Positions 1 through 64,000 of a DNA stretch of 64,000 nt are shown here, one piece after another. Source of the DNA: Candidatus Heimdallarchaeota archaeon (GTDB taxonomy: Archaea; Asgardarchaeota; Heimdallarchaeia; Hodarchaeales; Hodarchaeaceae); NCBI GenBank assembly GCA_011364965.1, contig RDOB01000004.1, positions 360,769-424,768 on the forward strand, read 5' to 3'. Below the pieces are notes generated by a model. It worked only from the letters and a program-made list of their open reading frames with translations. It ran no database searches and was not told where the DNA came from. Position numbers and translations under genes: made by a program. Every line of letters starts with the position of its first letter. The stretch's first letter is position 1.

Positions 1-535
1 GAGAAATTCGTGGGTTCTCTATTTTAATTCTTCTTGTGTTATTTTGAATGACTGCAGGTTCAACATCACAGATTGCAATCCTATTTTCTACTAGTTCAGG
101 TGGTTGAAAAGCTATTGCATGTGGATCTAATTTAGTAACTGCTGCGCTCACTGCTTCGTTATTAGTGCAAATAACAGTATAAAGGCGACTAGTTCGTGAT
201 TCCCGAACAATTTTTTCTAAAGAAAATAAGCTCTGTTGTGTATCGATAGGATTTATAACAACTCCTTCAGCTCCTGCTTCTTTTATCATGTCTATCACAA
301 TTAAACCCGATTTATTATAATTTGAGAATGGATCCAGTCGTTGAGAGAATATGGGAATTTCCAACTCAGAAGAATATTTAGCTAAATTTGTTAGAGACGG
401 ACAGACTGCTATATTTATACCCAATTCTTGGGACACTTTCTCCGCAGTTTTAGCTAACTTCATACCTTTCTCCCCAGCTGTTTCAGGATAAGCTTGAAAA
501 TCAATGATAATTTTCGGTGCAAAAAATTCTCTCAT
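1..535 (-). CDS. Archaeal-type triosephosphate isomerase homolog with catalytic residues substituted (3' end runs off window)
   Basis: Manual translation from ATG at 535: MREFFAPKIIIDFQAYPETAGEKG...EIPIFSQRLDP...IKEAGAEGVVINPID...VICTNNEAVSAAVTKLDPHAIAFQPPELVE. Colinear with archaeal TpiA (IAINFKTY...IPVFAQHIDP...KEAGAVGTLLNHSE...[29 protein letters not shown]). Absent from the ORF track because it is truncated. Confidence 0.85.
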   Translation of the reverse strand, partial: MREFFAPKIIIDFQAYPETAGEKGMKLAKTAEKVSQELGINIAVCPSLTNLAKYSSELEIPIFSQRLDPFSNYNKSGLIVIDMIKEAGAEGVVINPIDTQQSLFSLEKIVRESRTSRLYTVICTNNEAVSAAVTKLDPHAIAFQPPELVENRIAICDVEPAVIQNNTRRIKIENPRIS

Positions 536-953
536 TCTTTACTAAACATCCTTATTTCTTATTATTGAGGAAAATCAGTGTAATTTTTCATTCTTGTCCT
601 ATTATTTCGCTTAAAAGCAGTATTTTAAGAAATAACTCTTTAGATCTATCCTTTTATTATCCGTATAAAGAATATTGTCTAAGATGCAGATGTAATACCG
701 AATTATTCATTCACTCTTTTATTCTTAAGGTTCTCAATCATTCCATATTAATGAATTAAAGTACTTTAGAGGCTTTTAATTTTATATTTGTATCAAACAA
801 CTTCCTCCACTAGATGAGCTTTGTGATAAAAACTAGGTACTTTATAATTCATGAATGGATCCTTCTACTTTTTTTGACGTAACTCTTAAAGATTCCTCTC
901 AATTTCGACCTTTTGAATAGTTTAACGCATAAATAGAAAGGAGCTAATGTTGA

Positions 954-1559
954 TTGAGCCAGCGGTCACGGTCATCGCGAAGAATGGTAGATAAATGGTC
1001 TACTAAACAATTATTTAACGTTTACAGTCCACCAGGATTCTTAGATGGTGATGAGAGAATTGTGGGAGAAACGATTACTTCAGATCCTAGTATGCTAATT
1101 GGTAGAGTTATTGAAGTATCCCTTGCAGATATAATTAACGATTATTCAAAGATGCATGTGAAGTTACAATTTCAAATAGTTGAAGTCACAGGGTCTAATG
1201 CAAAAACAAGATTTAAGGGTCACTCATTCGCGCGAGACTATCTAAGATTTCTTGTAAGGAGACGTCGAACTCGAATAGATAGTATAAATACCATAAAAAC
1301 TAAAGATGGAGTTCCTTTTAGAATTACAGCTACTGGTTTTACCACTCATAGATCCAAAACTAGTCAAAAAGATGCAATTAGAAGAGAAATGCTGTCCATT
1401 ATCGATGAAAAAGCAAATGAACTCAATAGTATGGATTTCATTCGGGAAGCTACTGGTGGAAAACTTGGTTCGTATGTGTTTACAAAATGCAAACAAATAT
1501 ATCCTCTTAAAAGTGTTGAGATTCAGAAATCAAAGCTTCTTAAACCAATTTCAAGTTGA
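954..1559 (+). CDS. rps3ae: 30S ribosomal protein S3Ae (eS1)
   Basis: DKWSTKQLFNVYSP, GRVIEVSLADI, DYLRFLVRRRRTRID and IYPLKSVEIQK motifs; TTG start. Confidence 0.97.
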   Translation: MSQRSRSSRRMVDKWSTKQLFNVYSPPGFLDGDERIVGETITSDPSMLIGRVIEVSLADIINDYSKMHVKLQFQIVEVTGSNAKTRFKGHSFARDYLRFLVRRRRTRIDSINTIKTKDGVPFRITATGFTTHRSKTSQKDAIRREMLSIIDEKANELNSMDFIREATGGKLGSYVFTKCKQIYPLKSVEIQKSKLLKPISS

Positions 1560-1814
1560 ATGATTTTCTTCATTGGTTTTTAAAGTCAAAACTTCCTCCA
1601 CTACATTCATCAAGGAAAGAATATCAAAAAACGTTGTTAGGGCCGTTTCTATCTTCGAAATAGATTTAATTGTAAAAATAACCTTATTTTTTCTCACTTG
1701 TGAATGTATTGACATTGGAGGATTAATATTATTATCTGGTTCCAAAGCTGACTGGATTAATTTTGCCTCTTTCTCTGAATTGGTTTTAATTTGAAAAATA
1801 TAATTAATTTTCAA
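1551..1814 (-). CDS. pcc1: KEOPS complex subunit Pcc1
   Basis: 87 aa with A-x-x-I-x-x-AL-x-PD motif; sits in the conserved rps15-DHH-pcc1-rps3ae neighbourhood. Confidence 0.85.
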   Translation of the reverse strand: MKINYIFQIKTNSEKEAKLIQSALEPDNNINPPMSIHSQVRKNKVIFTIKSISKIETALTTFFDILSLMNVVEEVLTLKTNEENHST

Positions 1815-1821
1815 TTTTTTC

Positions 1822-3213
1822 TCACGTTAATGCAGATTTTAAATTATTTATAACATTAATTAGGTTTTCTTTTCTAATTATTGCTCCTGCAGCCCTACTA
1901 TGTCCTCCTACCTCGGTATTTGGCTCTAATTCATCAATAGTTTGTTTTAAAAGATTGCTTAAATCAATATCTAAATTTGAGTCTTTTGTTAGTCTCATAC
2001 TTATTTTTAATTTCTCATCGTCAATTTCTGTAAATCCTAATAGAGGTTTGTCTTTTAATCCCTTTCTTGTACTAAACATTGAGAGTATAGTACCTATCAA
2101 CCTCTCATTGATGATCTCCTTTCCATCTAATACATACAGTTTATCATCTTCTAGTAGATTCTTGTAACCCCATTTAATACAACGTGAAATTTCTTCCTTA
2201 TATTGCATATTAATCAAATTGAATTCCCTCCATGCTTCTTTCCGGTCTCCCATGCATAATGCAATACCGATATCAGGACGCTGGAGTCGCCCACAAGAGT
2301 TTAACTTCGATGCAAACACTCTAGCGTCTTTTAACATCAGATTCCCTTCCTGCTGAAGCTGATAATCGGTCTTGTAGAGGTCATTTTCATTGAATTCATA
2401 CTTTTGAATTAACTCCGATGCTAAATCCCTACATTCTTCTTTAGAAAGATCAAAGAAAGATCTTTCTTTCCCATTTTTGCTTACTTGAATCCCAATATTT
2501 GACAAGAAAGCTATTATTTCATTCTGATTATTAAATTTAAAAAGCTCACTAAACTGTAAAATTGATAATAGTGATCTTGTCCTGTCGAAAAACCACACTG
2601 AAACAGAATTAGTTATTAAATTAACTTTAAGTGCATCCAATACTATATAATGATTTAAACCTATTAATGAAGCGTTTTTTCCTTGATCCTGTCTATCTCC
2701 TAGTGCACCAATAATCGCTAAGAAAGATAGATCTATATTTATCGGATTTATGAACTTTGAAACTAGGTATACAACCCCAGCTCCACTTATCTCTGTAGTT
2801 CCATCTATAGAAAATAAATGTGGATTTAAATGGTGAATATTATTCGGTAAATCTGGTTCATCAACAATAGTATGATGGTCTAGTATAAATATTTCGGATG
2901 TCCCCTTCCAATTGAGAAATCCGTCCAAAACGCCTGTTCCGATATCAGAGAATATTATTGTTGATTTAGTGGAATAAGTTTGTTGGATTTCTGATATTAT
3001 GGTATATTCTAGTCGTTCTAGTATCCTTATATTGAATGATAATCCTACTCTTGCCAAGGCAATGCCAAGAATGGACGCAGCTGTCAAACCATCCGCATCG
3101 AGATGAGAAAAAATTATTATAGAATTTTTTTTTCCAGTTTCTAAGATTAAATCAGCCATTTCTTTACATGCTTTAAAAAAATCGGAATCAGTAATCATTA
3201 GTTTAGTCTCCAT
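1822..3213 (-). CDS. DHH-family phosphoesterase, RecJ/Cdc45-like
   Basis: SHLDADG, SDIG, ILDHH, GALGD and GGHSRAAGA motifs intact. Confidence 0.93.
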   Translation of the reverse strand: METKLMITDSDFFKACKEMADLILETGKKNSIIIFSHLDADGLTAASILGIALARVGLSFNIRILERLEYTIISEIQQTYSTKSTIIFSDIGTGVLDGFLNWKGTSEIFILDHHTIVDEPDLPNNIHHLNPHLFSIDGTTEISGAGVVYLVSKFINPINIDLSFLAIIGALGDRQDQGKNASLIGLNHYIVLDALKVNLITNSVSVWFFDRTRSLLSILQFSELFKFNNQNEIIAFLSNIGIQVSKNGKERSFFDLSKEECRDLASELIQKYEFNENDLYKTDYQLQQEGNLMLKDARVFASKLNSCGRLQRPDIGIALCMGDRKEAWREFNLINMQYKEEISRCIKWGYKNLLEDDKLYVLDGKEIINERLIGTILSMFSTRKGLKDKPLLGFTEIDDEKLKISMRLTKDSNLDIDLSNLLKQTIDELEPNTEVGGHSRAAGAIIRKENLINVINNLKSALT

Positions 3214-3388
3214 GAATAAGAGCTTATTTCAATTGAATTCTGCACCCATATGATATATTTCTTGGGAAAAGGAGTTTATGGGTGTTTTTAGAATTACTAC
3301 AGGATGATTATCTTATATAATCAAATATATTATTTCCCTTTGGTACTTGAGTTTCCAGAGACCCTATCAAAACTGATATTAGTTAAAT

Positions 3389-4294
3389 TTATATCAATCC
3401 TTTATCGATTAAGGTTCTAAATTCCTCAAATGATAGTTTTCTTCCCTCTTCAAATTTCTTTTTGGCGTCTTCTGTTTTTTCTTCGAGGATTTCTCTACGT
3501 TGAGCATCTTGGGCTTCACGTACTTTTTGTTTATTTTTGGTAATATCATGACGTATTCGGTTAATTTCACGAATGTATGTTAGATATTCATTGTGAATTG
3601 AGTTTGCTTGTTCTTTTGCATCTAAAAATTGAGCATGAAGGTCATCAGCTTGTTTTCGTAACACATCAGCATTTTTAAAAGCTTGGATCATAGTCTTATG
3701 GTGGTGTCTACTCTCTCGCGCCTGATTTCTGAGGTCGTAATCTAATCCTCGAATTTTTCCTCTCAGTGTATCAATACGACTCCTAATTGTTTTTAGGTCT
3801 CGTGAAATTACATCGGTTTCTCTTACTTCTCTAAATTTCTTCTCAAGTCTATTAATACGATCAACAAGTTCTCGTTCATCAGCAATTGATAAATTAGAAG
3901 TAGTTTGAATTTTCCACTCTAATTCTTGAATATTCTTTCTGATCTTTTTAGCAGAAAAATCCGGATGATTCCTTTTTTGAGGTGTTGTTTCTTTAATTTC
4001 CCCTAATTGTTGATCTAACCTCGTAGCTTGTTCCTCAAATCCTTCAATTTCTTTTAAAAGAAGAGATTTTTTTTCTTTTATTTCCGAGATTGCTTCATTA
4101 CATTTATCTCGTTTTTCTCGCTCTTCTTTTGCCGTTTGTATTAATTCTTTGACTTGTTCATTAAGCAAATTGCGTTTATTAGCAATAGAGGTAACTTTGC
4201 GATTGAATCCTTCCCTTTGTTGTTTGATATCTCTCGCGGTTGCTTCTATATTTGAGATTTTAAGCAATTGCGATTCGATATCTTGATCTGACAA
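3389..4294 (-). CDS. Archaeal long coiled-coil protein (COG1340-like)
   Basis: Heptad-rich; LEWKIQTT...ERELV and C-terminal KLSFEEF motifs. Confidence 0.75.
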   Translation of the reverse strand: MSDQDIESQLLKISNIEATARDIKQQREGFNRKVTSIANKRNLLNEQVKELIQTAKEEREKRDKCNEAISEIKEKKSLLLKEIEGFEEQATRLDQQLGEIKETTPQKRNHPDFSAKKIRKNIQELEWKIQTTSNLSIADERELVDRINRLEKKFREVRETDVISRDLKTIRSRIDTLRGKIRGLDYDLRNQARESRHHHKTMIQAFKNADVLRKQADDLHAQFLDAKEQANSIHNEYLTYIREINRIRHDITKNKQKVREAQDAQRREILEEKTEDAKKKFEEGRKLSFEEFRTLIDKGLI

Positions 4295-4359
4295 TGGTTA
4301 ACCTTCATTTCAATGGATATTCAAAAGTTTGTTTAGATGAGTTTTTTTCGTTAAATAGC

Positions 4360-4818
4360 TCATCTAAGGTAGAGTGTTGCTTTCGAGGGTTCGTATTTGA
4401 AATCTGGTTCAAAAATCCCTTTTTTTCTATAATATTTAGTTAATCGTCTAATTTTAGATTCAATTAATTGAAGGCCTCTTCTTGAATGAATATCTTTTTT
4501 GTTTCCGCTTTCTAGGTGAGTTCGCAAGATTGATGCTTTTCTTACTAGATTTAGGAAATCTTCTGGCATATTTGGCCCTAGATCATTCTCCTTCATTATT
4601 TTTGTAATAGATCTACTCGTAATTTTTTTTACGTTAGGAATAGCATAGGTGTCTCTTAGAATTAAACCGATTTGAGCGGATCCAAGACCCTCCTTAGCTT
4701 TGTCTATTACAAGATTTTCAATTTCTTCTGACGAATAAGGTATCCATTCTGGAGTCTTTCTCCATATAGGGCGTGTTGAGCCACTTTTTCCCTTTCGTCT
4801 GGCATGCATTCTCGCCAT
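4360..4818 (-). CDS. rps15: 30S ribosomal protein S15 (uS15)
   Basis: [18 protein letters not shown]-terminus (ATG 4818); [12 protein letters not shown]. Confidence 0.98.
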
Positions 4819-4943
4819 TCTATTTTTCACCAGAGATAACTAAACAAAATTTTCCTTTAGAATATAAATTGAGTTTAAACTCTTATTAGCAGTCAATTCA
4901 AGGAGAATTTGTTTGATTCATAAATCTTATTTCATTCTTTGTC

Positions 4944-5546
4944 TTGGTATATATTATGCCATACGTTTCACCTTTCCATTCAATCACCTTTGCTACAAGT
5001 AATATCAATAAATTTCGTGAGATTCAGAATATTTTTCAACGAAAATCAAATTATAAGCTTCAATTATTACCCAGTGAGCTTCTAGAAATTCAAGCAAACA
5101 GCTTAGAGGAAGTAGCAGCTTTTTCTTTAGAAAACATTATCTGGGAGGATGAAAATCAACCAATTTTTGTGGAAGACTCGGGTTTGTTTATTTCAGAGTT
5201 GAATGGATTTCCTGGGCCCTATTCATCTTATATTTATCAAACAATTGGATTGAAGGGAGTCTTAGCATTATTGAAAGGAACTACCAAACGCGAAGCTGTA
5301 TTTAAATCTGTAATTGCTCTGAAGTACAAAAAAATTACTCACATCTGTGTTGGAGCCGTACAGGGATCAATTTCGGAATCTATTTCTGATCTAGGTTGGG
5401 GATATGATCCTATTTTCATTCCTGATGGTACGGATGGGAAAACATTTGGTGAGATACAAGAAAAGAAGAATTATATATCTCATCGATATTTTTCTTCCCT
5501 CAAATTGATCCAAACCCTGGAAACTATTCAGAGGGGTGAAGATTAA
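4944..5546 (+). CDS. rdgB: XTP/dITP diphosphatase (Ham1/RdgB family)
   Basis: FATSNINKFRE, VEDSGL, GFPGPYS, GWGYDPIF, SHR motifs. Confidence 0.95.
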   Translation: MVYIMPYVSPFHSITFATSNINKFREIQNIFQRKSNYKLQLLPSELLEIQANSLEEVAAFSLENIIWEDENQPIFVEDSGLFISELNGFPGPYSSYIYQTIGLKGVLALLKGTTKREAVFKSVIALKYKKITHICVGAVQGSISESISDLGWGYDPIFIPDGTDGKTFGEIQEKKNYISHRYFSSLKLIQTLETIQRGED

Positions 5547-6311
5547 ATGCTGAGAAGTCCAGAAGAAACTCTTAAGAATTTAACTTTTATAAAAGCATAT
5601 TATGATCTATTATTTTTAGTTGATCGTGGATATCCTCAACAGAGTGCTGTTTCCTTTGTATCTAATCATTATTTATTGAACAAACAAGCTAACCAATTAT
5701 TAAATCGTATTATATTCTCCAAGCACGAAATATCGATAATTTCTGAAAAAACTATTCCAGATATAAAATTACTTGATAGTTGTGATTTACACATTGATGG
5801 ATACAATCAATTTATAACATTTTTTTCTTTAAAAAACCAAGATACAATTATTCTATGTCGTGATGAGATCTTAAGAGACATTTTTTCTTTCTTACATTCA
5901 AAAAAGGATCTATACTTCGATAATTCATATTTAACATCCTTTATTCTCACGTTCAACCAACTTAATTCAGCAAATCTAATCTTTTATCTTGATAAGCAAT
6001 GGAGTCATAGTAAAAAGCATGCAGAGGCAATTAATAGCATTCTTCATAAACACGATATTTCAGGTGAATGTTTAGTTACACAGAATGTGGATAAACGTCT
6101 CAGAGATCAACAATCAGGGGTCGTTGTATCTCACGATCGTGCAGTTTTAATGAGTTCAAATCAACACTTTAGGTATACAAATTGGCTCTACAAAGTTTTC
6201 TTTGAATTGGATTATGAGAAATCTAAATTCATCGATTTTAAGAGTTTTAATTATTCCTACAATCAATCCTCGAAACTTATTAATAGCTATCCTCTTTCCC
6301 TAAAGACTTGA
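5547..6311 (+). CDS. DUF434-family (PIN-like) protein
   Basis: L-x-RGYP...FVSNHYLL, IDGYN, RDI and VD motifs; abuts rdgB. Confidence 0.75.
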   Translation: MLRSPEETLKNLTFIKAYYDLLFLVDRGYPQQSAVSFVSNHYLLNKQANQLLNRIIFSKHEISIISEKTIPDIKLLDSCDLHIDGYNQFITFFSLKNQDTIILCRDEILRDIFSFLHSKKDLYFDNSYLTSFILTFNQLNSANLIFYLDKQWSHSKKHAEAINSILHKHDISGECLVTQNVDKRLRDQQSGVVVSHDRAVLMSSNQHFRYTNWLYKVFFELDYEKSKFIDFKSFNYSYNQSSKLINSYPLSLKT

Positions 6312-6337
6312 TCAGTTGCAAATTTTACAAAACCTAA

Positions 6338-6532
6338 GGGCACGTAGCGAAGCTAGTGGCCTCGCTATAAAGCGAGACCGGACATGTATCGCGCCGGGCT
6401 CCAGAACTCCTGTGAACTTCACTGGGTTTACTGAGACTCATGATGACGTTCTGGAAAAATGAGGAAACTCGGTGTCACCTATGCATTCTGCAAGGTGTCC
6501 GAAAATCGTCGGTTCAAATCCGACCGTGCCCA
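6338..6532 (+). tRNA. tRNA-Trp(CCA) with three introns (D-loop, 37/38, 45/46)
   Basis: Acceptor GGGCACG/CGTGCCC; D-stem GCGA/TCGC; anticodon stem CCGGG/CTCGG with CCA at 6401-6403; T-arm GTCGG-TTCAAAT-CCGAC. Inserts at ~6355-6385, 6405-6466 and 6475-6504. Confidence 0.93.
6405..6466 (+). ncRNA. Intron-encoded box C/D guide RNA in pre-tRNA-Trp
   Basis: D' CTGA 6431-6434, C' ATGATGA 6440-6446, D ATGA 6459-6462; C box degenerate. Guides are complementary to the pre-tRNA, and the +5 rule hits C34 and C39. Confidence 0.85.
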
Positions 6533-6972
6533 CCTCATGATACCATTGAAGGTAATCTTTTGTTACACTTCCGTTGGAGATTGAAGAAGCAAGAATTACC
6601 TTCTAAAATAGCATAATTTTAAATAAAAATTGAGATTACACTTGATTAGAGAATTTAATATAACCTAATTAAAAATCCTAATCAATTGATTTTACTTATA
6701 TGGTCTAATTGGGCTTCTGATAAATTTGGGTTTATTAGAATTTTTTTTGGGATATACAGCACATTCTTCAACAATTCACGCAAATATTCGATTGACACTT
6801 CCCATTAAACAGATAAATATACATCGAAAACTGCCTTAGACAGAAGAAATTACACTCTAACTACTGTTAATTCTCGTTATTGACCCAATGATATGGATTA
6901 CTGATGTTAGAGTTTGTAAAAAGTCTAATTAACTAATGAATAATACTTTAACTAATATGGAAGTGACGATAA

Positions 6973-7281
6973 TTGGAATATTTACACGCAGCTTTGGTTC
7001 TACATTCTAGTGGTAAAAAAATTACAGAAAAAGGGATTCAAGCCGTAATTAAGGCTGCTGGTGCTACACCAGACGATGCAAAAATCAAAGCACTCGTTGC
7101 CACCCTTTCTTCTATTAATATTGATGAGGCCATTAAAGGAGCTTCTTTAATGACTGCTGCCCCTGTCTCAAAAGGTAAAACAGAACCTTCTAAGGATGTC
7201 CAAGAAGGCGCTAAAGAGGAAGAGGCAAAAGAAGAGGAGGAAGAAGGTGACGATCTAGGGTTGTCTTCTTTATTTGGATAA
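6973..7281 (+). CDS. rpl12: 50S ribosomal stalk protein P1/L12
   Basis: MEYLHAALVLH N-terminus, acidic hinge, GLSSLFG C-terminus. Confidence 0.97.
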   Translation: MEYLHAALVLHSSGKKITEKGIQAVIKAAGATPDDAKIKALVATLSSINIDEAIKGASLMTAAPVSKGKTEPSKDVQEGAKEEEAKEEEEEGDDLGLSSLFG

Positions 7282-7485
7282 TAAAGGATCCCCTCTTTTC
7301 TACAATTTTTTCTTACCAAATCTTTTACTCTCTTTCTTTTGTTATAATTCATCAAAATGACTGTATTTGAAAAAAAAGTCGAATTTGCAAGGTTTTAATA
7401 TTCCTTTTGATTTTTAAGAATTAGGATTGAAACCTCATTTATGTTTCAGACAACAGAAATCTTAAAGCATGACGATGTTTAAAGC

Positions 7486-7558
7486 GGGCCGATGGTGAAG
7501 TAGGTATCACGCCGCCTTCGCAAGGCGGAGAGCCCGAGTTCAAATCTCGGTCGGTCCA
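7486..7558 (+). tRNA. tRNA-Ala(CGC)
   Basis: GGGCCGA/TCGGTCC acceptor with G3:U70; CCGCC-TT-CGC-AA-GGCGG anticodon arm. Confidence 0.95.
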
Positions 7559-7599
7559 CTATATATAATTATTAGGCAAATTATATCTAAGGAATTGCA

Positions 7600-8646
7600 A
7601 TGTCAGTTCACCCAATACCAAATAGAAATATGTTGTTAAATCGTTCTAAACATGCATTTTTTGGTGCAGGATACACGCTTTGGGATGATTACTGTAATTC
7701 AACCTCTTTTGATTTCATTGCCAAAAAAGATAATGTCTCCTCTTCATCACAGCATATTATTACCAAAATTGTCGTTGATTTGGATTTATTTAGAAAACAA
7801 ACGTCAATAGAATTGCAATTAATTTCAAGCTTGATTTCCGGTTCTCCTTTAGTAATAGGTCATTCAGCAGCTGGAAAACATCTTGATGAAGCCACTCTTT
7901 ATCGAAGGCACAATGTCTCTGCTGTCTCGATCCCGACTTTGCTTATGCTTTTAAAATATGAAAAGGGTGAGCATTCGTCCAAAATTTCAAAATTTTCTCA
8001 TCCTGGAGGGATAGCAGTCAATATTTCAAAGGAAATCTTAAAAGCAAGGAGAAAATATCTACAAATGAATCAGAAACTCCTTGCAGAGAAAATTGGAGTA
8101 TCTCGTCATTCTTTGTACAAGTATGAGAAAGGAGAGAGTTTTCCAAATCCTGATACTTATCAAAATCTTAAAAGGATTCTTGGCGATGATCTTGACGTTT
8201 CATTAAATATTCTAGAAACCGAATCAAGAGGATTATGCGAAGAGAATCTCGACAATTTTAAGACACCCAACTCTAATTTGAAGAAGGAAATTGCTTCCTA
8301 CCTCGAAGAAAAGGAATTTAATATTCTCTGGTTTAAATCTAGCCCCTTTGATGGATTATCTGAACCATTATTCGAAGCTAAAATGGATGAAAAATCCAAT
8401 TGCACTCCATATCCCATAATAACTGGAGTTACAGAGAGTACGGAAACGAAAGATGATGAACGTATCATTAAAACTACAAGTTTATCTCAATTTCTTCAAA
8501 AACAAGCGATATGGTTCGTTGAAGATGATTTAGATAAAGATGATTCTGGGTATGAATCATTTGCAATTACTTTCGTAAAAATCTCTGATCTTGAACGAAT
8601 GCCTTCAAGTGAATTTAAAAAACTTCTCTCACGAAAGAATAAATGA
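7600..8646 (+). CDS. Archaeal Cro/C1-HTH transcriptional regulator (COG1395-like)
   Basis: N-terminal SFDFIAKK nuclease-like fold; central LAEKIGVSRHSLYKYEKG HTH; second PFD repeat. Confidence 0.85.
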   Translation: MSVHPIPNRNMLLNRSKHAFFGAGYTLWDDYCNSTSFDFIAKKDNVSSSSQHIITKIVVDLDLFRKQTSIELQLISSLISGSPLVIGHSAAGKHLDEATLYRRHNVSAVSIPTLLMLLKYEKGEHSSKISKFSHPGGIAVNISKEILKARRKYLQMNQKLLAEKIGVSRHSLYKYEKGESFPNPDTYQNLKRILGDDLDVSLNILETESRGLCEENLDNFKTPNSNLKKEIASYLEEKEFNILWFKSSPFDGLSEPLFEAKMDEKSNCTPYPIITGVTESTETKDDERIIKTTSLSQFLQKQAIWFVEDDLDKDDSGYESFAITFVKISDLERMPSSEFKKLLSRKNK

Positions 8647-8885
8647 TATTTGTCATTCCAATCCTCGACAAAGCAATTCTTGGAAAGCAACGTATTTCGA
8701 AAAGAAATTAAGCTTGACTTTTAGCCCAATTAATTGAATAGATATTTGATATGAAGTTGTTTGCACTCTTTCTACTTGTTTTCCAATTAGGTTAAACACC
8801 AGTATTAAATTTAGACATGGAAAATATCAGTAGAATTTACATATCATAATCTTATTCATTAAATAACTGCTAAAAGGTCCTTCAC

Positions 8886-9338
8886 ATGTCAAAAAAGCAA
8901 ACTGAATCTAACAATGACGTTGCTACTCGCTTACCATGGCTACCTGGTCTTAAGAGACCCGCTATTACATTTCGAATTCCAGATGTTGCTTTACCGTATG
9001 AAACTCCCCATAGATACATCTTAGCGGTACTCTTGGTGGCTATTATTTTCATCCTTGCTGGAGGAATTTATGATATTACAGAAAATCCTCTACCTATGGG
9101 CCAGACTTCTACTGCGCTAGTACCAATATTCCAATCAGCAAGCGAGCAATTCTTGGTTGAATCCTTAATTGCAGCATTATTCTTTGCGCTGGGTTCTGGC
9201 GGATTTTACATGATTAGGTATTCCACTCGGTTTGCTTATGACATCCGGACCTCTATTACCTTGATCATAATTGGGATCTTGCTTGCAATAATTGCTGCAG
9301 GAAGTATTACAATTCTCTATGATTGGAAACTGCAATAA
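8886..9338 (+). CDS. Oligosaccharyltransferase subunit OSTC/DC2-like membrane protein (OST3/OST6 superfamily)
   Basis: 150 aa, 3 TM; LKRP...FILAGGIYDITENP...QFLVESLIAALFFALGSGGF parallels eukaryotic DC2 (LKKP...FLITGGIIYDVIVEP...[20 protein letters not shown]). Confidence 0.85.
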   Translation: MSKKQTESNNDVATRLPWLPGLKRPAITFRIPDVALPYETPHRYILAVLLVAIIFILAGGIYDITENPLPMGQTSTALVPIFQSASEQFLVESLIAALFFALGSGGFYMIRYSTRFAYDIRTSITLIIIGILLAIIAAGSITILYDWKLQ

Positions 9339-9362
9339 CAAAAAGATCTAATGCAATTGATA

Positions 9363-9501
9363 GCCGGGGTAGCCAAGCGGACTGGTTAAAGATCCTTCAT
9401 CTCCTCGTACTACGGCGCTGGCCTTGAGTCAACGTGAATTTATAAATGCAGGTAAGCCAGTGTACTTTTTGTACTCGAGGGTTCAAATCCCTCCCCCGGC
9501 G
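9363..9501 (+). tRNA. tRNA-Ser(TGA) with two introns (D-loop and 37/38)
   Basis: GCCGGGG/CCCCGGC acceptor, G73, long variable arm, anticodon TGA 9425-9427; inserts ~9381-9408 and 9429-9454. Confidence 0.92.
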
Positions 9502-9665
9502 TGTTTTTTAAAGGAATTTAAAAAAGAATTCTATTCAATATTTGGAAACAAAAATGTCTATTTCTGTTAAAATACGTTTATTGAGCCTATATTAGGTTTT
9601 TTTAAATGAAAACCAATAATGCTTATAACCTCAGATTATTCCACCTAATTAAGTAATCTAAACGA

Positions 9666-10010
9666 ATGATTAGCATAGACAATTTGGTGACTTTCACTTT
9701 GGTAGCTGTAGCACGAATTCGATTAATGAGCGCTGATGTCAGGCAGCTTGATGGAATTTGCGATGAAATGAGAAGGATCGCAGATAAATCTGGAGTAAAA
9801 ATGCGAGGACCAATTCCCTTACCTACAAAGAAATTAAATTTACCTGTAAGAAAGTCCCCAAGTGGTCAAGGTACTGCAACTTGGGAAGATTATGAGCTCA
9901 GAATTCATAAAAGATTAATTGATATCGACGCTGACGATAGAACCATGCGGCAAATCATTCGATTAAATGTTTCTCGTTCTTTATTTGTAGAGATAGAATT
10001 AAGGACATAA
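9666..10010 (+). CDS. rps10: 30S ribosomal protein S10 (uS10)
   Basis: GPIPLPTK, RKSPSGQGTATW, RIHKRLID; true start may be the TTG near 9699 after GGTGA. Confidence 0.97.
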   Translation: MISIDNLVTFTLVAVARIRLMSADVRQLDGICDEMRRIADKSGVKMRGPIPLPTKKLNLPVRKSPSGQGTATWEDYELRIHKRLIDIDADDRTMRQIIRLNVSRSLFVEIELRT

Positions 10011-10023
10011 GAGGAGTTAAAAA

Positions 10024-10596
10024 ATGAGTACAGAACCCCTGAAAGTTTTCGGATTATGGGATAGTCAAGACGTTGAAATCAAAGATATAAGTCTTGTAAG
10101 GTATATTAATTTGAAAGACCGATTAATTCCTCATAGCGCTGGAAGGCATGAACATAAACGCTTTCATAAGTCTAATGTCCACATCATTGAACGGTTGGCT
10201 AATAAATTAATGAGTCCTGGGAAGAATACGGGGAAAAAAATCTTAGCCCTAAATGCAGTTAAATCGTCCCTTCAAATAATTGAGCTTAAAACAGGGAGTA
10301 ATCCCATACAAGCCCTTGTTGACGCAATTGTAAACTGCGCTCCAAGAGAGGAAACCACTCGTATCAGTTATGGAGGAATTGTTTATCATACTGCTGTAGA
10401 TAGTGCTCCTCAACGAAGAGTTGATGTTGCTTTACGTCTATTAGCACTAGCAGTAAGACGTGCCTCTTTTAATAATGTCAGATCATTTGAAGAGATTCTA
10501 GCTGATCAATTAATCCTTGCTTCTACAAATAATGCAAACTCAACTGCAATCAAACGGAAGCAAGATATTGAGAGAGTAGCATTAAGTGCACGATAA
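10024..10596 (+). CDS. rps7: 30S ribosomal protein S7 (uS7)
   Basis: NPIQALVDAIVNCAPREETTR, QRRVDVALR, ERVALSAR. Confidence 0.98.
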   Translation: MSTEPLKVFGLWDSQDVEIKDISLVRYINLKDRLIPHSAGRHEHKRFHKSNVHIIERLANKLMSPGKNTGKKILALNAVKSSLQIIELKTGSNPIQALVDAIVNCAPREETTRISYGGIVYHTAVDSAPQRRVDVALRLLALAVRRASFNNVRSFEEILADQLILASTNNANSTAIKRKQDIERVALSAR

Positions 10597-10609
10597 GAAT
10601 CGTTTTCTA

Positions 10610-11941
10610 TTATTCAATTAACAAATCATTGACAATTCCAACTGCGATCGTTTGACCAGAATGACGTAGAATTATTCTACCTAGTTCTGGAAAATCGTTG
10701 TATTTTTCAACAACGATCGCTGATTCTAATACGATGTCTATTTCTATTAATTCATTCTCAAAAGCAATTGTAATCTTTTTTTCAAATTCTCGAGGTATTT
10801 TCTTGAATTTTGGATTTGACCGCAGGATTTTACGAATTTCTTTCAGTTGAGAGGTCGTATAAGTGGTTCCACAATGAAAAACAATTGTTGAACCTGGCAC
10901 TATCGATCCCTCAAGGATAAGAAGACGAGCTCTAACTATTTTGGGAAATTTGTAATCTAAATTCCCTGGAGCTAAAACAATTCCTTCTTCTAAGTTATCT
11001 TTATCAATATTTTTTAGTAAAATTGATCCATGATCCCCCGGTACTAATTCCGATACCTTTTGGTCCTGTACCCAAATCTCTTTTACCTCAGAATTAATAT
11101 TTAAAGGTAATAGATTAACAGAGTCTCCTGTTTTAATCGATCCTCCAAGAGTTTTTCCCATAATTAATGTTCCAAATCCATGTCTTTCGTCTAAATCATA
11201 AGAAAGAAATCTCATATTTAATTGGTCTGCAGAAGGCGTTATTCCTTCGAGGTTGTTTAATGATTCAATCAAGGTAGGGCCAGAATACCAAGGTATTTTT
11301 TCTGATGGTTTAGAAAGATTCTCTCCCATGAATCCACTTATTGGAATAAACGGAATTTTATCTATCTCATTTATCCAAGGTGATTGAATTTCTTGGAAGA
11401 GATCTTTTATGAGTTTAACTGCATTATCATAATTTTCTTTGTTATAATCTACTAAATCCATTTTATTTATGGCTACAATAATCCGTTTAATGCCTAGAAC
11501 GGACGCAAGAATTGCATGTTCTCGTGTTTGTCCACCAGGATCTTCATATCCTCCAGTTTTCAAGCCAGATTTCAAATCATTAGGAACTGCACTCACTACT
11601 AAAACACAAGCATCAGCCTGAGCTGCTCCTCGAATCATATTTTTGACAAAGTCTCGATGTCCGGGAGCATCAATTAGCATAAATCTCCTTTGATCTGTAT
11701 TAAAGGGAAAAAACGCAATATCTGAAGTTATTCCTCTAGATTTTTCTTCTGGGAGAGAATCTAATACATATGCCCATTTCCAAGATTCCATTTGATTCTG
11801 AACAGATTCTTCGTTTAATTTTTCCATTAATCGCGGATCTATTGCTCCTATTTGATATAATAAATGTCCCAAAGTTGTTGATTTACCATGATCAACATGC
11901 CCAATCCATACTAAAGAAATAGTAGTTTTAGAGTATTCCAT
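10610..11941 (-). CDS. EF1A-family translational GTPase paralog (Hbs1/eRF3-like features)
   Basis: GHVDHGKST, RGIT, DAPGHRDF, NKMD, ISG; GGQTREHA; ELGRIILRHSGQTIAVG. Confidence 0.88.
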   Translation of the reverse strand: MEYSKTTISLVWIGHVDHGKSTTLGHLLYQIGAIDPRLMEKLNEESVQNQMESWKWAYVLDSLPEEKSRGITSDIAFFPFNTDQRRFMLIDAPGHRDFVKNMIRGAAQADACVLVVSAVPNDLKSGLKTGGYEDPGGQTREHAILASVLGIKRIIVAINKMDLVDYNKENYDNAVKLIKDLFQEIQSPWINEIDKIPFIPISGFMGENLSKPSEKIPWYSGPTLIESLNNLEGITPSADQLNMRFLSYDLDERHGFGTLIMGKTLGGSIKTGDSVNLLPLNINSEVKEIWVQDQKVSELVPGDHGSILLKNIDKDNLEEGIVLAPGNLDYKFPKIVRARLLILEGSIVPGSTIVFHCGTTYTTSQLKEIRKILRSNPKFKKIPREFEKKITIAFENELIEIDIVLESAIVVEKYNDFPELGRIILRHSGQTIAVGIVNDLLIE

Positions 11942-12012
11942 GCGGGAGCACCGATTGTAGGATCCCTTATATTACAAGGGATTTTAGATAAAAATAAAAA
12001 AGAAAAAGGGAG

Positions 12013-13545
12013 TTAAGCGTATTTTCCGCGTTCTACCTTTTGAACAACTCCCACTGCAACAGTTTTTCCAGAGTCTCTCAATGCAAACCGACCTAATGCA
12101 GGTGATTGCGCAAGGGGTTCTACAACCATTGGATTAAGAGGAGTCATCCAAATCATTCCTCTTTCTCCTTGTCCAAGCTGGTCTTTTTCTTGAACTTGAG
12201 TAACTCGGCATGCAACTTGGGCTGTTCCACAATGGACTACAGGTGAGTAATTCTCATGAATACCCCATGCTACTTCCTTACCCTTTTTCCCCTTCTTTCC
12301 TAATCCTCTAACAACAAGGACTAGGGAGAGGAATGCATCAACATTCGGCCGTAATGCTACAGCTGGGTTATCAGGATCACTTAACACAGCACCTCTAATA
12401 ATATCTTTTGCGCCAACATTTTTAGTTTTAATGTTAAATCCAATATTATCTCCCGGAAGTGCTTGCGGAATATCCTTATGAAATTCTTGGAGAGTTTTTA
12501 CTGAAACCCTTACTGGTTCTATACTTTGCTTAGTTGGAGATATAACCATTTCTGAATTTGGTTTCAAAATACCTGTAGAGACTCTCCCGGTCAGTACAGT
12601 TCCCACTCCGCCGATGTTTAAGGTTTGTTGAATAGGAAGTCGAACTGGTTGTTTCGATAAAGTTTCTTTTCTAACTGCGGGAGATTCGAGTAGATCAAGA
12701 GCATCGACTAGGGAAGGTCCATCATACCATGAAAGGCCTTCAAAACCTGCTTTAATATCCTCAAACTCTTTTTCTAAAGATGTAATAAATTCAGGATCGC
12801 CATTTCCCGATTTAGCTGCTGTTAAATGCCCTTCGATGTTTTTGATTGTAATATCTTTTGATAAAAGATTTACACCGACTAAACCACTTGTTGGAACGTA
12901 TTTAATTGCCTCTAATCTCCTATCTTTGTCATCTATTTGGAGTGCTGTCATTAATTGTGTGAAGATTTCATGAATTGCCTTTTTAATCTGCTCATATCTC
13001 TTCTGATCCCAATCAACAACATCCATCTTGTTAATTGCTACTACAATGTTTGTAACACCTAAAGATGTAAGAAGGAGCATGTGTTCAGTGGTCATCCCAA
13101 TTACGTTTGCATACTTTCCTGATGCAGTACCAGCGACTTTTGTTCCATCTTCAAATTCCCCTTTCCTTGCAGAAACTACTAGTATAGCAGCATCAGCCTG
13201 CGAGGCTCCAGTAATCATGTTCTTAATAAAGTCACTATGCCCAGGGGCATCGATAAGATTGTAAATGTACTTCTTGGTTTTAAATTCCTGGAAAGATATG
13301 TTAATTGTGAGACCTCGTTCTCTTTCGTCCATTAAAGGGTCTAAAATCCACGCGTATGACCAACTGCCCATTCCTTGCGCCTTGCTATCTTTGAAGTACT
13401 TTTCTGCAATTCGCCAAGGTTGGCGTTTCTTTTTTGGATCGTGAATCTGACCGAGTAAGAACAACATATGGCCTAGTCCTGTCGATTTTCCGTGATCGAC
13501 GTGGCCAGTAACCACTAAATTCATTCTTTCGAGATCTGCCATCAT
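12013..13545 (-). CDS. tuf: Elongation factor 1-alpha, divergent with insertions
   Basis: GHVDHGKS, ERERGLTI, DAPGHSDFIKNMITGASQADAA, NKMD, PGDNIGFN, LGRFALRDSGKTVAVG; next to rps7/rps10. Confidence 0.88.
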   Translation of the reverse strand: MMADLERMNLVVTGHVDHGKSTGLGHMLFLLGQIHDPKKKRQPWRIAEKYFKDSKAQGMGSWSYAWILDPLMDERERGLTINISFQEFKTKKYIYNLIDAPGHSDFIKNMITGASQADAAILVVSARKGEFEDGTKVAGTASGKYANVIGMTTEHMLLLTSLGVTNIVVAINKMDVVDWDQKRYEQIKKAIHEIFTQLMTALQIDDKDRRLEAIKYVPTSGLVGVNLLSKDITIKNIEGHLTAAKSGNGDPEFITSLEKEFEDIKAGFEGLSWYDGPSLVDALDLLESPAVRKETLSKQPVRLPIQQTLNIGGVGTVLTGRVSTGILKPNSEMVISPTKQSIEPVRVSVKTLQEFHKDIPQALPGDNIGFNIKTKNVGAKDIIRGAVLSDPDNPAVALRPNVDAFLSLVLVVRGLGKKGKKGKEVAWGIHENYSPVVHCGTAQVACRVTQVQEKDQLGQGERGMIWMTPLNPMVVEPLAQSPALGRFALRDSGKTVAVGVVQKVERGKYA

Positions 13546-14083
13546 TATTCACCAGAATATTATCTAAATTTATCTATTTTATATTCTATAAAGCGAGACT
13601 AACCAGTATTTCTGATTTAACCTCACACCTAAGCGAGTCAAGGGAGTGCTTATCATGTTTTCGCGGCCAATTCTATCTAGTTATCAGAAATTTTGAGGGA
13701 TGATTCAAAACTAAATTAGATAGAATTTTTAATTTTTTTTTCTGCTTCTGATTTATCTAAATTAGCAAAAAAGAAGAGGTAGATCTATAAGTAAGATCAT
13801 TTTATTAATTTTAATAAGTATAATTCTTTCTTTGTTCAGACAATAAAGATGTACAATACAGATGAAAAGTTAATTGGGATATCTTCTCTATTTTCTTTAT
13901 ATTTTTTTTAATTTTAAATTAGCAAAGAAACATACCTCGAAATTATATGATATGTAACCTATTTCAATTATATTAATTACCCCATTATTGGTTTTAATAG
14001 TTTGAGATGCAGCCTAGACGTTTTAAATAGTATTAAATTCCTTCTTATTTTAAATAGATGATCTAGGGACAAGAGTGTTTTCA

Positions 14084-15100
14084 TTAATATTTTTCTGTAA
14101 GTAATGGCTTTGTTAGAAGTAGAAAATGTTCCCTTAATGTAAATTCTGCAATTTCTAAACTTTTTGCTAGGTATTTCTGAGTTAATATTCCTCTTCTTGA
14201 ACTTTTCAAGTAGCATTGTGGAAATAAAACATGTCTTGCTAATAGAATATCTGCTGCTACAATAACCGCGACTGCTAAAATGAACGGATTCCGCCCTCCA
14301 CGGTGTGAGGACGGAAATTTAGCTAGAATTTTTTTGGCTGTGATCTTTAAATACTGAAAGAAATCATTTAGGGACATATTACTACGTTTTGAAAGACGAG
14401 TTTGAATATCCTCATTATTCTTCAATCGACTGATTATGTTATCTAGATATTCTTCCGATTTTACATATCTTACCCGGATCCGAGCATATTGTCGAATAAG
14501 AGCTGCTGCTTTAATAATATCTTTCCCTAATATTGAATGTCCTTGATCTTGAGCCACTCTCACAAGTCTAATCAATTCAATATTTTCACGTCGAGATCTA
14601 ATAGCTAGATATAAGGATCCCATAACAATACTAGATAATTTTAATCGTCCTTTAAGGTCACTATGAGCTTTTCTGAAAAGGAATAGCGCATCAGACTTCG
14701 CAACCTCAGTTATCTGTAATATACTACAGATTGCACAGAGATAGCTATATCCCCGATACTCCCGTTGTCTTCCACTGAAATGAATATAGATGTCATTAAG
14801 TGACTTTAATCTTTGATAGCGTCGTTTTGCAGGGATTTTAAGCAAATTACCTCTTGAATCTGCTAAATACTTTTTTTTATAAGTATCAACGTATGTTCCT
14901 AGCGTTTTCATACTACTGGGTTTTTCACTGATTGCTGCATATTGGCTACCAAAGCTATTTTCTGTTTTTATAAGATGAATCGTGGGTTTTTCATAGATTT
15001 GATTTGCTACCAATCCACAGCTAAGACATACAATATCAGATTCAGTCTGAACCAAAATCCCTCCACATTCTAAACAATTTTTACTCAATTTAACCACCAA
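14084..15100 (-). CDS. Transcription initiation factor IIB (TFB) paralog, divergent
   Basis: Zn ribbon CLECGG...CLSCGLV; two cyclin repeats (GRNP...AVA; TQKYLAKSLEIAEFTLR). Confidence 0.85.
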   Translation of the reverse strand: MVVKLSKNCLECGGILVQTESDIVCLSCGLVANQIYEKPTIHLIKTENSFGSQYAAISEKPSSMKTLGTYVDTYKKKYLADSRGNLLKIPAKRRYQRLKSLNDIYIHFSGRQREYRGYSYLCAICSILQITEVAKSDALFLFRKAHSDLKGRLKLSSIVMGSLYLAIRSRRENIELIRLVRVAQDQGHSILGKDIIKAAALIRQYARIRVRYVKSEEYLDNIISRLKNNEDIQTRLSKRSNMSLNDFFQYLKITAKKILAKFPSSHRGGRNPFILAVAVIVAADILLARHVLFPQCYLKSSRRGILTQKYLAKSLEIAEFTLREHFLLLTKPLLTEKY

Positions 15101-15401
15101 TGAAATGTAGGTGATTAAATTTCTAAATCGAATACAGAGAGGTTATTGAACCTTCGAATATGAACTTCACTCTCTTTAGAAATGAAAAATTATCAATAAT
15201 GTCGTTCTTTATTCTTATAAATAAAAGAAAACATGTAATTTTATGTTCGTTTAACAGATTTCAGTTTATTTGTCATTTTAAAAGATAAATTCCTGAAATA
15301 TAATTCAGACATGAAAGTTAAAAAAATAAATGTAAATTAATGGTAAACAGTAGTTACATGAAATTAATTCTGTTGAAAATTCTAAAAGGAAAATTATTTT
15401 T

Positions 15402-16019
15402 ATGAAAAAACGAGATTCTAAGTTTGATAGACATGTTGGAAAGAGAGATAAGTCTCGTTTTTTCAATAGAGGCGAAAGCTATGTAATAGACTTCTATCCT
15501 CATGGAAAAACATTGAGTCGCAGAAGTTCTGGGGATTACAATCCAGTAGCAGTTGTTATAACGTCAGATTGGTTTCAATTCTTTGATGTACGCCTAGCCC
15601 TTGGAACCAGTCTCTCAATTGAAGATAAATTACACCTTAATTCTAGAAATCCTGTTATAAAAAAACTTTTTTCAACTCAATATTCCCAGTTATCTGCTTC
15701 GACGATAGAAAACTTGCCTTCCGTCATACATCGGATTGTAAATGCTTCAGAAAACCGATTTATTAAGTTCTTAAATGAAGCACATCCCTTAACCACACAA
15801 ATGCATCAATTACAATTACTTCCTGGGATTGGCCAAAAGAGAATGTGGGCTATTTTAGAAGCTCGGAAATCAAAAGAATTTATTTCATTTGAGGATTTTG
15901 CTAAAAGATCCGGGATTTCTGATCCAATATCAATTTTTTTAAATCGAATTTTACAGGAAATTGAGGATTCACCAAAATATCGCCTATTTACTAAAAAACC
16001 TAAAACTGATGAAGATTGA
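15402..16019 (+). CDS. DUF655-family RNA-binding protein
   Basis: VIDFYPHG, FIKFLNEAHPLTTQMHQLQLLPGIG HhH, KYRLF; upstream of ksgA as in other archaea. Confidence 0.9.
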   Translation: MKKRDSKFDRHVGKRDKSRFFNRGESYVIDFYPHGKTLSRRSSGDYNPVAVVITSDWFQFFDVRLALGTSLSIEDKLHLNSRNPVIKKLFSTQYSQLSASTIENLPSVIHRIVNASENRFIKFLNEAHPLTTQMHQLQLLPGIGQKRMWAILEARKSKEFISFEDFAKRSGISDPISIFLNRILQEIEDSPKYRLFTKKPKTDED

Positions 16020-16888
16020 GTAATCTAAACTATTTGAAAGAAAGAAAATTGAAGGAATATACATTAAAAATAACCAAAGATTACGCAATAACTCCTAACA
16101 AATTATTTGGCCAAAATTTTGTCATTAATATGAAATTGGTTGATGAGGTAACTTCTGCAGCAAATTTAACCAATTCAGATATAGTAGTTGAAGTGGGGGG
16201 AGGAATCGGTACTTTAACCTACTTTCTTCTACAATCATCATCAAAGGTATATGTTTATGAAATCGATCCAATTCTCTCAAGTGTTATTTTAAAAGAGTTT
16301 TATGATTATCATGATAAACTTGAAATTATAAATGATGATTTTTTAACACAAAATATCGTTAAACACACTAAAATAGTATCTAACCTTCCCTACAATATTT
16401 CCTCTCCATTTATTAACAAGGTTATACAATTAAAAGAACCTCCTAATGTTATTTCTGCAACTTTCCAGAAAGAATTTGCAAACCATCTTTGTGGATCTCC
16501 TGGTGAATCTAATTATAGCAAAATCTCTGTTTACTCCTCATATTTTTATAAATTCAATATTAGAAAGGATTTTTCAAAACAGAGTTTTTATCCAACCCCT
16601 AAAGTCGACTCGAGCGTTGTTTTTGGAGAAGCAAAAAATCCCCCTAAAATAGTGAAAACAAATGATTTCAATCAATTCCTCACTAATCTCTTCTGTCGGA
16701 AGCATAAGAAAGTTAGGAACAATCTTCAGGTGTATTTGAAAGGAAAAGGGAAATCTGATAAACTCAAGATAAAATCTAAAATTGATAATCTAGAACATAG
16801 CTCAATCCAACCTGTAAATCTTACTCCTAATGAAATTCTTAACCTCTATAAGGAGTTTAGAACTGCTTTCCCCTTAAACCTTAACTGA
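16016..16888 (+). CDS. rsmA: 16S rRNA m6,2A dimethyltransferase KsgA/Dim1
   Basis: GQNFV, VEVGGGIGTLT, SNLPYNIS, FQKEFA, FYPTPKVDS. Confidence 0.96.
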   Translation: MSNLNYLKERKLKEYTLKITKDYAITPNKLFGQNFVINMKLVDEVTSAANLTNSDIVVEVGGGIGTLTYFLLQSSSKVYVYEIDPILSSVILKEFYDYHDKLEIINDDFLTQNIVKHTKIVSNLPYNISSPFINKVIQLKEPPNVISATFQKEFANHLCGSPGESNYSKISVYSSYFYKFNIRKDFSKQSFYPTPKVDSSVVFGEAKNPPKIVKTNDFNQFLTNLFCRKHKKVRNNLQVYLKGKGKSDKLKIKSKIDNLEHSSIQPVNLTPNEILNLYKEFRTAFPLNLN

Positions 16889-16891
16889 TCC

Positions 16892-17182
16892 TTATGGAGT
16901 AAAAGGGTAAACTAATGGGAAACCAGCCAAAAAAAATGGGACTGTGACTACTATAAATACAAAACCAGTTAATATCAATTGAAATTCGAATTCTTTCTTA
17001 TTTCGGAGTAACCTATCTCCTAATTGAATTATAATCATAGTGAGGGAGATTGCTCGTACCACCCATGCAACAAATATCAATAATACCCAAAAAATTTGAT
17101 CTCCTGATTCAATTAAAAGTTGCCAACCACGAATATATGCATCCCATTGATTAAGGAAGAATATTATCATTAAAACACCCAA
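16892..17182 (-). CDS. Small membrane protein, possibly frameshifted at its 5' end
   Basis: Hydrophobic helices; adjacent to the IS end. Confidence 0.5.
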   Translation of the reverse strand: MGVLMIIFFLNQWDAYIRGWQLLIESGDQIFWVLLIFVAWVVRAISLTMIIIQLGDRLLRNKKEFEFQLILTGFVFIVVTVPFFLAGFPLVYPFTP

Positions 17183-17232
17183 ATTAAATCTACAATTAAC
17201 TTACCAAAATCGTTTATAACCACCTGAATTTC

Positions 17233-18590
17233 CAGTCTTCACGCAACACCTCCCTGAAAAGTGGGGAACGGGAAGATTTCAGTCCGTAAAAGGCGGAGAA
17301 AGTACCGAGCTATGCATTGTAGAGTATCAGCTTGCTTAATTACGAATTGAGTCTCCTCAGTGATGAATATCTCTCCATATTCCTTGATCCTATTGATTAA
17401 AGTAGAGAAAACTACCCAGAGAGCGTCAATTATGACAGCAAGTCCGTAGAAGAACAATCGGAGCTGAGGTCGAATAGTGTTCGTCACTGGTTTAAATTCG
17501 TTAATACAGCGAATATCTGTCTCTACTATCCATCTTTTACTGTACAGCTTGACTACTGTTCGGGGGGAGACCTTACAATTGGTTAAATAGAGGAACAGGC
17601 AGTACACCCGTCTTTTAATCCGTAGTTTATGTTTGGTCTTTTGGCGTACAAAGACGCCTACGAGCGGCACGCGGGTTTGTTTCTTTCCTGTCGCCACGTG
17701 TTCGACTCGAAAGGTGTCTAATCCTTTTTTTCGGGCCCATTGTCCTAACGCGAGCCGATCCTCTAGATTCACTCCCGCTTGCCCTGCTAGGTTTCGCACG
17801 CAATCTTGAATTTCCTGGGACGCTTTTTTAATGGAGCCATGCCTGATTGCTGCAAAAACGTATTCAAGGTCTCTTTCTTCCATTAGCTGGATTACATCGT
17901 CTTGACAGAAACCCCGATCGAAAAGGCATCTCTTCGCCGGTAACCAGGGAAATAAATCGTCTAAGACACGACTAATCATCCCAACTTTATATTTTTTTCG
18001 CCTATTTGTCATTAAACAAATTGAGACAGGGCAACGGATGTTTCTAGTGGCAATTGAAACGATTAGAAAAGTAACTGCATAGTATGTTCCTTTTTTCTGA
18101 CCTGTTCCTAAGACCCAGTCGTAAGACGGTTCTCCATAAAAGGGTTGCTCGTATAAATCAAAAGCTAAAGTAATTTTACTTTTATGATGGAATCTAAGCC
18201 TTGACACGACTTCAAATAGGCAATAATTGAGATGTTGCTCGATTTGCGTCATTTCCAGCCCACTGATCCGTCTATGGACAGTATCTGCAGATGGTCCCTC
18301 TGTGGTCGAACAGATGTCCTCTAACGATGTTTTCTCTAAACACACTTGCATCAAGCGTTTGTAGATATCTCTAGGCTGCCAGGTACTTCTGTGGTCGTAC
18401 TCCCCCAAAATTTGTCTTGTTTCCTTACTATCGAAAAGTTTATAAAGCTCCTTTTCTAAGAATCTCTTGGTAGTTCGTTTAAATCTCATATGGAGATGTC
18501 ACCAATCTTTATATGAGGAACTACCATCATTTAAAGGTTTCTACCTACAAAGAAGTCTTCTGTGCTAGTTCCGTAGTTACGTGAAGACTG
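17233..18590 (-). mobile_element. Insertion sequence, ISH3/IS4-like, 1358 bp
   Basis: 15-bp TIRs CAGTCTTCACG(C/T)AAC; 7-bp direct repeat GAATTTC at 17226-17232 and 18591-18597; single transposase; visibly more GC-rich than flanks. Confidence 0.92.
17239..18489 (-). CDS. DDE transposase (ISH3/IS4 superfamily)
   Basis: LAFD, LFDRGF and Y-x-x-RW-x-VE motif (YSKRWIVET); PSADTV; stop codon lies inside the TIR. Confidence 0.92.
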   Translation of the reverse strand: MRFKRTTKRFLEKELYKLFDSKETRQILGEYDHRSTWQPRDIYKRLMQVCLEKTSLEDICSTTEGPSADTVHRRISGLEMTQIEQHLNYCLFEVVSRLRFHHKSKITLAFDLYEQPFYGEPSYDWVLGTGQKKGTYYAVTFLIVSIATRNIRCPVSICLMTNRRKKYKVGMISRVLDDLFPWLPAKRCLFDRGFCQDDVIQLMEERDLEYVFAAIRHGSIKKASQEIQDCVRNLAGQAGVNLEDRLALGQWARKKGLDTFRVEHVATGKKQTRVPLVGVFVRQKTKHKLRIKRRVYCLFLYLTNCKVSPRTVVKLYSKRWIVETDIRCINEFKPVTNTIRPQLRLFFYGLAVIIDALWVVFSTLINRIKEYGEIFITEETQFVIKQADTLQCIARYFLRLLRTEIFPFPTFQGGVA

Positions 18591-19023
18591 GAATTTCAGG
18601 TTATTTTGGAATGATTAAAGATCGAGAATTCTTGACGAATTCAAGATTAATCTTGTTATAAGGGCTATATACACAATGGATTTGGAAAATGGTCAGTTAA
18701 AATATTCTAAAATCCTCATCAGGTTTCATCATCTTAATAATCATACGATCAATTTCACATTCTCTCTCTCCATTTGCATTATTACATCTTAAATGAAATC
18801 AATTGTAATATCAAGTAATTAGCTCTTCTTTTTCCCGAAATTGGTTTAAAATTCAAGCAGAAGGAAAAAAAACATTTAAAGGTAACTTGATTGTGGCCAA
18901 ATCAAATAAACAACCTCACTAACAGGTGCTAGTTTAAAGAAGAGATAATCATATCAAATTTCTTAAGTAGCTCTGTTATGAGAATCAAAAAAATTGTAAT
19001 TCAAATTTAGGCGGTAGTATTTT

Positions 19024-19824
19024 TTGGAAGTAAAGATATTAGACTATCGTGACAAATATGTTAAGTTCATCTTGTCGGATGCTTCACCAACTTTTGCCAA
19101 TACGCTTCGTAGAATGATGATGAGCGAAGTTCCTACCATGGCAATTGATGAAGTAATTATGATTGAAAATACTACTCCATTATACGATGAGATTGTTGCT
19201 CATAGATTAGGTTTAATTCCCTTAAAGACTGATTTGGATAGTTTTGTAAGACCTGAGCTTTGTACATGCGGGGGTCAAGGTTGTACTTCTTGTGAAGTAT
19301 CTATTACTCTTGAAAAAAGTGGAACTCAAGATGTAGAAGTTGTTTACTCTAATGAGTTGATATCTCAAGATCCCAAAATCATCCCAGTTTATCCAAATAT
19401 CCCAATCCTAAAACTCGCAAAAGATCAGAAAATCTTCTTAGAAGCTATCGCGCGGCTTGGAAGGGGTCTTGATCATGCCAAATGGCAACCAGTATCAACA
19501 GTTTCATATAAATATTATCCAGTAGTGAACTTTAATTTAGATAACTGCACCTATTGTGGAGATTGCGTTGAAGTTTGTCCGCGTGATATAATAAAGATTG
19601 AAGATGACGAAATAAAGGCTGTAAATGTTGAAAATTGCAGTCTATGCAATCAATGTGTTGATACTTGCGAGCTGGATGCAGTTTCCGTATCTACAAAACC
19701 TAATGAATTCATCTTTAAAGTTGAAAGTACGGGGGCTCTATCTGTAAAGAGAATACTTACTGAATCATTAAAACTACTTAAAGATAAATCTGAGGAATTC
19801 AAAACTCTTATTGACGAATTCTAG
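19024..19824 (+). CDS. rpoD: DNA-directed RNA polymerase subunit D (Rpo3) with ferredoxin-like domain
   Basis: ANTLRR, AHRLGLIPL, HAKWQP; CxxCxxCxxxC twice. Confidence 0.97.
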   Translation: MEVKILDYRDKYVKFILSDASPTFANTLRRMMMSEVPTMAIDEVIMIENTTPLYDEIVAHRLGLIPLKTDLDSFVRPELCTCGGQGCTSCEVSITLEKSGTQDVEVVYSNELISQDPKIIPVYPNIPILKLAKDQKIFLEAIARLGRGLDHAKWQPVSTVSYKYYPVVNFNLDNCTYCGDCVEVCPRDIIKIEDDEIKAVNVENCSLCNQCVDTCELDAVSVSTKPNEFIFKVESTGALSVKRILTESLKLLKDKSEEFKTLIDEF

Positions 19825-19826
19825 GA

Positions 19827-20201
19827 GTGAAACAGAACATGTTAACCAAAGGACGAACTGATCCAAATAAAATTGCGCTTATTCGAAAATTACGAAGTGC
19901 AGCTACTAAAAATCAAGCAAAAATCTGGAAAATTTTAGCAAGTGAATTATCCAAATCAAATCGGAAAAGAGTAGCCATCAATTTGTCTCAAATTAATAGA
20001 AATTCCTCGAAAGGAGATATTATTCTTGTTCCAGGTAAGGTTCTAGGCGCTGGGAATTTAGGACATAATTTAGAGATCGCTGCAGAATCTTTCTCTGAAT
20101 CTGCTCAATTAAAAATTCAAGAAACTGGAGGGTCCTGTATCTCAATTGAAGAGTTATTAAACAAGAACCCCTCAGGATCTGGAGTCCGATTAATGAAATA
20201 G
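19827..20201 (+). CDS. rpl18e: 50S ribosomal protein L18e
   Basis: INLSQINR, VPGKVLGAG, NPSGSGV. Confidence 0.96.
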   Translation: MKQNMLTKGRTDPNKIALIRKLRSAATKNQAKIWKILASELSKSNRKRVAINLSQINRNSSKGDIILVPGKVLGAGNLGHNLEIAAESFSESAQLKIQETGGSCISIEELLNKNPSGSGVRLMK

Positions 20202-20212
20202 AAGGGTAGAAT

Positions 20213-20653
20213 ATGGTTGATCTTACTCAATTTGATGATGCTCATATCATTGATGCAGAAAATGCTGTTATCGGGCGCTTAGCTAGCATTGTAGCCAAAA
20301 GACTACTAAGTGGAGAAAAAATCATCCTAATAAATGCTAATAAGGGGATTATATCTGGAAATCCTAATACAATCGCTAAATCATATTTGCAGAGGTGGAA
20401 GATTAAAACGAAATCAAATCCTCTGAAGGGTCCCTTTTTTCCTCGTCAACCGGATCAAATTTTAAAAAGAACTGTTCGAGGAATGCTTCCATATAAAAAA
20501 AGCCGAGGGAAAGACGCTTATGGGAGACTATTGGTGTTCAAGGAAAAACCTGATTTATTCTCTGATAGAAATATCGAAACGATTCCCGAAGTTCTCAATA
20601 CAAACCCAAAATCACCTTATATTACGCTTGCAGAATTACAAACCAAAATTTGA
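20213..20653 (+). CDS. rpl13: 50S ribosomal protein L13 (uL13)
   Basis: GRLASIVAK, GPFFPRQP, RTVRGMLP. Confidence 0.97.
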   Translation: MVDLTQFDDAHIIDAENAVIGRLASIVAKRLLSGEKIILINANKGIISGNPNTIAKSYLQRWKIKTKSNPLKGPFFPRQPDQILKRTVRGMLPYKKSRGKDAYGRLLVFKEKPDLFSDRNIETIPEVLNTNPKSPYITLAELQTKI

Positions 20654-20665
20654 GGTTCTAATATC

Positions 20666-21067
20666 ATGAAAAGCATTTTAAGAAGTGGAAAACGTCGAAC
20701 AGCAATTGCTCGTGCTATAATTAAAGATGGAAAAGGTAGAGTTTTAATTAATGGAAAACCCTTAGAAGTTATTGAGCCTAAAATTGTAAGGATGAAATTA
20801 ACTGAACCATTCCTTCTTCTGAAAGAAAAACTCCGGACAAGCATAGATATAACTGTTAAAGTTAAAGGTGGCGGATTCATGGGACAAGCAGATGCAGCTA
20901 GGATAGCTATTGCACGAGCATTGTTAGCATGGAGCAATTCAGAGGAATTAAGGCTTAAATTCCTTGAATATGATCGTCATATGATTGTTGGTGATCCAAG
21001 AAGACGAGAACCGAAACATTTTGGTGGACCAGGAGCAAGAGCGAAATACACCAAAAGTTATCGATAA
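20666..21067 (+). CDS. rps9: 30S ribosomal protein S9 (uS9)
   Basis: GKRRTAIARA, GGGFMGQA, GPGARAKYTKSYR. Confidence 0.98.
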   Translation: MKSILRSGKRRTAIARAIIKDGKGRVLINGKPLEVIEPKIVRMKLTEPFLLLKEKLRTSIDITVKVKGGGFMGQADAARIAIARALLAWSNSEELRLKFLEYDRHMIVGDPRRREPKHFGGPGARAKYTKSYR

Positions 21068-21127
21068 ATCACAATACTTATTTAAGTATACTATAGGACA
21101 ATCTCTGCTATACTTTTTATATCAAAA

Positions 21128-21230
21128 GGGCCCATGGCTTAGCCTGGTTAAAGCGCTCGGCTGATAACCGAGATGGCATTCAGAGTGAATGCCAAGGTAG
21201 AGATCCCCGGTTCAAATCCGGGTGGGCCCA
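21128..21230 (+). tRNA. tRNA-Ile(GAT) with a ~28-nt non-canonical intron at the anticodon-stem/variable-loop junction
   Basis: GGGCCCA/TGGGCCC acceptor; CTCGG-CT-GAT-AA-CCGAG; insert ~21173-21200 forming a TGGCATTC/GAATGCCA hairpin. Confidence 0.92.
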
Positions 21231-21277
21231 CTTTATTACCATTTTATCATCATTAATAAACTCATTATCACTACTAC

Positions 21278-22642
21278 TTAGGTGATCGATGTCGTTTCTA
21301 TCTTTAAATTCCTATTTTGTAGCAAATTTTTTGATGGATTAGTGATTTGAATAAGAAGAAGATTTAATAACATTATAAATCTTGAATGATCTTTTATGAA
21401 ATTTTCTGTCTTATTATATTGGGCTAACAGACAAATTAGATGGTGAATCGAAAGATGCTTTTGCAATTCTGATATAATAGTGATTTGTTCATTTTTATAC
21501 TCTTCATCTAAGATAATTTTAATTAATTTAACCAACTTTTCGTTCTTCACTAATTTTTGGCAATATTCTTTTCTCCTATTGCACTTTTCTAATTTATTGC
21601 TAATTTCGAGATCTAAATTCTGACCTAAATTACATAATTCATAACAGATAGAATTTTTCTTCAATTTTATGTTTGGAACTTTTTTCAATTCCAAATCAGA
21701 TTTTAATTGGATGGTTTTTCTATCTTTTTCACTATCATATGGGTTTTTATTTAGATTCATCATTTTAAGTTTAATAATGAAGTGTTGAATCCCCTCCTCG
21801 AATGTAATAGTCTCTTCTTTCGATAATAAATAGTTAAATCGTGCATTTTTGAGACTTTTTGCTTCCCAAATTCCCTTATTTCCTCCTTGCTTAGAAAATG
21901 CAATTAGATAGCTTAAGAATTTAAATTTCTGACTTGTTTTATACTCCTCCTTTTCATATAGTTGAGTTAAAGATTTTTCTTCCGATTTTAGATATTTTGA
22001 AACAAGAACAATTCTGGAACCAGAGAAATTAGACTTTGACTCATTAAAATAATAATTCGCTAAAATGAAATTTTCACCCTCTTGAAGAATATAATTTTTT
22101 CCCATTTTCACGAAACGTTGGTTTTGGAAGAATTTTAAGATATCTTCCGCCGATAAACTTTTTAAATTTGGGAGTATTATGTCGAGAATCGCCCTTGATC
22201 TTTCTAATCGTTCTTTTAACTCTCGATAGGAACCTGCGTACAAAAAACACTTCAAGTTTTTCTTTCTACAATCCAACTCAATAGAAAACTCTTCTAGGTT
22301 CTTTAATTGTCTCATTTCTTCTAAGAAAATGGAACTCAAGTTATCAGATTCGGAAATACTAATCCAAAGTGAGTAATCCTCTATATAAACCATTCCCGGT
22401 TCTTTAATATGGAATTTAAGAGAATATATATCCGTTTTCCAGTATTCAAATATGTCTTTGAGTATTAAATAGAGTATAAGAGCTATTGGTAAATAATTCA
22501 CCTTATTCAAAAAAATATTGACTTCTTGATTAAAAAAAATAATTTCTTGAGTAACAAAATCAAGAACTATTATCAGCAAGATCGTTAAAAATCCAATAAG
22601 GCCAAAATTTCTTATTTTCTTCTGTATTTTTATCCTCACCAT
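21278..22642 (-). CDS. Hypothetical protein with two N-terminal TM segments
   Basis: Long ORF; probable ATG at 22642 just after the surface-protein stop; no recognised catalytic motif. Confidence 0.7.
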   Translation of the reverse strand: MVRIKIQKKIRNFGLIGFLTILLIIVLDFVTQEIIFFNQEVNIFLNKVNYLPIALILYLILKDIFEYWKTDIYSLKFHIKEPGMVYIEDYSLWISISESDNLSSIFLEEMRQLKNLEEFSIELDCRKKNLKCFLYAGSYRELKERLERSRAILDIILPNLKSLSAEDILKFFQNQRFVKMGKNYILQEGENFILANYYFNESKSNFSGSRIVLVSKYLKSEEKSLTQLYEKEEYKTSQKFKFLSYLIAFSKQGGNKGIWEAKSLKNARFNYLLSKEETITFEEGIQHFIIKLKMMNLNKNPYDSEKDRKTIQLKSDLELKKVPNIKLKKNSICYELCNLGQNLDLEISNKLEKCNRRKEYCQKLVKNEKLVKLIKIILDEEYKNEQITIISELQKHLSIHHLICLLAQYNKTENFIKDHSRFIMLLNLLLIQITNPSKNLLQNRNLKIETTSIT

Positions 22643-22655
22643 ATTTTTGAGTAAT

Positions 22656-25600
22656 TTAAAAAAGAGGCGATCTTTTTTTCTTGATTTTTTTAACGATATA
22701 GAATGGAGATCCAACAAGTAGAGAAAGCAATACCGCTGGATATGTCTGGATAATGAATTCCTCTAAATTGTAATTATTTGGCCAATTGATGGTAACTAGG
22801 AACTCTTCGGTTCTAAATACATTTCCAGCCCTATCAATAGCTATGATAGTGATATAGTTCCTATTTTTCTCCAAACTGAAGTTGAAAACATTATATTGCT
22901 TATCGCTTATATGATAGAAGAAGGGAATGTCATTAATTAAGATAGTAAGATTTTCTCCACCTGATGCAGTTTCTGGTTCAATAACATAAGTGTGAAGTCT
23001 TAATACATTATCACCGAAAATTTCATATGAATAATCCACCATTGGTGCTTCAGTATCTATTATTGAGAAAAATTGACTTTGACTTCGAATTTGAAAATCC
23101 GAAAACGGATTAATTGACAAGTATACATTACAAGAGGAATTCCAATTCATTTTTGGAAAGAAGGCCGTAATTGTACTTTCCTGAGGATTAGTTTCAATCT
23201 GTTTGCTAGTATTGTGGCACAACAGAGAATATTGATTATCTAGTTCATAATAAACAGAGTATTCAAAGCTTACAGGACTTTTTACTTCCCAGCTTCCTAT
23301 AATTGAATCATAATAGTTATATTCATTTTCAAAAGGAATTAACTCTTTTATTTCAATTCCATAGATATCTGCTTCCAAATAAATGCGTAATTGAACTCCA
23401 CTCACAATATTAAGGTTTGAAATTGAATATACAAGGTTATTAAATACAATCGTATACAGAGTGGTAATTTCCCTGTAAATAGAGTCATAAATAGTTATAT
23501 TTGAAATTGGTAGTCCAAATTTCTTTAAATTGATATTTACAGTAAAATTGTTAACAGTGGTATTTGAATATACTTCCATTGACAATTTAAACCGTGAAAG
23601 GACTGTTTCGATTTTCATAAATGCTAAAGGACCTGCAAGTTCAAGAATTAAGATATCTGAGGTGTTTGTGGTAGCAAGAAAGCTCCAAAATATGAGATCT
23701 TGGGTAATAAGGGTTGATATTACATAATGATCACGAATTACAGAAACAGAGAGGATTTTCCCTTGGTAAGATGGAATCGATGCAAACCATTCTGATCCAT
23801 TTTCAGGATATAATATCCTGTAATAGATATAAAAGCTGGAGTTGGCATAAATCGATGATCGCTCAATTTCTGTCAAATAAACTATTTCATGATCCTCTAA
23901 AAGGGAATTATTTGAGAGTTCTAGATGGAATTCCTGAAAAATTATGGTTTTTTCATCAATTTTACCTTCAATACCAAAATCAAGCCAATTGTCTGAAGTA
24001 TAATCTGATATCTCAAGACTTAAGTCCAAAATTCCCTCTGAATTAGTAATGCCTACATATATTGGTATATTATTGAACCATAATAAAATAAATACACCTG
24101 GTAGGATTTGATAACTATTCAGATCGATTGTATAATATGTGTATATACGAAAAGTCAAATTGTCTTCTGTGTAAAGAAAATTCGGAAAATTTTCTAATTC
24201 CCAATGAAATGAAGAGTATAAAACCCTTAAATTTAGATTTTCAGTAGCAAATAGATCATTTCCATCATATGCGAAGATATCAAAAGAGTAATTTCCTTCA
24301 AGCAATCCTACAGCTGCTATTGTTAGAATATAATCATTGTTTAGTGTATGTTTAAATGAATAATAACGATCTGTTGTCATCATGACAACATTGATTGAAC
24401 TTGAAAGAACCTTATAATTCTGAAGATATAAACTTAAATTCAGGAAGAGCGGTTGAAATCGGAATATTTCAATCATTTGAGGGCAATTAAACCTGATTTC
24501 TAATTCTTGGGAACTTCCATCATGTATAACAACAAATCCATTTATCACTCCAAATTCCCATGAATTTGTATAATTCACAGTAAGTTTAATGAGTCCAATA
24601 GGAAATTCCTCCGTAATTTCTATACCTGGAAAAATAAAACTTGCATTCACCATAGCTGCAGTAGTTCGAGTCTGAATAAATGATCCATTTTCAAGAAATA
24701 GCGAAATATCACCCCCCAATGGATTCTGTAAATTTCCCCGAACCTCAAGATATTCTCCTATAATTATATCCCTAGAAAATGTCACATCGGAAATATAATT
24801 TGGTACACTTGCCTTAAAACTGACTCTTTCTTGATCAGTTATATCAAGCATGAAAAATTCAACATTTATATATTCATTTACGATATGCGATCGATTTAAG
24901 GTTGTAAATGAATGTGAATTATTTATTACACTTAATTGATCCCAATCAGTAGGAATTGGAAGAATAATAATCCTTTTATCGTTAAAGATACTGTGATTTA
25001 CAACTTCTAAGTCCATTTGTAATAGTAGTTGGGTATCATTCCATTCTTTTATATACCATGAGCAATTGTTCTTACTAATCCTGGTAATGTTTGTTTCTAA
25101 TAGCGTCCTCGCGTTCTGTGCCCATGGAGTGGTTTCGTAAGCAATAAATGTGAAATTAGCAGTGAAAAATTCGATATACAATGTTCCATTGTCACTAATA
25201 TAGGTATTTTCATTAATTTGATAGATAATTGGGATAGTTTTCAGGAGTGTTGTATAATATTGAATGTTATCTATATTTAATTCTAAATAGAAATCTGGGG
25301 TAAAAGTGATCATATAACAAAATACTGTTTCCAAATTATTGAAATTATTATATTTATCCTGTGAAATGTAGGATTCAATCACTTTAGTCAAATTTAGCGA
25401 TATTTTTCTCCAGTTAAATGGCATCGAGTCGTTACAGAAGATATAAAGGGAATTTGATCCTTCGGGTCTGGTAAGATTCGCCTCAAGATGAGCACCGAAA
25501 TCTCCCCCTAGAGAAGACAAAATAAAAAAAATGGAACTCTGATTGAATCGGAATTCTAAAGCTAATGTATGAGGTGAGGTCTGTAAATTCGAGCTGATAA

Positions 25601-26165
25601 TAGGAATCCTGAAGTTAAAGGAAATTAACGTCAAAAATTCCGAAGGAGAGGGAAGGGGAATTTCTCCAAATTTCGTGTTACTTATCCCATATCCTCCATT
25701 TCCTGTATCAGTAAAATTAAGAGTAAAAAAGGTATTATTATCTTCAAACTGAGTTGAAGCATTTACATCGTCATAACTTGGTTCTAATCCATTTTTCCAA
25801 GTATTTAAAATACCATCAGAAGTGATATTTAAATTACTACTTGTAACACTAGATTCAAGTGTGAAATTCATTAGGTCATCGTTTTGAAATACGTATGAGT
25901 CATTTGTTTGCAGATCGTTGATATTTAAGTACTCTTCAATAACACAAGTTGATGATTCCACATTATCTGAAGAGCTTATCTTTGCATCTAATTTACTATT
26001 AAAAATAAGGCTTGATTGAGTCATTAATTGACCTTGTTCAAAGGAAGTAACATAAAAAGGTGTATAACTATCATTAACACAAATGGTTGGCAGAAGAAAT
26101 GAAAGACTTAAGGCTAAAAAAAGAAATGTTCGAAAAATTATCCAAGATCTCATTTTATATACCAA
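22656..26165 (-). CDS. Large cell-surface glycoprotein (signal peptide, beta-rich, C-terminal TM anchor)
   Basis: 1169 aa; N-terminal hydrophobic signal; many N-x-S/T sequons; Ig-like DTEAP...AIDRAGN repeat; TM followed by KKIKKKR. Confidence 0.8.
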   Translation of the reverse strand: MVYKMRSWIIFRTFLFLALSLSFLLPTICVNDSYTPFYVTSFEQGQLMTQSSLIFNSKLDAKISSSDNVESSTCVIEEYLNINDLQTNDSYVFQNDDLMNFTLESSVTSSNLNITSDGILNTWKNGLEPSYDDVNASTQFEDNNTFFTLNFTDTGNGGYGISNTKFGEIPLPSPSEFLTLISFNFRIPIISSNLQTSPHTLALEFRFNQSSIFFILSSLGGDFGAHLEANLTRPEGSNSLYIFCNDSMPFNWRKISLNLTKVIESYISQDKYNNFNNLETVFCYMITFTPDFYLELNIDNIQYYTTLLKTIPIIYQINENTYISDNGTLYIEFFTANFTFIAYETTPWAQNARTLLETNITRISKNNCSWYIKEWNDTQLLLQMDLEVVNHSIFNDKRIIILPIPTDWDQLSVINNSHSFTTLNRSHIVNEYINVEFFMLDITDQERVSFKASVPNYISDVTFSRDIIIGEYLEVRGNLQNPLGGDISLFLENGSFIQTRTTAAMVNASFIFPGIEITEEFPIGLIKLTVNYTNSWEFGVINGFVVIHDGSSQELEIRFNCPQMIEIFRFQPLFLNLSLYLQNYKVLSSSINVVMMTTDRYYSFKHTLNNDYILTIAAVGLLEGNYSFDIFAYDGNDLFATENLNLRVLYSSFHWELENFPNFLYTEDNLTFRIYTYYTIDLNSYQILPGVFILLWFNNIPIYVGITNSEGILDLSLEISDYTSDNWLDFGIEGKIDEKTIIFQEFHLELSNNSLLEDHEIVYLTEIERSSIYANSSFYIYYRILYPENGSEWFASIPSYQGKILSVSVIRDHYVISTLITQDLIFWSFLATTNTSDILILELAGPLAFMKIETVLSRFKLSMEVYSNTTVNNFTVNINLKKFGLPISNITIYDSIYREITTLYTIVFNNLVYSISNLNIVSGVQLRIYLEADIYGIEIKELIPFENEYNYYDSIIGSWEVKSPVSFEYSVYYELDNQYSLLCHNTSKQIETNPQESTITAFFPKMNWNSSCNVYLSINPFSDFQIRSQSQFFSIIDTEAPMVDYSYEIFGDNVLRLHTYVIEPETASGGENLTILINDIPFFYHISDKQYNVFNFSLEKNRNYITIIAIDRAGNVFRTEEFLVTINWPNNYNLEEFIIQTYPAVLLSLLVGSPFYIVKKIKKKRSPLF

Positions 26166-26244
26166 TCCTTCACCAAAAAGCCTTGGTTATATCCTAAAGT
26201 AGAATATCTTGGGCCTTAATATCCTCCCAAAAATATGATTTTTG

Positions 26245-27741
26245 TTAGAAACTGGTTAAAAAAATGCTCCTTACTCCCCAATATAAGATTACAAATAACA
26301 GAAACTTTATTATTTTAAATGATAAACCAAACTGGAGAATTTCACCTTTTCTTAGTCTTGATAAATTGAAGTTTTTCAATGGAAGGAGAGATAGTGTGAG
26401 TGCAACTAGAAAAAATTCCAATTCAAAAGGAGATATTAAATTTAAATTAAGAGGTTGACGAAAAGAGTAATTTACTGCCATTTCCACAAACAGAAAAATA
26501 GGACTTGCCCCCGCGATGGAAGCTAATGAAATTATTGATAACAATTGAATTACATTTTCTTGTAATGCTATTGCTCGCAATTTAGCCCTCCCTTTATTAA
26601 GTAACTCGTTAGTTTTAGATAAATCTTGGGTGATTTTTAGAGTTTTTTCCCCTGCCTCAACTGGGTCTAGCAATGCATACTTCTCAACGAGATTGAGCAA
26701 ATATATGGTTCTTCGTTTAAAAAGTGTTTCAAGGAGGTCATTTTTCGATTTTTCTTTTCCATCTAATTGAGTTTGCACAAAATCCTTGGTGATCGACAAC
26801 TCTAATTTATTACGATATATTTTCATTGACTGATTCATACTTTTTGCAAATGAGAATCCTCGTGAAAGATACTCAGCTAGCAAAACTAGGAACTCAATCT
26901 CATGAGCATCATATGAGAGCGTATCAACATTATTAGTGCTGAAAAAACCAATTTCACTATCTCCTTGTAAAAAAAGTGATATTATGGTAATAGAGCCTGG
27001 AATCAAAATCCCTAATATGCTACTCATCTTTCCTGAAATTAATAAAAAGCATAAAACAATTGGTGGACTTAAGAATATTAATCCTGATGATAATGAAGTC
27101 CAAATCTCTATTTTTTCAGTTTTTTCAATAATTTTTTCTGCTAGTTTGGCAATAATTAGATTTTTATTTAATAAAGTAATATTTTTTCCATAATCCCATG
27201 TATCTATAATTAATACAAGTGTTTCACTTATTTGTTTTGGCAATAAAATACTAAAATTGGCTTTTAACAGCTCAGGGAGTACATTCCCAAAATGCGCCTC
27301 AAGGAGTGCATTTGAGAAAATATCTGAATAGAATGGATAATTTCCCATTGAAACATATTTCACAGCATTTCTCAGAGATTTTGAAGTTTCTAAGATGATT
27401 AATAATTCATTCATAACAAAATATCCAATAGTTTCCATTTTAAATTGAAATTTATTGAATTTCAAACGAATAAGATAATTTATTCCCCTTAAAGCTAAAA
27501 AAAATAATGAGAGCTGAATTAAACCAAAAATGAAATAAGTTCCTTGAGATATTATCAACTGAAATGCGAAGACTGCTATTGAAAATCCAAAAATAATCTT
27601 TTGCAGCTTTTCAATTCTTTCTTTATTAATTTTATATCCGTTCAGTAAAGGAATGTGGATTTGATGATTTTCCAAGAACTCATAATTTCCTATTATAGAT
27701 TCTGTTAAGTTTGAAAAAAGGAATGTTAAATTCCGGCTCAT
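26245..27741 (-). CDS. Type IV pilus/T2SS platform membrane protein (TadB/TadC/GspF-like, two repeats)
   Basis: Two GspF-like units (ELLIILETSKSLRNAV; LAEYLSRGFSFAKSM) each followed by TM hairpins; near a secretion ATPase. Confidence 0.72.
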   Translation of the reverse strand: MSRNLTFLFSNLTESIIGNYEFLENHQIHIPLLNGYKINKERIEKLQKIIFGFSIAVFAFQLIISQGTYFIFGLIQLSLFFLALRGINYLIRLKFNKFQFKMETIGYFVMNELLIILETSKSLRNAVKYVSMGNYPFYSDIFSNALLEAHFGNVLPELLKANFSILLPKQISETLVLIIDTWDYGKNITLLNKNLIIAKLAEKIIEKTEKIEIWTSLSSGLIFLSPPIVLCFLLISGKMSSILGILIPGSITIISLFLQGDSEIGFFSTNNVDTLSYDAHEIEFLVLLAEYLSRGFSFAKSMNQSMKIYRNKLELSITKDFVQTQLDGKEKSKNDLLETLFKRRTIYLLNLVEKYALLDPVEAGEKTLKITQDLSKTNELLNKGRAKLRAIALQENVIQLLSIISLASIAGASPIFLFVEMAVNYSFRQPLNLNLISPFELEFFLVALTLSLLPLKNFNLSRLRKGEILQFGLSFKIIKFLLFVILYWGVRSIFLTSF

Positions 27742-27853
27742 TTGTATCTATCCGACGCCTGTAAATGGAATCAGTTTCCGAAAATCTAGCTACAATAAAA
27801 ATAAATAATTAGTATATCTTCTCATAAGTTTCCCTTTCTCATTCCGATTTTTC

Positions 27854-28210
27854 TTGGGTGCTTTTAACTATCAAATGGAATTCATTCTGGGTATTACCTT
27901 GGCAATAATTCAAGCTCAGAAAAATAAAATAACAGTATCCTGTCCTTTATGCGGAGAATCTGAAACAATCTCTTTGGATGAAGTAGAATTAGAGCTTGCT
28001 AGGGAACAACATTCTCTTATCACAAAAGCTCTCTCCCATTCCAAAGCAGGCCATGTGCTTACACTTTATATCGATGGGCAAGGAATTGTACGTCGTAAAT
28101 ATTGCTTTGAGATTGCTGAGAACCACTTCAACGTCTTTCCCAGTTCATTACCTAATAATTTAAGCTCTCTCTTCCAACGAATGATTCAAGATTCCATGAA
28201 ATCTGATTAA
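27854..28210 (+). CDS. Small putative zinc-binding protein
   Basis: CPLCG plus H-x4-H and LYIDGQGIVR. Confidence 0.65.
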   Translation: MGAFNYQMEFILGITLAIIQAQKNKITVSCPLCGESETISLDEVELELAREQHSLITKALSHSKAGHVLTLYIDGQGIVRRKYCFEIAENHFNVFPSSLPNNLSSLFQRMIQDSMKSD

Positions 28211-28237
28211 TCACATCAAATAAAGTCCTTACTGCTT

Positions 28238-29623
28238 TTGGTAGGCGGTTTTATGATAGAATACTTATATTCAGAGAAAAAAGAATTTCAAGAATATCCT
28301 GTTGAAAAAGAAAGGTATTTCTTTTATGCATACAAGTCTACTATTCTAGAATATCCCAGCAAAACCTTATATAAAGTACAATATGACTCTTATACAAATA
28401 ATCACTTGAAAAGCTTTCCTGAATTTGAAGAAAGTATTAAAAGGGAACTGAAAAGCTATATACTTAGAAAATATGATTATTGCAAATTTGACGAGCTATT
28501 AAGATATTTGTATCAAGTCTCAGATATTGAAACAGGGGTCCCATCTCAATTATTACTACCATTATTCTTCCGAATTCTTAATATGGAAAATATTGGAAAA
28601 TTACTTGCTGATGATCAAATTGATGAGATTTATATTGATTCAAGCCAAAAATCGATATATATAGATCATATGAGGCATGGAAGATGTTATACAGACATTG
28701 TTCTTTCCAGTGAAGAAATTGATTCATTTATACAACGTATAGCCCTTGAGAATGATTTTTCTCTAAATAGATTAAATCCCACCATGAAATGTGAATTTTT
28801 CTCTCAAATTTTTCAAACCAGAGTAACAGTAGATATTCCACCCTTAACCATCAAAGACATTCATATCGATATAAGGAAATTTAGATTTCAGAATTTACGA
28901 ATTATTGATTTGATCAGGAATAACACTATTTTATATGAACAAGCGTTATTTCTTCTATTCTTAATAAGATCCCAAGTGTCTATTACGATTTTGGGACCTC
29001 CAAATTCTGGAAAAACAACCCTACAGAATGCTTTAATGGAATATATACCTGAACACCTTCGTTTATTGTCAATAGAGGATGTGCTGGAAACGCACAGTCT
29101 TCGTGAAGGTAATGCGGTACACTTTCGACTTGGATATGACCCACAAGAAGCCCTAATTCTCTCTAAATCTTTGGAGGTACAAAAAATCCTGCATCGAAGT
29201 CCTGATTTCATTAATCTTGGGGAGTTATCAATGAAAAGTCATTTCAATGCATATTTAAACGTACTTTCAATTGGGGTGCCTTCTATTCAAACTATACATG
29301 GTAAAAATTATAAAAAGTTAATTAAAAGACTCCAAGACATATATAATGTTCCAATTGAATTGATAACATCCTCCATACCTCATATATTTGTTGAATTAGG
29401 AGTGACTTGGATTAATAATCGAAAAAATAGGAGTGTTATTTCAATTGCTGAATTAACAGAGGAAGGAACAATACTTCAAATAACTAATGAGACAATCAAG
29501 GATTTTCTATTTAAATCCGACGATCCTCCTAAGATTCAAACAATTAATCATTTGATCACTCATAAGATTATCACCTTAGATACTATTTTTTCTGAGATTA
29601 CCTACATAGAATCCACCTTATAG
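28238..29623 (+). CDS. Type II/IV secretion ATPase (VirB11/CpaF-like)
   Basis: LLADDQIDEIYID, IDIRKF, Walker A GPPNSGKTT, Asp box SIEDVLE, RSPDFINLGE, His box QTIHG. Confidence 0.92.
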   Translation: MVGGFMIEYLYSEKKEFQEYPVEKERYFFYAYKSTILEYPSKTLYKVQYDSYTNNHLKSFPEFEESIKRELKSYILRKYDYCKFDELLRYLYQVSDIETGVPSQLLLPLFFRILNMENIGKLLADDQIDEIYIDSSQKSIYIDHMRHGRCYTDIVLSSEEIDSFIQRIALENDFSLNRLNPTMKCEFFSQIFQTRVTVDIPPLTIKDIHIDIRKFRFQNLRIIDLIRNNTILYEQALFLLFLIRSQVSITILGPPNSGKTTLQNALMEYIPEHLRLLSIEDVLETHSLREGNAVHFRLGYDPQEALILSKSLEVQKILHRSPDFINLGELSMKSHFNAYLNVLSIGVPSIQTIHGKNYKKLIKRLQDIYNVPIELITSSIPHIFVELGVTWINNRKNRSVISIAELTEEGTILQITNETIKDFLFKSDDPPKIQTINHLITHKIITLDTIFSEITYIESTL

Positions 29624-29687
29624 AACGATAAATTCTCCTATTCAAGAAATTTAGGAGTTTAAAATCTATAGTGGGAATTTAGCTTGG

Positions 29688-30209
29688 ATGTACCAAATGA
29701 GTTTAAAGGAAAGTCGAATCTTTGATTTCATCGAAATTAATCCTTCAATCTTTCAAGATGTAATAATTCAAATATTAGAAGACATAAGATCTTTTATACA
29801 CAAAATTTTTCCAGTCACATTAACTCTGGCCATCTTTATGGTAAATCTATCATTTATAATAGGAGCCATTCTTTATTTATTGGATTATGACGAACTAAAT
29901 GGGAAAAAAATGTTATTTAGATCCGCAATACTCTCCATTCTTCTATTTTTTGTTTTTAATGTGTATACTTTTACTGAATTAGAAGAACCATTTCAGGGTT
30001 TTGAGAAATTTGCTTCTTTTATAACTGCTTATCTTCTATTCATTTTTGCTGCTCTTTCTTTAATATTATTTCTTGGAAATCTAGGTTATTATTTACTAAG
30101 TCCAAATCCTTCCCAAAAAAGAATTCTGAAGAAAACTCTTTTTTGTCTCTTATGTACTTTTATTCCATTAGGTCTACAATTTCCTGCGATGCCTAAATGG
30201 GTGATTTAA
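29688..30209 (+). CDS. Membrane protein with two VirB2/TrbC-pilin-like hairpins
   Basis: IIGAILYLL...GKKMLFRSAILSILL and LGNLGYYLLS...QKRILKKTLFCLL. Confidence 0.55.
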   Translation: MYQMSLKESRIFDFIEINPSIFQDVIIQILEDIRSFIHKIFPVTLTLAIFMVNLSFIIGAILYLLDYDELNGKKMLFRSAILSILLFFVFNVYTFTELEEPFQGFEKFASFITAYLLFIFAALSLILFLGNLGYYLLSPNPSQKRILKKTLFCLLCTFIPLGLQFPAMPKWVI

Positions 30210-30210
30210 A

Positions 30211-30396
30211 GTGATTTTGGTAGAACAAATAAACATTTTTAGTTATTTAATAGATCTGTTTTTGTCTATTGAGCTTGGAGCACTTTTAATTACTGTTGGA
30301 ACTATAATCTATTCCCCTACTGGAAATAGAATAGGCAAGTATCTCGTGATTATTGGTTTTTTCATATTTGGTATCAATGCGTTAAAAATAATATGA
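30211..30396 (+). CDS. Small membrane protein, VirB2/CedA1-pilin-like
   Basis: 61 aa helical hairpin LGALLITVGTIIYS...IGKYLVIIGFFIFG; 1-bp gap from the preceding gene. Confidence 0.5.
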   Translation: MILVEQINIFSYLIDLFLSIELGALLITVGTIIYSPTGNRIGKYLVIIGFFIFGINALKII

Positions 30397-30807
30397 TTGT
30401 TTGGACTGATAAAGTCGGTTGCTTCTTCATTAGGAAATAAATTTCTGCGTGAAATTGAGATTTCTTACATAAAATTTATTATTTCATAACTTATTAGTGT
30501 TTAAAAATGAAAATCATCAAACATTAAGATATCCCAATAAATCTCGTCATTTGAAAGAGATTCGGATGATTTTAGTAGAAAAGAAAGATAAATTTGGACT
30601 GAAAATAGTTATGGAGAATAAAAGGAATAGCAGAATCAAGATAAGGAATTTCACTAAATACCTCTAATAAATCTTTAAACAATTTTGTGTTTCGCGTTAA
30701 ACAAGCAAATCTGACCTTCCTAATCTACTCGTTTCCTGAAAAGCTAATTATCACTATAAGTTGTCTTTAATATGCTTTAGCTGATAGTGTTGCTGGGAGA
30801 AAAGCTA

Positions 30808-33495
30808 ATGTGGACCCCTGAGCTTAAGAAAATTAGTCAAATACAATTCGGAATTCTTTCTCCTGATGAAATCCGAAAAATGGCTGTTACAAAAATTATT
30901 ACAGCAGATACATATAATGAGGATGGTACACCTATTGAGGGTGGACTCATCGACAGAAGACTTGGTACAATAGAACCAGGTCAGAGATGTAGAACCTGCG
31001 GAAATCAGGTGGGAGATTGTCCTGGTCATTTTGGAATGATTGAATTAGCACGACCAGTTGTGCATGTAGGATATGCCAAGTCTATAATTTATAAATTATT
31101 AAGATCTTCATGTCGAGCTTGCTCACGAATCCTCCTTGATTCTTTACAAATAAAAAGATATCAACATAGGTTTGATAAAGCTAATAAAGAAGACGATCTC
31201 AAAACAGTAGCTGAATTAATAAAGGATGTGGTAAAGGAAGCCCGTAAAAAATCAGAATGTCCTCATTGTGGTCAACCACAGTACAAAATAAAGTATGAAA
31301 AGCCAACCAGCTTTTATGAGGAAACCCCAGAAGGATCTGTTCGGATTACTCCTTCCGAGATTCAAAAACGATTTGAGGGAATTCCAACTAATGATTTAGC
31401 GTTATTAGGTATTGATGCTGAACATTCCAGACCTGAATGGATGATTTTAACGGTTTTACCTGTTCCTCCCGTTTCTGTTCGTGCGTCAATAACTCTAGAA
31501 AGTGGGATTAGAAGTGAGGATGATTTAACTCACAAACTAGTTGATATTATTAGAATAAATCAAAGATTACGTGAAAATATAGAAGCAGGAGCTCCTCAAC
31601 TCATTGTTGAGGATCTTTGGGAGCTTTTGCAATATCATGTTACAACTTTTATGGATAATGAAGTGGCTGGTATTCCTCCTGCACGTCATCGATCGGGTCG
31701 TGCTTTAAGAACATTGACCCAAAGACTTAGAGGGAAAGAAGGAAGATTCAGAGGTAATCTTTCGGGTAAAAGGGTTGATTTCTCAGCTCGAACTGTAGTT
31801 TCCCCTGATCCAAATATATCGATTAATGAGGTAGGGGTACCAGAACAAATAGCTAAGATACTTACTGTTCCTGAAAGAGTTACTGAATGGAATATAGAAG
31901 AAATGAAAGAACTAGTCATGAACGGTCCAGATACAGAGATAGATGAGAAAACTGGAGTTTCAAAAACTGGTTCAAATTATATTATTCGTCCAGATGGGAA
32001 GCGAATTGATCTTCGATTTGTCGGAGATTTAAATACAACTGCTGAAATGATTGACCAAGGCTTTATTGTTGAACGCCATCTAAGGGATGGAGATATGGTT
32101 CTCTTTAATAGACAACCTTCGCTTCATCGAATGTCCATTATGGCACATGAAGTCCGAGTTATGCCTTATAAGACATTCAGACTGCACTTATGCGTATGTA
32201 CTCCATATAATGCAGATTTTGATGGAGATGAAATGAACCTTCATGTACCACAAAGCGAAGAAGCACGAGCTGAAACTCGAGTGCTTATGAGAGTACAAGA
32301 ACAGATTTTATCTCCACGATACGGAGGTCCAATTATTGGAGCTTTACACGACTATGTGTCAGCAGCTTTTCTTTTAACTCGTAAAAAAACTTTAATCACC
32401 AAAGAAGACGTTTGGCAATTATTGCTAGCTGGAAATTACGAAGAAGAGCTTCCCCCTCCTGCAATTTCTCATCCCAAGGAATTATGGACTGGAAAACAGG
32501 TATTTGGTCTTCTTCTACCTCCAGATGTTAGTGTAACAAGCAGATCCCGAACCTGTAAGAAACATGACATATGTAAACTCGAACTTTGCGAAAATGATAG
32601 TTATGTGTATATAAGATCGGGGCAGTTACTTTCTGGGGTTATTGATCGCAGAGCAATTGGTGCTGACGAATCTGAAAGCGTTTTGCATGTTGTGGTTAAA
32701 GATCATGGGAGCGATCGTGCTCGAGAATTTCTAGATTCCTTGACACAAATGCTCTTGGAATTTCTTTCCCATGAGGGATTTAGTCTCGGTTATTCTAATG
32801 TAAATATGCCTGATGAAGGTAAAAAGCGAATTAAAGCAATAATTGCAGAAAATGAGAAAGCTGCTGCTGATATCATTGGAGCATATCATAGGGGTGAGTT
32901 AGAACCCCTTCCTGGAAAATCATTAGAAGAAACACTAGAAATGCGAATAATGAGTGTATTAGCAAAGGCAAGAGATAGTGCTGGAAGCATTGCTAATGAT
33001 TATATGGGTATATCGAACTCTGCAGTTGTAATGGCCTCAACAGGGGCAAAAGGTACTCAACTTAACATCGCCCAAATGGCTGCTTGTGTAGGTCAACAGT
33101 CTATAAGAGGAGAACGCATTTTGAGGGGCTATCGGAAGCGGTCTCTTCCTCATTTCCAAAAGAATGATATTGGACCTATAGCTCGAGGTTTTGTAAGAGC
33201 AAACTATCGTGTTGGCTTATCACCAACAGAATTCTTTTTCCATGCTCAAGGAGGTCGAGAAGGACTAGTAGATACAGCTGTAAGAACATCCACAAGTGGT
33301 TATCTGCAGCGTCGACTCGTTAATGCTTTACAGGATTTACATGTCAATTACGATATAATTGTCCGAACAACAGAGGGTGATGTGGTTCAGTTAAAATACG
33401 GGGAAGATGGTGTTGATCCAATGAAATCCTATCACGGAAGACCTGTAGATATCGATGCAATTATTGAAGAAGTGCTTTCTTCAGAAGAGAATTGA
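30808..33495 (+). CDS. rpoA1: DNA-directed RNA polymerase subunit A' (Rpo1N)
   Basis: CPGHFG, NLSGKRVDFSAR, catalytic YNADFDGDEMN, GGREGLVDTAV. Confidence 0.99.
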   Translation: MWTPELKKISQIQFGILSPDEIRKMAVTKIITADTYNEDGTPIEGGLIDRRLGTIEPGQRCRTCGNQVGDCPGHFGMIELARPVVHVGYAKSIIYKLLRSSCRACSRILLDSLQIKRYQHRFDKANKEDDLKTVAELIKDVVKEARKKSECPHCGQPQYKIKYEKPTSFYEETPEGSVRITPSEIQKRFEGIPTNDLALLGIDAEHSRPEWMILTVLPVPPVSVRASITLESGIRSEDDLTHKLVDIIRINQRLRENIEAGAPQLIVEDLWELLQYHVTTFMDNEVAGIPPARHRSGRALRTLTQRLRGKEGRFRGNLSGKRVDFSARTVVSPDPNISINEVGVPEQIAKILTVPERVTEWNIEEMKELVMNGPDTEIDEKTGVSKTGSNYIIRPDGKRIDLRFVGDLNTTAEMIDQGFIVERHLRDGDMVLFNRQPSLHRMSIMAHEVRVMPYKTFRLHLCVCTPYNADFDGDEMNLHVPQSEEARAETRVLMRVQEQILSPRYGGPIIGALHDYVSAAFLLTRKKTLITKEDVWQLLLAGNYEEELPPPAISHPKELWTGKQVFGLLLPPDVSVTSRSRTCKKHDICKLELCENDSYVYIRSGQLLSGVIDRRAIGADESESVLHVVVKDHGSDRAREFLDSLTQMLLEFLSHEGFSLGYSNVNMPDEGKKRIKAIIAENEKAAADIIGAYHRGELEPLPGKSLEETLEMRIMSVLAKARDSAGSIANDYMGISNSAVVMASTGAKGTQLNIAQMAACVGQQSIRGERILRGYRKRSLPHFQKNDIGPIARGFVRANYRVGLSPTEFFFHAQGGREGLVDTAVRTSTSGYLQRRLVNALQDLHVNYDIIVRTTEGDVVQLKYGEDGVDPMKSYHGRPVDIDAIIEEVLSSEEN

Positions 33496-33502
33496 GGAGT
33501 GA

Positions 33503-34702
<1,200 letters not shown>

Positions 34703-34704
34703 TT

Positions 34705-35004
34705 ATGAAACCAGATTTAGAAAAAGCCATAAATATGGCTGTAAGTACAGGAAAAGTAAAATTGGGGTACGAGAGCACGATTAAGAGTTTATTAACAGGT
34801 AAGGTAAAAGCAACAATAATCTCAAGCAATATCCCGTTAACTGCTCGAAATACAATTGAAAGACACTGCCAGCTATCAAATGTACCTATAATCGAATATG
34901 AAAAATCTGGTATAGATCTTGGAGCAATTTGTGGTCGTCCACATAAAATTACTTCAGTTGTGATACTAAATCCGGGAAATTCAAAAATTCTGGATTATAT
35001 ATAG
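34705..35004 (+). CDS. rpl30e: 50S ribosomal protein L30e
   Basis: TGKVKLG, LGAICGRP, PGNSKIL. Confidence 0.96.
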   Translation: MKPDLEKAINMAVSTGKVKLGYESTIKSLLTGKVKATIISSNIPLTARNTIERHCQLSNVPIIEYEKSGIDLGAICGRPHKITSVVILNPGNSKILDYI

Positions 35005-35009
35005 GATGT

Positions 35010-35456
35010 TTGATTTTGTCAAATATTCGTATGTCTCAAGAAGAGCTCCGATTTATTTCTATTCTTGAGGGATTAACAGGAGCCCTAGCTGTTGATTGCA
35101 TATGGAACAAGGAAGAAGGGAGAGTGATATTTATAGTTCGTCGTGGGGATACAGGTAAAGTAATAGGAAAAGGAGGAACAACAATTCGTCGTCTTCGGGA
35201 ACATTTTCAAAAAGCTGTTGATATAATCGAGTATTCAGATTCCCCTGAACGATTTGCCTCAAATACAATCGCTCCTGCAAAATCACAGAATGTTGAAATT
35301 TTCGAAAAATCTGGGAAAAAAACTGTGGTTATTACAGTTATTCCAAAAGAGAAAGGAAAGGCAATAGGTAAAAATGGTAGGATTATTCAAAGATCCCGTT
35401 TACTTATGAAGAGACATTTTGGAGTGAATAATGTCATTATCCAGAGTACTGCATAA
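35010..35456 (+). CDS. nusA: Archaeal NusA (two KH domains)
   Basis: GKVIGKGG and KAIGKNG; canonical position after rpl30e. Confidence 0.95.
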   Translation: MILSNIRMSQEELRFISILEGLTGALAVDCIWNKEEGRVIFIVRRGDTGKVIGKGGTTIRRLREHFQKAVDIIEYSDSPERFASNTIAPAKSQNVEIFEKSGKKTVVITVIPKEKGKAIGKNGRIIQRSRLLMKRHFGVNNVIIQSTA

Positions 35457-35594
35457 ACGAAATTCATTCTACTTAGAACAAATCTTTCATATAGCCATTG
35501 AAAAAAAGTATCAAGTGCTTGTAGATAAGGAAAGAAAATACGATTTACGATCACAAACATAAAAAAGTGCTTTAGAGTAATAAGGCGATAAATT

Positions 35595-36038
35595 ATGACA
35601 GGATTAAAGTCACCACGCGGTGAATTTGCTGCAAATAAGTTAGTACGCAAAAGAAAGCGATTTCGATGGAAGAGTACCCCCTATAAACGCAAAGTACTAC
35701 GATTAAAAGAAAAGTTCGACCCTTTGGAAGGAGCTCCTCAAGCTCGTGGAATTGTTATTGAAAAAGTAGGAATTGAATCAAAACAACCAAACTCCGCAAT
35801 TAGAAAATGTGTTAGGGTACAATTAATTAAAAATGGAAAGCAAGTCACTGCTTTTGTACCAGGTGATGGAGGATTATTATTTATAGATGAACACGATGAA
35901 GTAATTATTGAGGGAATCGGGGGTGCAAAAGGCGGGGCAATTGGAGACCTTCCAGGCGTTCGATACCGCGTAGTACATGTTAATGGAGTCAGTCTTGATG
36001 CTTTGCTTTCCGGAAGAAAGGAAAAGCCCATGCGTTAA
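35595..36038 (+). CDS. rps12: 30S ribosomal protein S12 (uS12)
   Basis: [23 protein letters not shown]. Confidence 0.99.
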
Positions 36039-36079
36039 AGGAAAACATTTTTTTCCTTTTTACTGGTGAGTAGCCTTTT

Positions 36080-36778
36080 TTGACTTTTCCCCCCCAGAAA
36101 ACCTTCCGTATTATTTCTCCGAAAGATTTATTCCTCTCTCGTGAACAAAAGGAAAATTTCTTTCTGATTCAGGATTATCTAAAAGGAATTCAATCTTTTC
36201 TAGAACCTCAGATAAGGTTAGAGCAATATTCTCTTCCAGATGACTTAATAGCCTTTATTCTAACATTAGTATCCAAAGATCTATCAAACAAGAGAATAAT
36301 CGATTTTGGATGTGGAACGGGTCGATTCACGCTTCCTATTGCAAAATTTTTTGCTCAAAGAGTGATCGGGGTCGATATTGATTATGAATCGGTGAAGTAT
36401 ATTAATTACTGGAAAAAAAGGCAAAATTTATCAGTAGATCTCATAATTACTCCTATAGAATTTTTGGAACCAGAAAAATGGAAGAATCTGTTTGATATGA
36501 CAGTAATGAATCCTCCATTCGGGACTAAACGACGAAGATTGGATACAGTATTTCTTAAAAAGGCTTTAAGCGGATCAGAAACAGTAATATCTATTCATAA
36601 ATCAAATTTATTAACAAGAAAATTGTTAAGTTCCATAGGGGACGAGTACGGAAAAGTTAATGAGATATTAGTAACAATTTCATTTTCTATTCCTCCTATT
36701 TTTCGTTCCCATCGCAAAAAAGCACATTTTGTAACAATTGATCTATATAAGTTTGCCTCTAAATCCCCTAAACGTTAA
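36080..36778 (+). CDS. METTL5-like SAM-dependent methyltransferase
   Basis: LEQYSLP, DFGCGTG, MNPPFG. Confidence 0.88.
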   Translation: MTFPPQKTFRIISPKDLFLSREQKENFFLIQDYLKGIQSFLEPQIRLEQYSLPDDLIAFILTLVSKDLSNKRIIDFGCGTGRFTLPIAKFFAQRVIGVDIDYESVKYINYWKKRQNLSVDLIITPIEFLEPEKWKNLFDMTVMNPPFGTKRRRLDTVFLKKALSGSETVISIHKSNLLTRKLLSSIGDEYGKVNEILVTISFSIPPIFRSHRKKAHFVTIDLYKFASKSPKR

Positions 36779-36898
36779 ATAAAATAAATCTTAAAAGATA
36801 AGATCACCCAACTCTCAAGAAATAGAAAATCGATGAATAAAGTTTATGACTAAGAGAATATTAAAATGATTATAAAGAAGCAATGAACGGGAATAGAA

Positions 36899-37510
36899 AT
36901 GAATAAAAGTAAGGAAATTGAATCTGAGGAGGATCTAGTTCTACCTGGAGATAAAATTGCTGTTATTGAAGAATTTGTGCCAGATGATACCTGTTATGAA
37001 GACGAGGGTGTAATTTATTCAACTTTCTTAGGCAAAGTTAATCCAGATTCAAAAAAACATAAAATCTCAGTTCAGCCTTTAAAAAAGTATCAAGAAGTAA
37101 AGGTTGGAGATATGGGAATAGGGCTTGTTCAATTCATAAAAAAGCAAATTGCTTCAATTGATGTTTTCTATATTAACAATGAATATTTACCCGTTCCATT
37201 TTCCTCTATTTTGCATGTTTCAGAAGCTTCAAGACGTTTTGTAAGAAGTATGTTTGAAGTTACGCGTCCTGGGGATTGGATCAAAGTTCGAATTATTAGA
37301 ACTATGAAACCAGTTTATGTTAGCCTTGTTGGTCACGATTTAGGAGTAATTATTGCATATTGCGTTCAATGTGGATATGAACTCGAATTTAAAAGACGAA
37401 ATACACTTCTATGTCCAAACTGTGATACTCTTCAACCACGAATTACGTCACGCAATTTCGGCAAACCTTTGAAACTAAGTTTGGGGTCATCTTTGAATGA
37501 AACCCGATGA
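36899..37510 (+). CDS. csl4: Exosome subunit Csl4
   Basis: VLPGD...EEF, S1 domain, LGVIIAYC-x2-C...C-x2-C Zn ribbon. Confidence 0.93.
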   Translation: MNKSKEIESEEDLVLPGDKIAVIEEFVPDDTCYEDEGVIYSTFLGKVNPDSKKHKISVQPLKKYQEVKVGDMGIGLVQFIKKQIASIDVFYINNEYLPVPFSSILHVSEASRRFVRSMFEVTRPGDWIKVRIIRTMKPVYVSLVGHDLGVIIAYCVQCGYELEFKRRNTLLCPNCDTLQPRITSRNFGKPLKLSLGSSLNETR

Positions 37511-38321
37511 TAAATTACTCTGGAAAAAACTAGATAGAAATACAGAGGCATGGCGGAAAAGAAGAAAAGACACCAAAGATTACCAAACAGTGGATGCAGT
37601 TATAGACGCACAAACGATACAAGAAATTGAAAAATTGCAAAATAAGGGGATTTTAGGGGAATTAACAGGCACAATCGCTTCTGGAAAAGAATCAGGTGTT
37701 TTTTTAGCTAATGTTGGGCTCCTAGGAGATAGAATCTGTCAGGAAAATCAAATAGATCCTCCAATTGTCATTAAAATCTTCCGAACTAGTACAATGAATT
37801 TCAAAAAAATGTCTCAATATATTATTGGAGACCACAGATTTTACAAACAAAGCAAAAAGACTCGTAAAATAATCCATCTCTGGACAGAAAAGGAATTTCG
37901 AAATCTTCAACGAGCATCCTTTGCAGGTTTGAATGTTCCTAAACCAATTCTGGTTAAGAAAAATCTCCTTTTGATGGAATTACTCGGAGAAAATGGGATT
38001 CCTTATCCTCTTTTGAAAAATACTCCTTCTGCATATACTCAAGCCATCTTAACCAAAATTCTAGATCAAGTTAAGCATTTATTCAAGATTGGTTTGGTGC
38101 ACGCTGATTTATCTCCATTCAATATCCTTATAGGAAGAGACACTCCCTTTCTCATTGATATGAGTCAAAGCGTAATAACCTCACATCCAAATGCATTAAA
38201 ATTCCTTGAAAGAGATATAAACAATATTTTAACTCCTTTCTCCCAGTCAGGAGTGAATACCCCAGATTATGATGAATTATATGATGAAATCATAAAGCTC
38301 ACCCCTCAAGAATCATTCTAA
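37497..38321 (+). CDS. rio1: RIO1-family serine kinase
   Basis: SGKESGVF, KEFRNL, LVHADLSPFN, IDMSQ. Confidence 0.93.
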   Translation: MKPDDKLLWKKLDRNTEAWRKRRKDTKDYQTVDAVIDAQTIQEIEKLQNKGILGELTGTIASGKESGVFLANVGLLGDRICQENQIDPPIVIKIFRTSTMNFKKMSQYIIGDHRFYKQSKKTRKIIHLWTEKEFRNLQRASFAGLNVPKPILVKKNLLLMELLGENGIPYPLLKNTPSAYTQAILTKILDQVKHLFKIGLVHADLSPFNILIGRDTPFLIDMSQSVITSHPNALKFLERDINNILTPFSQSGVNTPDYDELYDEIIKLTPQESF

Positions 38322-38364
38322 AGCTAATAGAAATAAAGAAATTATATGGCAGGAGTAGAATAAA

Positions 38365-38961
38365 TTGACCATTGAAAGTAATATCCGGATCCCTAGGAGT
38401 CGAATAGGGGTTCTAATCGGTAAAGGTGGGAGTACAAAGAAACAATTGGAAACCCTTACTGGTGTAGAACTTACAATTGATAGTGAAGATGGTTCTGTAA
38501 TTATTCGGTCTACTCCAAACATTCCAGATCCTAGTTATATCTGGAAAACTCGAGAGATTATCCGTGCTATTGCACGAGGATTTAACGCTGACCGTGCGTT
38601 CCTTTTAATCGATGATGAGATCTATCTCGAAACAATAGAGCTTGAAGGGACAAAAAATAATATTAAGAGATTGAAATCGCGTCTAATTGGAGAAGGAGGC
38701 AAAGCAAGAAAAATGATTGAGATAAGCACTTCTGCATGTATTTCAATATTCGGTAACCAGGTTTCAATTATTGGCGAGTTAAATGAAATTGGGAACGCAA
38801 AAGAAGCAATAACACTTTTAATAAATGGCTCTAAACACAGCACTGTATTTCGATTCTTAGAACAATTACGTTTCCGTTCACGGATGAAACCTCCCAAGAT
38901 TTGGAAAGATAAATCTTTTGATGAAGAACTGACTATATCAGAAACTGAGGAAGAAGAATAA
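38365..38961 (+). CDS. KH-domain pre-rRNA processing protein Dim2/Pno1
   Basis: RIGVLIGKGG, AIARGF, RLIGEGGK, GSKHSTVF; follows rio1. Confidence 0.93.
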   Translation: MTIESNIRIPRSRIGVLIGKGGSTKKQLETLTGVELTIDSEDGSVIIRSTPNIPDPSYIWKTREIIRAIARGFNADRAFLLIDDEIYLETIELEGTKNNIKRLKSRLIGEGGKARKMIEISTSACISIFGNQVSIIGELNEIGNAKEAITLLINGSKHSTVFRFLEQLRFRSRMKPPKIWKDKSFDEELTISETEEEE

Positions 38962-39123
38962 AAAAGAAATCTTCTCTTCAAACGAAAAATGAATAAATTC
39001 CAATTAAAATACTCTAAATGTTGGCCATTCTTATTTAAAAAGCTCCATTACCGTTTAAAATGTAATTGAGGCCTAGGATTCCAATTAATCATTGGTATTT
39101 GCCATCAAAGGCTAATAATATTG

Positions 39124-39197
39124 GGGCCGATAGCTCAGCTTGGTAGAGCGTCTGGCTTGCACCCAGAAGGTCGCGAGTTCAAATCTCGCTCGGTCCA
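39124..39197 (+). tRNA. tRNA-Ala(TGC)
   Basis: GGGCCGA/TCGGTCC with G3:U70; TCTGG-CT-TGC-AC-CCAGA. Confidence 0.96.
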
Positions 39198-39274
39198 TCT
39201 TCTTTTTTAAAGATAAGAAAACCAAAAGTTTGTACATTTAGGAATATTATTGAAACTTCGTTCAATAGGATCTA

Positions 39275-39475
39275 CTACGAGAAAATAGAGGTTAATCGTT
39301 GAAGTAACTCATCTGCATTTACTAATAACCAATCAAGAACTCCAGTTACAATACTTAGGATCAATAAAAAACCAAATAAACTTAATCCAATTAATATTCC
39401 TTCTTCCACGAGTGGAGATCCTCTTCTTTTTTGAAACAATAATTTGATAGTTCTCTTAGAAAATGACAAGATCAT
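39275..39475 (-). CDS. Flp-like type IV prepilin
   Basis: Class III signal KRRG|SPLVEEGILIGL with Glu at +5, then a hydrophobic helix; very short mature protein. Confidence 0.75.
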   Translation of the reverse strand: MILSFSKRTIKLLFQKRRGSPLVEEGILIGLSLFGFLLILSIVTGVLDWLLVNADELLQRLTSIFS

Positions 39476-39570
39476 TTTCCTCACCACAATACAAAACTTC
39501 AAGTTGTTTATAATGTCCCAAAAATCGCAAAATGTATGTAAAATTTAGGTAATTATAACTGAGAAAAATT

Positions 39571-40206
39571 ATGGAAGTATCGGTGTGCTTAGTGAAATTT
39601 ATTCCAACAAAACAGGTTAAGCCATTAAAAATAATTGTTTTAGGGGAAGGAGGTGTTGGAAAAACAACGATTTCAAAGACTTTCACTAGTAATTCGTGTT
39701 TTAAAGACGCTAGACAAACTATTGCAGTAGAATTTCATTCTATAATTTTTAATCTGGATTCAACCAAATTCAAGCTTCAAATATGGGATTTGGGAGGTCA
39801 AGAGCAATTCAAAAACATGGGAGTCTTTGGAGATTTTTGTAGAGGAGCAGATGCTGCTATCCTATGTTTTGATCTCACTGACTTATCCACTTTATTTTCG
39901 ATTCCTGATTGGTTAAAGTTCATAGAAAATGACACACCTAAATTTTTAGTCGGAACAAAGTATGATCTTGCTTCAACTGAAGAAAAAACATTTGATATAA
40001 CTTCATTCGAAGAAAAGTTTCATTGTGTTGATTCATATATTTGTTCCTCTAAAGAAATTAGTTCTGTTATCCAGATCTTTAAGGGCGTTATTGACTTTCT
40101 AGAAAACGGGAAAAATAGTCTACAATTGCCTTCCAAGACATCTGTTAAGATATCTAAACCTCTAGTATTATCACAAGGTGAGTTATATGCAAAAATTAAT
40201 AGGTAA
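39571..40206 (+). CDS. Rab-like small GTPase
   Basis: G1 GEGGVGKT, G2 TIAVEF, G3 KLQIWDLGGQ, G4 GTKYD, G5 SSK; no C-terminal prenylation Cys. Confidence 0.95.
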   Translation: MEVSVCLVKFIPTKQVKPLKIIVLGEGGVGKTTISKTFTSNSCFKDARQTIAVEFHSIIFNLDSTKFKLQIWDLGGQEQFKNMGVFGDFCRGADAAILCFDLTDLSTLFSIPDWLKFIENDTPKFLVGTKYDLASTEEKTFDITSFEEKFHCVDSYICSSKEISSVIQIFKGVIDFLENGKNSLQLPSKTSVKISKPLVLSQGELYAKINR

Positions 40207-40207
40207 A

Positions 40208-40930
40208 ATGAATAATAAACATGAAAATAAGAGAATTGTAAGTGGTGTGCCAGGATTCAATCGTTTAGTTGAAGGTGGTTTTAGGGAAAATTCAGTAAAT
40301 GTCGTCATTGCTGACCCTGGTTGCGGAAAATCAACTTTTTGTTGGCAATTCTGTGCTGAAGAGCCAGAAGCCCCTGCATTATATGTCTCCTTAGAACAGA
40401 ATCTAGATTCAGTGCTAAGAGATTGTCGTGATATTGGCCTGAATAATTTTGAAGACAAATATAGGAGAGGTCGTTTGCAATTCCAAGTTGCGTTTAGCGA
40501 GGATTCTGATATGACCTCTGGAGAAATCGGTTTGAGATTTTTTATGTCTGAACTCCCTAAATATCTTGAAATAATCAGGGAAACAGCAGAACATTATCAT
40601 GGAGGAATACGAATAGCAATAGATCCCCTTACTCCATTATTATTGGAAATTCCAGATTTGAACCAGCAACGAAATGCCATAAATCGAATATTTACATCTT
40701 TAAGAAAGATTGGTACAGCTGTTGTTACAATAGAGAAAGGATTTGGGGAATCTTTAGCGAAAGTGCCATTATTTCTTGCAGATTCCATTCTTGAATTAGA
40801 ACATATTGGTCTTGGTGGTATATACAACCGAACACTCCGTGTTCGTAAGTTTCGAGGTTCTGCACATGCTGAGACTCCTCAACCGATTCATTTTGAAACT
40901 GGAAAGGGGTTATCGGTATATGAAATCTAA
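40208..40930 (+). CDS. Single-domain KaiC/RAD55-like ATPase
   Basis: SGVPGFNRLVEGG, Walker A ADPGCGKS, YVSLEQ, RIAIDPL, RTLRVRKFRG; ATG 40208 one base after the GTPase stop. Confidence 0.92.
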   Translation: MNNKHENKRIVSGVPGFNRLVEGGFRENSVNVVIADPGCGKSTFCWQFCAEEPEAPALYVSLEQNLDSVLRDCRDIGLNNFEDKYRRGRLQFQVAFSEDSDMTSGEIGLRFFMSELPKYLEIIRETAEHYHGGIRIAIDPLTPLLLEIPDLNQQRNAINRIFTSLRKIGTAVVTIEKGFGESLAKVPLFLADSILELEHIGLGGIYNRTLRVRKFRGSAHAETPQPIHFETGKGLSVYEI

Positions 40931-41351
40931 TATTTTAGAATTGAAGCCCTCAATACCCTCTCTTCTTCGAACTATAGATCAGGAATTAGGGCATTTGAAC
41001 AACTTCATCGATATTCAGGCTGTTTTCCTCTTTAGAATCGATGGATATGTTTTGAAGTCCCATTATAGTACAAATCGCTCAAATAATCTCTTGCATGTCA
41101 TAGGTTGGGTTAAGCAAATTATCTCTAAAACTATGGAGGAATTGCAGAGAGGATCCAGATCCGTTAAATATGACAAAGAAATAAACGTAAATGAGTCTAT
41201 TCCAGTCTATTTCTATCGTGCAGGTCAATCCAGTATTTTAGTAACCTTTCTTAGGTCAAAAGCAAATACTGGATTAATGGAAATTGAGATGAGTCGAACT
41301 GCAAAACGTTTGAGCTATATAATTGATAATTTTGATAGTTTAGAGGTTTAA
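40920..41351 (+). CDS. Roadblock/longin-like (profilin-fold) protein
   Basis: 143 aa from ATG 40920, overlapping the KaiC end; IQAVFLFRIDGYVL, YRAGQSSILVTF and NTGLMEIEMSRTAKRL match the roadblock/LC7 pattern. Confidence 0.75.
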   Translation: MKSNILELKPSIPSLLRTIDQELGHLNNFIDIQAVFLFRIDGYVLKSHYSTNRSNNLLHVIGWVKQIISKTMEELQRGSRSVKYDKEINVNESIPVYFYRAGQSSILVTFLRSKANTGLMEIEMSRTAKRLSYIIDNFDSLEV

Positions 41352-41353
41352 AA

Positions 41354-42730
41354 ATGATTAATGCCTCGGTTGGTCTATTTATTAATCACGATCTAAATTA
41401 TGCAACACAAAAAGCCTTAGAACAGGCTGAAGCGAAGTTGGATGGGGATCCCTCTCTCATTCTATATTTTACCGGGACTCATCTTGGGGGTTCCCAGACA
41501 TACGATAGAGCATTAAGGATTATCAAGCAGAAATATCCCAGAATTCCCTTGGCAGGATGTTCAGGAATCGGAATATGTGATAAACATGATTATGGTCTAA
41601 AAGGGGCTGGTATTCTCCTAGTAACAGGGATCACCGCTAGAACTTCACTTATAAAGCGTTTTAGAATTGGTACGAGTCTAAAAGCTCGCAAAATTCGACG
41701 GAATTGTAATAAAATAAATCGTATTGAAAAAAAAAGAGGATCGAACACAACTTTCCTTTTTTTTCCCCCTGGACTTGGTTTTCCCAAATTCTTAATTAAT
41801 TTACTAAATCATAAGATTGAAGGCTTTAATCCCTTTTTTCCTCTGAATAATCGCATTTGGCGATTGTTTCCTTTATTATCGAAACTTTCTGGTAAGTTTG
41901 CTGGATTCGCTATGGACATTGCTGGGATTGGAATCTCCTACTCGGCGGCTTGGCCTCTGTTTTCACAATTATATGAGGATGGTATTCATTTTACCGGCAC
42001 ATTTGGTACCGATCCTCTTACCATGAATAAATCATATCAATTCAGTAATTTTAAAGCATATAAGGACTCTTTAGTTTATGTTTCCATTAGTTCTCCTTTT
42101 TTACACTTTACAAGTCAAACTGATAGTGGTGCTCAAATAATTCCTCAAAAAACTTTCGATTTGGATAGTTATCTAAATGGGGGTTTTATTCCCAGAATTA
42201 GAAAGAAATGGGGAAAACTTGCATTATTAGAGCTTTTTGACATGGAAAAAACTCCTGAAATCTTAGAAGAATGTATTCAACGATATTTCTACTATCATCC
42301 ATTTCGACCATTGTGCGTGATTGATAACTCAAACAATCAAAATATTTATTGTTTAGCAGTAAATCCAAATCTCAATCACGCGCTGATTACAGCGCCTAAC
42401 CAAGTTGCTAAGCAATTAATCAAAACATCTAGAAATAGATTAAATGCATATATTTGTGATCAGAGTTCTCAAACTATTGAATCCTTACTAAAGGAAACTT
42501 TGTCAAAACAGGTTTCAAAAAACACCCTATTCGGTTTATTTTTCGATTGTGGGAATAGAGCAATGATCATTGGTGATAGATTCGACCAATACTCAAAGGT
42601 TTATGCTGATAACTTAAATATTCCTTATTTGGTTGTCATATCTGGAGGTGAAATAAATTCGCAGACATTCCCTATTGTTAACATGAGTTTAATCTCCAGT
42701 TTGGCACACGGAACCATAAATTCTCCCTAG
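41354..42730 (+). CDS. FIST-domain sensory protein
   Basis: N-terminal PSLILYF...IPLAGCSGIG; C-terminal LFFDCGNR...SGGEI. Confidence 0.8.
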   Translation: MINASVGLFINHDLNYATQKALEQAEAKLDGDPSLILYFTGTHLGGSQTYDRALRIIKQKYPRIPLAGCSGIGICDKHDYGLKGAGILLVTGITARTSLIKRFRIGTSLKARKIRRNCNKINRIEKKRGSNTTFLFFPPGLGFPKFLINLLNHKIEGFNPFFPLNNRIWRLFPLLSKLSGKFAGFAMDIAGIGISYSAAWPLFSQLYEDGIHFTGTFGTDPLTMNKSYQFSNFKAYKDSLVYVSISSPFLHFTSQTDSGAQIIPQKTFDLDSYLNGGFIPRIRKKWGKLALLELFDMEKTPEILEECIQRYFYYHPFRPLCVIDNSNNQNIYCLAVNPNLNHALITAPNQVAKQLIKTSRNRLNAYICDQSSQTIESLLKETLSKQVSKNTLFGLFFDCGNRAMIIGDRFDQYSKVYADNLNIPYLVVISGGEINSQTFPIVNMSLISSLAHGTINSP

Positions 42731-42749
42731 AATGGAGGATTAAACCAAA

Positions 42750-44126
42750 TTGGCTGTAATTCATTCTATACTAGGAATTTCAGCAATTCCAAATGAATTT
42801 CAAATATTAACAATGAAATATTTTGGATTACAGGTAGTAGTATCAGGTATCTATCTAAGTTATGCTTGGATTTCTCTTTATTATTTAGTAATATTGAACT
42901 CGGTTTCATTGTATAGTTATATTGTTGCAATAGGTATGCTTTGCGGAGCATTATTAGATTTTCCTTTGGGACTAATAACTGACCGTTTTGGCCAGAAGAA
43001 AGCTTATTGTGGGGCTTTATCATGTCTTTTAATTTATTATTTAGGGTTAATATTTGCTAAAAGTGCATTTGACCTTCTAGTATTGGAAATTATTGTAGGA
43101 GTTTATTCAGCTTTAATTTCTGGATCCTTCATTACTTGGTTTATGAATTCTTGGGAACTAATCTCTATGAATATAGGAAAAGAGTCAAAAATCCAATTTA
43201 ATGCAATTATGAGTAATATTAATTCTATTAAAACAGTCCTAGTAGCTACAATGACTATCTTTGGAGGTTTTTTATTAAATAAATTAGCTATTCCTCCTCA
43301 AGGCATTTTTCTCTTACAATCTGCAATAGCAGGCTTTGGAATTCTATTAGGAATTCGATTTTTGAACACCCCAATCACAGAAAGCAGAATGGAATCTGAA
43401 GTTCCAAGATCTGATAGGACTAATGGTTTTCATACATTAGCTAAAATTAGAGAACTGATATTACTTCTTCAATCACGATATGCCAAGGTAACAATCTTCT
43501 TTCTCAGCTTATCCCTTTTGGGTTTTACATCAATGGCATTTCAGACACTGCTTTTCACGCCATTATTATACGAATTAACCACTCACTCCCCTATTTTTAA
43601 ATCCACTGAGAAAATTTTGATAACATATACTACATTATCAATATTTCTAATTTCCTTTATACAAGCTGGTTCCGATTTTATCCACGCGATTGCATGTAGG
43701 CTGTCTGGACGAATATTCAACAATGTTATTTCCCCTTATCGAATTTTAATTGTCATTTATTCATTGATTTATCCAGTTGTGTGGTTATTTCTCGTATTTC
43801 TCCTCTCATCTAGTGTTCCAAAGTATTTCAAACTTATTGGCGTAATAAGTATTTACTTAATACGATTAATTATAGTTGGTCTAATTTCAAGTTTGTATTG
43901 GCAATTTTATATGAAAATTACTATAGTTAAAATTCGAAGTTCTCAAGAATCGTTATTTAATACTATTTACCTAGTAGTTTCAGTTTTGGGATTTGCTCTA
44001 ATTGGTATTATCATAGAAAGATTCAGTTTGGAATCTAGTCTTCTTAGTCTTTTTATAATTAGTACCCTTGGCATTTTCCTTTTAATTATTGGGGATTATG
44101 CTGAAATTTCTATTAAAAATAATTGA
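42750..44126 (+). CDS. MFS transporter
   Basis: About 12 TM; motif A DFPLGLITDRFGQKK; GGAGG RBS. Confidence 0.88.
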   Translation: MAVIHSILGISAIPNEFQILTMKYFGLQVVVSGIYLSYAWISLYYLVILNSVSLYSYIVAIGMLCGALLDFPLGLITDRFGQKKAYCGALSCLLIYYLGLIFAKSAFDLLVLEIIVGVYSALISGSFITWFMNSWELISMNIGKESKIQFNAIMSNINSIKTVLVATMTIFGGFLLNKLAIPPQGIFLLQSAIAGFGILLGIRFLNTPITESRMESEVPRSDRTNGFHTLAKIRELILLLQSRYAKVTIFFLSLSLLGFTSMAFQTLLFTPLLYELTTHSPIFKSTEKILITYTTLSIFLISFIQAGSDFIHAIACRLSGRIFNNVISPYRILIVIYSLIYPVVWLFLVFLLSSSVPKYFKLIGVISIYLIRLIIVGLISSLYWQFYMKITIVKIRSSQESLFNTIYLVVSVLGFALIGIIIERFSLESSLLSLFIISTLGIFLLIIGDYAEISIKNN

Positions 44127-44141
44127 TTTGCCAGTTATATT

Positions 44142-45338
44142 TTATAGATATTCACTAGGAGTACTTGGGGGTCTACTACCAGATAGAACTTTTTTAATAG
44201 CCTTCTTGAAATCATTAAAAGTAACACGTGTTCGTTTTTCTCTAATCGCAAACATCCCTGATTCCTGTGTGATCGCTCGTATATCTGCACCAGAAGCGTT
44301 GGCTGTTTCACTTGCTAAATATGAATAATCAACTTTTGAATCCACATTCATCGTACGTGTGTGAATTTTGAATATTTCTTGTCTCTCCTCATGTGTAGGT
44401 AAGAGAAACTCAATATGTCTATCAAATCGACCTGGTCGTAATAGCGCTGGATCTAAAATATCAACTCGGTTTGTTGCTCCGATAATTTTCACATCCCCTC
44501 TTGGAGAGAAACCATCCAATTCACTTAGAAGCTGCATTAAGGTTCGTTGTACTTCTCGGTCTCCGCTTGTAGCAATATCAAGACGTTTACTTCCAATTGC
44601 ATCTAATTCGTCAATAAACAAAATACTCGGGGAATTGTCCCGTGCGAAAGCAAATACCTCTCTAACCAGTCTTGCTCCTTCTCCAATATACTTTTGAACC
44701 AATTCGGATCCGATGACTCGAATAAAGGTAGCTTTGGTTTCATGAGCCACTGCTTTGACCATTAATGTCTTACCTGAACCAGGAGGTCCATGTAATAGTA
44801 CTCCTTTTGGTGGTTCAATTCCAACTTTCACAAACAATTCTGGTTGTAATAGCGGTAGTTCAACAGTTTCTTTAAGCTCTTGTAGTTGTAATTTAAGGCC
44901 GCCGATATCCGTATAGGTCTCTGTTGGCTTTGAATCAACCTCCATGGAGCGTACTAGCGGGTCTCGTGATTGAGGTAGTACTTCAAGAATTGCAAAATTT
45001 CTTTGATGAAGTGCTACTCTTGCACCTGCTATTAGTTCCTCTCTGGATATTGAAGAATCAATTACAACAACAAAAGATGGACCTGTAGAGCTTTTTACAA
45101 TAGCTTTCCCATTTTCCAGTATTTCTTGAATAGTCCCTGTAAACAATGGAGGTTGACGGAGTTTTTGCAATTCTAGCTTAAGATTATCTCTCTCCTCTTC
45201 TAATTTGTTACGCTGTACCTCAAGGAGCTGTCTTTCAGTTTCTAAGGCACGAATTCGTCTTTCCATGGTACGCGTATAGCTATCAGTGAAATCATCATAT
45301 GATTCTTTATTATCCACACTCTCAGGCATCAGTTCCAC
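44142..45338 (-). CDS. pan: Proteasome-activating nucleotidase
   Basis: Coiled coil, OB fold, GPPGSGKT, FIDELDAIG, ALLRPGRFDR. Confidence 0.98.
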   Translation of the reverse strand: MELMPESVDNKESYDDFTDSYTRTMERRIRALETERQLLEVQRNKLEEERDNLKLELQKLRQPPLFTGTIQEILENGKAIVKSSTGPSFVVVIDSSISREELIAGARVALHQRNFAILEVLPQSRDPLVRSMEVDSKPTETYTDIGGLKLQLQELKETVELPLLQPELFVKVGIEPPKGVLLHGPPGSGKTLMVKAVAHETKATFIRVIGSELVQKYIGEGARLVREVFAFARDNSPSILFIDELDAIGSKRLDIATSGDREVQRTLMQLLSELDGFSPRGDVKIIGATNRVDILDPALLRPGRFDRHIEFLLPTHEERQEIFKIHTRTMNVDSKVDYSYLASETANASGADIRAITQESGMFAIREKRTRVTFNDFKKAIKKVLSGSRPPSTPSEYL

Positions 45339-45393
45339 TACTTCAATCGATTGTTACTGTTTTAATAATGACTACTTTGATGAATTACTACAA

Positions 45394-45415
45394 AAAATCC
45401 TCTGCAGAGGATTTT
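45394..45415. promoter_or_regulatory. Perfect 22-bp palindrome upstream of pan (candidate operator)
   Basis: AAAATCCTCTGCAGAGGATTTT. Confidence 0.5.
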
Positions 45416-45759
45416 AATTTCTTAATCCTTTAACTGGATAGTTTGACATTAAATTTCTCTGTCAATTTATCAAACCAAAGCATTCTTTATTTATTTTTTG
45501 AAACAAACATTGGTTTTTCAATACACATTTAGCAAAAGATCTCTAGTAGGCATCCATAAAAATAAGTAATTTGCTAGTAATATATACGTCTAGTATATGT
45601 CTCGCTCTTCATGAGCTATTATTGTTTTAGGTGCGGTTCTCATCACACTCAAAAACCTTTACTGAAATTGAAACATGTGAGTTTGAAAAAAAGTTCAACA
45701 GATTAGCACCTTTATAACAATAAAATAACTTTAATCCAGATTAAGAGGAAGTTACGGAA

Positions 45760-46272
45760 TTGAACCGTATACAAACTTGCGAGATGTGTGGAATAGAAGC
45801 TCCAGTAACCCTTGTTGAAATTGATCATGTTGAGTTATATGCATGTCCAAAATGTGCAAAGTTTGGTAAACCCATCATTAGTTATCCACCAAAGAAATCA
45901 TCTACCCCTACAAAGAAACCAGTAGGAATGAAAAAATCTGAACCTCGTACGCTTAAACCTCCACGAAAAGATTTTCTTCACGATAAGATTTTAATTGATG
46001 GTTATGGAACCTTAATCCAAGAATCTAGAAAAGCTAAAGGTTTAGGCCGAGCAGAATTTGCAAAAATTATCAAAGAGAAGGAAACCCTTCTCGCTAGAAT
46101 AGAAACTGAAAAAGTATTACCAACTGATCGCATTGTGGCAAAAATCGAGCGCGAGCTAAATATTGAACTTAAAACTGAAGTTAGTGACGAAACTTCTACA
46201 ACTGACAGTTTTATTTCTAAATCAACCACATTAGGCTCGATCGCGAAGATAAAACGGAAAAAAGGTAAATAA
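45760..46272 (+). CDS. mbf1: Archaeal multiprotein bridging factor 1
   Basis: CEMCG...CPKCAKFG Zn ribbon, HTH, TTLG tail; linked to pan. Confidence 0.93.
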   Translation: MNRIQTCEMCGIEAPVTLVEIDHVELYACPKCAKFGKPIISYPPKKSSTPTKKPVGMKKSEPRTLKPPRKDFLHDKILIDGYGTLIQESRKAKGLGRAEFAKIIKEKETLLARIETEKVLPTDRIVAKIERELNIELKTEVSDETSTTDSFISKSTTLGSIAKIKRKKGK

Positions 46273-46441
46273 TCTCGATTAAATATGCTCTTAGCTCCTC
46301 TCAATTAATCTAAAGGTCTATTGCTTAAGATCACGATAAACTTTAACAACTTGTCATAAAGACGGTAAAAATGAATATTTAGAGGTTTTAGCCCTCCCTC
46401 ATAAACTAGATCGGTAAAATATACCGTCTACAATCATAATA

Positions 46442-46849
46442 ATGGTTAAAGAGAAGATAAAATTGGTTATGCTTGATCCTCTAGCGAATGCGATGTCCTC
46501 TATAGCGAACGCTGAAGTTTTAGGTCGTAAAGAGGTGACCATAAGGCCAGCAAGTCGAATTATAGCAAATGTCCTTCGTGTGATACAGAAATATGGAGCA
46601 ATTGGTGAATTCGAAGTAATGGAAGATCTTTGGATTATTAATGTTCAATTGCTTGGTCGAATTTCAAAAATAGGAGTAATCAAACCTCGTTATCCCGTGA
46701 AAGTAACAGATTATGTTGAATGGGAAAAAAGATTTCTTCCTGCTCGAGACATGGGGATTCTTGTTGTTTCCACATCTGAAGGTGTAATGTCCCATCAGGA
46801 AGCAAAAGAACGAAATCTTGGCGGCCGTTTACTGGTCTACGCATACTAG
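46442..46849 (+). CDS. rps8: 30S ribosomal protein S8 (uS8)
   Basis: [33 protein letters not shown]. Confidence 0.97.
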
Positions 46850-46874
46850 AAACTATACAAAGAAGGTTACCTAT

Positions 46875-47426
46875 TTGACACATTATACAATTGAAAGAAT
46901 CATCGAGGTTCCTGAAAATATTACTGCTACGTTGACTGATGTACGTGGCGGCAAAAAAGTCTCCATAAAAGGAGATAAAGGCGAGTTAGAAAGAACATTT
47001 GTTAGGCTAACCGTTCAAATTACATATGAAGACAATAAATTCATCATTCAGAGTCATTTTGGCAAAAAAACAGAAGCTTCGATGGTTGGTACGATCACTG
47101 GTCATATAAAAAATATGATCAAAGGAGTTACAGATGGATTTACCTATAAAGTTCGAATAATAACCTCTCACTTTCCTGCGACCGTAGAAGTTCAAAAAGA
47201 TGTAATTCTAGTGAAGAATCTTTACGGAAGACGAGATCCAATCCGTGTCCCATACAATCAATCATTGAAAGTCAAAGTAGAAGGAGATCTCGTAGTTATA
47301 AGCGGAATAGACATCGAAATAGTTTCTCAGACTGCTGCTCGATTAGCAGAAGCTACTCGTCTCCGTGGTAAACGTAGTAAAGACCCAACTGTATTCCAAG
47401 ATGGGCTTTACGTGGTATATCCTTAA
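46875..47426 (+). CDS. rpl6: 50S ribosomal protein L6 (uL6)
   Basis: HIKNMIKGVT, SHFP, KDPTVFQDGLYV; probable TTG start at 46875. Confidence 0.96.
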   Translation: MTHYTIERIIEVPENITATLTDVRGGKKVSIKGDKGELERTFVRLTVQITYEDNKFIIQSHFGKKTEASMVGTITGHIKNMIKGVTDGFTYKVRIITSHFPATVEVQKDVILVKNLYGRRDPIRVPYNQSLKVKVEGDLVVISGIDIEIVSQTAARLAEATRLRGKRSKDPTVFQDGLYVVYP

Positions 47427-47527
47427 GTATGAACATAAATATCAAACCACCTTAGGCTCATTTCAAACAAAAAGTTCAAGAAATCTTGATCACCCTTTCA
47501 TATACCAAGATCATTAAGGAGCTTTAA

Positions 47528-47602
47528 GGGCCTGTAGCTTAGCCCGGTTAAAGCGTCCGGCTCATAACCGGATGAACGTGGGTTCAAATCCCCCCAGGCC
47601 CA
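47528..47602 (+). tRNA. tRNA with CAT anticodon, probably Ile2 (agmatidine-modified)
   Basis: GGGCCTG/CAGGCCC acceptor and D-arm resemble tRNA-Ile(GAT); TCCGG-CT-CAT-AA-CCGGA. Confidence 0.85.
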
Positions 47603-47617
47603 TCATTTGCAACAAAA

Positions 47618-47723
47618 GGCATCATAGCTCAGTTAGGTAGAGCGTCCGGCTGTTACATTCTCTCTTGATTGGGGAGATACTACAGACACCGGGTGGTCGC
47701 AGGTTCAAATCCTGCTGGTGCCG
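47618..47723 (+). tRNA. tRNA-Asn(GTT) with a 32-nt 37/38 intron
   Basis: GGCATCA/TGGTGCC acceptor, G73; GTT 47652-47654; intron 47656-47687. Confidence 0.93.
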
Positions 47724-47726
47724 TTT

Positions 47727-49580
47727 TTATTCTTTTTCTTCATTATCTGAAGGTAAAAAGTTACTCATGACCCTTTGGATTTTCGAAAAAGGAACACCCT
47801 TTGTAGCCACTAAACTACTGACCAAAATCATATTAATCTGTTCTTCTTCTTCCTCATTTATTTTTGCATCAGCTAATTGAATATTTGCAAATTGAGCAGC
47901 TAAAATTGGAAATTCTGGATTTGTATGGGGTACTTTTGTCAGTACAATTTTAATTCCTCTTATAAATTCAATTCCTAACTCAATTGTGTTATTTGATAAA
48001 GGAACTTCAAAGAAATCAAGGTTAAATGACATTTCCTCAACTTCAGCAACCGTTGGTTCTGTCTCGGAAGAGTAGATTGCAGTTTTCCCCAAAATTTCTA
48101 ACTTTATAGCCAATTGCTTTTGTTTAAAATCACTTTCACTTCTTAGGAGTTGTTTTAAAGTCAATCGTATAGAATGGTAGTATTTAGCATCACATTCATC
48201 CCCTAAATAATTGATCGCTTGAAGAAGTGCAAGTATTGCACGTGCAATGTCTTTTTCTGTCTCCTGATTGGAAAAAACTACCTCTCTTAAGTCCTGGGTT
48301 AGAATCATAATACTAACTTTCAGCAAATTTTCAAAAAATTGAGCATGAGTTAAATCCTCTGATTCCATAATAGATTCGTCTAATTCTGCAATTTCCTCCT
48401 CATCTATATGATAACTCTTCATCATTGCGGCTAATGCATCAAAATTATGTTTTTGTATTCCTGAAGGATATTGTTTACCATGGAGATATGCTGCCTTTAA
48501 AATAGGTGCAATTGCTGCGTTTAAACGATCCTTTGCCTCTTCTCCCTCTTTTTCTTCAAATACTGTCTCAATGAGTTCCGTGGCCTTGGACAGATGATAG
48601 AAAACAAAATCCTCTCCAAGAATATATTCTAGAGCCAAATTAAATATCGCGCCGAACCATTTTAAATGAAATCCTCTAGAAAATGAGAAACTGGTTAGGA
48701 AAATGTTTTCTAGATGCCACATTTCCCGGGTAATTAACGAGGGATTTACATAATATCTATCAAAAACGTAATGTTTTAATTCTCTCGAAGGAGAGTAATT
48801 TCGTGAATCTACTTCTAATACCATTGAAGGAAGCCAAATCGGAATTAAAGATACAGTATAGTTAAAAGCTCGAGCAAATTCCTCTAAATCGTCAGTTCTA
48901 ATCTTACCTTTAATAAAAGGATCACCAAAACTTGGAGGAGATATAATTGCATTATTATCTCCATAACCTAATTCAATCTTATAATATTCAAGTAAGGAAT
49001 CACTTAACCCTCTTTTCATCATTTCTACGTTTACGTAAATATCTTTTAAACAATATAAAGCCATTTGGGATATATCTGTCAAGAATTTGTAGACAATTTC
49101 CTTAGAAAAGTTCTCTGAAGGAATTAAATCAGCTAAATCTTTGAAAAAAGTTAGAGTTCTAGCTAATGAAGCTTTTAGTCGTACTTCTATCCCTCGTTGT
49201 CTTTGAACGGAATGTAAAAGTTCATGGGTTAATAAACCAAGAAATCCGTTATTATTTTCTGGATTCAATAGAGGTGTGTCAGCTTCCAGCTGAATGAAAA
49301 CAAATTCTTTCTCTTCATAACCATAGGAAAATGAAGTTTGAAATGGATCTAGAAAAAAAGACCTTAAAGTTTTCATTTGGGCTTCAGGTAAATCTAATGA
49401 ATTTAAAAAATTCTTTACTTCTTTAGAATCATTAATATCTGAAAAAACTATCGTCAAATTCTCAATATGTTGACAGAAAGATTCAATAATTGGATTTGAT
49501 AACTTAACTAGAATTTCTGATTCAGATGGCCTTAGAAAGTCAAGAAAGATTATCTTTGGTTGTTTTACTAATTCTTCCAA
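47727..49580 (-). CDS. Hypothetical helical protein with HExxH motif (possible zincin)
   Basis: GLLTHELLHSVQR; otherwise unrecognised. Confidence 0.65.
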   Translation of the reverse strand: MEELVKQPKIIFLDFLRPSESEILVKLSNPIIESFCQHIENLTIVFSDINDSKEVKNFLNSLDLPEAQMKTLRSFFLDPFQTSFSYGYEEKEFVFIQLEADTPLLNPENNNGFLGLLTHELLHSVQRQRGIEVRLKASLARTLTFFKDLADLIPSENFSKEIVYKFLTDISQMALYCLKDIYVNVEMMKRGLSDSLLEYYKIELGYGDNNAIISPPSFGDPFIKGKIRTDDLEEFARAFNYTVSLIPIWLPSMVLEVDSRNYSPSRELKHYVFDRYYVNPSLITREMWHLENIFLTSFSFSRGFHLKWFGAIFNLALEYILGEDFVFYHLSKATELIETVFEEKEGEEAKDRLNAAIAPILKAAYLHGKQYPSGIQKHNFDALAAMMKSYHIDEEEIAELDESIMESEDLTHAQFFENLLKVSIMILTQDLREVVFSNQETEKDIARAILALLQAINYLGDECDAKYYHSIRLTLKQLLRSESDFKQKQLAIKLEILGKTAIYSSETEPTVAEVEEMSFNLDFFEVPLSNNTIELGIEFIRGIKIVLTKVPHTNPEFPILAAQFANIQLADAKINEEEEEQINMILVSSLVATKGVPFSKIQRVMSNFLPSDNEEKE

Positions 49581-49762
49581 GATTCACTCATCCTAAGAAG
49601 TAAAGCTCGAGTTTAGTAGCACTACTCCTTTATGTTAAATAATTTAGCTTGCTCTACAAAACAGACCGAAAGAGAGAAGTTGAAACCTCAATTTGTTATT
49701 TTAAGTAACCAAAAATAACCAAAAACAATAGTTCCAGCTTCTTTATGAATTTAAAACCATAT

Positions 49763-51934
49763 TTACGGATTTTTATACCTATCTAGAGATAAAGGATCTA
49801 TATGAGCAAGGTTATATTGCTCTTGGAGAGCTTTTACAGCGGGTTGTTTTTGAATCAGCTTGATGTCTGAAACTAATTCAGGTTTTAGATGAAATTCATT
49901 TGATTTCATAAGTGTGACTTCTCCATTTACAGAAATAATAAATCTTCTTTCATCAGGTTTTATTTTCAAAAGACTCTTTAAATGTTCATAATTCTCAAGG
50001 GATATACCTAATAGGGTTGACACTGCTCTTGGATCATGTTTAGTATAAAAAAATACCATTACACCAGCATTAGAAAGCATCGATTGATCTACCACTGGAT
50101 CTGTCCCAATAAAAATCATTGAAACATCGTATGCTCTTAATGTCCAAGGTCCACGGGCTATCATGGATCCTGATGATTTTGTATATGAATGAGGAGCTGG
50201 TATAAGTTTTTGTATCTCATCTAAAATAAAAATATTCTTTGGAAGCCCTTCTTCTTTGAATGATAATCGAGAAATGCGTAAAAAATAATATAAATATTGA
50301 AAAACTATATCTAAAAAAATTTGTCGTCCTTTTTGATCTTCCATGGCTTCAAAAGCTGATAAATCAATGATTACATTTTCCTCAATTAATTTAGTAATCG
50401 CAAAAGTTGTTTCTTTGACGCATAGACATCTCCCAATGTTTCCAAACATAAGTTTTTCTACTCGGTTTAGTACACTAGCAGAGGTACTCTCAATATAGGC
50501 GCCTCTCATATTAACCTTTTCGGGATACTCAATAAAGTGTGTAAAATCCTTAAAATTTCCCTCTTGGTTGATTGTTCTAATTATCGCTAAACGCAATAAC
50601 TGTCTCATTTGAGGTGAAACTTTATCTTGATTATCATCAAAAATTTGTTCAAAAACAGAGATAACAAAGTGAATGTGATCTTCTTTGTCAATAATGTACT
50701 CACCTTGATCATTTTTGGGGATTTGGAAAACATTAATACCCCATGGAAATGAAGTCGATCCTGGTTTTAAAAAAGAAAAATCTTTGCAGAATGTGGAAAT
50801 CGGGAATAGATATTCTCCTTTTGGATCGAAAATTAAGAATTTTGAGCTTTGGGTATAAAATTCTCGAATTAAACCGAAAATAAATCTACTTTTCCCCTCT
50901 CCAGTCATCCCAAAAACTGCGATGTGTCTACATAGATCCTTTCCATTTATTGTTAATTGCTCATCTGATGTTTTGCCACTAAAAATGGGGATGCCGATAT
51001 TAATTGACTGTCTCATGTTCTGTGAAAAAACCCGAGTTGAAAGTTGATATCGTGATTTGTGGGGAATAAGTGAATAACCATTCTTGGTAAATTGCCTTTG
51101 CGGAGGACTGATATACGACATTAAAGAAAAACCATCAACAACAATGGGTAACACTAATTTTCTTTTCCGACAAATGTTCATGAAAGAAGAAATTCGATTC
51201 CAAAATGATGGATAAACTTTACTGGACAGACCATACGATGAGAAAATAACTGTAATCCTTTCTATTTTCGATCTTAAAATTTCTGAATCAGTTTCCACTA
51301 AAATGATACGGGGAGAAAACTCAAAACAACCTAATTCATTCATTATATCTTCTATTGTCGTATTATAATGCCTATCTATCCTTCCTTCTTGGATATTGAA
51401 CTTAATCTGAGTTATCCTTGGCTCTTCAGGTAAAAATTCCTTCGGAATTTTCTTTTTTGATCTGAAAATAAATTGGATGAAAGCAAAATGGGGGGAATCA
51501 GTGAGAATTTCTAATAAAGCTTCCGAAAAATTGATTGTTGTACTCAATGGCAATTTAATATCATATGAACGTCCTATTAGTCCCCCAGTAAAGAATTGTT
51601 CCCTTTCTGGATCCAAAGCAAACTTATTTTGTAAGATATTCAGAACAATAGAAATTGGGTAGTTTCCCAAGCTTTGAAAGTCTGGATGTAACCCTAAATC
51701 AGTAAGAAATTGCTTTATGCTAGCAAAACCATGAGTATCTCTATTTTTTTTCAGGATTCCTTTTGTATTACAGGTTATAGTCACATATATCGCGTCTGGA
51801 GAGAATATGGAATATTCAAGACTAAAGGTGGAATGAGATGCTTTCAATGCTTGAATTGCGTTGATTTTGGCGTTTTCTGGAATGTAATCGAGGAAAACTG
51901 CTTCAGCACTATAATCCATAAAACCATCACACAT
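49763..51934 (-). CDS. HerA/VirB4-like ATPase
   Basis: RHIAVFGMTGEGKS, IFDPKGEY, IFILDEIQ; long unrecognised N-terminal domain. Confidence 0.88.
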   Translation of the reverse strand: MCDGFMDYSAEAVFLDYIPENAKINAIQALKASHSTFSLEYSIFSPDAIYVTITCNTKGILKKNRDTHGFASIKQFLTDLGLHPDFQSLGNYPISIVLNILQNKFALDPEREQFFTGGLIGRSYDIKLPLSTTINFSEALLEILTDSPHFAFIQFIFRSKKKIPKEFLPEEPRITQIKFNIQEGRIDRHYNTTIEDIMNELGCFEFSPRIILVETDSEILRSKIERITVIFSSYGLSSKVYPSFWNRISSFMNICRKRKLVLPIVVDGFSLMSYISPPQRQFTKNGYSLIPHKSRYQLSTRVFSQNMRQSINIGIPIFSGKTSDEQLTINGKDLCRHIAVFGMTGEGKSRFIFGLIREFYTQSSKFLIFDPKGEYLFPISTFCKDFSFLKPGSTSFPWGINVFQIPKNDQGEYIIDKEDHIHFVISVFEQIFDDNQDKVSPQMRQLLRLAIIRTINQEGNFKDFTHFIEYPEKVNMRGAYIESTSASVLNRVEKLMFGNIGRCLCVKETTFAITKLIEENVIIDLSAFEAMEDQKGRQIFLDIVFQYLYYFLRISRLSFKEEGLPKNIFILDEIQKLIPAPHSYTKSSGSMIARGPWTLRAYDVSMIFIGTDPVVDQSMLSNAGVMVFFYTKHDPRAVSTLLGISLENYEHLKSLLKIKPDERRFIISVNGEVTLMKSNEFHLKPELVSDIKLIQKQPAVKALQEQYNLAHIDPLSLDRYKNP

Positions 51935-52260
51935 AAGAACAGAATAGCTATCAACTGAAATTTTGAAGGTCGAATACTTCGTTTTATTAAATATTCATAA
52001 GATATTTATTTAAGCACCCTAGAATTCCCAATAATGCTAATTCAAAGGATATTTTTACTTTTTTTCGTACTTTGATAAGTTTGGGTGGTTAAAAGAGAAG
52101 TTGTGTCTTCAATCTTGAGTTTGCATAGAACTAAATCCAAACTCAGGAAGTTAAATCAAAGATGCCCCCATTTGGAAAACCACCAGGAACTAGCTAAAGT
52201 TTTTGTATAAGCAGGAACTCCCCTCTTCCTTTTCTTTTTTTCTCTTTCATGGTTATGAGA

Positions 52261-52647
52261 CTAACACTTTTTGACAACAATCTTGAAGTCTGTAGCGTCA
52301 GGACAACAAGATTCAATAAAACCGAGAACTCGACTCATTCGGGAAGTTATCTTTAAAACCATGCTTGAACCTTTGGAAGTTAATTTGTATGTCTTGATCC
52401 TCTGATCCTTAATACCATCCTTTGTGGTTCGAATATTTGGATCATCTTCTGTTTTCTCTTCGATTAAACCTTTCTCAACTAAGGATTGAATGATTTTGTA
52501 CGTTGCACCTGTGGAAGGAGACCAATCTTCCCCTAGGCTCTCCTGAAGCCGATTAACGATTTCATAACCAGCTAGAGATTCAGAATTATGAAGCACTAGA
52601 AGGAATAAAGCTTCTGTGGGAGTAATGTCCAAATTTTTCCCAAGCAA
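52261..52647 (-). CDS. PadR-family transcriptional regulator with C-terminal Cys-Cys
   Basis: GYEI, WSPSTGATY, LVEKGLI, YKLTSKG; tail ESCCP...C. Confidence 0.88.
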   Translation of the reverse strand: MLGKNLDITPTEALFLLVLHNSESLAGYEIVNRLQESLGEDWSPSTGATYKIIQSLVEKGLIEEKTEDDPNIRTTKDGIKDQRIKTYKLTSKGSSMVLKITSRMSRVLGFIESCCPDATDFKIVVKKC

Positions 52648-52723
52648 ATTAAACAGTCGCTCCTCTTGAAGGAAATCCAGCTACTGTTTTATTCAAAAAA
52701 TATTTAAACTTTGTGCCGATTGA

Positions 52724-52758
52724 ATATTCCAAAGGAATATACTTTAGGAATATACTTT
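52724..52758. promoter_or_regulatory. Candidate operator between padR and arsM
   Basis: Inverted repeat ATATTCC-aaa-GGAATAT (52724-52740) overlapping tandem AGGAATATACTTT x2 (52733-52758), just downstream of a TTTAAA box. Confidence 0.6.
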
Positions 52759-52776
52759 CTCTTTCCTAAATAGTAA

Positions 52777-53742
52777 ATGGAGATCGAAGATATAATGAAA
52801 GATGAAAAAAGTCTTGAAAAACCAAGGAATTATTCTTGTTGTGGGTCTACTCCCTCAGAATCAGCTAAGGATGACCAATCAATTATAGAAGATGAAAAAA
52901 TTCGTCAGAAAATACGACAACAATATGCAAATTTTGCAAACCAAAGTACATCATCCCAGACTGAAGTGGTCAATCCTGGTAATTATACTTCCTATACTGA
53001 GGAGGATTTACAAAAGCTTCCTGAAGGAGCTGATTTGGGTTTAGGCTCTGGAAATCCAGTAGCGTTGGCTGATATTCGTGAAGGAGAAGTAATCGTAGAT
53101 CTAGGGTCGGGTGCAGGTATTGATTGTTTTTTAGCTTCGCAAAAAACTGGGGATAGTGGTAAAGTTATAGGAATTGACATGACAGCAGAGATGATCAGCA
53201 AAGCGAGGAGTAACGCTAGAGGAAGTGGATTAAAAAATATAGAATTCAGATTGGGGGAAATTGAACATCTACCTGTCGCAGATAGCTCGGTCGATGTAAT
53301 AATTTCAAATTGCGTTATCAACCTTTCTATGGATAAGCTCCAAGTTTTTAGAGAGGCATACAGAATTTTAAAACCCGGAGGAAGATTAATGATTTCGGAT
53401 ATAGTCTTGCAGGAGGAATTTCCAGAAGTGGTGAAAAAAGCTCTGGCTGATGCACCAGGTTGTGTCTCTAGAGCTTGGGTTAGAGAGGATTATTTGACTG
53501 TTATTGAAGAAGCTGGTTTTGAAGCGGTAGAAATGATTGAAGCTCAAGTAATTCGACCTCAAAAAAAAATAGAAGAACAAGCAAATGGAACATTCAAAGG
53601 TAAAATTATTAGTGATGGTCAAGCTGTTGAAGTTGATTTAAGTCCTGATGAGGCAACTCGTTTAGCGAATACAATTATGAAAGCCCATATTAAAGCTATC
53701 AAACCCTTAACCCCCTCAGATTACGAAAATTTGAACCATTAA
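52777..53742 (+). CDS. arsM: Arsenite S-adenosylmethionine methyltransferase
   Basis: LGLGSGNP, DLGSGAGIDCF, GIDMTAEMI, ISNCVINL, PGCV. Confidence 0.92.
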   Translation: MEIEDIMKDEKSLEKPRNYSCCGSTPSESAKDDQSIIEDEKIRQKIRQQYANFANQSTSSQTEVVNPGNYTSYTEEDLQKLPEGADLGLGSGNPVALADIREGEVIVDLGSGAGIDCFLASQKTGDSGKVIGIDMTAEMISKARSNARGSGLKNIEFRLGEIEHLPVADSSVDVIISNCVINLSMDKLQVFREAYRILKPGGRLMISDIVLQEEFPEVVKKALADAPGCVSRAWVREDYLTVIEEAGFEAVEMIEAQVIRPQKKIEEQANGTFKGKIISDGQAVEVDLSPDEATRLANTIMKAHIKAIKPLTPSDYENLNH

Positions 53743-53836
53743 GCTTATTTTTTGAGAAAATAACTTCTGTGAGGTGTTACAGTACTACCGAAGACTAATA
53801 TGGTAAGACAAAAAAAACAATATCGAGGCATTCTGT

Positions 53837-54454
53837 GTGATTATTACAAATCCACTCCCTGATATAATCGTATACACAAAGTTCATAATCATTGCTGACA
53901 TCGCTAATCCTTATACACTTAATATTCCCTTTTTTTGTCAACGCTGTGGACAGTGTTGCAGGGATATTGCCTTTCCAGAACCTAAACAATTCATGAAACT
54001 GGCTCAGAAATTTTCAGACCAGATTCAGGTCTTCCTTGATGATCCTGATCTCGCAGATAGAGGGTTAAAGAAACCTTGTTTCTTTTTACAAGTCAATAAC
54101 CTTTGCTCGATCTACCAAGAGAGAACTAAACTTTGTCGGGAGTGGTTCCCTCGTAGTGGAAAAAAATGTCCAGCATATCTTCAACACATTAAGATATGCA
54201 GATATTTTTTAAAAAATCAAGCATACCAAGTAGGAGTACGGGAGCTTATCTACATAGGAGAGAAATCTTACGATCCCAATTATCCTCTAGTTAAAAATCT
54301 GGAAGAAATCAATCGAGAATTAATAGACTACATTTATCCATCCGAATCCATTGCAAGGAGAATTTGGAGACAAATACTTCAGCTGCGACTCAAAGAAGAG
54401 GAAAAACTAATTTTTCGTGCAATAAATCCGATTTTTACACACATTTTAATGTGA
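53837..54454 (+). CDS. YkgJ/FliB-family cysteine-cluster protein
   Basis: CQRCGQCC, PCFFL, CSIYQER...CREWFP. Confidence 0.85.
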   Translation: MIITNPLPDIIVYTKFIIIADIANPYTLNIPFFCQRCGQCCRDIAFPEPKQFMKLAQKFSDQIQVFLDDPDLADRGLKKPCFFLQVNNLCSIYQERTKLCREWFPRSGKKCPAYLQHIKICRYFLKNQAYQVGVRELIYIGEKSYDPNYPLVKNLEEINRELIDYIYPSESIARRIWRQILQLRLKEEEKLIFRAINPIFTHILM

Positions 54455-54467
54455 AAATCCAAAGGGT

Positions 54468-54935
54468 TTAGGTTCTCATCCTGTAAGTCATTTCATTGTG
54501 GATACTTTCAAAACCAAATTTCTCGTATAACTTCTGCCCAGTTTCAGTTGTGTGGAGACGGATGAGAGAAACTCCTTGCTCCTGAACATAATTCACTAAG
54601 GTTTTAAATAATAACGATCCAATACCCTTATTTCGCCATTTTGAGAGTGTAAACATGTTCATAATATATGCTTCTTTACCTGATGGATTATTGGGAGAAG
54701 GAGGTTTCTGAAGAAAAACAAGACCACTGACTGCAATCACTGATCCCTCTGATTCTGCAAGCCATGCAATAAACTCATTTCTTTCAATCGCAGATTGAAA
54801 ATAATCAAAACAAGCTTGGGAAAAAGGTTTTTCCTCTTGTACCGATGAAATTAGATTCATTTCACGAAATAATTTAATACGAAACATGATCAAGGATGGA
54901 ATATCTTTAGCAGTGACTTGCCGAATGGTATACAT
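54468..54935 (-). CDS. GNAT-family acetyltransferase
   Basis: WRNKGIGS, LYEKFGF. Confidence 0.92.
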   Translation of the reverse strand: MYTIRQVTAKDIPSLIMFRIKLFREMNLISSVQEEKPFSQACFDYFQSAIERNEFIAWLAESEGSVIAVSGLVFLQKPPSPNNPSGKEAYIMNMFTLSKWRNKGIGSLLFKTLVNYVQEQGVSLIRLHTTETGQKLYEKFGFESIHNEMTYRMRT

Positions 54936-55318
54936 CTACTTTCAATCCATTAAAATAATAATAATACCGAGTAATAACATTTGACTGAGAAATTTTAGAA
55001 TTGGTAATATCCCGTAATTTATTTGGTAATAAGTTTTTGTTTATAGGGATTCAAATTTCAAATGAATAAATTTTCTGATTTTAAGTTTGGTATTCGTGGA
55101 ATTATTTAGGGGATATTCTCTTGAAATAACCTAAAGGAGACTCTTTTTTATGAAATTATATCCAGAATGTAAAAAATGGCCTAATAATCTCTTCTTAAAT
55201 AATTAATGACTAGAATCTTAGCTAGTAGACGTCCGAACATCAATTCTCGAATGTCTCGTTTCCGAAGGAAAAAAGAACCCAGTTATTAGTTTCTTGAATA
55301 GTATGAATATGTGTGCAT

Positions 55319-56146
55319 TTATTCAAACCTAAAGTGGACAATTCGAGACATTTTTCTGATGAAGGGAATGAACCTTAAGATCTTGAAGATTCCTATTCTC
55401 GCTTCTCTTTCATTAAAAAAAGACCATTCACTGACGAATTGAAGTTTTGGGCTCCAATTCTCAATTTCATGTATATCTTTCAACCCCCATTTGAATTCTG
55501 CTTGAAACTCTTTAAGACCGATATTCTTATTGACATCTTTGACCATAAAATTAGTATAAACATCAAAAAAAATCTCTGCTTTCGGAAATGAATTCACCAT
55601 TTCTCGGAAGAGGGATTTCACTTTTATCAATGGGAGATATACCAGAACTGCTTCTGCTATAAAAAGAACTGGGTCTTGAATTTTAGATGAAAGTGAAAGA
55701 ATCCTTGGAATCCAAGAGTAATCAAGAAGTGAATATCCAAGAAATGGATTTCTTGGATTTTCAGATAGGAGTTTTTTTCTGATATTGATAACCTCGGGAA
55801 GATCAAGATCAATAAAAGTAAGAAAGCCATTATCTATCCGTTCAAAACGGCTGTCCAATCCTGATCCAAAACTAACGACTAATCCCTTAGGATATTTTTC
55901 GAGATATGATCTGACTTGGTTATCAAAATACCTAGCACGCAAGGCATGTCCGACAATCGCGGGTTTTTCTAAGGAATTTTGAAGAGATAGAAAATCAAAA
56001 TCAATATGCTCTATAAGTTCTAAGGCCTTTTTGTCATTCAAAATAGATTTTTGCGCCTTTGCATCAAGTGCTCGAGAGAGTAGGGGCATTAACAAGGTGT
56101 TTTCCACTCCTGTTAGCTGGTCGACTTTAACATATTGATTTTGCAT
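55319..56146 (-). CDS. Class I SAM methyltransferase (LCM/TcmP-like)
   Basis: TLLMPLLSRA, GSGLDSRFER, DLDLPEV, AEAVLVYL. Confidence 0.9.
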   Translation of the reverse strand: MQNQYVKVDQLTGVENTLLMPLLSRALDAKAQKSILNDKKALELIEHIDFDFLSLQNSLEKPAIVGHALRARYFDNQVRSYLEKYPKGLVVSFGSGLDSRFERIDNGFLTFIDLDLPEVINIRKKLLSENPRNPFLGYSLLDYSWIPRILSLSSKIQDPVLFIAEAVLVYLPLIKVKSLFREMVNSFPKAEIFFDVYTNFMVKDVNKNIGLKEFQAEFKWGLKDIHEIENWSPKLQFVSEWSFFNEREARIGIFKILRFIPFIRKMSRIVHFRFE

Positions 56147-56487
56147 GATTTTTATCCTACTTTATTGAAATTAAAAAGGTACTATTGTTCTCTATGTAAA
56201 TGCTCCAGACTTCAGAAATGTGAAATAGAAACAGTAAAGTGATTTATACTCTCATAAAGAATAACTAAAAATTGTATCTGATTTGAAAATCGATTGAGAA
56301 TTTATTAAACTTAGAGAAAACAATTTGTAAAAGAGTAAAGAATATTTAATCAAAGGAGATCTTAATTTTTTCAATTTCTAAGCGCAAGGTTTAAATAAAA
56401 GAAAAACGCATTACTAACCGACGAATTTTACTAAGAAACAGTAAGAAGAGTCTCAACTATCATCAAAAGGTTAATCGAGGTGATATT

Positions 56488-56556
56488 GTGGCCGAAGAAA
56501 AGAAAAAAGAACAGATTCCTAAAAAGCCCCAAGAAACCAGAAAGCCTAAGAAATAA
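56488..56556 (+). CDS. Putative 22-aa Lys/Glu/Pro-rich microprotein
   Basis: GAGGTGA RBS at 56477-56483, GTG start, MAEEKKKEQIPKKPQETRKPKK*; upstream TTTAAATA box. Confidence 0.55.
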   Translation: MAEEKKKEQIPKKPQETRKPKK

Positions 56557-56601
56557 CAGCTCTCTATGGTTGGCATATTGCTTTAAATTTACTTAAATTT
56601 T

Positions 56602-56632
56602 GGATAGGAAGTGTGTTGAACACTTCTTATCC
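56602..56632. terminator. Stem-loop between convergent genes
   Basis: GGATAGGAAGTGT-gttga-ACACTTCTTATCC, 13-bp stem with one G:U. Confidence 0.5.
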
Positions 56633-56652
56633 ATTCATTCTCTATTATTAAT

Positions 56653-58116
56653 CTATTTGCTGATTTTCTCTTTTTCAATACGTTTTATTTGCTGGTAATT
56701 CTTAAGAATACTTGAAGAGATATTTGTCATCTGTTTAAAACCTATTGAGATAGGTAAAACTCTAAAAAATTTCTTCATTTCTATAAAAACCTCTTGAATG
56801 ACAATTTTTTCGTCTACTTCTCCAACTTCTTGAATATTAGTTAGGAAAAATAAGGTAGTAGATCCTAGGAGCGCAGCTAGCAAAAATAATATATCAAAAC
56901 TATTGAATATCCAGAATGAAAACTTTAGAGTTGTCAACCCCTCATCTATTATTCCAGCTAATAAGGGTGCTATACCCGAAGCAAATGCAATAACAATATT
57001 TCGAACAGCCAAATAGGAAGTTGCATTTCCCCTAGGTGCAAGTTTTAGTCCAATATTTGCTGTTGCTAGATTTATTCCTGCAATAGAAATACCGATAAAA
57101 AGATAAATAAGAATTAATAGCGCTATAAGAACCAATCTAACCTTTATTAAGGGAGTAAAAATCCATAAGAAAATACTGAATAATAATAACGGACACGAGA
57201 TAAGTAGGACTGATTTATTACTGAATTTGTCAATAATATTTCCCCAAATCCTAAAGAAGAATACATTTACTAATTGGGACATCATTTGAAAGATAATAAT
57301 CAGACTTAGATCCAATTTCAGGATGTTTATTAAATAAACTGTAAAGAAAGGAGTGGCTAAATTAATGAAAAAGTTCCAAGTGAAAAGAAATAGAATCAAG
57401 TGCTTGAAATTGATGTCTCCAAAAGGAGTGAGAAAAATCCGTGTGTAATTATTACGAGAAATTATAGGTTTGATTTTCATCTGAGGCTCGAATATTAAGG
57501 AAACGATGCCCACTCCGATCATGCCTACAATAAATCCCCCTAGAAAAAGAATAGAATAAGCATATAATAAAGTTGAAGGAGATGTTGCACGCCAGTAGTC
57601 AAGGAAAAGTCCAGCGATAAGCGCAACCACGATACCAAAACCCATGGCCCAAGTCATTCTTCGGGAAAAAAAATGTCCCATCACTTCTTCAGGAATTAAA
57701 TCTCTCATCCAGGAATCCCAACTGCAATTACCTATGGCTCCAATTGAATAGTGCAGAGCAATTAGAACAAGTAATGTTGGAATTGCTAATTCTATTGAAT
57801 ATAAAACAGGCACAAATATCATAGGAAGAAGAAAAAATCGAGAAAGTGAGGTGGCAATAATATTGATTCTTCTTCTAACTTGATATTTTTCAATTAAATA
57901 AATAGCTGGAATTTGAATAAGTTGGGCTAAAAAGGGAATAGCAATGATAAAACCAATAATTATACTGTTGGCACCTAAATCAAGAGCAAAAGAAATTAAA
58001 AATACTCCACTAGTTAAAGTAAGCATGATTTGGGTAGTGATCCCATCTCTAAGAACTCGGATTAAGCTCTGTCGGGTCTCCTCTTCTGATAATGACTCCT
58101 TAGTTCGAGATTTCAT
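56653..58116 (-). CDS. MFS transporter
   Basis: About 12 TM; WDSWMRDLIP, WGNIIDKFSNK. Confidence 0.9.
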   Translation of the reverse strand: MKSRTKESLSEEETRQSLIRVLRDGITTQIMLTLTSGVFLISFALDLGANSIIIGFIIAIPFLAQLIQIPAIYLIEKYQVRRRINIIATSLSRFFLLPMIFVPVLYSIELAIPTLLVLIALHYSIGAIGNCSWDSWMRDLIPEEVMGHFFSRRMTWAMGFGIVVALIAGLFLDYWRATSPSTLLYAYSILFLGGFIVGMIGVGIVSLIFEPQMKIKPIISRNNYTRIFLTPFGDINFKHLILFLFTWNFFINLATPFFTVYLINILKLDLSLIIIFQMMSQLVNVFFFRIWGNIIDKFSNKSVLLISCPLLLFSIFLWIFTPLIKVRLVLIALLILIYLFIGISIAGINLATANIGLKLAPRGNATSYLAVRNIVIAFASGIAPLLAGIIDEGLTTLKFSFWIFNSFDILFLLAALLGSTTLFFLTNIQEVGEVDEKIVIQEVFIEMKKFFRVLPISIGFKQMTNISSSILKNYQQIKRIEKEKISK

Positions 58117-58450
58117 TGCTTAATCTCCAATATTCCTCAATACCTCTGTTAAATTAACCCAACATAAAAAGCTGTTTCATCCTACCTGAATGCAAAATTC
58201 ATCAATATAACCTGATGAGGCCTCTTCTTTCTGAACATTAAATTGGCCCCTACTATTGATAACATTCAGATCCCTAAATTAATTAAATAATAATAATGGG
58301 GAAAAAAACTAATAGATTAACTAAAGTAAGAATCTAAAGATATATACCGCGAAAACCAGTTTAATAATAAGATTCAAGACCGATTAAAATGAATAGAAAT
58401 TCAAGTTAAACGATATTTATAGGTCAAAACGCGCTTAAATGTGATTTCCT

Positions 58451-60031
58451 GTGATAAATCACTCAAAAATAGAATTTAAGAAAATTGAAACCCTTTTACA
58501 GAAAGGAAAATTTTCTTTAGCATATAATATAATTATAGAAAATCTAAAAGAAAATAATTTGTTAAATAGAGATCAAGTAACACTAAAGCTCCTGATGGGT
58601 CAATGTTTTGTCAAACAGGGAAAATTTCAAGAAGCCATTGATATCATTACAAGCATTTCAACTGAATGTGAAAGATTAGGAGAAATTAATTTAACAATTC
58701 AAGCTTTTCTTCTCCTTACAGAAATATATTGGCGTATGGGAAAAATAATCGAGAGTAAAGAAGTCCTCACCCAATGTGAAGTCCTTCTAGAAGGATTGAG
58801 TGAGGAAAAATCCAAAAGGAAAGGGGAATACTTTCACCAGAAAGGAAGCATTCAGATGCGACAAGGAGAGCTGGATGACGCTCTCTCCTCATTTCAAACA
58901 GCTTTCGAATATCAAAAAGAAAATGAGCAGCTATATAATTTGGGGCAGACATTAAATTCTATTGGAGTAACCTACTTCTTCAAAGGAAAATTAAATGAAG
59001 CATTAAAAAGCTATAACCTATCCATAGAGTTTAAAGAGGAATTAGGAAATCCCCAGCAAATCGCTATTGCATATAATAACATTGGAGACGTTTATCATAC
59101 TCAGGGAGAATTAAAAAAGGCATATGAATATTATACAAAAGCTTTAGACCTCTTCAAAGAATCAGGAAATAAAGAACACATTTTTTCAGGATATCACAAT
59201 ATTGGAAAATTTTTTCATCAAAAACGCGATTTTGTGAACGCGAGAGATTATTTTACTAAAGCTGCAGAAATTGCAGAAGAATCAAAAAATGTTTTCAGTC
59301 TTTCAGAAAATCTATTTCACCAGATTTTGGTGAGTCTGGATTTAAAGGACCCAAAAACAACAAATATCTATTTAGAACAATTGCAGAGAATATCTAAGGG
59401 AAATCCTAATAAAATCATACAACTGAGACTTAGAGTCGCTCAAGCATTAGTACAAAAGACAACGACCCGAATCAAAGACAGGATGACTGCCTTGAGCTCA
59501 TTGCAATCGCTTATTGCAGAAAAACCTGTAAATCACGAATTATTGGTTATAGCTATGCTTCATACAACTGAATTATTGCTATACGAACTAAAGCTTTCAG
59601 AAACAAACGAAGAAGAGGTGCTACAGGAATTAAAAAATCTAGCCAGTTCTCTAGAGAAGATAGCTCAAGACCAACAACTCCATTCACTCCTTGCAGAAAC
59701 CTACCTATTGCAATCACGACTTGCTCTCATAGATTTAGACATCAAGAGGACAAAAGAGCTCCTGATGACAGCACAACTAATAGCTGATGAAAGAGGGTTA
59801 ATAAAATTAGCATCCACCATTAAAAATGAATTAGAATTATTGAAATCACAATTAAACAATTGGGAATTCATAATCGAGCAAAAACCAAACGTGAAAGATA
59901 TCTCTGCACTTAGCCTGATCGATGACCTAGTTCAAAGGATGATCAGACGCAAAGTATATCTGAGTGAGAGGGAAGCGATGGATTATTTAACGGAGGCAAA
60001 GCGTCTATTGAAAACTTGGGAAAAAACGTGA
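58451..60031 (+). CDS. TPR-repeat protein
   Basis: Repeated LNSIG/YNNIG/YHNIG TPR helices. Confidence 0.9.
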   Translation: MINHSKIEFKKIETLLQKGKFSLAYNIIIENLKENNLLNRDQVTLKLLMGQCFVKQGKFQEAIDIITSISTECERLGEINLTIQAFLLLTEIYWRMGKIIESKEVLTQCEVLLEGLSEEKSKRKGEYFHQKGSIQMRQGELDDALSSFQTAFEYQKENEQLYNLGQTLNSIGVTYFFKGKLNEALKSYNLSIEFKEELGNPQQIAIAYNNIGDVYHTQGELKKAYEYYTKALDLFKESGNKEHIFSGYHNIGKFFHQKRDFVNARDYFTKAAEIAEESKNVFSLSENLFHQILVSLDLKDPKTTNIYLEQLQRISKGNPNKIIQLRLRVAQALVQKTTTRIKDRMTALSSLQSLIAEKPVNHELLVIAMLHTTELLLYELKLSETNEEEVLQELKNLASSLEKIAQDQQLHSLLAETYLLQSRLALIDLDIKRTKELLMTAQLIADERGLIKLASTIKNELELLKSQLNNWEFIIEQKPNVKDISALSLIDDLVQRMIRRKVYLSEREAMDYLTEAKRLLKTWEKT

Positions 60032-61050
60032 ATACCTCATATAAACACGAATCTCTTCTCTATGAAAAATTAGGTGAAAAGAAAGTCCAATGTCTCACCT
60101 GTGAACATCAATGCCTCATTCAACAAGGAAAAATAGGGAGATGTAATACACGGATAAATGAAGAGGGAATTTTATATACGTTAAACTATGGTTTGGTGTC
60201 CTCCTATTCAATTAATCCCATTGAAAAAAAACCGTTATTTCATTATCATCCAGGGACATATGCTGCCACTTTAGGATCGTTATCGTGTAATTTTAGCTGT
60301 TTATGGTGTCAAAACTGGGAAATAAGCAAAACAAATCCATTTGAGACTGCAACTACTAGTTTTTTATCCCCAAATGAAGTTGAAAGGAGAATAATTAAAA
60401 ATAGTGCGATAACTGGAGTTTCGTTTTCTTTCAATGAACCTACTTTGTCACTGGAATACGCTCTTGATATATTTAACCTTTTAGATGACAATATCTACAA
60501 AATGCTTGTAACTAATGGGTATATGACGATAAAAGCACTAGATTTATTGATCAAGGGAGGACTAACAGGGGTGAGCGTTACGATCAAAGGGGATGAATCA
60601 ATGGTAAAAAAATATTGTAAAGCGAATGTGAGTAAAGTATGGGAGAAAATTGAGTATCTAGTGGAGAAAGGAATTCATGTTGAAATTATCTGCTTAATTA
60701 TCCCCACCCTAAACGATAACATTGCTTTTTATCAAGAAGTATCCACAAAAATCTTGACTATAGACAAAAAAATACCACTGCATTTCACTCGATTCTTCCC
60801 GAGTTATAAATTTACCCAAGTGGAAGCTACGCCAATTAGTACTCTAGAGAAAGCTCATGGAACAGCAAAAAGGATAGGTTTAGAGTACGTATACCTTGGA
60901 AATGTTAACGGTCACACACTGGAAAATACATATTGTCCTAAGTGTCAGGAACTCCTGATCCAGCGGACTGGTTATCGCCTCAAGATGTATTTAGATCTCA
61001 AAAAAGCCCAATGTCCGAAGTGTGGTTTGATGATTCCACTCCAAACCTAA
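60028..61050 (+). CDS. amrS: AmmeMemoRadiSam-system radical SAM enzyme
   Basis: CLTCEHQC, PIEKKPLFHY, CNFSCLWCQNW, HFTRFFP, YVYLGNV; GTG overlaps the TPR stop. Confidence 0.92.
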   Translation: MNTSYKHESLLYEKLGEKKVQCLTCEHQCLIQQGKIGRCNTRINEEGILYTLNYGLVSSYSINPIEKKPLFHYHPGTYAATLGSLSCNFSCLWCQNWEISKTNPFETATTSFLSPNEVERRIIKNSAITGVSFSFNEPTLSLEYALDIFNLLDDNIYKMLVTNGYMTIKALDLLIKGGLTGVSVTIKGDESMVKKYCKANVSKVWEKIEYLVEKGIHVEIICLIIPTLNDNIAFYQEVSTKILTIDKKIPLHFTRFFPSYKFTQVEATPISTLEKAHGTAKRIGLEYVYLGNVNGHTLENTYCPKCQELLIQRTGYRLKMYLDLKKAQCPKCGLMIPLQT

Positions 61051-61307
61051 ATTATAAAGATGAAACTTGAATATCAAATAAAAATCAGATAATATTCGTT
61101 GAAATATGGCATCTGGATACAATGAGATCCGAGCAGACACGTTATTTATTTTTTTGGTCTACTGCCTTTATGAATAGCATGGATTTATACCTAATTTATC
61201 AATAAATTAGCTGAATTGAACTAGCACATAATTACCTAATTTAAGTCAGAAAATCCTCTTATTGAAAAATTTATTAGACCATCCTATTTTTAAGAAATTG
61301 AACAATA

Positions 61308-62123
61308 ATGGTTGAGATCATAAAATCCCATCCCATATTCTTCTATTTCTTTTTTGCCCTTACTTTTGCATGGATAATCTGGATCCCAATGGCTTTACAT
61401 ACACTAGGAGTCATAAATTTCCCTTTTCCTATAATAATTGGACAATCATTGGGCACAATTAGTGTTCTAGCAGCATTATTTGTGTTGGAAAAGCTTACTA
61501 AGAAAGAAGTAACATTAAATGAAATTTTTAATAAAGCAAAAGTTAAAGATGTTAATATATTGTGGTTTGTCGTAGCAACTTTTTTATTACCGCTATTCAC
61601 CGTCCTAGGTAATATGTTAGATTATATTTTGACTTTGGAACCTAGTTATCAATTATTTAAGGCCGAAGTATTTGATACAGTGGGAATAACCATAATAATT
61701 TTAATACCCCTCACTCTAGTGGCAGGATTATTGAGTAGTCCCATATTGGAGGAACCTGGTTGGCGAGGATTTGCTATTGAGCGACTCCAAATGCGATATG
61801 GGGTGTTTTTGGGGAGTCTTATCCTTGGAACTCTCTGGTGGATATGGCATCAGCCAATAAATATAGCAAATGGACTCCCAGTAACAATTTATTCCTATTT
61901 AGGAATGGTCATCATGTCTTTTGCCATTGATACGATTTATAATCTCTCAGACCATAATTTATTAAGCGCAATGATAATGCACAGTTCAGCATTCGTGAGA
62001 CTTAGTTATTTTTATTCTAATTCTGAGAGTATTGGAGTATTAGTGGTCAGTATTGTAGGGGTCGTGGCGTTGAAAATTATTGCTAGAAATCAGCAAAAAT
62101 CAAGTCAAGAAAAACAAATTTAG
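61308..62123 (+). CDS. CPBP-family intramembrane glutamic protease (Abi/Rce1-like)
   Basis: EEPGWRG, WWIWH, AMIMH. Confidence 0.9.
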   Translation: MVEIIKSHPIFFYFFFALTFAWIIWIPMALHTLGVINFPFPIIIGQSLGTISVLAALFVLEKLTKKEVTLNEIFNKAKVKDVNILWFVVATFLLPLFTVLGNMLDYILTLEPSYQLFKAEVFDTVGITIIILIPLTLVAGLLSSPILEEPGWRGFAIERLQMRYGVFLGSLILGTLWWIWHQPINIANGLPVTIYSYLGMVIMSFAIDTIYNLSDHNLLSAMIMHSSAFVRLSYFYSNSESIGVLVVSIVGVVALKIIARNQQKSSQEKQI

Positions 62124-62129
62124 GGCATA

Positions 62130-63683
62130 TTATATCATTGGAATTTTAATTTGAAAGAGGGTTCGTTCAGAATTAGAATGAACTGCGATTTTCCAACCAT
62201 GAGCCTCAATAATTTTTTTGACAATTGGGAGGCCTAATCCCATACTGTCCTTGGAGGTGCTGAATCCATAATCAAAGATCTGATTCTGAATTTCTTGAGG
62301 AATAGGAGTTCCATCATTCAAGATCAGAATGAAAACCCCCTCATCATCATTCACACTTTGGACAGAAATCTTATTGGGTATGCCATGGATAACCGCATTT
62401 TCAAAGAGATTCTTAAACACTTGGGCTAGTCGTTCTTCATCACAGAGAACTGAGGGAAGAGGTTGAACCAAAAAGCTTATAGTTTTAGGAATAGTAACTT
62501 TAGCGACTCGCTTCACTAAATGATTTAGATCTACTACTGCATTTTTCTCAATCGATAATCCTGCATCTGCAAGCATCAAAGAACGACTCATTAACCGTTT
62601 CATATAGTCAACCTGATGATCAATAATGGTACTAGCATCATAATCGAGGTCTAAAAGACCAATGTAACCTTCAATTAAGGTTAAGCAATTATTGATATCA
62701 TGAGAAATAAAATGCGCAAACTCACTTAATTCTTCTTTCTGCCGTCGGAGGGTGTTTTCTACCTGTTTTTGATCCGTAATATCAATAACTGAGACGATCA
62801 CCTTTTCTAAGGTATCTTCATACCCTGGAATGACAGATAAGCGGACAATCACATCAATCATTTCCCCCGTTAACTTGTAACCCGGAAATTCACTCTGATA
62901 CACCGTTTCTCCATTAAAAAGGGCATTTAATTCTTCTTTAAAAAGCTCCAAGGCTTGATCATTGAAGAAAGCAGGTAAACCAGCATAAAATTCCTCCTTT
63001 GTACGAGCATTATACAATTTGAGAGTCGTATTGTTCACATTGATAATTCTTACCATTTTTGAGAGTTTTGCAACTTCCTCAGGATTCTGTTCCAAGTATC
63101 GCCGTAAATCAGAAACACTCTGAGCCTTTAAACTTTGAAAATACTGCTTGACTAAGGAAAAATCTTCCTCCCACAGACTCACTGGAGACTCATTAAAAAT
63201 AATTCGATAACGCTCCTCACTTTCAATTAAAGCGCGTTCCATCTGTTCATGGTGAACCACTTGCCGAATGATATGATATAGCTCTCCACAGAGCATTTTT
63301 ATTTCCCCCCGCTTCTCCAAGTAATGATTGGCTCCAAGATTTAAAGCCTGAATAGCAACTTCTTCTCGGCCTCGGCCTGTCAGAAATATCACGGGAATAG
63401 TATTGTTTTGAGTCCGTAGCTGTTGTAAGAGCTCTAATCCATCCATCCCCGGCATTTGATAATCAGTAATAATCACATCAATAGAATGTGACTCTAGGAC
63501 TTCAAAAACTTGGAAAGGGTCAGTAAGAGAATAGATAGTGAGTTCATTATTACCAACGCCTTTCATATATCGTTTAATCAGCTCTAAAAACGTAATTTCG
63601 TCATCAATATGAAGGACAGAAATCAAATGATCCATAAGAGACTCCACACTCATAGAAGGGCAATCCAAGATGGAGGATTGCAA
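62130..63683 (-). CDS. Hybrid sensor kinase (REC-PAS-HisKA-HATPase)
   Basis: HIDDE, TDYQMPGMDG, SHDINN, NLFENA, GLGLPIVK. Confidence 0.92.
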   Translation of the reverse strand: MQSSILDCPSMSVESLMDHLISVLHIDDEITFLELIKRYMKGVGNNELTIYSLTDPFQVFEVLESHSIDVIITDYQMPGMDGLELLQQLRTQNNTIPVIFLTGRGREEVAIQALNLGANHYLEKRGEIKMLCGELYHIIRQVVHHEQMERALIESEERYRIIFNESPVSLWEEDFSLVKQYFQSLKAQSVSDLRRYLEQNPEEVAKLSKMVRIINVNNTTLKLYNARTKEEFYAGLPAFFNDQALELFKEELNALFNGETVYQSEFPGYKLTGEMIDVIVRLSVIPGYEDTLEKVIVSVIDITDQKQVENTLRRQKEELSEFAHFISHDINNCLTLIEGYIGLLDLDYDASTIIDHQVDYMKRLMSRSLMLADAGLSIEKNAVVDLNHLVKRVAKVTIPKTISFLVQPLPSVLCDEERLAQVFKNLFENAVIHGIPNKISVQSVNDDEGVFILILNDGTPIPQEIQNQIFDYGFSTSKDSMGLGLPIVKKIIEAHGWKIAVHSNSERTLFQIKIPMI

Positions 63684-63823
63684 CGGAACAAATCCACTAT
63701 GGAACTTTTAGGGATGTCTTCCTTAAAAAAGTACTACAAACCATGACTTGATTTCTCCCTAGGTTTTGAATGTTTTTAATTTTGATTTTGAATATATAAA
63801 CTCCAGACTGAATCTAGATTGAG

Positions 63824-64000
63824 ATGGAAATCGCTATTGAAATGCTCGAGGATAAAACCACATTACTGCAGCTGCAAAAACCTGCACGGGAAGCTTCTGT
63901 AGCTCTCAAAGCACCTATTGCTCAGCTAATATCAATGTTCGCAGTTCAACCATCAGGAGATATTGCTGATGCAGCCAAAAATCTTCATCGTGTCACTAAT
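63824..64000 (+). CDS. Hypothetical protein, runs off window
   Basis: Open frame MEIAIEMLEDKTTLLQLQKPAREASVALK... to the end of the window. Confidence 0.4.
   Translation, partial: MEIAIEMLEDKTTLLQLQKPAREASVALKAPIAQLISMFAVQPSGDIADAAKNLHRVTN

What the first reader, a model, noticed from the sequence alone, without database searches (positions are those of the whole stretch)
6405..6474. tRNA-Trp intron is a self-targeting box C/D guide for C34 and C39
Seen: guide GTTCTGGA (6448-6455) pairs with TCCAGAAC (6400-6407), and the fifth nt before box D (G6454) pairs with C6401 = C34. Guide CACTGGGTTT (6420-6429) pairs with AAACTCGGTG (6465-6474), and the fifth nt before box D' (G6426) pairs with C6468 = position 39. 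Known: the euryarchaeal tRNA-Trp intron guides 2'-O-methylation at positions 34 and 39. Here it appears in a compact 62-nt form in a probable Asgard genome, which bears on the origin of intron-encoded snoRNAs.
Basis: partly seen in the sequence, partly recalled or inferred. Interest (0 to 1): 0.7.

Follow-up and report, generated by a model that had tools for sequence, protein, structure and literature searches.

The report
Methylation guide inside tRNA-Trp intron
The middle intron of this Asgard (Hodarchaeota-group) archaeon's only tryptophan tRNA gene is a well-conserved box C/D guide RNA aimed at two sugars (C34 and C39) of its own tRNA; this arrangement has been known in other archaea since 2000-2001, so it is a solid new example, not a new kind of system.

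Summary
Window 6338-6532 is a tRNA-Trp(CCA) gene with three introns, which ARAGORN and Rfam both miss. The canonical 37/38 intron (6405-6466, 62 nt) has the layout of an archaeal box C/D sRNA: box C GUGAACU, 12-nt spacer, D' CUGA, C' AUGAUGA, 12-nt spacer, D AUGA. The fifth base upstream of D pairs with C34 (8 bp). The fifth base upstream of D' pairs with C39 (10 bp). In-register chance is about 4e-4 and 9e-5.

In 17 same-genus genomes this intron is as conserved as the exons (0.93 pairwise identity, against 0.64 and 0.75 for the other two introns), and one guide-target pair changes on both sides. The same design, with guides that track each lineage's anticodon stem, occurs in the sister genus and in Jordarchaeia/Freyarchaeota-labelled genomes. 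Fibrillarin, Nop5 and L7Ae genes are present. Methylation and expression remain untested.

This is the known pre-tRNA-Trp guide of Haloferax and Pyrococcus, in a lineage for which the held literature reports none. It is a new member of a known kind. At 62 nt it is near the 65-nt archaeal median. The link to snoRNA origins is speculative.

The scan had already read this stretch in an overlapping window and found free-standing versions in other Asgard genomes; I saw such versions too.

The parts
6338..6532 (+). tRNA-Trp(CCA) gene with three introns. Exons are 6338-6356, 6386-6404, 6467-6474 and 6505-6532. The discriminator is A6532; CC at 6533-6534 is encoded and the final A is not.
   Evidence: Joining the four exons in a script gives a canonical ARAGORN tRNA-Trp cloverleaf (a first approximation). 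ARAGORN and Rfam gathering do not call the uninterrupted sequence. It is the only tRNA-Trp found in the assembly.
6357..6385 (+). Intron 1, 29 nt, in the D-loop between G18 and G19. It contains the hairpin 6361-6366/6371-6376.
   Evidence: These boundaries are the only choice that leaves a normal 9-nt D-loop (AGCUAG|GUA) in all 17 genus members. Five of the 6 hairpin pairs change on both sides. The central BHB helix is weak in this genome (2 of 4 pairs) and 3-4 of 4 in G019 and G001.
6405..6466 (+). Intron 2, 62 nt, at the canonical 37/38 position. This is the box C/D sRNA.
   Evidence: Mean pairwise identity in the genus is 0.93, against 0.64 for intron 1 and 0.745 for intron 3.
6408..6410 (+). 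5' half of the short terminal stem (UCC). It pairs with GGA 6463-6465.
   Evidence: Read directly from the sequence. In the circular-intron fold this stem closes the C/D end.
6412..6418 (+). Box C, GUGAACU (consensus RUGAUGA). G6414 and A6415 are placed for sheared pairs with A6462 and G6461.
   Evidence: RUGAACU is kept in all 17 genus sequences, with only R varying between G and A.
6419..6430 (+). D' spacer and guide, 12 nt. Bases 6420-6429 pair with 6465-6474, and G6426 (the fifth base upstream of D') pairs with C6468 = C39.
   Evidence: The duplex is -12.6 kcal/mol on the pre-tRNA and -11.8 on the spliced arm.
6431..6434 (+). Box D', CUGA (canonical).
   Evidence: Present in all genus members.
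6440..6446 (+). Box C', AUGAUGA (canonical). It is separated from D' by the 5-nt loop GACUC, in a K-loop arrangement.
   Evidence: Invariant in all 17 sequences.
6447..6458 (+). D spacer and guide, 12 nt. Bases 6448-6455 pair with 6400-6407, and G6454 (the fifth base upstream of D) pairs with C6401 = C34.
   Evidence: The duplex is -13.2 kcal/mol on the pre-tRNA and -10.2 on the spliced arm, because three of the eight pairs use the first intron bases.
6459..6462 (+). Box D, AUGA (consensus CUGA). Only the GA is constant across relatives (AUGA, ACGA, CAGA, GUGA, CGGA, CCGA).
6461..6464 (+). GAGG, the intron strand of the central BHB helix of intron 2. It pairs with C32-C35 (6399-6402) with one C34.A mismatch, and it overlaps box D and the terminal stem.
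   Evidence: C:G, U:G, C.A and C:G in all 17 sequences.
6475..6504 (+). Intron 3, 30 nt, in the variable loop (45/46). Its central BHB helix pairs positions 40-43 (6469-6472) with CCGA 6499-6502. An inner hairpin is 6476-6480/6493-6497.
   Evidence: two of the four central-helix pairs and two inner-helix pairs change on both sides. The 5-nt variable loop is restored.

Best explanation
The 62-nt canonical intron of pre-tRNA-Trp is a dual-guide archaeal box C/D sRNA. Inferred steps: L7Ae binds the C/D kink-turn (GA 6414-6415 with GA 6461-6462) and the canonical C'/D' K-loop, and Nop5 and fibrillarin then assemble on them. The 12-nt D spacer pairs with U33-G37 plus the first three intron bases, which places C34 at the fifth pair from box D. 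The 12-nt D' spacer pairs with A38-G45 plus the last intron bases, which places C39 at the fifth pair from box D'. Fibrillarin then 2'-O-methylates both riboses. Box D and the terminal stem also supply one strand of the splice-site helix, so the RNP fold and the bulge-helix-bulge fold exclude each other. The C34 duplex is also stronger on the unspliced RNA. Methylation of C34 is therefore most likely done on a pre-tRNA, in cis or by another copy. After that the RNA refolds, EndA cuts, and the excised intron, probably circularised, can go on acting in trans, at least on C39. Shown here: sequence architecture, register, conservation, covariation and presence of the protein genes. Inferred: RNP assembly, methylation, order of events and circularisation.
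For: Boxes, two 12-nt spacers and N+5 register on C34 and C39 are present. In-register chance is 4.3e-4 and 8.5e-5. Intron 2 is conserved like the exons (0.93) while the two neighbouring introns drift (0.64, 0.745), and C' is invariant. Across 17 genus sequences 95.4% of guide-target cells are paired, against 51.6% at most when the partner is slid; G6424:C41 becomes A:U in two genomes and G.U becomes G:C in one. Across families the D' guide tracks the local anticodon stem with the fifth base always on C39: CACUGGGUUU/AAACUCGGUG, CACUAGGUUU/AAACCUGGUG, AACUGGUGC/GCACCAGUU and CAGGUUU/AAACCUG. The D guide always has its fifth base on C34, and xxGA sits exactly 12 nt after C'. A phylum scan gave 37 of 400 genomes with hits and 0 hits to the reversed control pattern. 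The genome has adjacent Nop5 and fibrillarin genes with open frames, L7Ae, and two EndA paralogues. In the same order and class the same pair of guides also exists as a free-standing sRNA, which shows that the guide module, not just intron folding, is what is kept. The mechanism is established for the H. volcanii and Pyrococcus pre-tRNA-Trp introns (PMC4090602, PMC7994747).
Against: No RNA or modification data exist for this organism, and no RNA run holding the locus could be used. Box C (GUGAACU) and box D (AUGA) depart from consensus, the C/D stem II would have A-U and C.A in place of U.U and G-C, and the terminal stem is only 2-3 bp. L7Ae binding is therefore assumed. Within the genus nearly all guide-target pairs are invariant, so covariation there rests on one pair; the cross-family support is by inspection of hand-parsed sequences. 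Rfam gives only insignificant sRNA-like hits.
Confidence: 0.8

Rival explanations
1. The complementarities are only structural. They would help the long intron fold or present the splice sites, and the box-like motifs would bind no RNP and guide no methylation.
For: Box C and box D are non-consensus. The GAGG of box D and the terminal stem also serves as the BHB helix strand. The minimum-free-energy fold of the naked pre-tRNA does not use the guide-target pairs.
Against: A structural role does not explain the invariant canonical C'/D' pair, the two spacers of exactly 12 nt, the fixed fifth-base register on the two positions known to be methylated elsewhere, or the retention of the same two guides in free-standing sRNAs outside any intron.
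Confidence: 0.07
2. The RNP's main role is as a chaperone or timer for a three-intron precursor. By holding the 3' strand of the anticodon stem (6465-6474) and the anticodon loop, it would decide when the competing helices for intron 2 and intron 3 can form. Methylation would be secondary or absent.
For: The stretch 6468-6474 has three mutually exclusive partners: the anticodon-stem 5' strand, the D' guide and CCGA of intron 3. The box D fold and the BHB fold exclude each other.
Against: The same guides occur in lineages whose tRNA-Trp has a different intron set, and as free-standing genes. In H. volcanii the homologous intron is dispensable and its documented activity is methylation (PMC4090602). 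No data address the order of splicing here.
Confidence: 0.08
3. The excised intron is a trans-acting sRNA whose real targets are other RNAs (rRNA or other tRNAs), and the match to tRNA-Trp is incidental.
For: A random 12-mer finds a run of 8 or more pairs somewhere in the pre-tRNA in 18% of trials if no register is required. Archaeal sRNAs can have several targets (PMC7994747).
Against: Both guides hit the host tRNA in the exact N+5 register, at the two positions known from Haloferax. The D' guide co-varies with the host anticodon stem across families. I did not search rRNA for further matches.
Confidence: 0.03
4. The gene is a decaying pseudogene, and the intron is a relic that no longer functions.
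For: Gene finders miss it. It has three introns with relaxed splice motifs.
Against: It is the only tRNA-Trp in the assembly. It is present in 19 of 21 same-genus genomes with exon identity of 0.94-0.97 and compensatory changes in stems.
Confidence: 0.02

Closest known systems
Box C/D guide in the intron of Haloferax volcanii pre-tRNA-Trp (Omer 2000; Clouet d'Orval 2001; Singh 2004, as summarised in PMC4090602 and PMC3326292)
   Same: It sits in the canonical 37/38 intron of tRNA-Trp(CCA) as a dual guide aimed at positions 34 and 39 of the host tRNA. The excised intron is a candidate stable circle. I recall, but could not check in the held papers, that the D guide serves C34 and the D' guide serves position 39 there too.
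   Different: The Haloferax intron is 105 nt, and this one is 62 nt. Position 39 is U in Haloferax (Um39) and C here. Here boxes C and D are non-consensus and box D doubles as the BHB helix strand. Here the host gene carries two more introns. Methylation is demonstrated there and only predicted here.
Pyrococcus sR50 (the pre-tRNA-Trp intron; PMC7994747)
   Same: It is a compact intron-borne box C/D sRNA that targets the wobble base of its own tRNA. In vitro RNP assembly on the pre-tRNA has been reported (Bortolin 2003, cited in PMC7994747).
   Different: It comes from a euryarchaeal thermophile. I could not compare sequences directly because the primary papers are not held. Rfam sRNA models give only insignificant hits here.
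Sulfolobus solfataricus tRNA-Trp intron (65 nt, stable circle; PMC3326292)
   Same: Similar length, with two short complementarities to positions 34 and 39 of the host tRNA.
   Different: [quoted passage not shown] Here C'/D' are canonical and C/D keep the GA pairs.
Free-standing tRNA-Trp C34/C39 guide sRNAs of other Heimdall-group Asgard archaea
   Same: They carry the same two guides, the same N+5 register and 12-nt spacers. In G023 the 24 bases TGATGACGTTCTGGAAAAATGAGG are identical to the window.
   Different: They lie outside the tRNA, have a long terminal stem (G023) or fully canonical boxes (family f5), and the tRNA-Trp intron of G023 has no boxes.
Eukaryotic intron-encoded box C/D snoRNAs
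   Same: A guide RNA is released from an intron of a host transcript, and the RNP proteins are homologous.
   Different: The eukaryotic hosts are spliceosomal introns of Pol II transcripts, release is by debranching and exonuclease trimming, and the targets are other RNAs. Here the intron is a BHB intron cut by EndA and the target is the host RNA itself. No evidence found here links the two historically.

Membership tests
Archaeal box C/D sRNA | Terminal box C (RUGAUGA) and box D (CUGA) able to form a kink-turn with tandem sheared G.A pairs | tested here: inconclusive
   Box C is GUGAACU (RUGA kept) and box D is AUGA (GA kept). The geometry fits on paper: a 3-bp stem UCC/GGA, the 3-nt bulge UGU, then G6414.A6462 and A6415.G6461. 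The GA of box D is constant in all relatives. Protein binding was not tested.
Archaeal box C/D sRNA | Internal D' and C' boxes forming a K-loop | tested here: met
   CUGA 6431-6434 and AUGAUGA 6440-6446 are joined by a 5-nt loop. C' is invariant in 17 genomes.
Archaeal box C/D sRNA | Guide spacers of about 12 nt between C and D' and between C' and D | tested here: met
   Both spacers are exactly 12 nt, here and in the f2, f13 and f14 relatives.
Archaeal box C/D sRNA | Antisense element of at least about 7-8 bp, with the target nucleotide paired to the fifth base upstream of D or D' | tested here: met
   There are 8 bp on C34 and 10 bp on C39, both in register.
Archaeal box C/D sRNA | Genome encodes L7Ae, Nop5 and fibrillarin | tested here: met
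   PF01269 scores 269 bits and PF01798 scores 218 bits in adjacent open frames on C13. PF01248 scores 91 bits on C12.
Archaeal box C/D sRNA | The RNA accumulates, and the target is 2'-O-methylated in a guide-dependent way | not testable with these tools
   No RNA run holds the locus. A single contig from a run labelled metatranscriptomic cannot be interpreted.
Intron-encoded pre-tRNA-Trp guide (Haloferax / Pyrococcus sR50 type) | Located in the canonical 37/38 intron of tRNA-Trp(CCA) | tested here: met
   The intron 6405-6466 lies between G37 and A38. The spliced product is called tRNA-Trp(cca) by ARAGORN.
Intron-encoded pre-tRNA-Trp guide (Haloferax / Pyrococcus sR50 type) | The two guides aim at positions 34 and 39 of the host tRNA | tested here: met
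   Position 39 is C here and U in Haloferax.
Intron-encoded pre-tRNA-Trp guide (Haloferax / Pyrococcus sR50 type) | Splice sites lie in a bulge-helix-bulge motif recognised by EndA | tested here: inconclusive
   The 3-nt bulges AG|A and AA|A flank a 4-position helix with 3 pairs and a conserved C34.A mismatch. The Jordarchaeia-labelled relatives (f13) have a perfect CUCC/GGAG helix. [quoted passage not shown] I did not determine the subunit type.
Intron-encoded pre-tRNA-Trp guide (Haloferax / Pyrococcus sR50 type) | Common descent with the euryarchaeal introns | not tested
   I made no sequence comparison with Haloferax or Pyrococcus introns. The guides are constrained by the target, so similarity would not prove descent.

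The most novel reading that the evidence does not exclude
In Heimdall-group Asgard archaea the tRNA-Trp C34/C39 guide is a portable module that has moved between the tRNA's own intron (this genus, G022) and a free-standing gene (G023, family f5). In the triple-intron precursor its RNP would also set the order in which three mutually exclusive helices around the anticodon arm form, so it would couple methylation to ordered splicing. If so, the closest archaeal relatives of eukaryotes would show both the intron-hosted and the independent state of one guide RNA.
Probability: 0.15. Interest if true: 0.6.

Novelty: new member of a known kind. Interest (0 to 1): 0.4.

Why it matters
It extends a classic archaeal oddity, a tRNA intron that guides modification of its own tRNA, to the Hodarchaeota group, which recent phylogenies place closest to eukaryotes (Eme et al. 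2023, as cited in 10.64898/2026.10.13.758758). No paper in the held library reports it for Asgard archaea. It gives one of the many Asgard tRNA introns a concrete job, and so a reason for selection to keep it. It also shows that standard tRNA finders miss this essential gene altogether. Together with the free-standing versions in sister lineages, it offers a natural series for asking how a guide RNA enters or leaves an intron. It does not by itself bear on the origin of eukaryotic intron-hosted snoRNAs.

Tried and rejected
1. My first intron boundaries (6360-6386 and 6475-6503) gave an 11-nt D-loop and a 6-nt variable loop. I replaced them after comparing 17 relatives.
2. A strict BHB scan ranked a 6371-6393 intron highest for intron 1. 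I rejected it because it would leave five bases between the D stem and the anticodon stem.
3. Rfam at E up to 10 on 6250-6620 gave only insignificant hits: sR3 at 11 bits, SNORD100 at 14.7 bits, and a tRNA T-arm only.
4. RNA evidence: no RNA holder is listed for the locus. The one run labelled metatranscriptomic (X20) holds a single 156-nt contig on 6387-6530 with introns 2 and 3 unspliced. The tool itself rates this run 'probably DNA', and its start is one base off the intron-1 splice site. I draw nothing from it.
5. The primary papers PMC92551 and PMC275556 are not held, so box sequences of the Haloferax and Pyrococcus introns could not be compared.
6. Relaxing the phylum pattern by dropping D' added no further families. 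The many families without a hit (including f20 with 135 genomes and f3 with 31) are 'not found with these patterns', not 'absent'. Some carry free-standing guides.
Only its archaeal rows were used. Two of them (the Pacearchaeota and Methanobrevibacter rows) and one 'uncultured archaeon' row are chance matches in coding sequence.
8. Hits L031, L040 and L048 are chance matches inside coding regions.
9. The f30 (G310) and f32 (G397) loci have the C' box and C34 guide, but the C/D boxes are displaced or absent and the architecture is unclear. I left them unresolved.

Full report
**The gene**

The stretch 6312-6972 is intergenic. ARAGORN and Rfam's gathering search list other tRNAs in the window but nothing here. 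By eye, 6338-6344 (GGGCACG) pairs with 6525-6531 (CGTGCCC). A T arm lies at 6508-6524, and CTCCAGA at 6399-6405 holds a CCA anticodon.

Removing three inserts gives a sequence that ARAGORN calls tRNA-Trp(cca). I refined the boundaries on 17 same-genus sequences:
- Intron 1 is 6357-6385 (29 nt), in the D-loop between G18 and G19.
- Intron 2 is 6405-6466 (62 nt), at the canonical 37/38 position.
- Intron 3 is 6475-6504 (30 nt), at 45/46.

With these boundaries the product is a textbook 74-nt cloverleaf plus an encoded CC. No other tRNA-Trp gene was found in the 87%-complete assembly.

**The observation**

Every coordinate in the finding is correct. Intron 2 reads:
- leader AAC
- terminal-stem half UCC (6408-6410), then U6411
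- box C GUGAACU (6412-6418)
- 12-nt spacer UCACUGGGUUUA (6419-6430)
- box D' CUGA (6431-6434)
- loop GACUC
- box C' AUGAUGA (6440-6446)
- 12-nt spacer CGUUCUGGAAAA (6447-6458)
- box D AUGA (6459-6462)
- terminal-stem half GGA (6463-6465), then A6466

The fifth base upstream of box D (G6454) pairs with C6401 = C34 inside an 8-bp duplex. The fifth base upstream of D' (G6426) pairs with C6468 = C39 inside a 10-bp duplex. Random spacers of intron composition reach these runs in the required register with P = 4.3e-4 and 8.5e-5. Predicted duplex energies are -13.2 and -12.6 kcal/mol on the pre-tRNA. On the spliced arm they are -10.2 and -11.8 kcal/mol, so the C34 guide prefers the unspliced RNA.

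**Organism**

I checked this indirectly. The genomes grouped in the same genus include contigs whose NCBI titles read 'Candidatus Hodarchaeota archaeon' (isolates YT1_021, YT2_065, YT5_056, WORE3). One is titled Thorarchaeota and one Promethearchaeota. Hodarchaeota sits in the Asgard kingdom Promethearchaeati.

**Conservation**

The gene is found in 19 of 21 same-genus genomes at 80-89% identity. In the alignment, intron 2 has a mean pairwise identity of 0.93, like the exons (0.94-0.97). Introns 1 and 3 have 0.64 and 0.745. C' is invariant, and box C keeps RUGAACU.

Of the guide-target cells, 95.4% are paired, against at most 51.6% when the partner is slid by one to three columns. G6424:C41 becomes A:U in two genomes, together with the matching change at position 29 of the anticodon stem. 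One G.U becomes G:C. Variation within the genus is small, so this is modest covariation.

The comparison between families is stronger. A strict pattern (anticodon loop, D', C', C34 guide) hit 37 of 400 genomes of the phylum and gave no hits to the reversed control. The hits by family were:

| Family | Genomes with a hit | Identity from NCBI titles |
|---|---|---|
| f1 | 19 of 21 | window's own genus, Hodarchaeota |
| f2 | 1 of 2 | same order as the window |
| f13 | 5 of 5 | Jordarchaeia |
| f14 | 6 of 6 | Jordarchaeia, Jordarchaeum and Freyarchaeota |

In each of these families the D guide puts its fifth base on C34, with xxGA exactly 12 nt after C'. The D' guide is rewritten to match the local anticodon stem, with its fifth base still on C39. 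The guide/target pairs are CACUGGGUUU/AAACUCGGUG, CACUAGGUUU/AAACCUGGUG, AACUGGUGC/GCACCAGUU and CAGGUUU/AAACCUG.

**Machinery**

The genome has adjacent Nop5 and fibrillarin genes, an L7Ae gene, and two EndA paralogues. [quoted passage not shown] Two paralogues would fit the heteromeric type, but I did not test this.

**Mechanism**

The anatomy is that of a dual-guide archaeal box C/D sRNA, and the targets are the two positions methylated through the homologous intron of H. volcanii (Cm34, Um39; PMC4090602, PMC7994747, PMC3326292). I therefore read it as a guide for Cm34 and Cm39 of tRNA-Trp.

One local feature matters. The intron strand of the splice-site helix is GAGG 6461-6464, which is the GA of box D plus the terminal stem. 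It pairs with C32-C35 with a conserved C34.A mismatch. The kink-turn fold and the bulge-helix-bulge fold therefore cannot coexist. Three of the eight C34 pairs also use intron bases.

The likely order is RNP assembly and C34 methylation on a precursor, then refolding, cleavage and ligation. The excised intron then remains able to act in trans. When circularised it keeps the UCC/GGA stem. Work on Haloferax likewise found trans action and a stable circular intron (PMC4090602, PMC3326292). All of these steps are inferred here. No RNA data could be used.

**Departures from the textbook family**

Box C (GUGAACU) and box D (AUGA, and NNGA across relatives) keep only the residues that make the sheared G.A pairs, and the terminal stem is 2-3 bp. 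This weakens the membership claim for the terminal kink-turn until L7Ae binding is tested. It does not weaken the claim about how the RNA works.

**How new it is**

The arrangement has been known since 2000-2001 in Euryarchaeota. A degenerate version was suggested for Sulfolobus (PMC3326292). The median archaeal tRNA-Trp intron is 65 nt because of this nested sRNA (PMC4090602), so 62 nt is not exceptional. It is, however, the shortest of the Asgard versions I saw, because box D doubles as the splice-helix strand. The f2, f13 and f14 relatives have 10-27 further bases between box D and C39.

I found no paper in the held library that reports the guide for Asgard archaea. The Asgard tRNA-intron census preprint (10.64898/2026.10.13.758758) and the Atabeyarchaeia/Freyarchaeia paper (PMC11291895) do not mention tRNA-Trp or box C/D. 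Verdict: a new member of a known kind.

**Context that adds some interest**

In the same order, genome G023 has a tRNA-Trp with a 46-nt intron that has no boxes. About 47 nt downstream it has a free-standing box C/D sRNA (L021:1190-1301) with the same two guides. This sRNA has a 10-bp terminal stem and about 44 nt inserted between D' and C'.

In family f5 of the same class, three genomes have free-standing dual guides with fully canonical boxes, and no tRNA-Trp gene within about 330 nt upstream. Earlier notes of this scan describe such free-standing guides in other Heimdall-group genomes, and my observations agree with them.

The guide module has therefore sat both inside and outside the intron within one class. 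This is the only part of the finding that touches the snoRNA-origin question, and it does so only by analogy.

Noticed in passing
window 6468-6474, with 6394-6398, 6420-6429 and 6499-6502: The 3' strand of the anticodon stem has three mutually exclusive partners: the stem's 5' strand, the D' guide, and CCGA of intron 3 (the central BHB helix of intron 3). Two of the four intron-3 helix pairs change on both sides in relatives. This implies an ordered maturation pathway for the triple-intron precursor.
   Followed up: partly
L021:1024-1143 and L021:1190-1301 (G023, same order): The tRNA-Trp has a 46-nt intron without boxes. About 47 nt downstream lies a free-standing box C/D sRNA: C AUGAGCA, 12-nt spacer, D' CUGA, about 44 nt of U-rich insert, C' GUGAUGA, 12-nt spacer identical to the window's, D AUGA, and a 10-bp terminal stem with an AA bulge. 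Its guides fit C34 and C39 of that tRNA.
   Followed up: partly
L187, L188 and L189 (G079, G081, G082; family f5, same class): Free-standing sRNAs with fully canonical boxes, for example AUGAUGU-12 nt-CUGA-5 nt-UGAUGA-12 nt-CUGA. The D guide puts its fifth base on C34 (xAAUCUGGAGCx). The D' guide looks aimed at a tRNA-Trp anticodon stem. No tRNA-Trp gene lies within about 330 nt upstream.
   Followed up: partly
L060 and L065 (G118-G121, Jordarchaeia-labelled, family f14): The intron keeps the C34 guide, but the D' spacer is shortened and no longer complementary to the anticodon stem. The C39 guide seems to have been lost in part of this family.
   Followed up: no
L096, L119 and L124 (Thermoproteota and Crenarchaeota-labelled MAGs): Single-intron tRNA-Trp genes whose introns carry GAUGAUGA, a 12-nt C34 guide and GAGA in register, but no recognisable D' box or C39 guide. 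This is a half-guide version outside the Asgard group.
   Followed up: no
L184 (G310, f30) and L185 (G397, f32): tRNA-Trp introns with C' and the C34 guide, but with displaced or missing box C/D. In G397 there is an extra CCTTGC copy complementary to the anticodon-stem 5' strand. The architecture is not resolved.
   Followed up: partly
G001:C16:10631-10755 (L027) and G001:C16:33075-33140 (L030): One same-genus genome has, besides the full gene, a second copy of the part from intron 2 onward 22 kb away, and a copy of the first 63 bases about 200 nt from the full gene. These may be duplicated fragments or split pieces.
   Followed up: no
window 21128-21230 and 47618-47723: Rfam finds two more interrupted tRNA genes that ARAGORN misses. 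One has a 29-nt insert in the variable region and one has a 33-nt anticodon-loop intron. Earlier notes also list a double-intron tRNA-Ser at 9363-9501.
   Followed up: no
window 6387-6530: A run labelled metatranscriptomic (X20) holds only one 156-nt contig from the 1.1-kb stretch. It covers 6387-6530 without differences, with introns 2 and 3 unspliced and 6 unaligned letters at each end. It could be a precursor fragment or DNA carry-over.
   Followed up: partly
G000:C13:74167-74421 and G000:C13:105545-105805: There are two tRNA-splicing-endonuclease paralogues (open frames of 192 and 221 aa). This would fit a heteromeric enzyme with broad specificity and match the many non-canonical introns. 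The subunit type was not determined.
   Followed up: no
L028 (G022:C300:3081-3100): A second 20-base exact copy of TGATGACGTTCTGGAAAAAT lies outside the tRNA-Trp gene and is not followed by xxGA in register. It may be a remnant or chance.
   Followed up: no

Follow-up and report, generated by a model that had tools for sequence, protein, structure and literature searches.

A Rab-like GTPase, a single-domain KaiC-like ATPase, a roadblock protein and a FIST-domain protein are encoded together in two families of Heimdallarchaeia, and I put the probability that they make up one co-functioning cytoplasmic regulatory module, in which FIST and the GTPase would be joined to a KaiC-roadblock core, at about one half. 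In the window, by which I mean the whole 64,000-nucleotide stretch of Candidatus Heimdallarchaeota DNA that was analysed, all four share one operon with a transporter of the MFS type, in an archaeon whose group is the closest to eukaryotes. The transporter is a lineage-specific accessory that lies outside the conserved module, and the module itself, conserved and of a signalling type, is a new variant of GTPase-roadblock systems.

The ORF listing of the window shows five + strand frames, co-oriented and almost gapless, spanning 39571-44126, beside one small divergent frame:

39275..39475, - strand, small ORF resembling Flp/type IV pilins, divergent from the GTPase gene and a genus-specific neighbour
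39571-40206, + strand, small GTPase, 211 aa
40178/40208-40930 in the ORF listing (start 40187 or 40208), + strand, KaiC-like ATPase of one domain, 240-247 aa
40806/40920-41351, + strand, roadblock protein, 143 aa
41354-42730, + strand, FIST protein, 458 aa
42750-44126, + strand, MFS protein, 458 aa

These coordinates bear out the single, tightly packed five-gene unit of the original prediction and, with the start codons used there, its four junctions (gaps of 1 bp, 2 bp and 19 bp at the first, third and fourth, and an overlap of 11 bp at the second); the 11-nt overlap lies between the end of the KaiC gene and the start of the roadblock gene. ATG 40187 is the more likely start of the KaiC gene, rather than ATG 40208, because the MQKLIGKM encoded 5' of the latter aligns with the MQKLLRKM of KaiC orthologues and because a GGTGA element lies 5 nt upstream of ATG 40187. 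With that start the KaiC gene would overlap the GTPase gene by 20 nt, and the coupling of the two genes is tight with either start. The MFS gene begins at a TTG at 42750, which is backed by orthologue alignments that start from residue 1 and has a GGAGG 11 nt upstream. All five of the family or fold assignments first proposed were recovered, including a roadblock fold that Pfam had missed.

The grouping itself held, for four of the five genes, in a survey of co-occurrence. In all 30 of 30 loci, each from a different Heimdallarchaeia genome, the KaiC, roadblock and FIST genes lie side by side, which is far beyond chance, and the GTPase gene accompanies them in two Heimdallarchaeia families despite an altered gene order: it precedes KaiC in Hodarchaeales and follows FIST in Heimdallarchaeaceae. 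Protein identity between these two lineages is only 20-35%, and linkage that survives such rearrangement argues for selection on co-expression. The roadblock gene, present in one copy in this genome, occurs in 20/21 genomes of the Hodarchaeales genus and in 28/31 genomes of family f3; the FIST gene, of which one search found a single copy here, occurs in 21/21 and 6/6, a phyletic pattern that matches. Start and stop codons also overlap at module loci.

The invariant core of the module is the KaiC-roadblock pair, not a roadblock-GTPase pair. KaiC and roadblock genes stand alone as a pair on two other Hodarchaeales contigs (L087 and L088), and, more remotely, in loci of Methanosarcinales, Methanomassiliicoccales and Thermoplasmata the KaiC gene precedes one for a 258-aa protein whose N-terminal domain is roadblock-like (91.5% probability in hhalign); neither a FIST nor a GTPase gene turned up in the Methanosarcinales and Thermoplasmata loci. 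In the distant Asgard genome G397, KaiC, roadblock and FIST genes are followed by an MFS gene, with no adjacent GTPase, so the triad can work without a linked GTPase.

Although a Pfam search of the roadblock protein in the window gave no match, a profile of its orthologues matches the Thorarchaeota roadblock structure PDB 7f8m over the full length (E 6e-6), and one orthologue has a weak Robl_LC7 match (0.0045). Its AlphaFold model (pLDDT 86) has the element order a-b-b-a-b-b-b-a, and the best Foldseek matches of this model, at probability 1.00, are MglB, which scores highest, Asgard roadblocks (MK-D1, Thorarchaeota) and LAMTORs. Profile and Foldseek thus both recovered the predicted fold, and the 143-aa protein, as modelled, belongs to the roadblock/LC7 superfamily. 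Its relatives carry a precomputed match to PF27410 ('AF0774'), and the AF0774-type family is small: a search of 1.8 billion proteins gave 53 cluster representatives at E<=1e-3. R39 and D41 (in an LFRxDG hairpin) and E123 are invariant across the family, and W63 is nearly so. In one metagenomic protein of 337 aa an AF0774-type roadblock is fused to a Ras-like domain, which would link roadblock and G domain physically; it makes a weak Rosetta stone because the G domain is degenerate, having neither the P-loop Lys nor DxxGQ.

The roadblock protein's constant partner matches Pfam KaiC at E 2.4e-27 (96 bits, with the cut-off at 26.6) and covers positions 3-228 of the 231 in the profile. Its alignment shows a Walker A motif ADPGCGKS, a Walker B motif IRIAID and an invariant first catalytic residue, E63, the catalytic pair being E-Q in the Hodarchaeales genus versus E-E in Heimdallarchaeaceae. 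NCBIfam models for KaiC, KaiC_arch_4 and ArlH all match below their cut-offs. By its sequence the protein is classed as a single-domain KaiC-like ATPase of the RecA superfamily. It was rejected as a circadian KaiC: it has one domain of 240-247 aa against two in tandem (~500 aa), and its scores with the equivalog models, 36-80 bits, lie below their cut-offs of 408-546.

The GTPase matches Pfam Ras (E 1.5e-26), and its nearest solved sequences are Rab33B, Rab12 and Rab43. Motifs G1 to G4 are intact, catalytic Gln included: G1 is GEGGVGKTTISK (GEGGVGKT), the switch I Thr is an invariant T50, G3 is DLGGQ and G4 is TKYD. Orthologues conserve these motifs, except that G4 is NKxD in Heimdallarchaeaceae, where G3 of the module GTPase is DFAGQ. 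Such features point to a Rab-like member of the Ras superfamily, and the catalytic motifs of both this protein and the KaiC-like ATPase appear compatible with activity. The 211 residues comprise a G domain and a tail of ~35 residues. No C-terminal Cys, as prenylated in eukaryotic Rab proper, was found in the tails of the window GTPase or its orthologues; near the C-terminus there is instead an [IV]SK[HY] motif, which occurs in most module GTPases of both lineages and in none of 20 sampled paralogues. A GKTTIS[KR] extension separates the two sets completely (11/11 module-linked GTPases, from both lineages, versus 0/20 sampled paralogues).

Two closer identities for the GTPase were rejected. It is not a Rag/Gtr protein, as it has no C-terminal roadblock domain and Gtr1_RagA aligns with residues 20-82 only, a stretch of 63 residues; nor is it an MglA, as its G3 keeps the Asp that is reportedly replaced by Thr or Ser in the MglA family. 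PADLOC defence models gave no meaningful match, the GTPase having two weak P-loop matches (E about 0.006-0.01). In a tree, the GTPases of the two lineages form two long-branch clades that do not group together, and a single clade (p-AU 0.21) is neither rejected nor positively supported, so the GTPase may have been recruited twice. For an Asgard GTPase that could not otherwise be assigned, the module context names likely partners.

The fourth member is a FIST-domain protein with both FIST_N (36.4 bits, E 6.4e-9, above the cut-off of 23.2) and FIST_C, the latter at 25.4 bits (1.7e-5), below its cut-off of 28.5, with the C-terminal motifs CxNR...GD and GGE conserved. Its AlphaFold model (pLDDT 75.5) includes a low-confidence insertion of ~60 residues, and its best Foldseek matches are to FBXO22 (8ua3, 8ua6 and 8s7d, E 4e-5 to 1.4e-4). 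The predicted FIST fold is recovered in this way, although at low TM-scores of 0.37-0.50. Among the 59 relatives found, every taxon label present is Heimdallarchaeota, Hodarchaeales or Promethearchaeota.

The fifth protein scores 30.9-32.2 bits with MFS_1, just under the cut-off of 33.4, while four of its orthologues exceed it with 36-52 bits and align along almost all of the profile (positions 10-346). A hydropathy profile of about 12 hydrophobic segments, interrupted by a central loop, and an MFS motif A (GLITDRFGQKK) likewise mark this polytopic membrane protein as one of the MFS type. NCBIfam assigns it no subfamily, and its sequence discloses no substrate.

The original prediction had made this transporter the entry point of a nutrient-sensing relay, in which the MFS protein imports a ligand, FIST binds it, and KaiC and the roadblock protein pass the signal to the GTPase, in the manner of Ragulator, Rag and a transporter. 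I consider this relay unlikely. It draws on the position of the MFS gene, which follows FIST in 5/5 loci of the Hodarchaeales genus tested for it, and on G397, where the MFS gene is a different, non-orthologous one (MFS_1 E 6.9e-39); MFS genes are ~1% of genes in these genomes (40-68 matches per genome), and by a rough estimate two independent MFS recruitments among the few architectures seen would occur by chance ~1% of the time. However, all Heimdallarchaeaceae loci examined are without the MFS gene yet keep the other four, and the MFS gene in G397 has no GTPase gene beside it, so that the transporter's place in the module, as first proposed, was not upheld beyond one genus and one independent case. 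The GTPase, moreover, is not a Rag, and the transporter sequence points to no substrate. FIST domains are said to have been proposed as small-ligand sensors from their gene neighbourhoods, and that part of the prediction stands as just one possibility, because the only solved FIST structure is of FBXO22 with a protein partner, the BACH1 BTB domain, according to the entry titles.

It is also improbable, in my view, that the genes encode an MglA/MglB-type regulator of polarity or of surface structures, with GTPase, roadblock and a KaiC/ArlH-like ATPase controlling cell protrusions or an apparatus that resembles type IV pili or Tad. This explanation would make sense of the pilin-like ORF beside the GTPase gene, whose mature part is near-invariant in the genus, being near-identical from RRG onward in genomes that share 47-80% identity in their other proteins; the ORF itself has no Pfam match. 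KaiC-family ATPases and roadblock/LC7 proteins also recur in archaeal type IV pilus loci (PMC4858521), and both the MglB-topped structural matches of the roadblock model and a weak ArlH/FlaH match of the KaiC-like protein lean the same way. Yet the ArlH match reaches 33 bits where the cut-off is 215, the G3 of the GTPase is DxxGQ, unlike that of MglA, and the operon is without a pilus ATPase or platform gene. A scan of the loci in Heimdallarchaeaceae, in G397 and in the other genomes covered found no pilin-like homologue beside the module, and the membership of this ORF in the module is uncertain. That the genes are merely old chromosomal neighbours with no joint function is very improbable: upstream synteny in the genus does take in genes of unrelated housekeeping function (those for a methyltransferase, a RIO kinase, a Csl4-like and a KH protein), which makes gene order within the genus alone weak evidence, but between families the flanking genes are wholly different while the four genes are rearranged as a block, their start and stop codons overlap and their phyletic patterns match.

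For the favoured reading, a cytoplasmic regulatory module, I infer the physical contacts, the direction of flow and the signal as follows. The old core would be the single-domain KaiC-like ATPase with its dedicated AF0774-type roadblock, to which Heimdallarchaeia would have added FIST and a dedicated Rab-like GTPase. The FIST protein could be the element that takes in or recognises the signal. Through its nucleotide or autophosphorylation state, the KaiC-like ATPase may set the state of the roadblock protein, probably a dimer, and the roadblock would then serve as a platform and govern where the GTPase is located or whether it carries GTP or GDP, as MglB, Ragulator and the conservon protein CvnB do for their GTPases, with the GTPase as output switch. 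The MFS protein may anchor, be regulated by or feed the module in the Hodarchaeales genus, and would be dispensable in the Heimdallarchaeaceae version.

I found no description of the GTPase-KaiC-roadblock-FIST(-MFS) combination in the searchable literature, a body of papers that does not take in the mBio 2017 survey of KaiC hubs by Makarova. As cited in PMC5847659, that survey (Makarova, Galperin and Koonin, mBio 2017) describes KaiC-like ATPases as archaeal 'signal transduction hubs'. The present locus resembles such hubs, and ArlH/FlaH, in that a single-domain KaiC-family ATPase, here with a nearly full-length Pfam match, is encoded beside small partner proteins; it differs in the partners of the ATPase, an AF0774-type roadblock, FIST and a small GTPase, a set that goes unmentioned in the searchable papers (the mBio 2017 survey, which may already mention the KaiC-roadblock pair, not among them).

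MglA/MglB of Myxococcus xanthus and Thermus thermophilus, a Ras-like GTPase with a roadblock-dimer GAP, likewise links a small GTPase gene to a roadblock gene, and MglB structures (3t1r, 1j3w, 3t12 and 6izw) rank with the best that the roadblock model matches. Here, however, the GTPase is Rab-like with Asp in G3, the roadblock belongs to a separate small family, with no Robl_LC7 Pfam match in the window protein, and its constant neighbour is the KaiC-like ATPase, not the GTPase; FIST is present as well. The actinobacterial conservon CvnA-D, a four-gene cassette, was reportedly proposed to be a G-protein-coupled switch. It consists of a sensor-type, histidine-kinase-like membrane protein (CvnA), a roadblock/LC7 protein (CvnB), a DUF742 protein of unclear role (CvnC) and a Ras-like GTPase (CvnD). 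Both cassettes join an ATP-binding protein, a roadblock, a third protein and a small GTPase, and the fold matches include a roadblock structure from Streptomyces (3kye), but the locus described here has a soluble RecA-type KaiC-like ATPase in place of a membrane CvnA, FIST in place of DUF742, and an archaeal host. Identity with a conservon was rejected, as none of the five proteins matches HATPase or DUF742 and only roadblock and GTPase correspond.

FBXO22, the eukaryotic F-box protein with a FIST domain, is the structure that the FIST model matches best; the archaeal protein has no F-box and identity is 8-9%, and FBXO22 is seen bound to a protein whereas for FIST of prokaryotes the binding of small ligands is no more than a prediction. 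The operon of a LAMTOR1-like roadblock, a Rab-like GTPase and DENN in Asgard (Liu et al., bioRxiv 10.1101/2020.10.19.343400) shares with the present one the linkage of a Rab-like GTPase and a protein of the roadblock superfamily, which few conserved Asgard operons show. It has DENN where this locus has KaiC and FIST, and the spread of this locus, to Hodarchaeales, Heimdallarchaeaceae and a few besides, is narrower.

Finally, Ragulator-Rag-SLC38A9 (with v-ATPase) has the same logic of components, namely a roadblock scaffold, a small GTPase, a polytopic transporter and an ATPase, and LAMTORs match the roadblock model. The ATPase and transporter come from unrelated families, however, and the transporter here is not conserved. 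The parallel drawn in the original prediction holds as an analogy of logic and no closer, because the GTPase is without the C-terminal roadblock domain of Rag. By that analogy the module might, though I think this quite unlikely, be a forerunner in logic of eukaryotic lysosomal nutrient sensing, with ATPase, roadblock platform and transporter setting the state of a GTPase at a membrane; were it so, the repeated, independent recruitment of MFS would reflect real transceptor coupling in the two archaeal lineages closest to eukaryotes.

The window has a G+C content of about 33-37%, and its operon comprises five genes on the forward strand. The ORF listing gives the same junctions as the original prediction, which had described a 1-bp gap, an 11-bp overlap and gaps of 2 and 19 bp. 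The KaiC gene, however, probably starts 21 nt earlier than first drawn, at ATG 40187, because the extra residues are kept in orthologues and are preceded by a GGTGA element; it would then overlap the GTPase gene by 20 nt. The MFS gene begins with TTG, and a GGAGG lies upstream of that codon.

Genes of the operon (from the ORF listing; for KaiC, also the orthologue alignment) and its bounds
39124-39197: tRNA-Ala, upstream bound together with a small divergent ORF
39571-40206, plus strand: GTPase
40208-40930, plus strand: KaiC-like ATPase, start as in the original prediction (likelier ATG 40187)
40920-41351, plus strand: roadblock protein
41354-42730, plus strand: FIST protein
42750-44126, plus strand: MFS protein
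44142-45338, convergent: proteasome-activating AAA ATPase, downstream bound

Further upstream, a plus-strand housekeeping cluster at 36080-38961 (methyltransferase, Csl4-like exosome subunit, RIO kinase and KH/Krr1-like protein) shares synteny with the operon throughout the genus but has no relation to it. A scan for bacterial promoters and terminators returned 26 promoter-like sites against 23 expected. Identity of the module as a defence system was rejected, as PADLOC models gave only two weak P-loop matches to the GTPase.

FIST was found in 21/21 genomes of the window's Hodarchaeales genus (which includes CP070695.1, 'Candidatus Heimdallarchaeota archaeon bin6') and in 6/6 sampled genomes of a second family, the Heimdallarchaeaceae (which includes Candidatus Heimdallarchaeum endolithica and aukensis), and the roadblock protein in 20/21 and 28/31, respectively. 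KaiC, roadblock and FIST are contiguous in every locus (30 loci from 30 genomes). The position of the GTPase gene varies: before KaiC in Hodarchaeales, but after FIST in Heimdallarchaeaceae, in G025 (a genome from another family) and in one metagenomic contig. Identity between the two lineages is just 20-35% and their flanking genes are wholly different; thus, the linkage appears to be selected rather than inherited synteny. Source organisms of the module proteins include a circularised Candidatus Heimdallarchaeum, and relatives of the FIST protein are labelled Candidatus Hodarchaeales or Hodarchaeota. At one locus of the genus (L015, G015:C1:616602-629960, from a one-contig, 70%-complete genome) the roadblock match begins at residue 46, and neither KaiC nor the operon GTPase was found upstream of it, which could reflect either a loss or a join made during assembly.

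The constant element is the KaiC-roadblock pair, which occurs alone in two other Hodarchaeales contigs (L087 and L088) and, in the distant genome G397, together with FIST and a bona fide but non-orthologous MFS, with no adjoining GTPase. Divergently upstream of this G397 cluster lies a longin-like protein (L073:4149-4634, minus strand) with weak Fuz_longin_1 and Sybindin matches. In the ATPase itself, which has one KaiC domain, Walker A, Walker B and the first catalytic Glu are all present, but Gln takes the place of the second Glu in the genus. With the KaiC alignment as query, I identified loci in Methanosarcinales, Methanomassiliicoccales and Thermoplasmata where the gene after a related KaiC (29-33% identity) encodes a protein of 258 aa that is similar to the module roadblock in its N-terminal half (hhalign probability 91.5%), and a V4R-domain protein lies upstream. 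Neither FIST nor a GTPase was found in these loci. Comparison of their third gene (427-594 aa) with FIST gave an hhalign probability <1%, whether one sequence or a profile of six was used, and a relationship was rejected; the 116-aa gene upstream of KaiC was likewise rejected as a roadblock protein.

Alone, the window's roadblock protein has no match in Pfam or NCBIfam, but a profile of 12 orthologues has a full-length match to the Thorarchaeota roadblock 7f8m (6e-6). The AlphaFold model (pLDDT 86) has the roadblock order of elements, its top Foldseek matches are MglB, the MK-D1 and Thorarchaeota roadblocks and LAMTORs, and an ESM Atlas feature search agrees. A search of 1.8 billion proteins yielded 53 representatives of this small family at E<=1e-3, and relatives are annotated with a newer Pfam entry, PF27410 'AF0774'. 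In a 337-aa metagenomic protein, P0009 (L028:6411-7424 and L029:1198-2211), an AF0774-type roadblock is fused to a Ras-like pseudo-GTPase domain, from which both the P-loop Lys and DxxGQ are missing; neither KaiC nor FIST is encoded near it at either locus. A short metagenomic contig (L085:641-1687) carries an AF0774-type roadblock gene, then a canonical Robl_LC7 gene and a DDE transposase.

The GTPase belongs to the Ras family (E 1.5e-26), has a complete set of G motifs, and finds its closest solved sequences among eukaryotic Rabs, although it lacks a prenylation Cys and a Rag-type C-terminal domain. Its G4 motif is TKxD across the whole genus, in contrast to NKxD in Heimdallarchaeaceae; Rac1 has TKxD too, so this is not a defect. 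The motif GKTTIS[KR] is common to module-linked GTPases of both lineages, most of which also have a C-terminal [IV]SK[HY]; neither occurs in the 20 sampled paralogues. In the maximum-likelihood tree the GTPases of the two lineages form separate long-branch clades, but the data do not reject their grouping as one clade (p-AU 0.21), and the GTPase may therefore have been recruited once and then relocated. The window's genome has 19 GTPase matches. It also holds a close paralogue of the operon GTPase (52% identity; L105, G000:C2:3321-3938) in unrelated gene context, which has GKTTLAK at G1 and TKMD at G4 and groups with the genus's operon GTPases in the tree.

The FIST protein scores above the cut-off for FIST_N. 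FBXO22, a FIST protein, is the best structural match of its model, with low TM-scores. By sequence, the FIST profile found no match in the PDB. The MFS protein (about 12 hydrophobic segments and motif A) falls slightly under the Pfam cut-off in the window; four orthologues exceed it across the whole profile. Orthology with the MFS of G397 was rejected, since motif A alone aligns; the MFS near the fusion protein in L028 is unrelated too. MFS genes are frequent (40-68 matches per genome), and two independent recruitments beside FIST, at about 1% by chance on a rough estimate from the few architectures inspected, are suggestive.

Heimdallarchaeaceae modules lack the MFS. Their KaiC is extended by 70 residues at the C-terminus. 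They also have a conserved fifth gene (about 106 aa), without a Pfam family, that carries a CxxC motif and the block SQLFNFVLMHANDHTL (alignment A6: L018:7448-7834, L022:7382-7702 and L023:7512-7829); a search for it in the genome of the window, which is 87% complete, gave no match. Two eukaryote-signature-like neighbours are encoded divergently upstream of the module: an OST3/OST6-like protein, and a winged-helix protein whose matches to UFM1-ligase, DDRGK and PCI are weak.

L018:3247-4056, L018:2610-3038 and L022:3264-4022, minus strand: winged-helix and OST3/OST6-like genes, listed jointly

What do these genes do together? That the four soluble proteins act as one regulatory module I hold at a probability of roughly 0.8. 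For a specific scheme, the odds are about even: FIST would provide the input, a roadblock platform would read the state of KaiC, and the GTPase would be the output. This scheme draws on the roles elsewhere of roadblock proteins (MglB, Ragulator and the conservon protein CvnB) and of KaiC-family ATPases. The original prediction instead had the MFS import what FIST then senses, a less likely reading, for which the second MFS next to FIST speaks and against which the family that lacks one. Another, likewise less likely alternative is an MglAB-like role in surface structure or polarity: KaiC and roadblock genes recur in archaeal type IV pilus loci (PMC4858521), and a nearly invariant Flp-like pilin ORF adjoins the operon, but in the window's genus only. 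In that small ORF (39275-39475, minus strand) a hydrophobic helix comes after the motif KRRG|SPLVEEG, and the part starting at RRG is nearly identical across genus genomes whose other proteins are 47-80% identical, which points to unusually strong constraint for a tiny protein. Mere synteny, with no joint role, fits poorly with a linkage judged to be selected across lineages.

Small GTPases number in the dozens in Asgard genomes, which also encode many roadblock and longin proteins, and matching GTPases to regulators is a recognised problem in these archaea. According to Tran et al. 2024 (PMC10933270), operons in MK-D1 do not generally pair a GTPase gene with a roadblock gene. Conserved operons of eukaryotic signature proteins are few, and the main text of Liu et al. 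gives only ESCRT and LAMTOR1-like/Rab-like/DENN operons (bioRxiv 10.1101/2020.10.19.343400). I found no description of KaiC, roadblock, FIST and GTPase together in the searchable literature, a scope outside which the mBio 2017 KaiC-hub paper falls. The operon supplies a defined set of four soluble proteins conserved in Hodarchaeales and Heimdallarchaeaceae, and joins archaeal KaiC-type signalling to a eukaryote-like GTPase switch.
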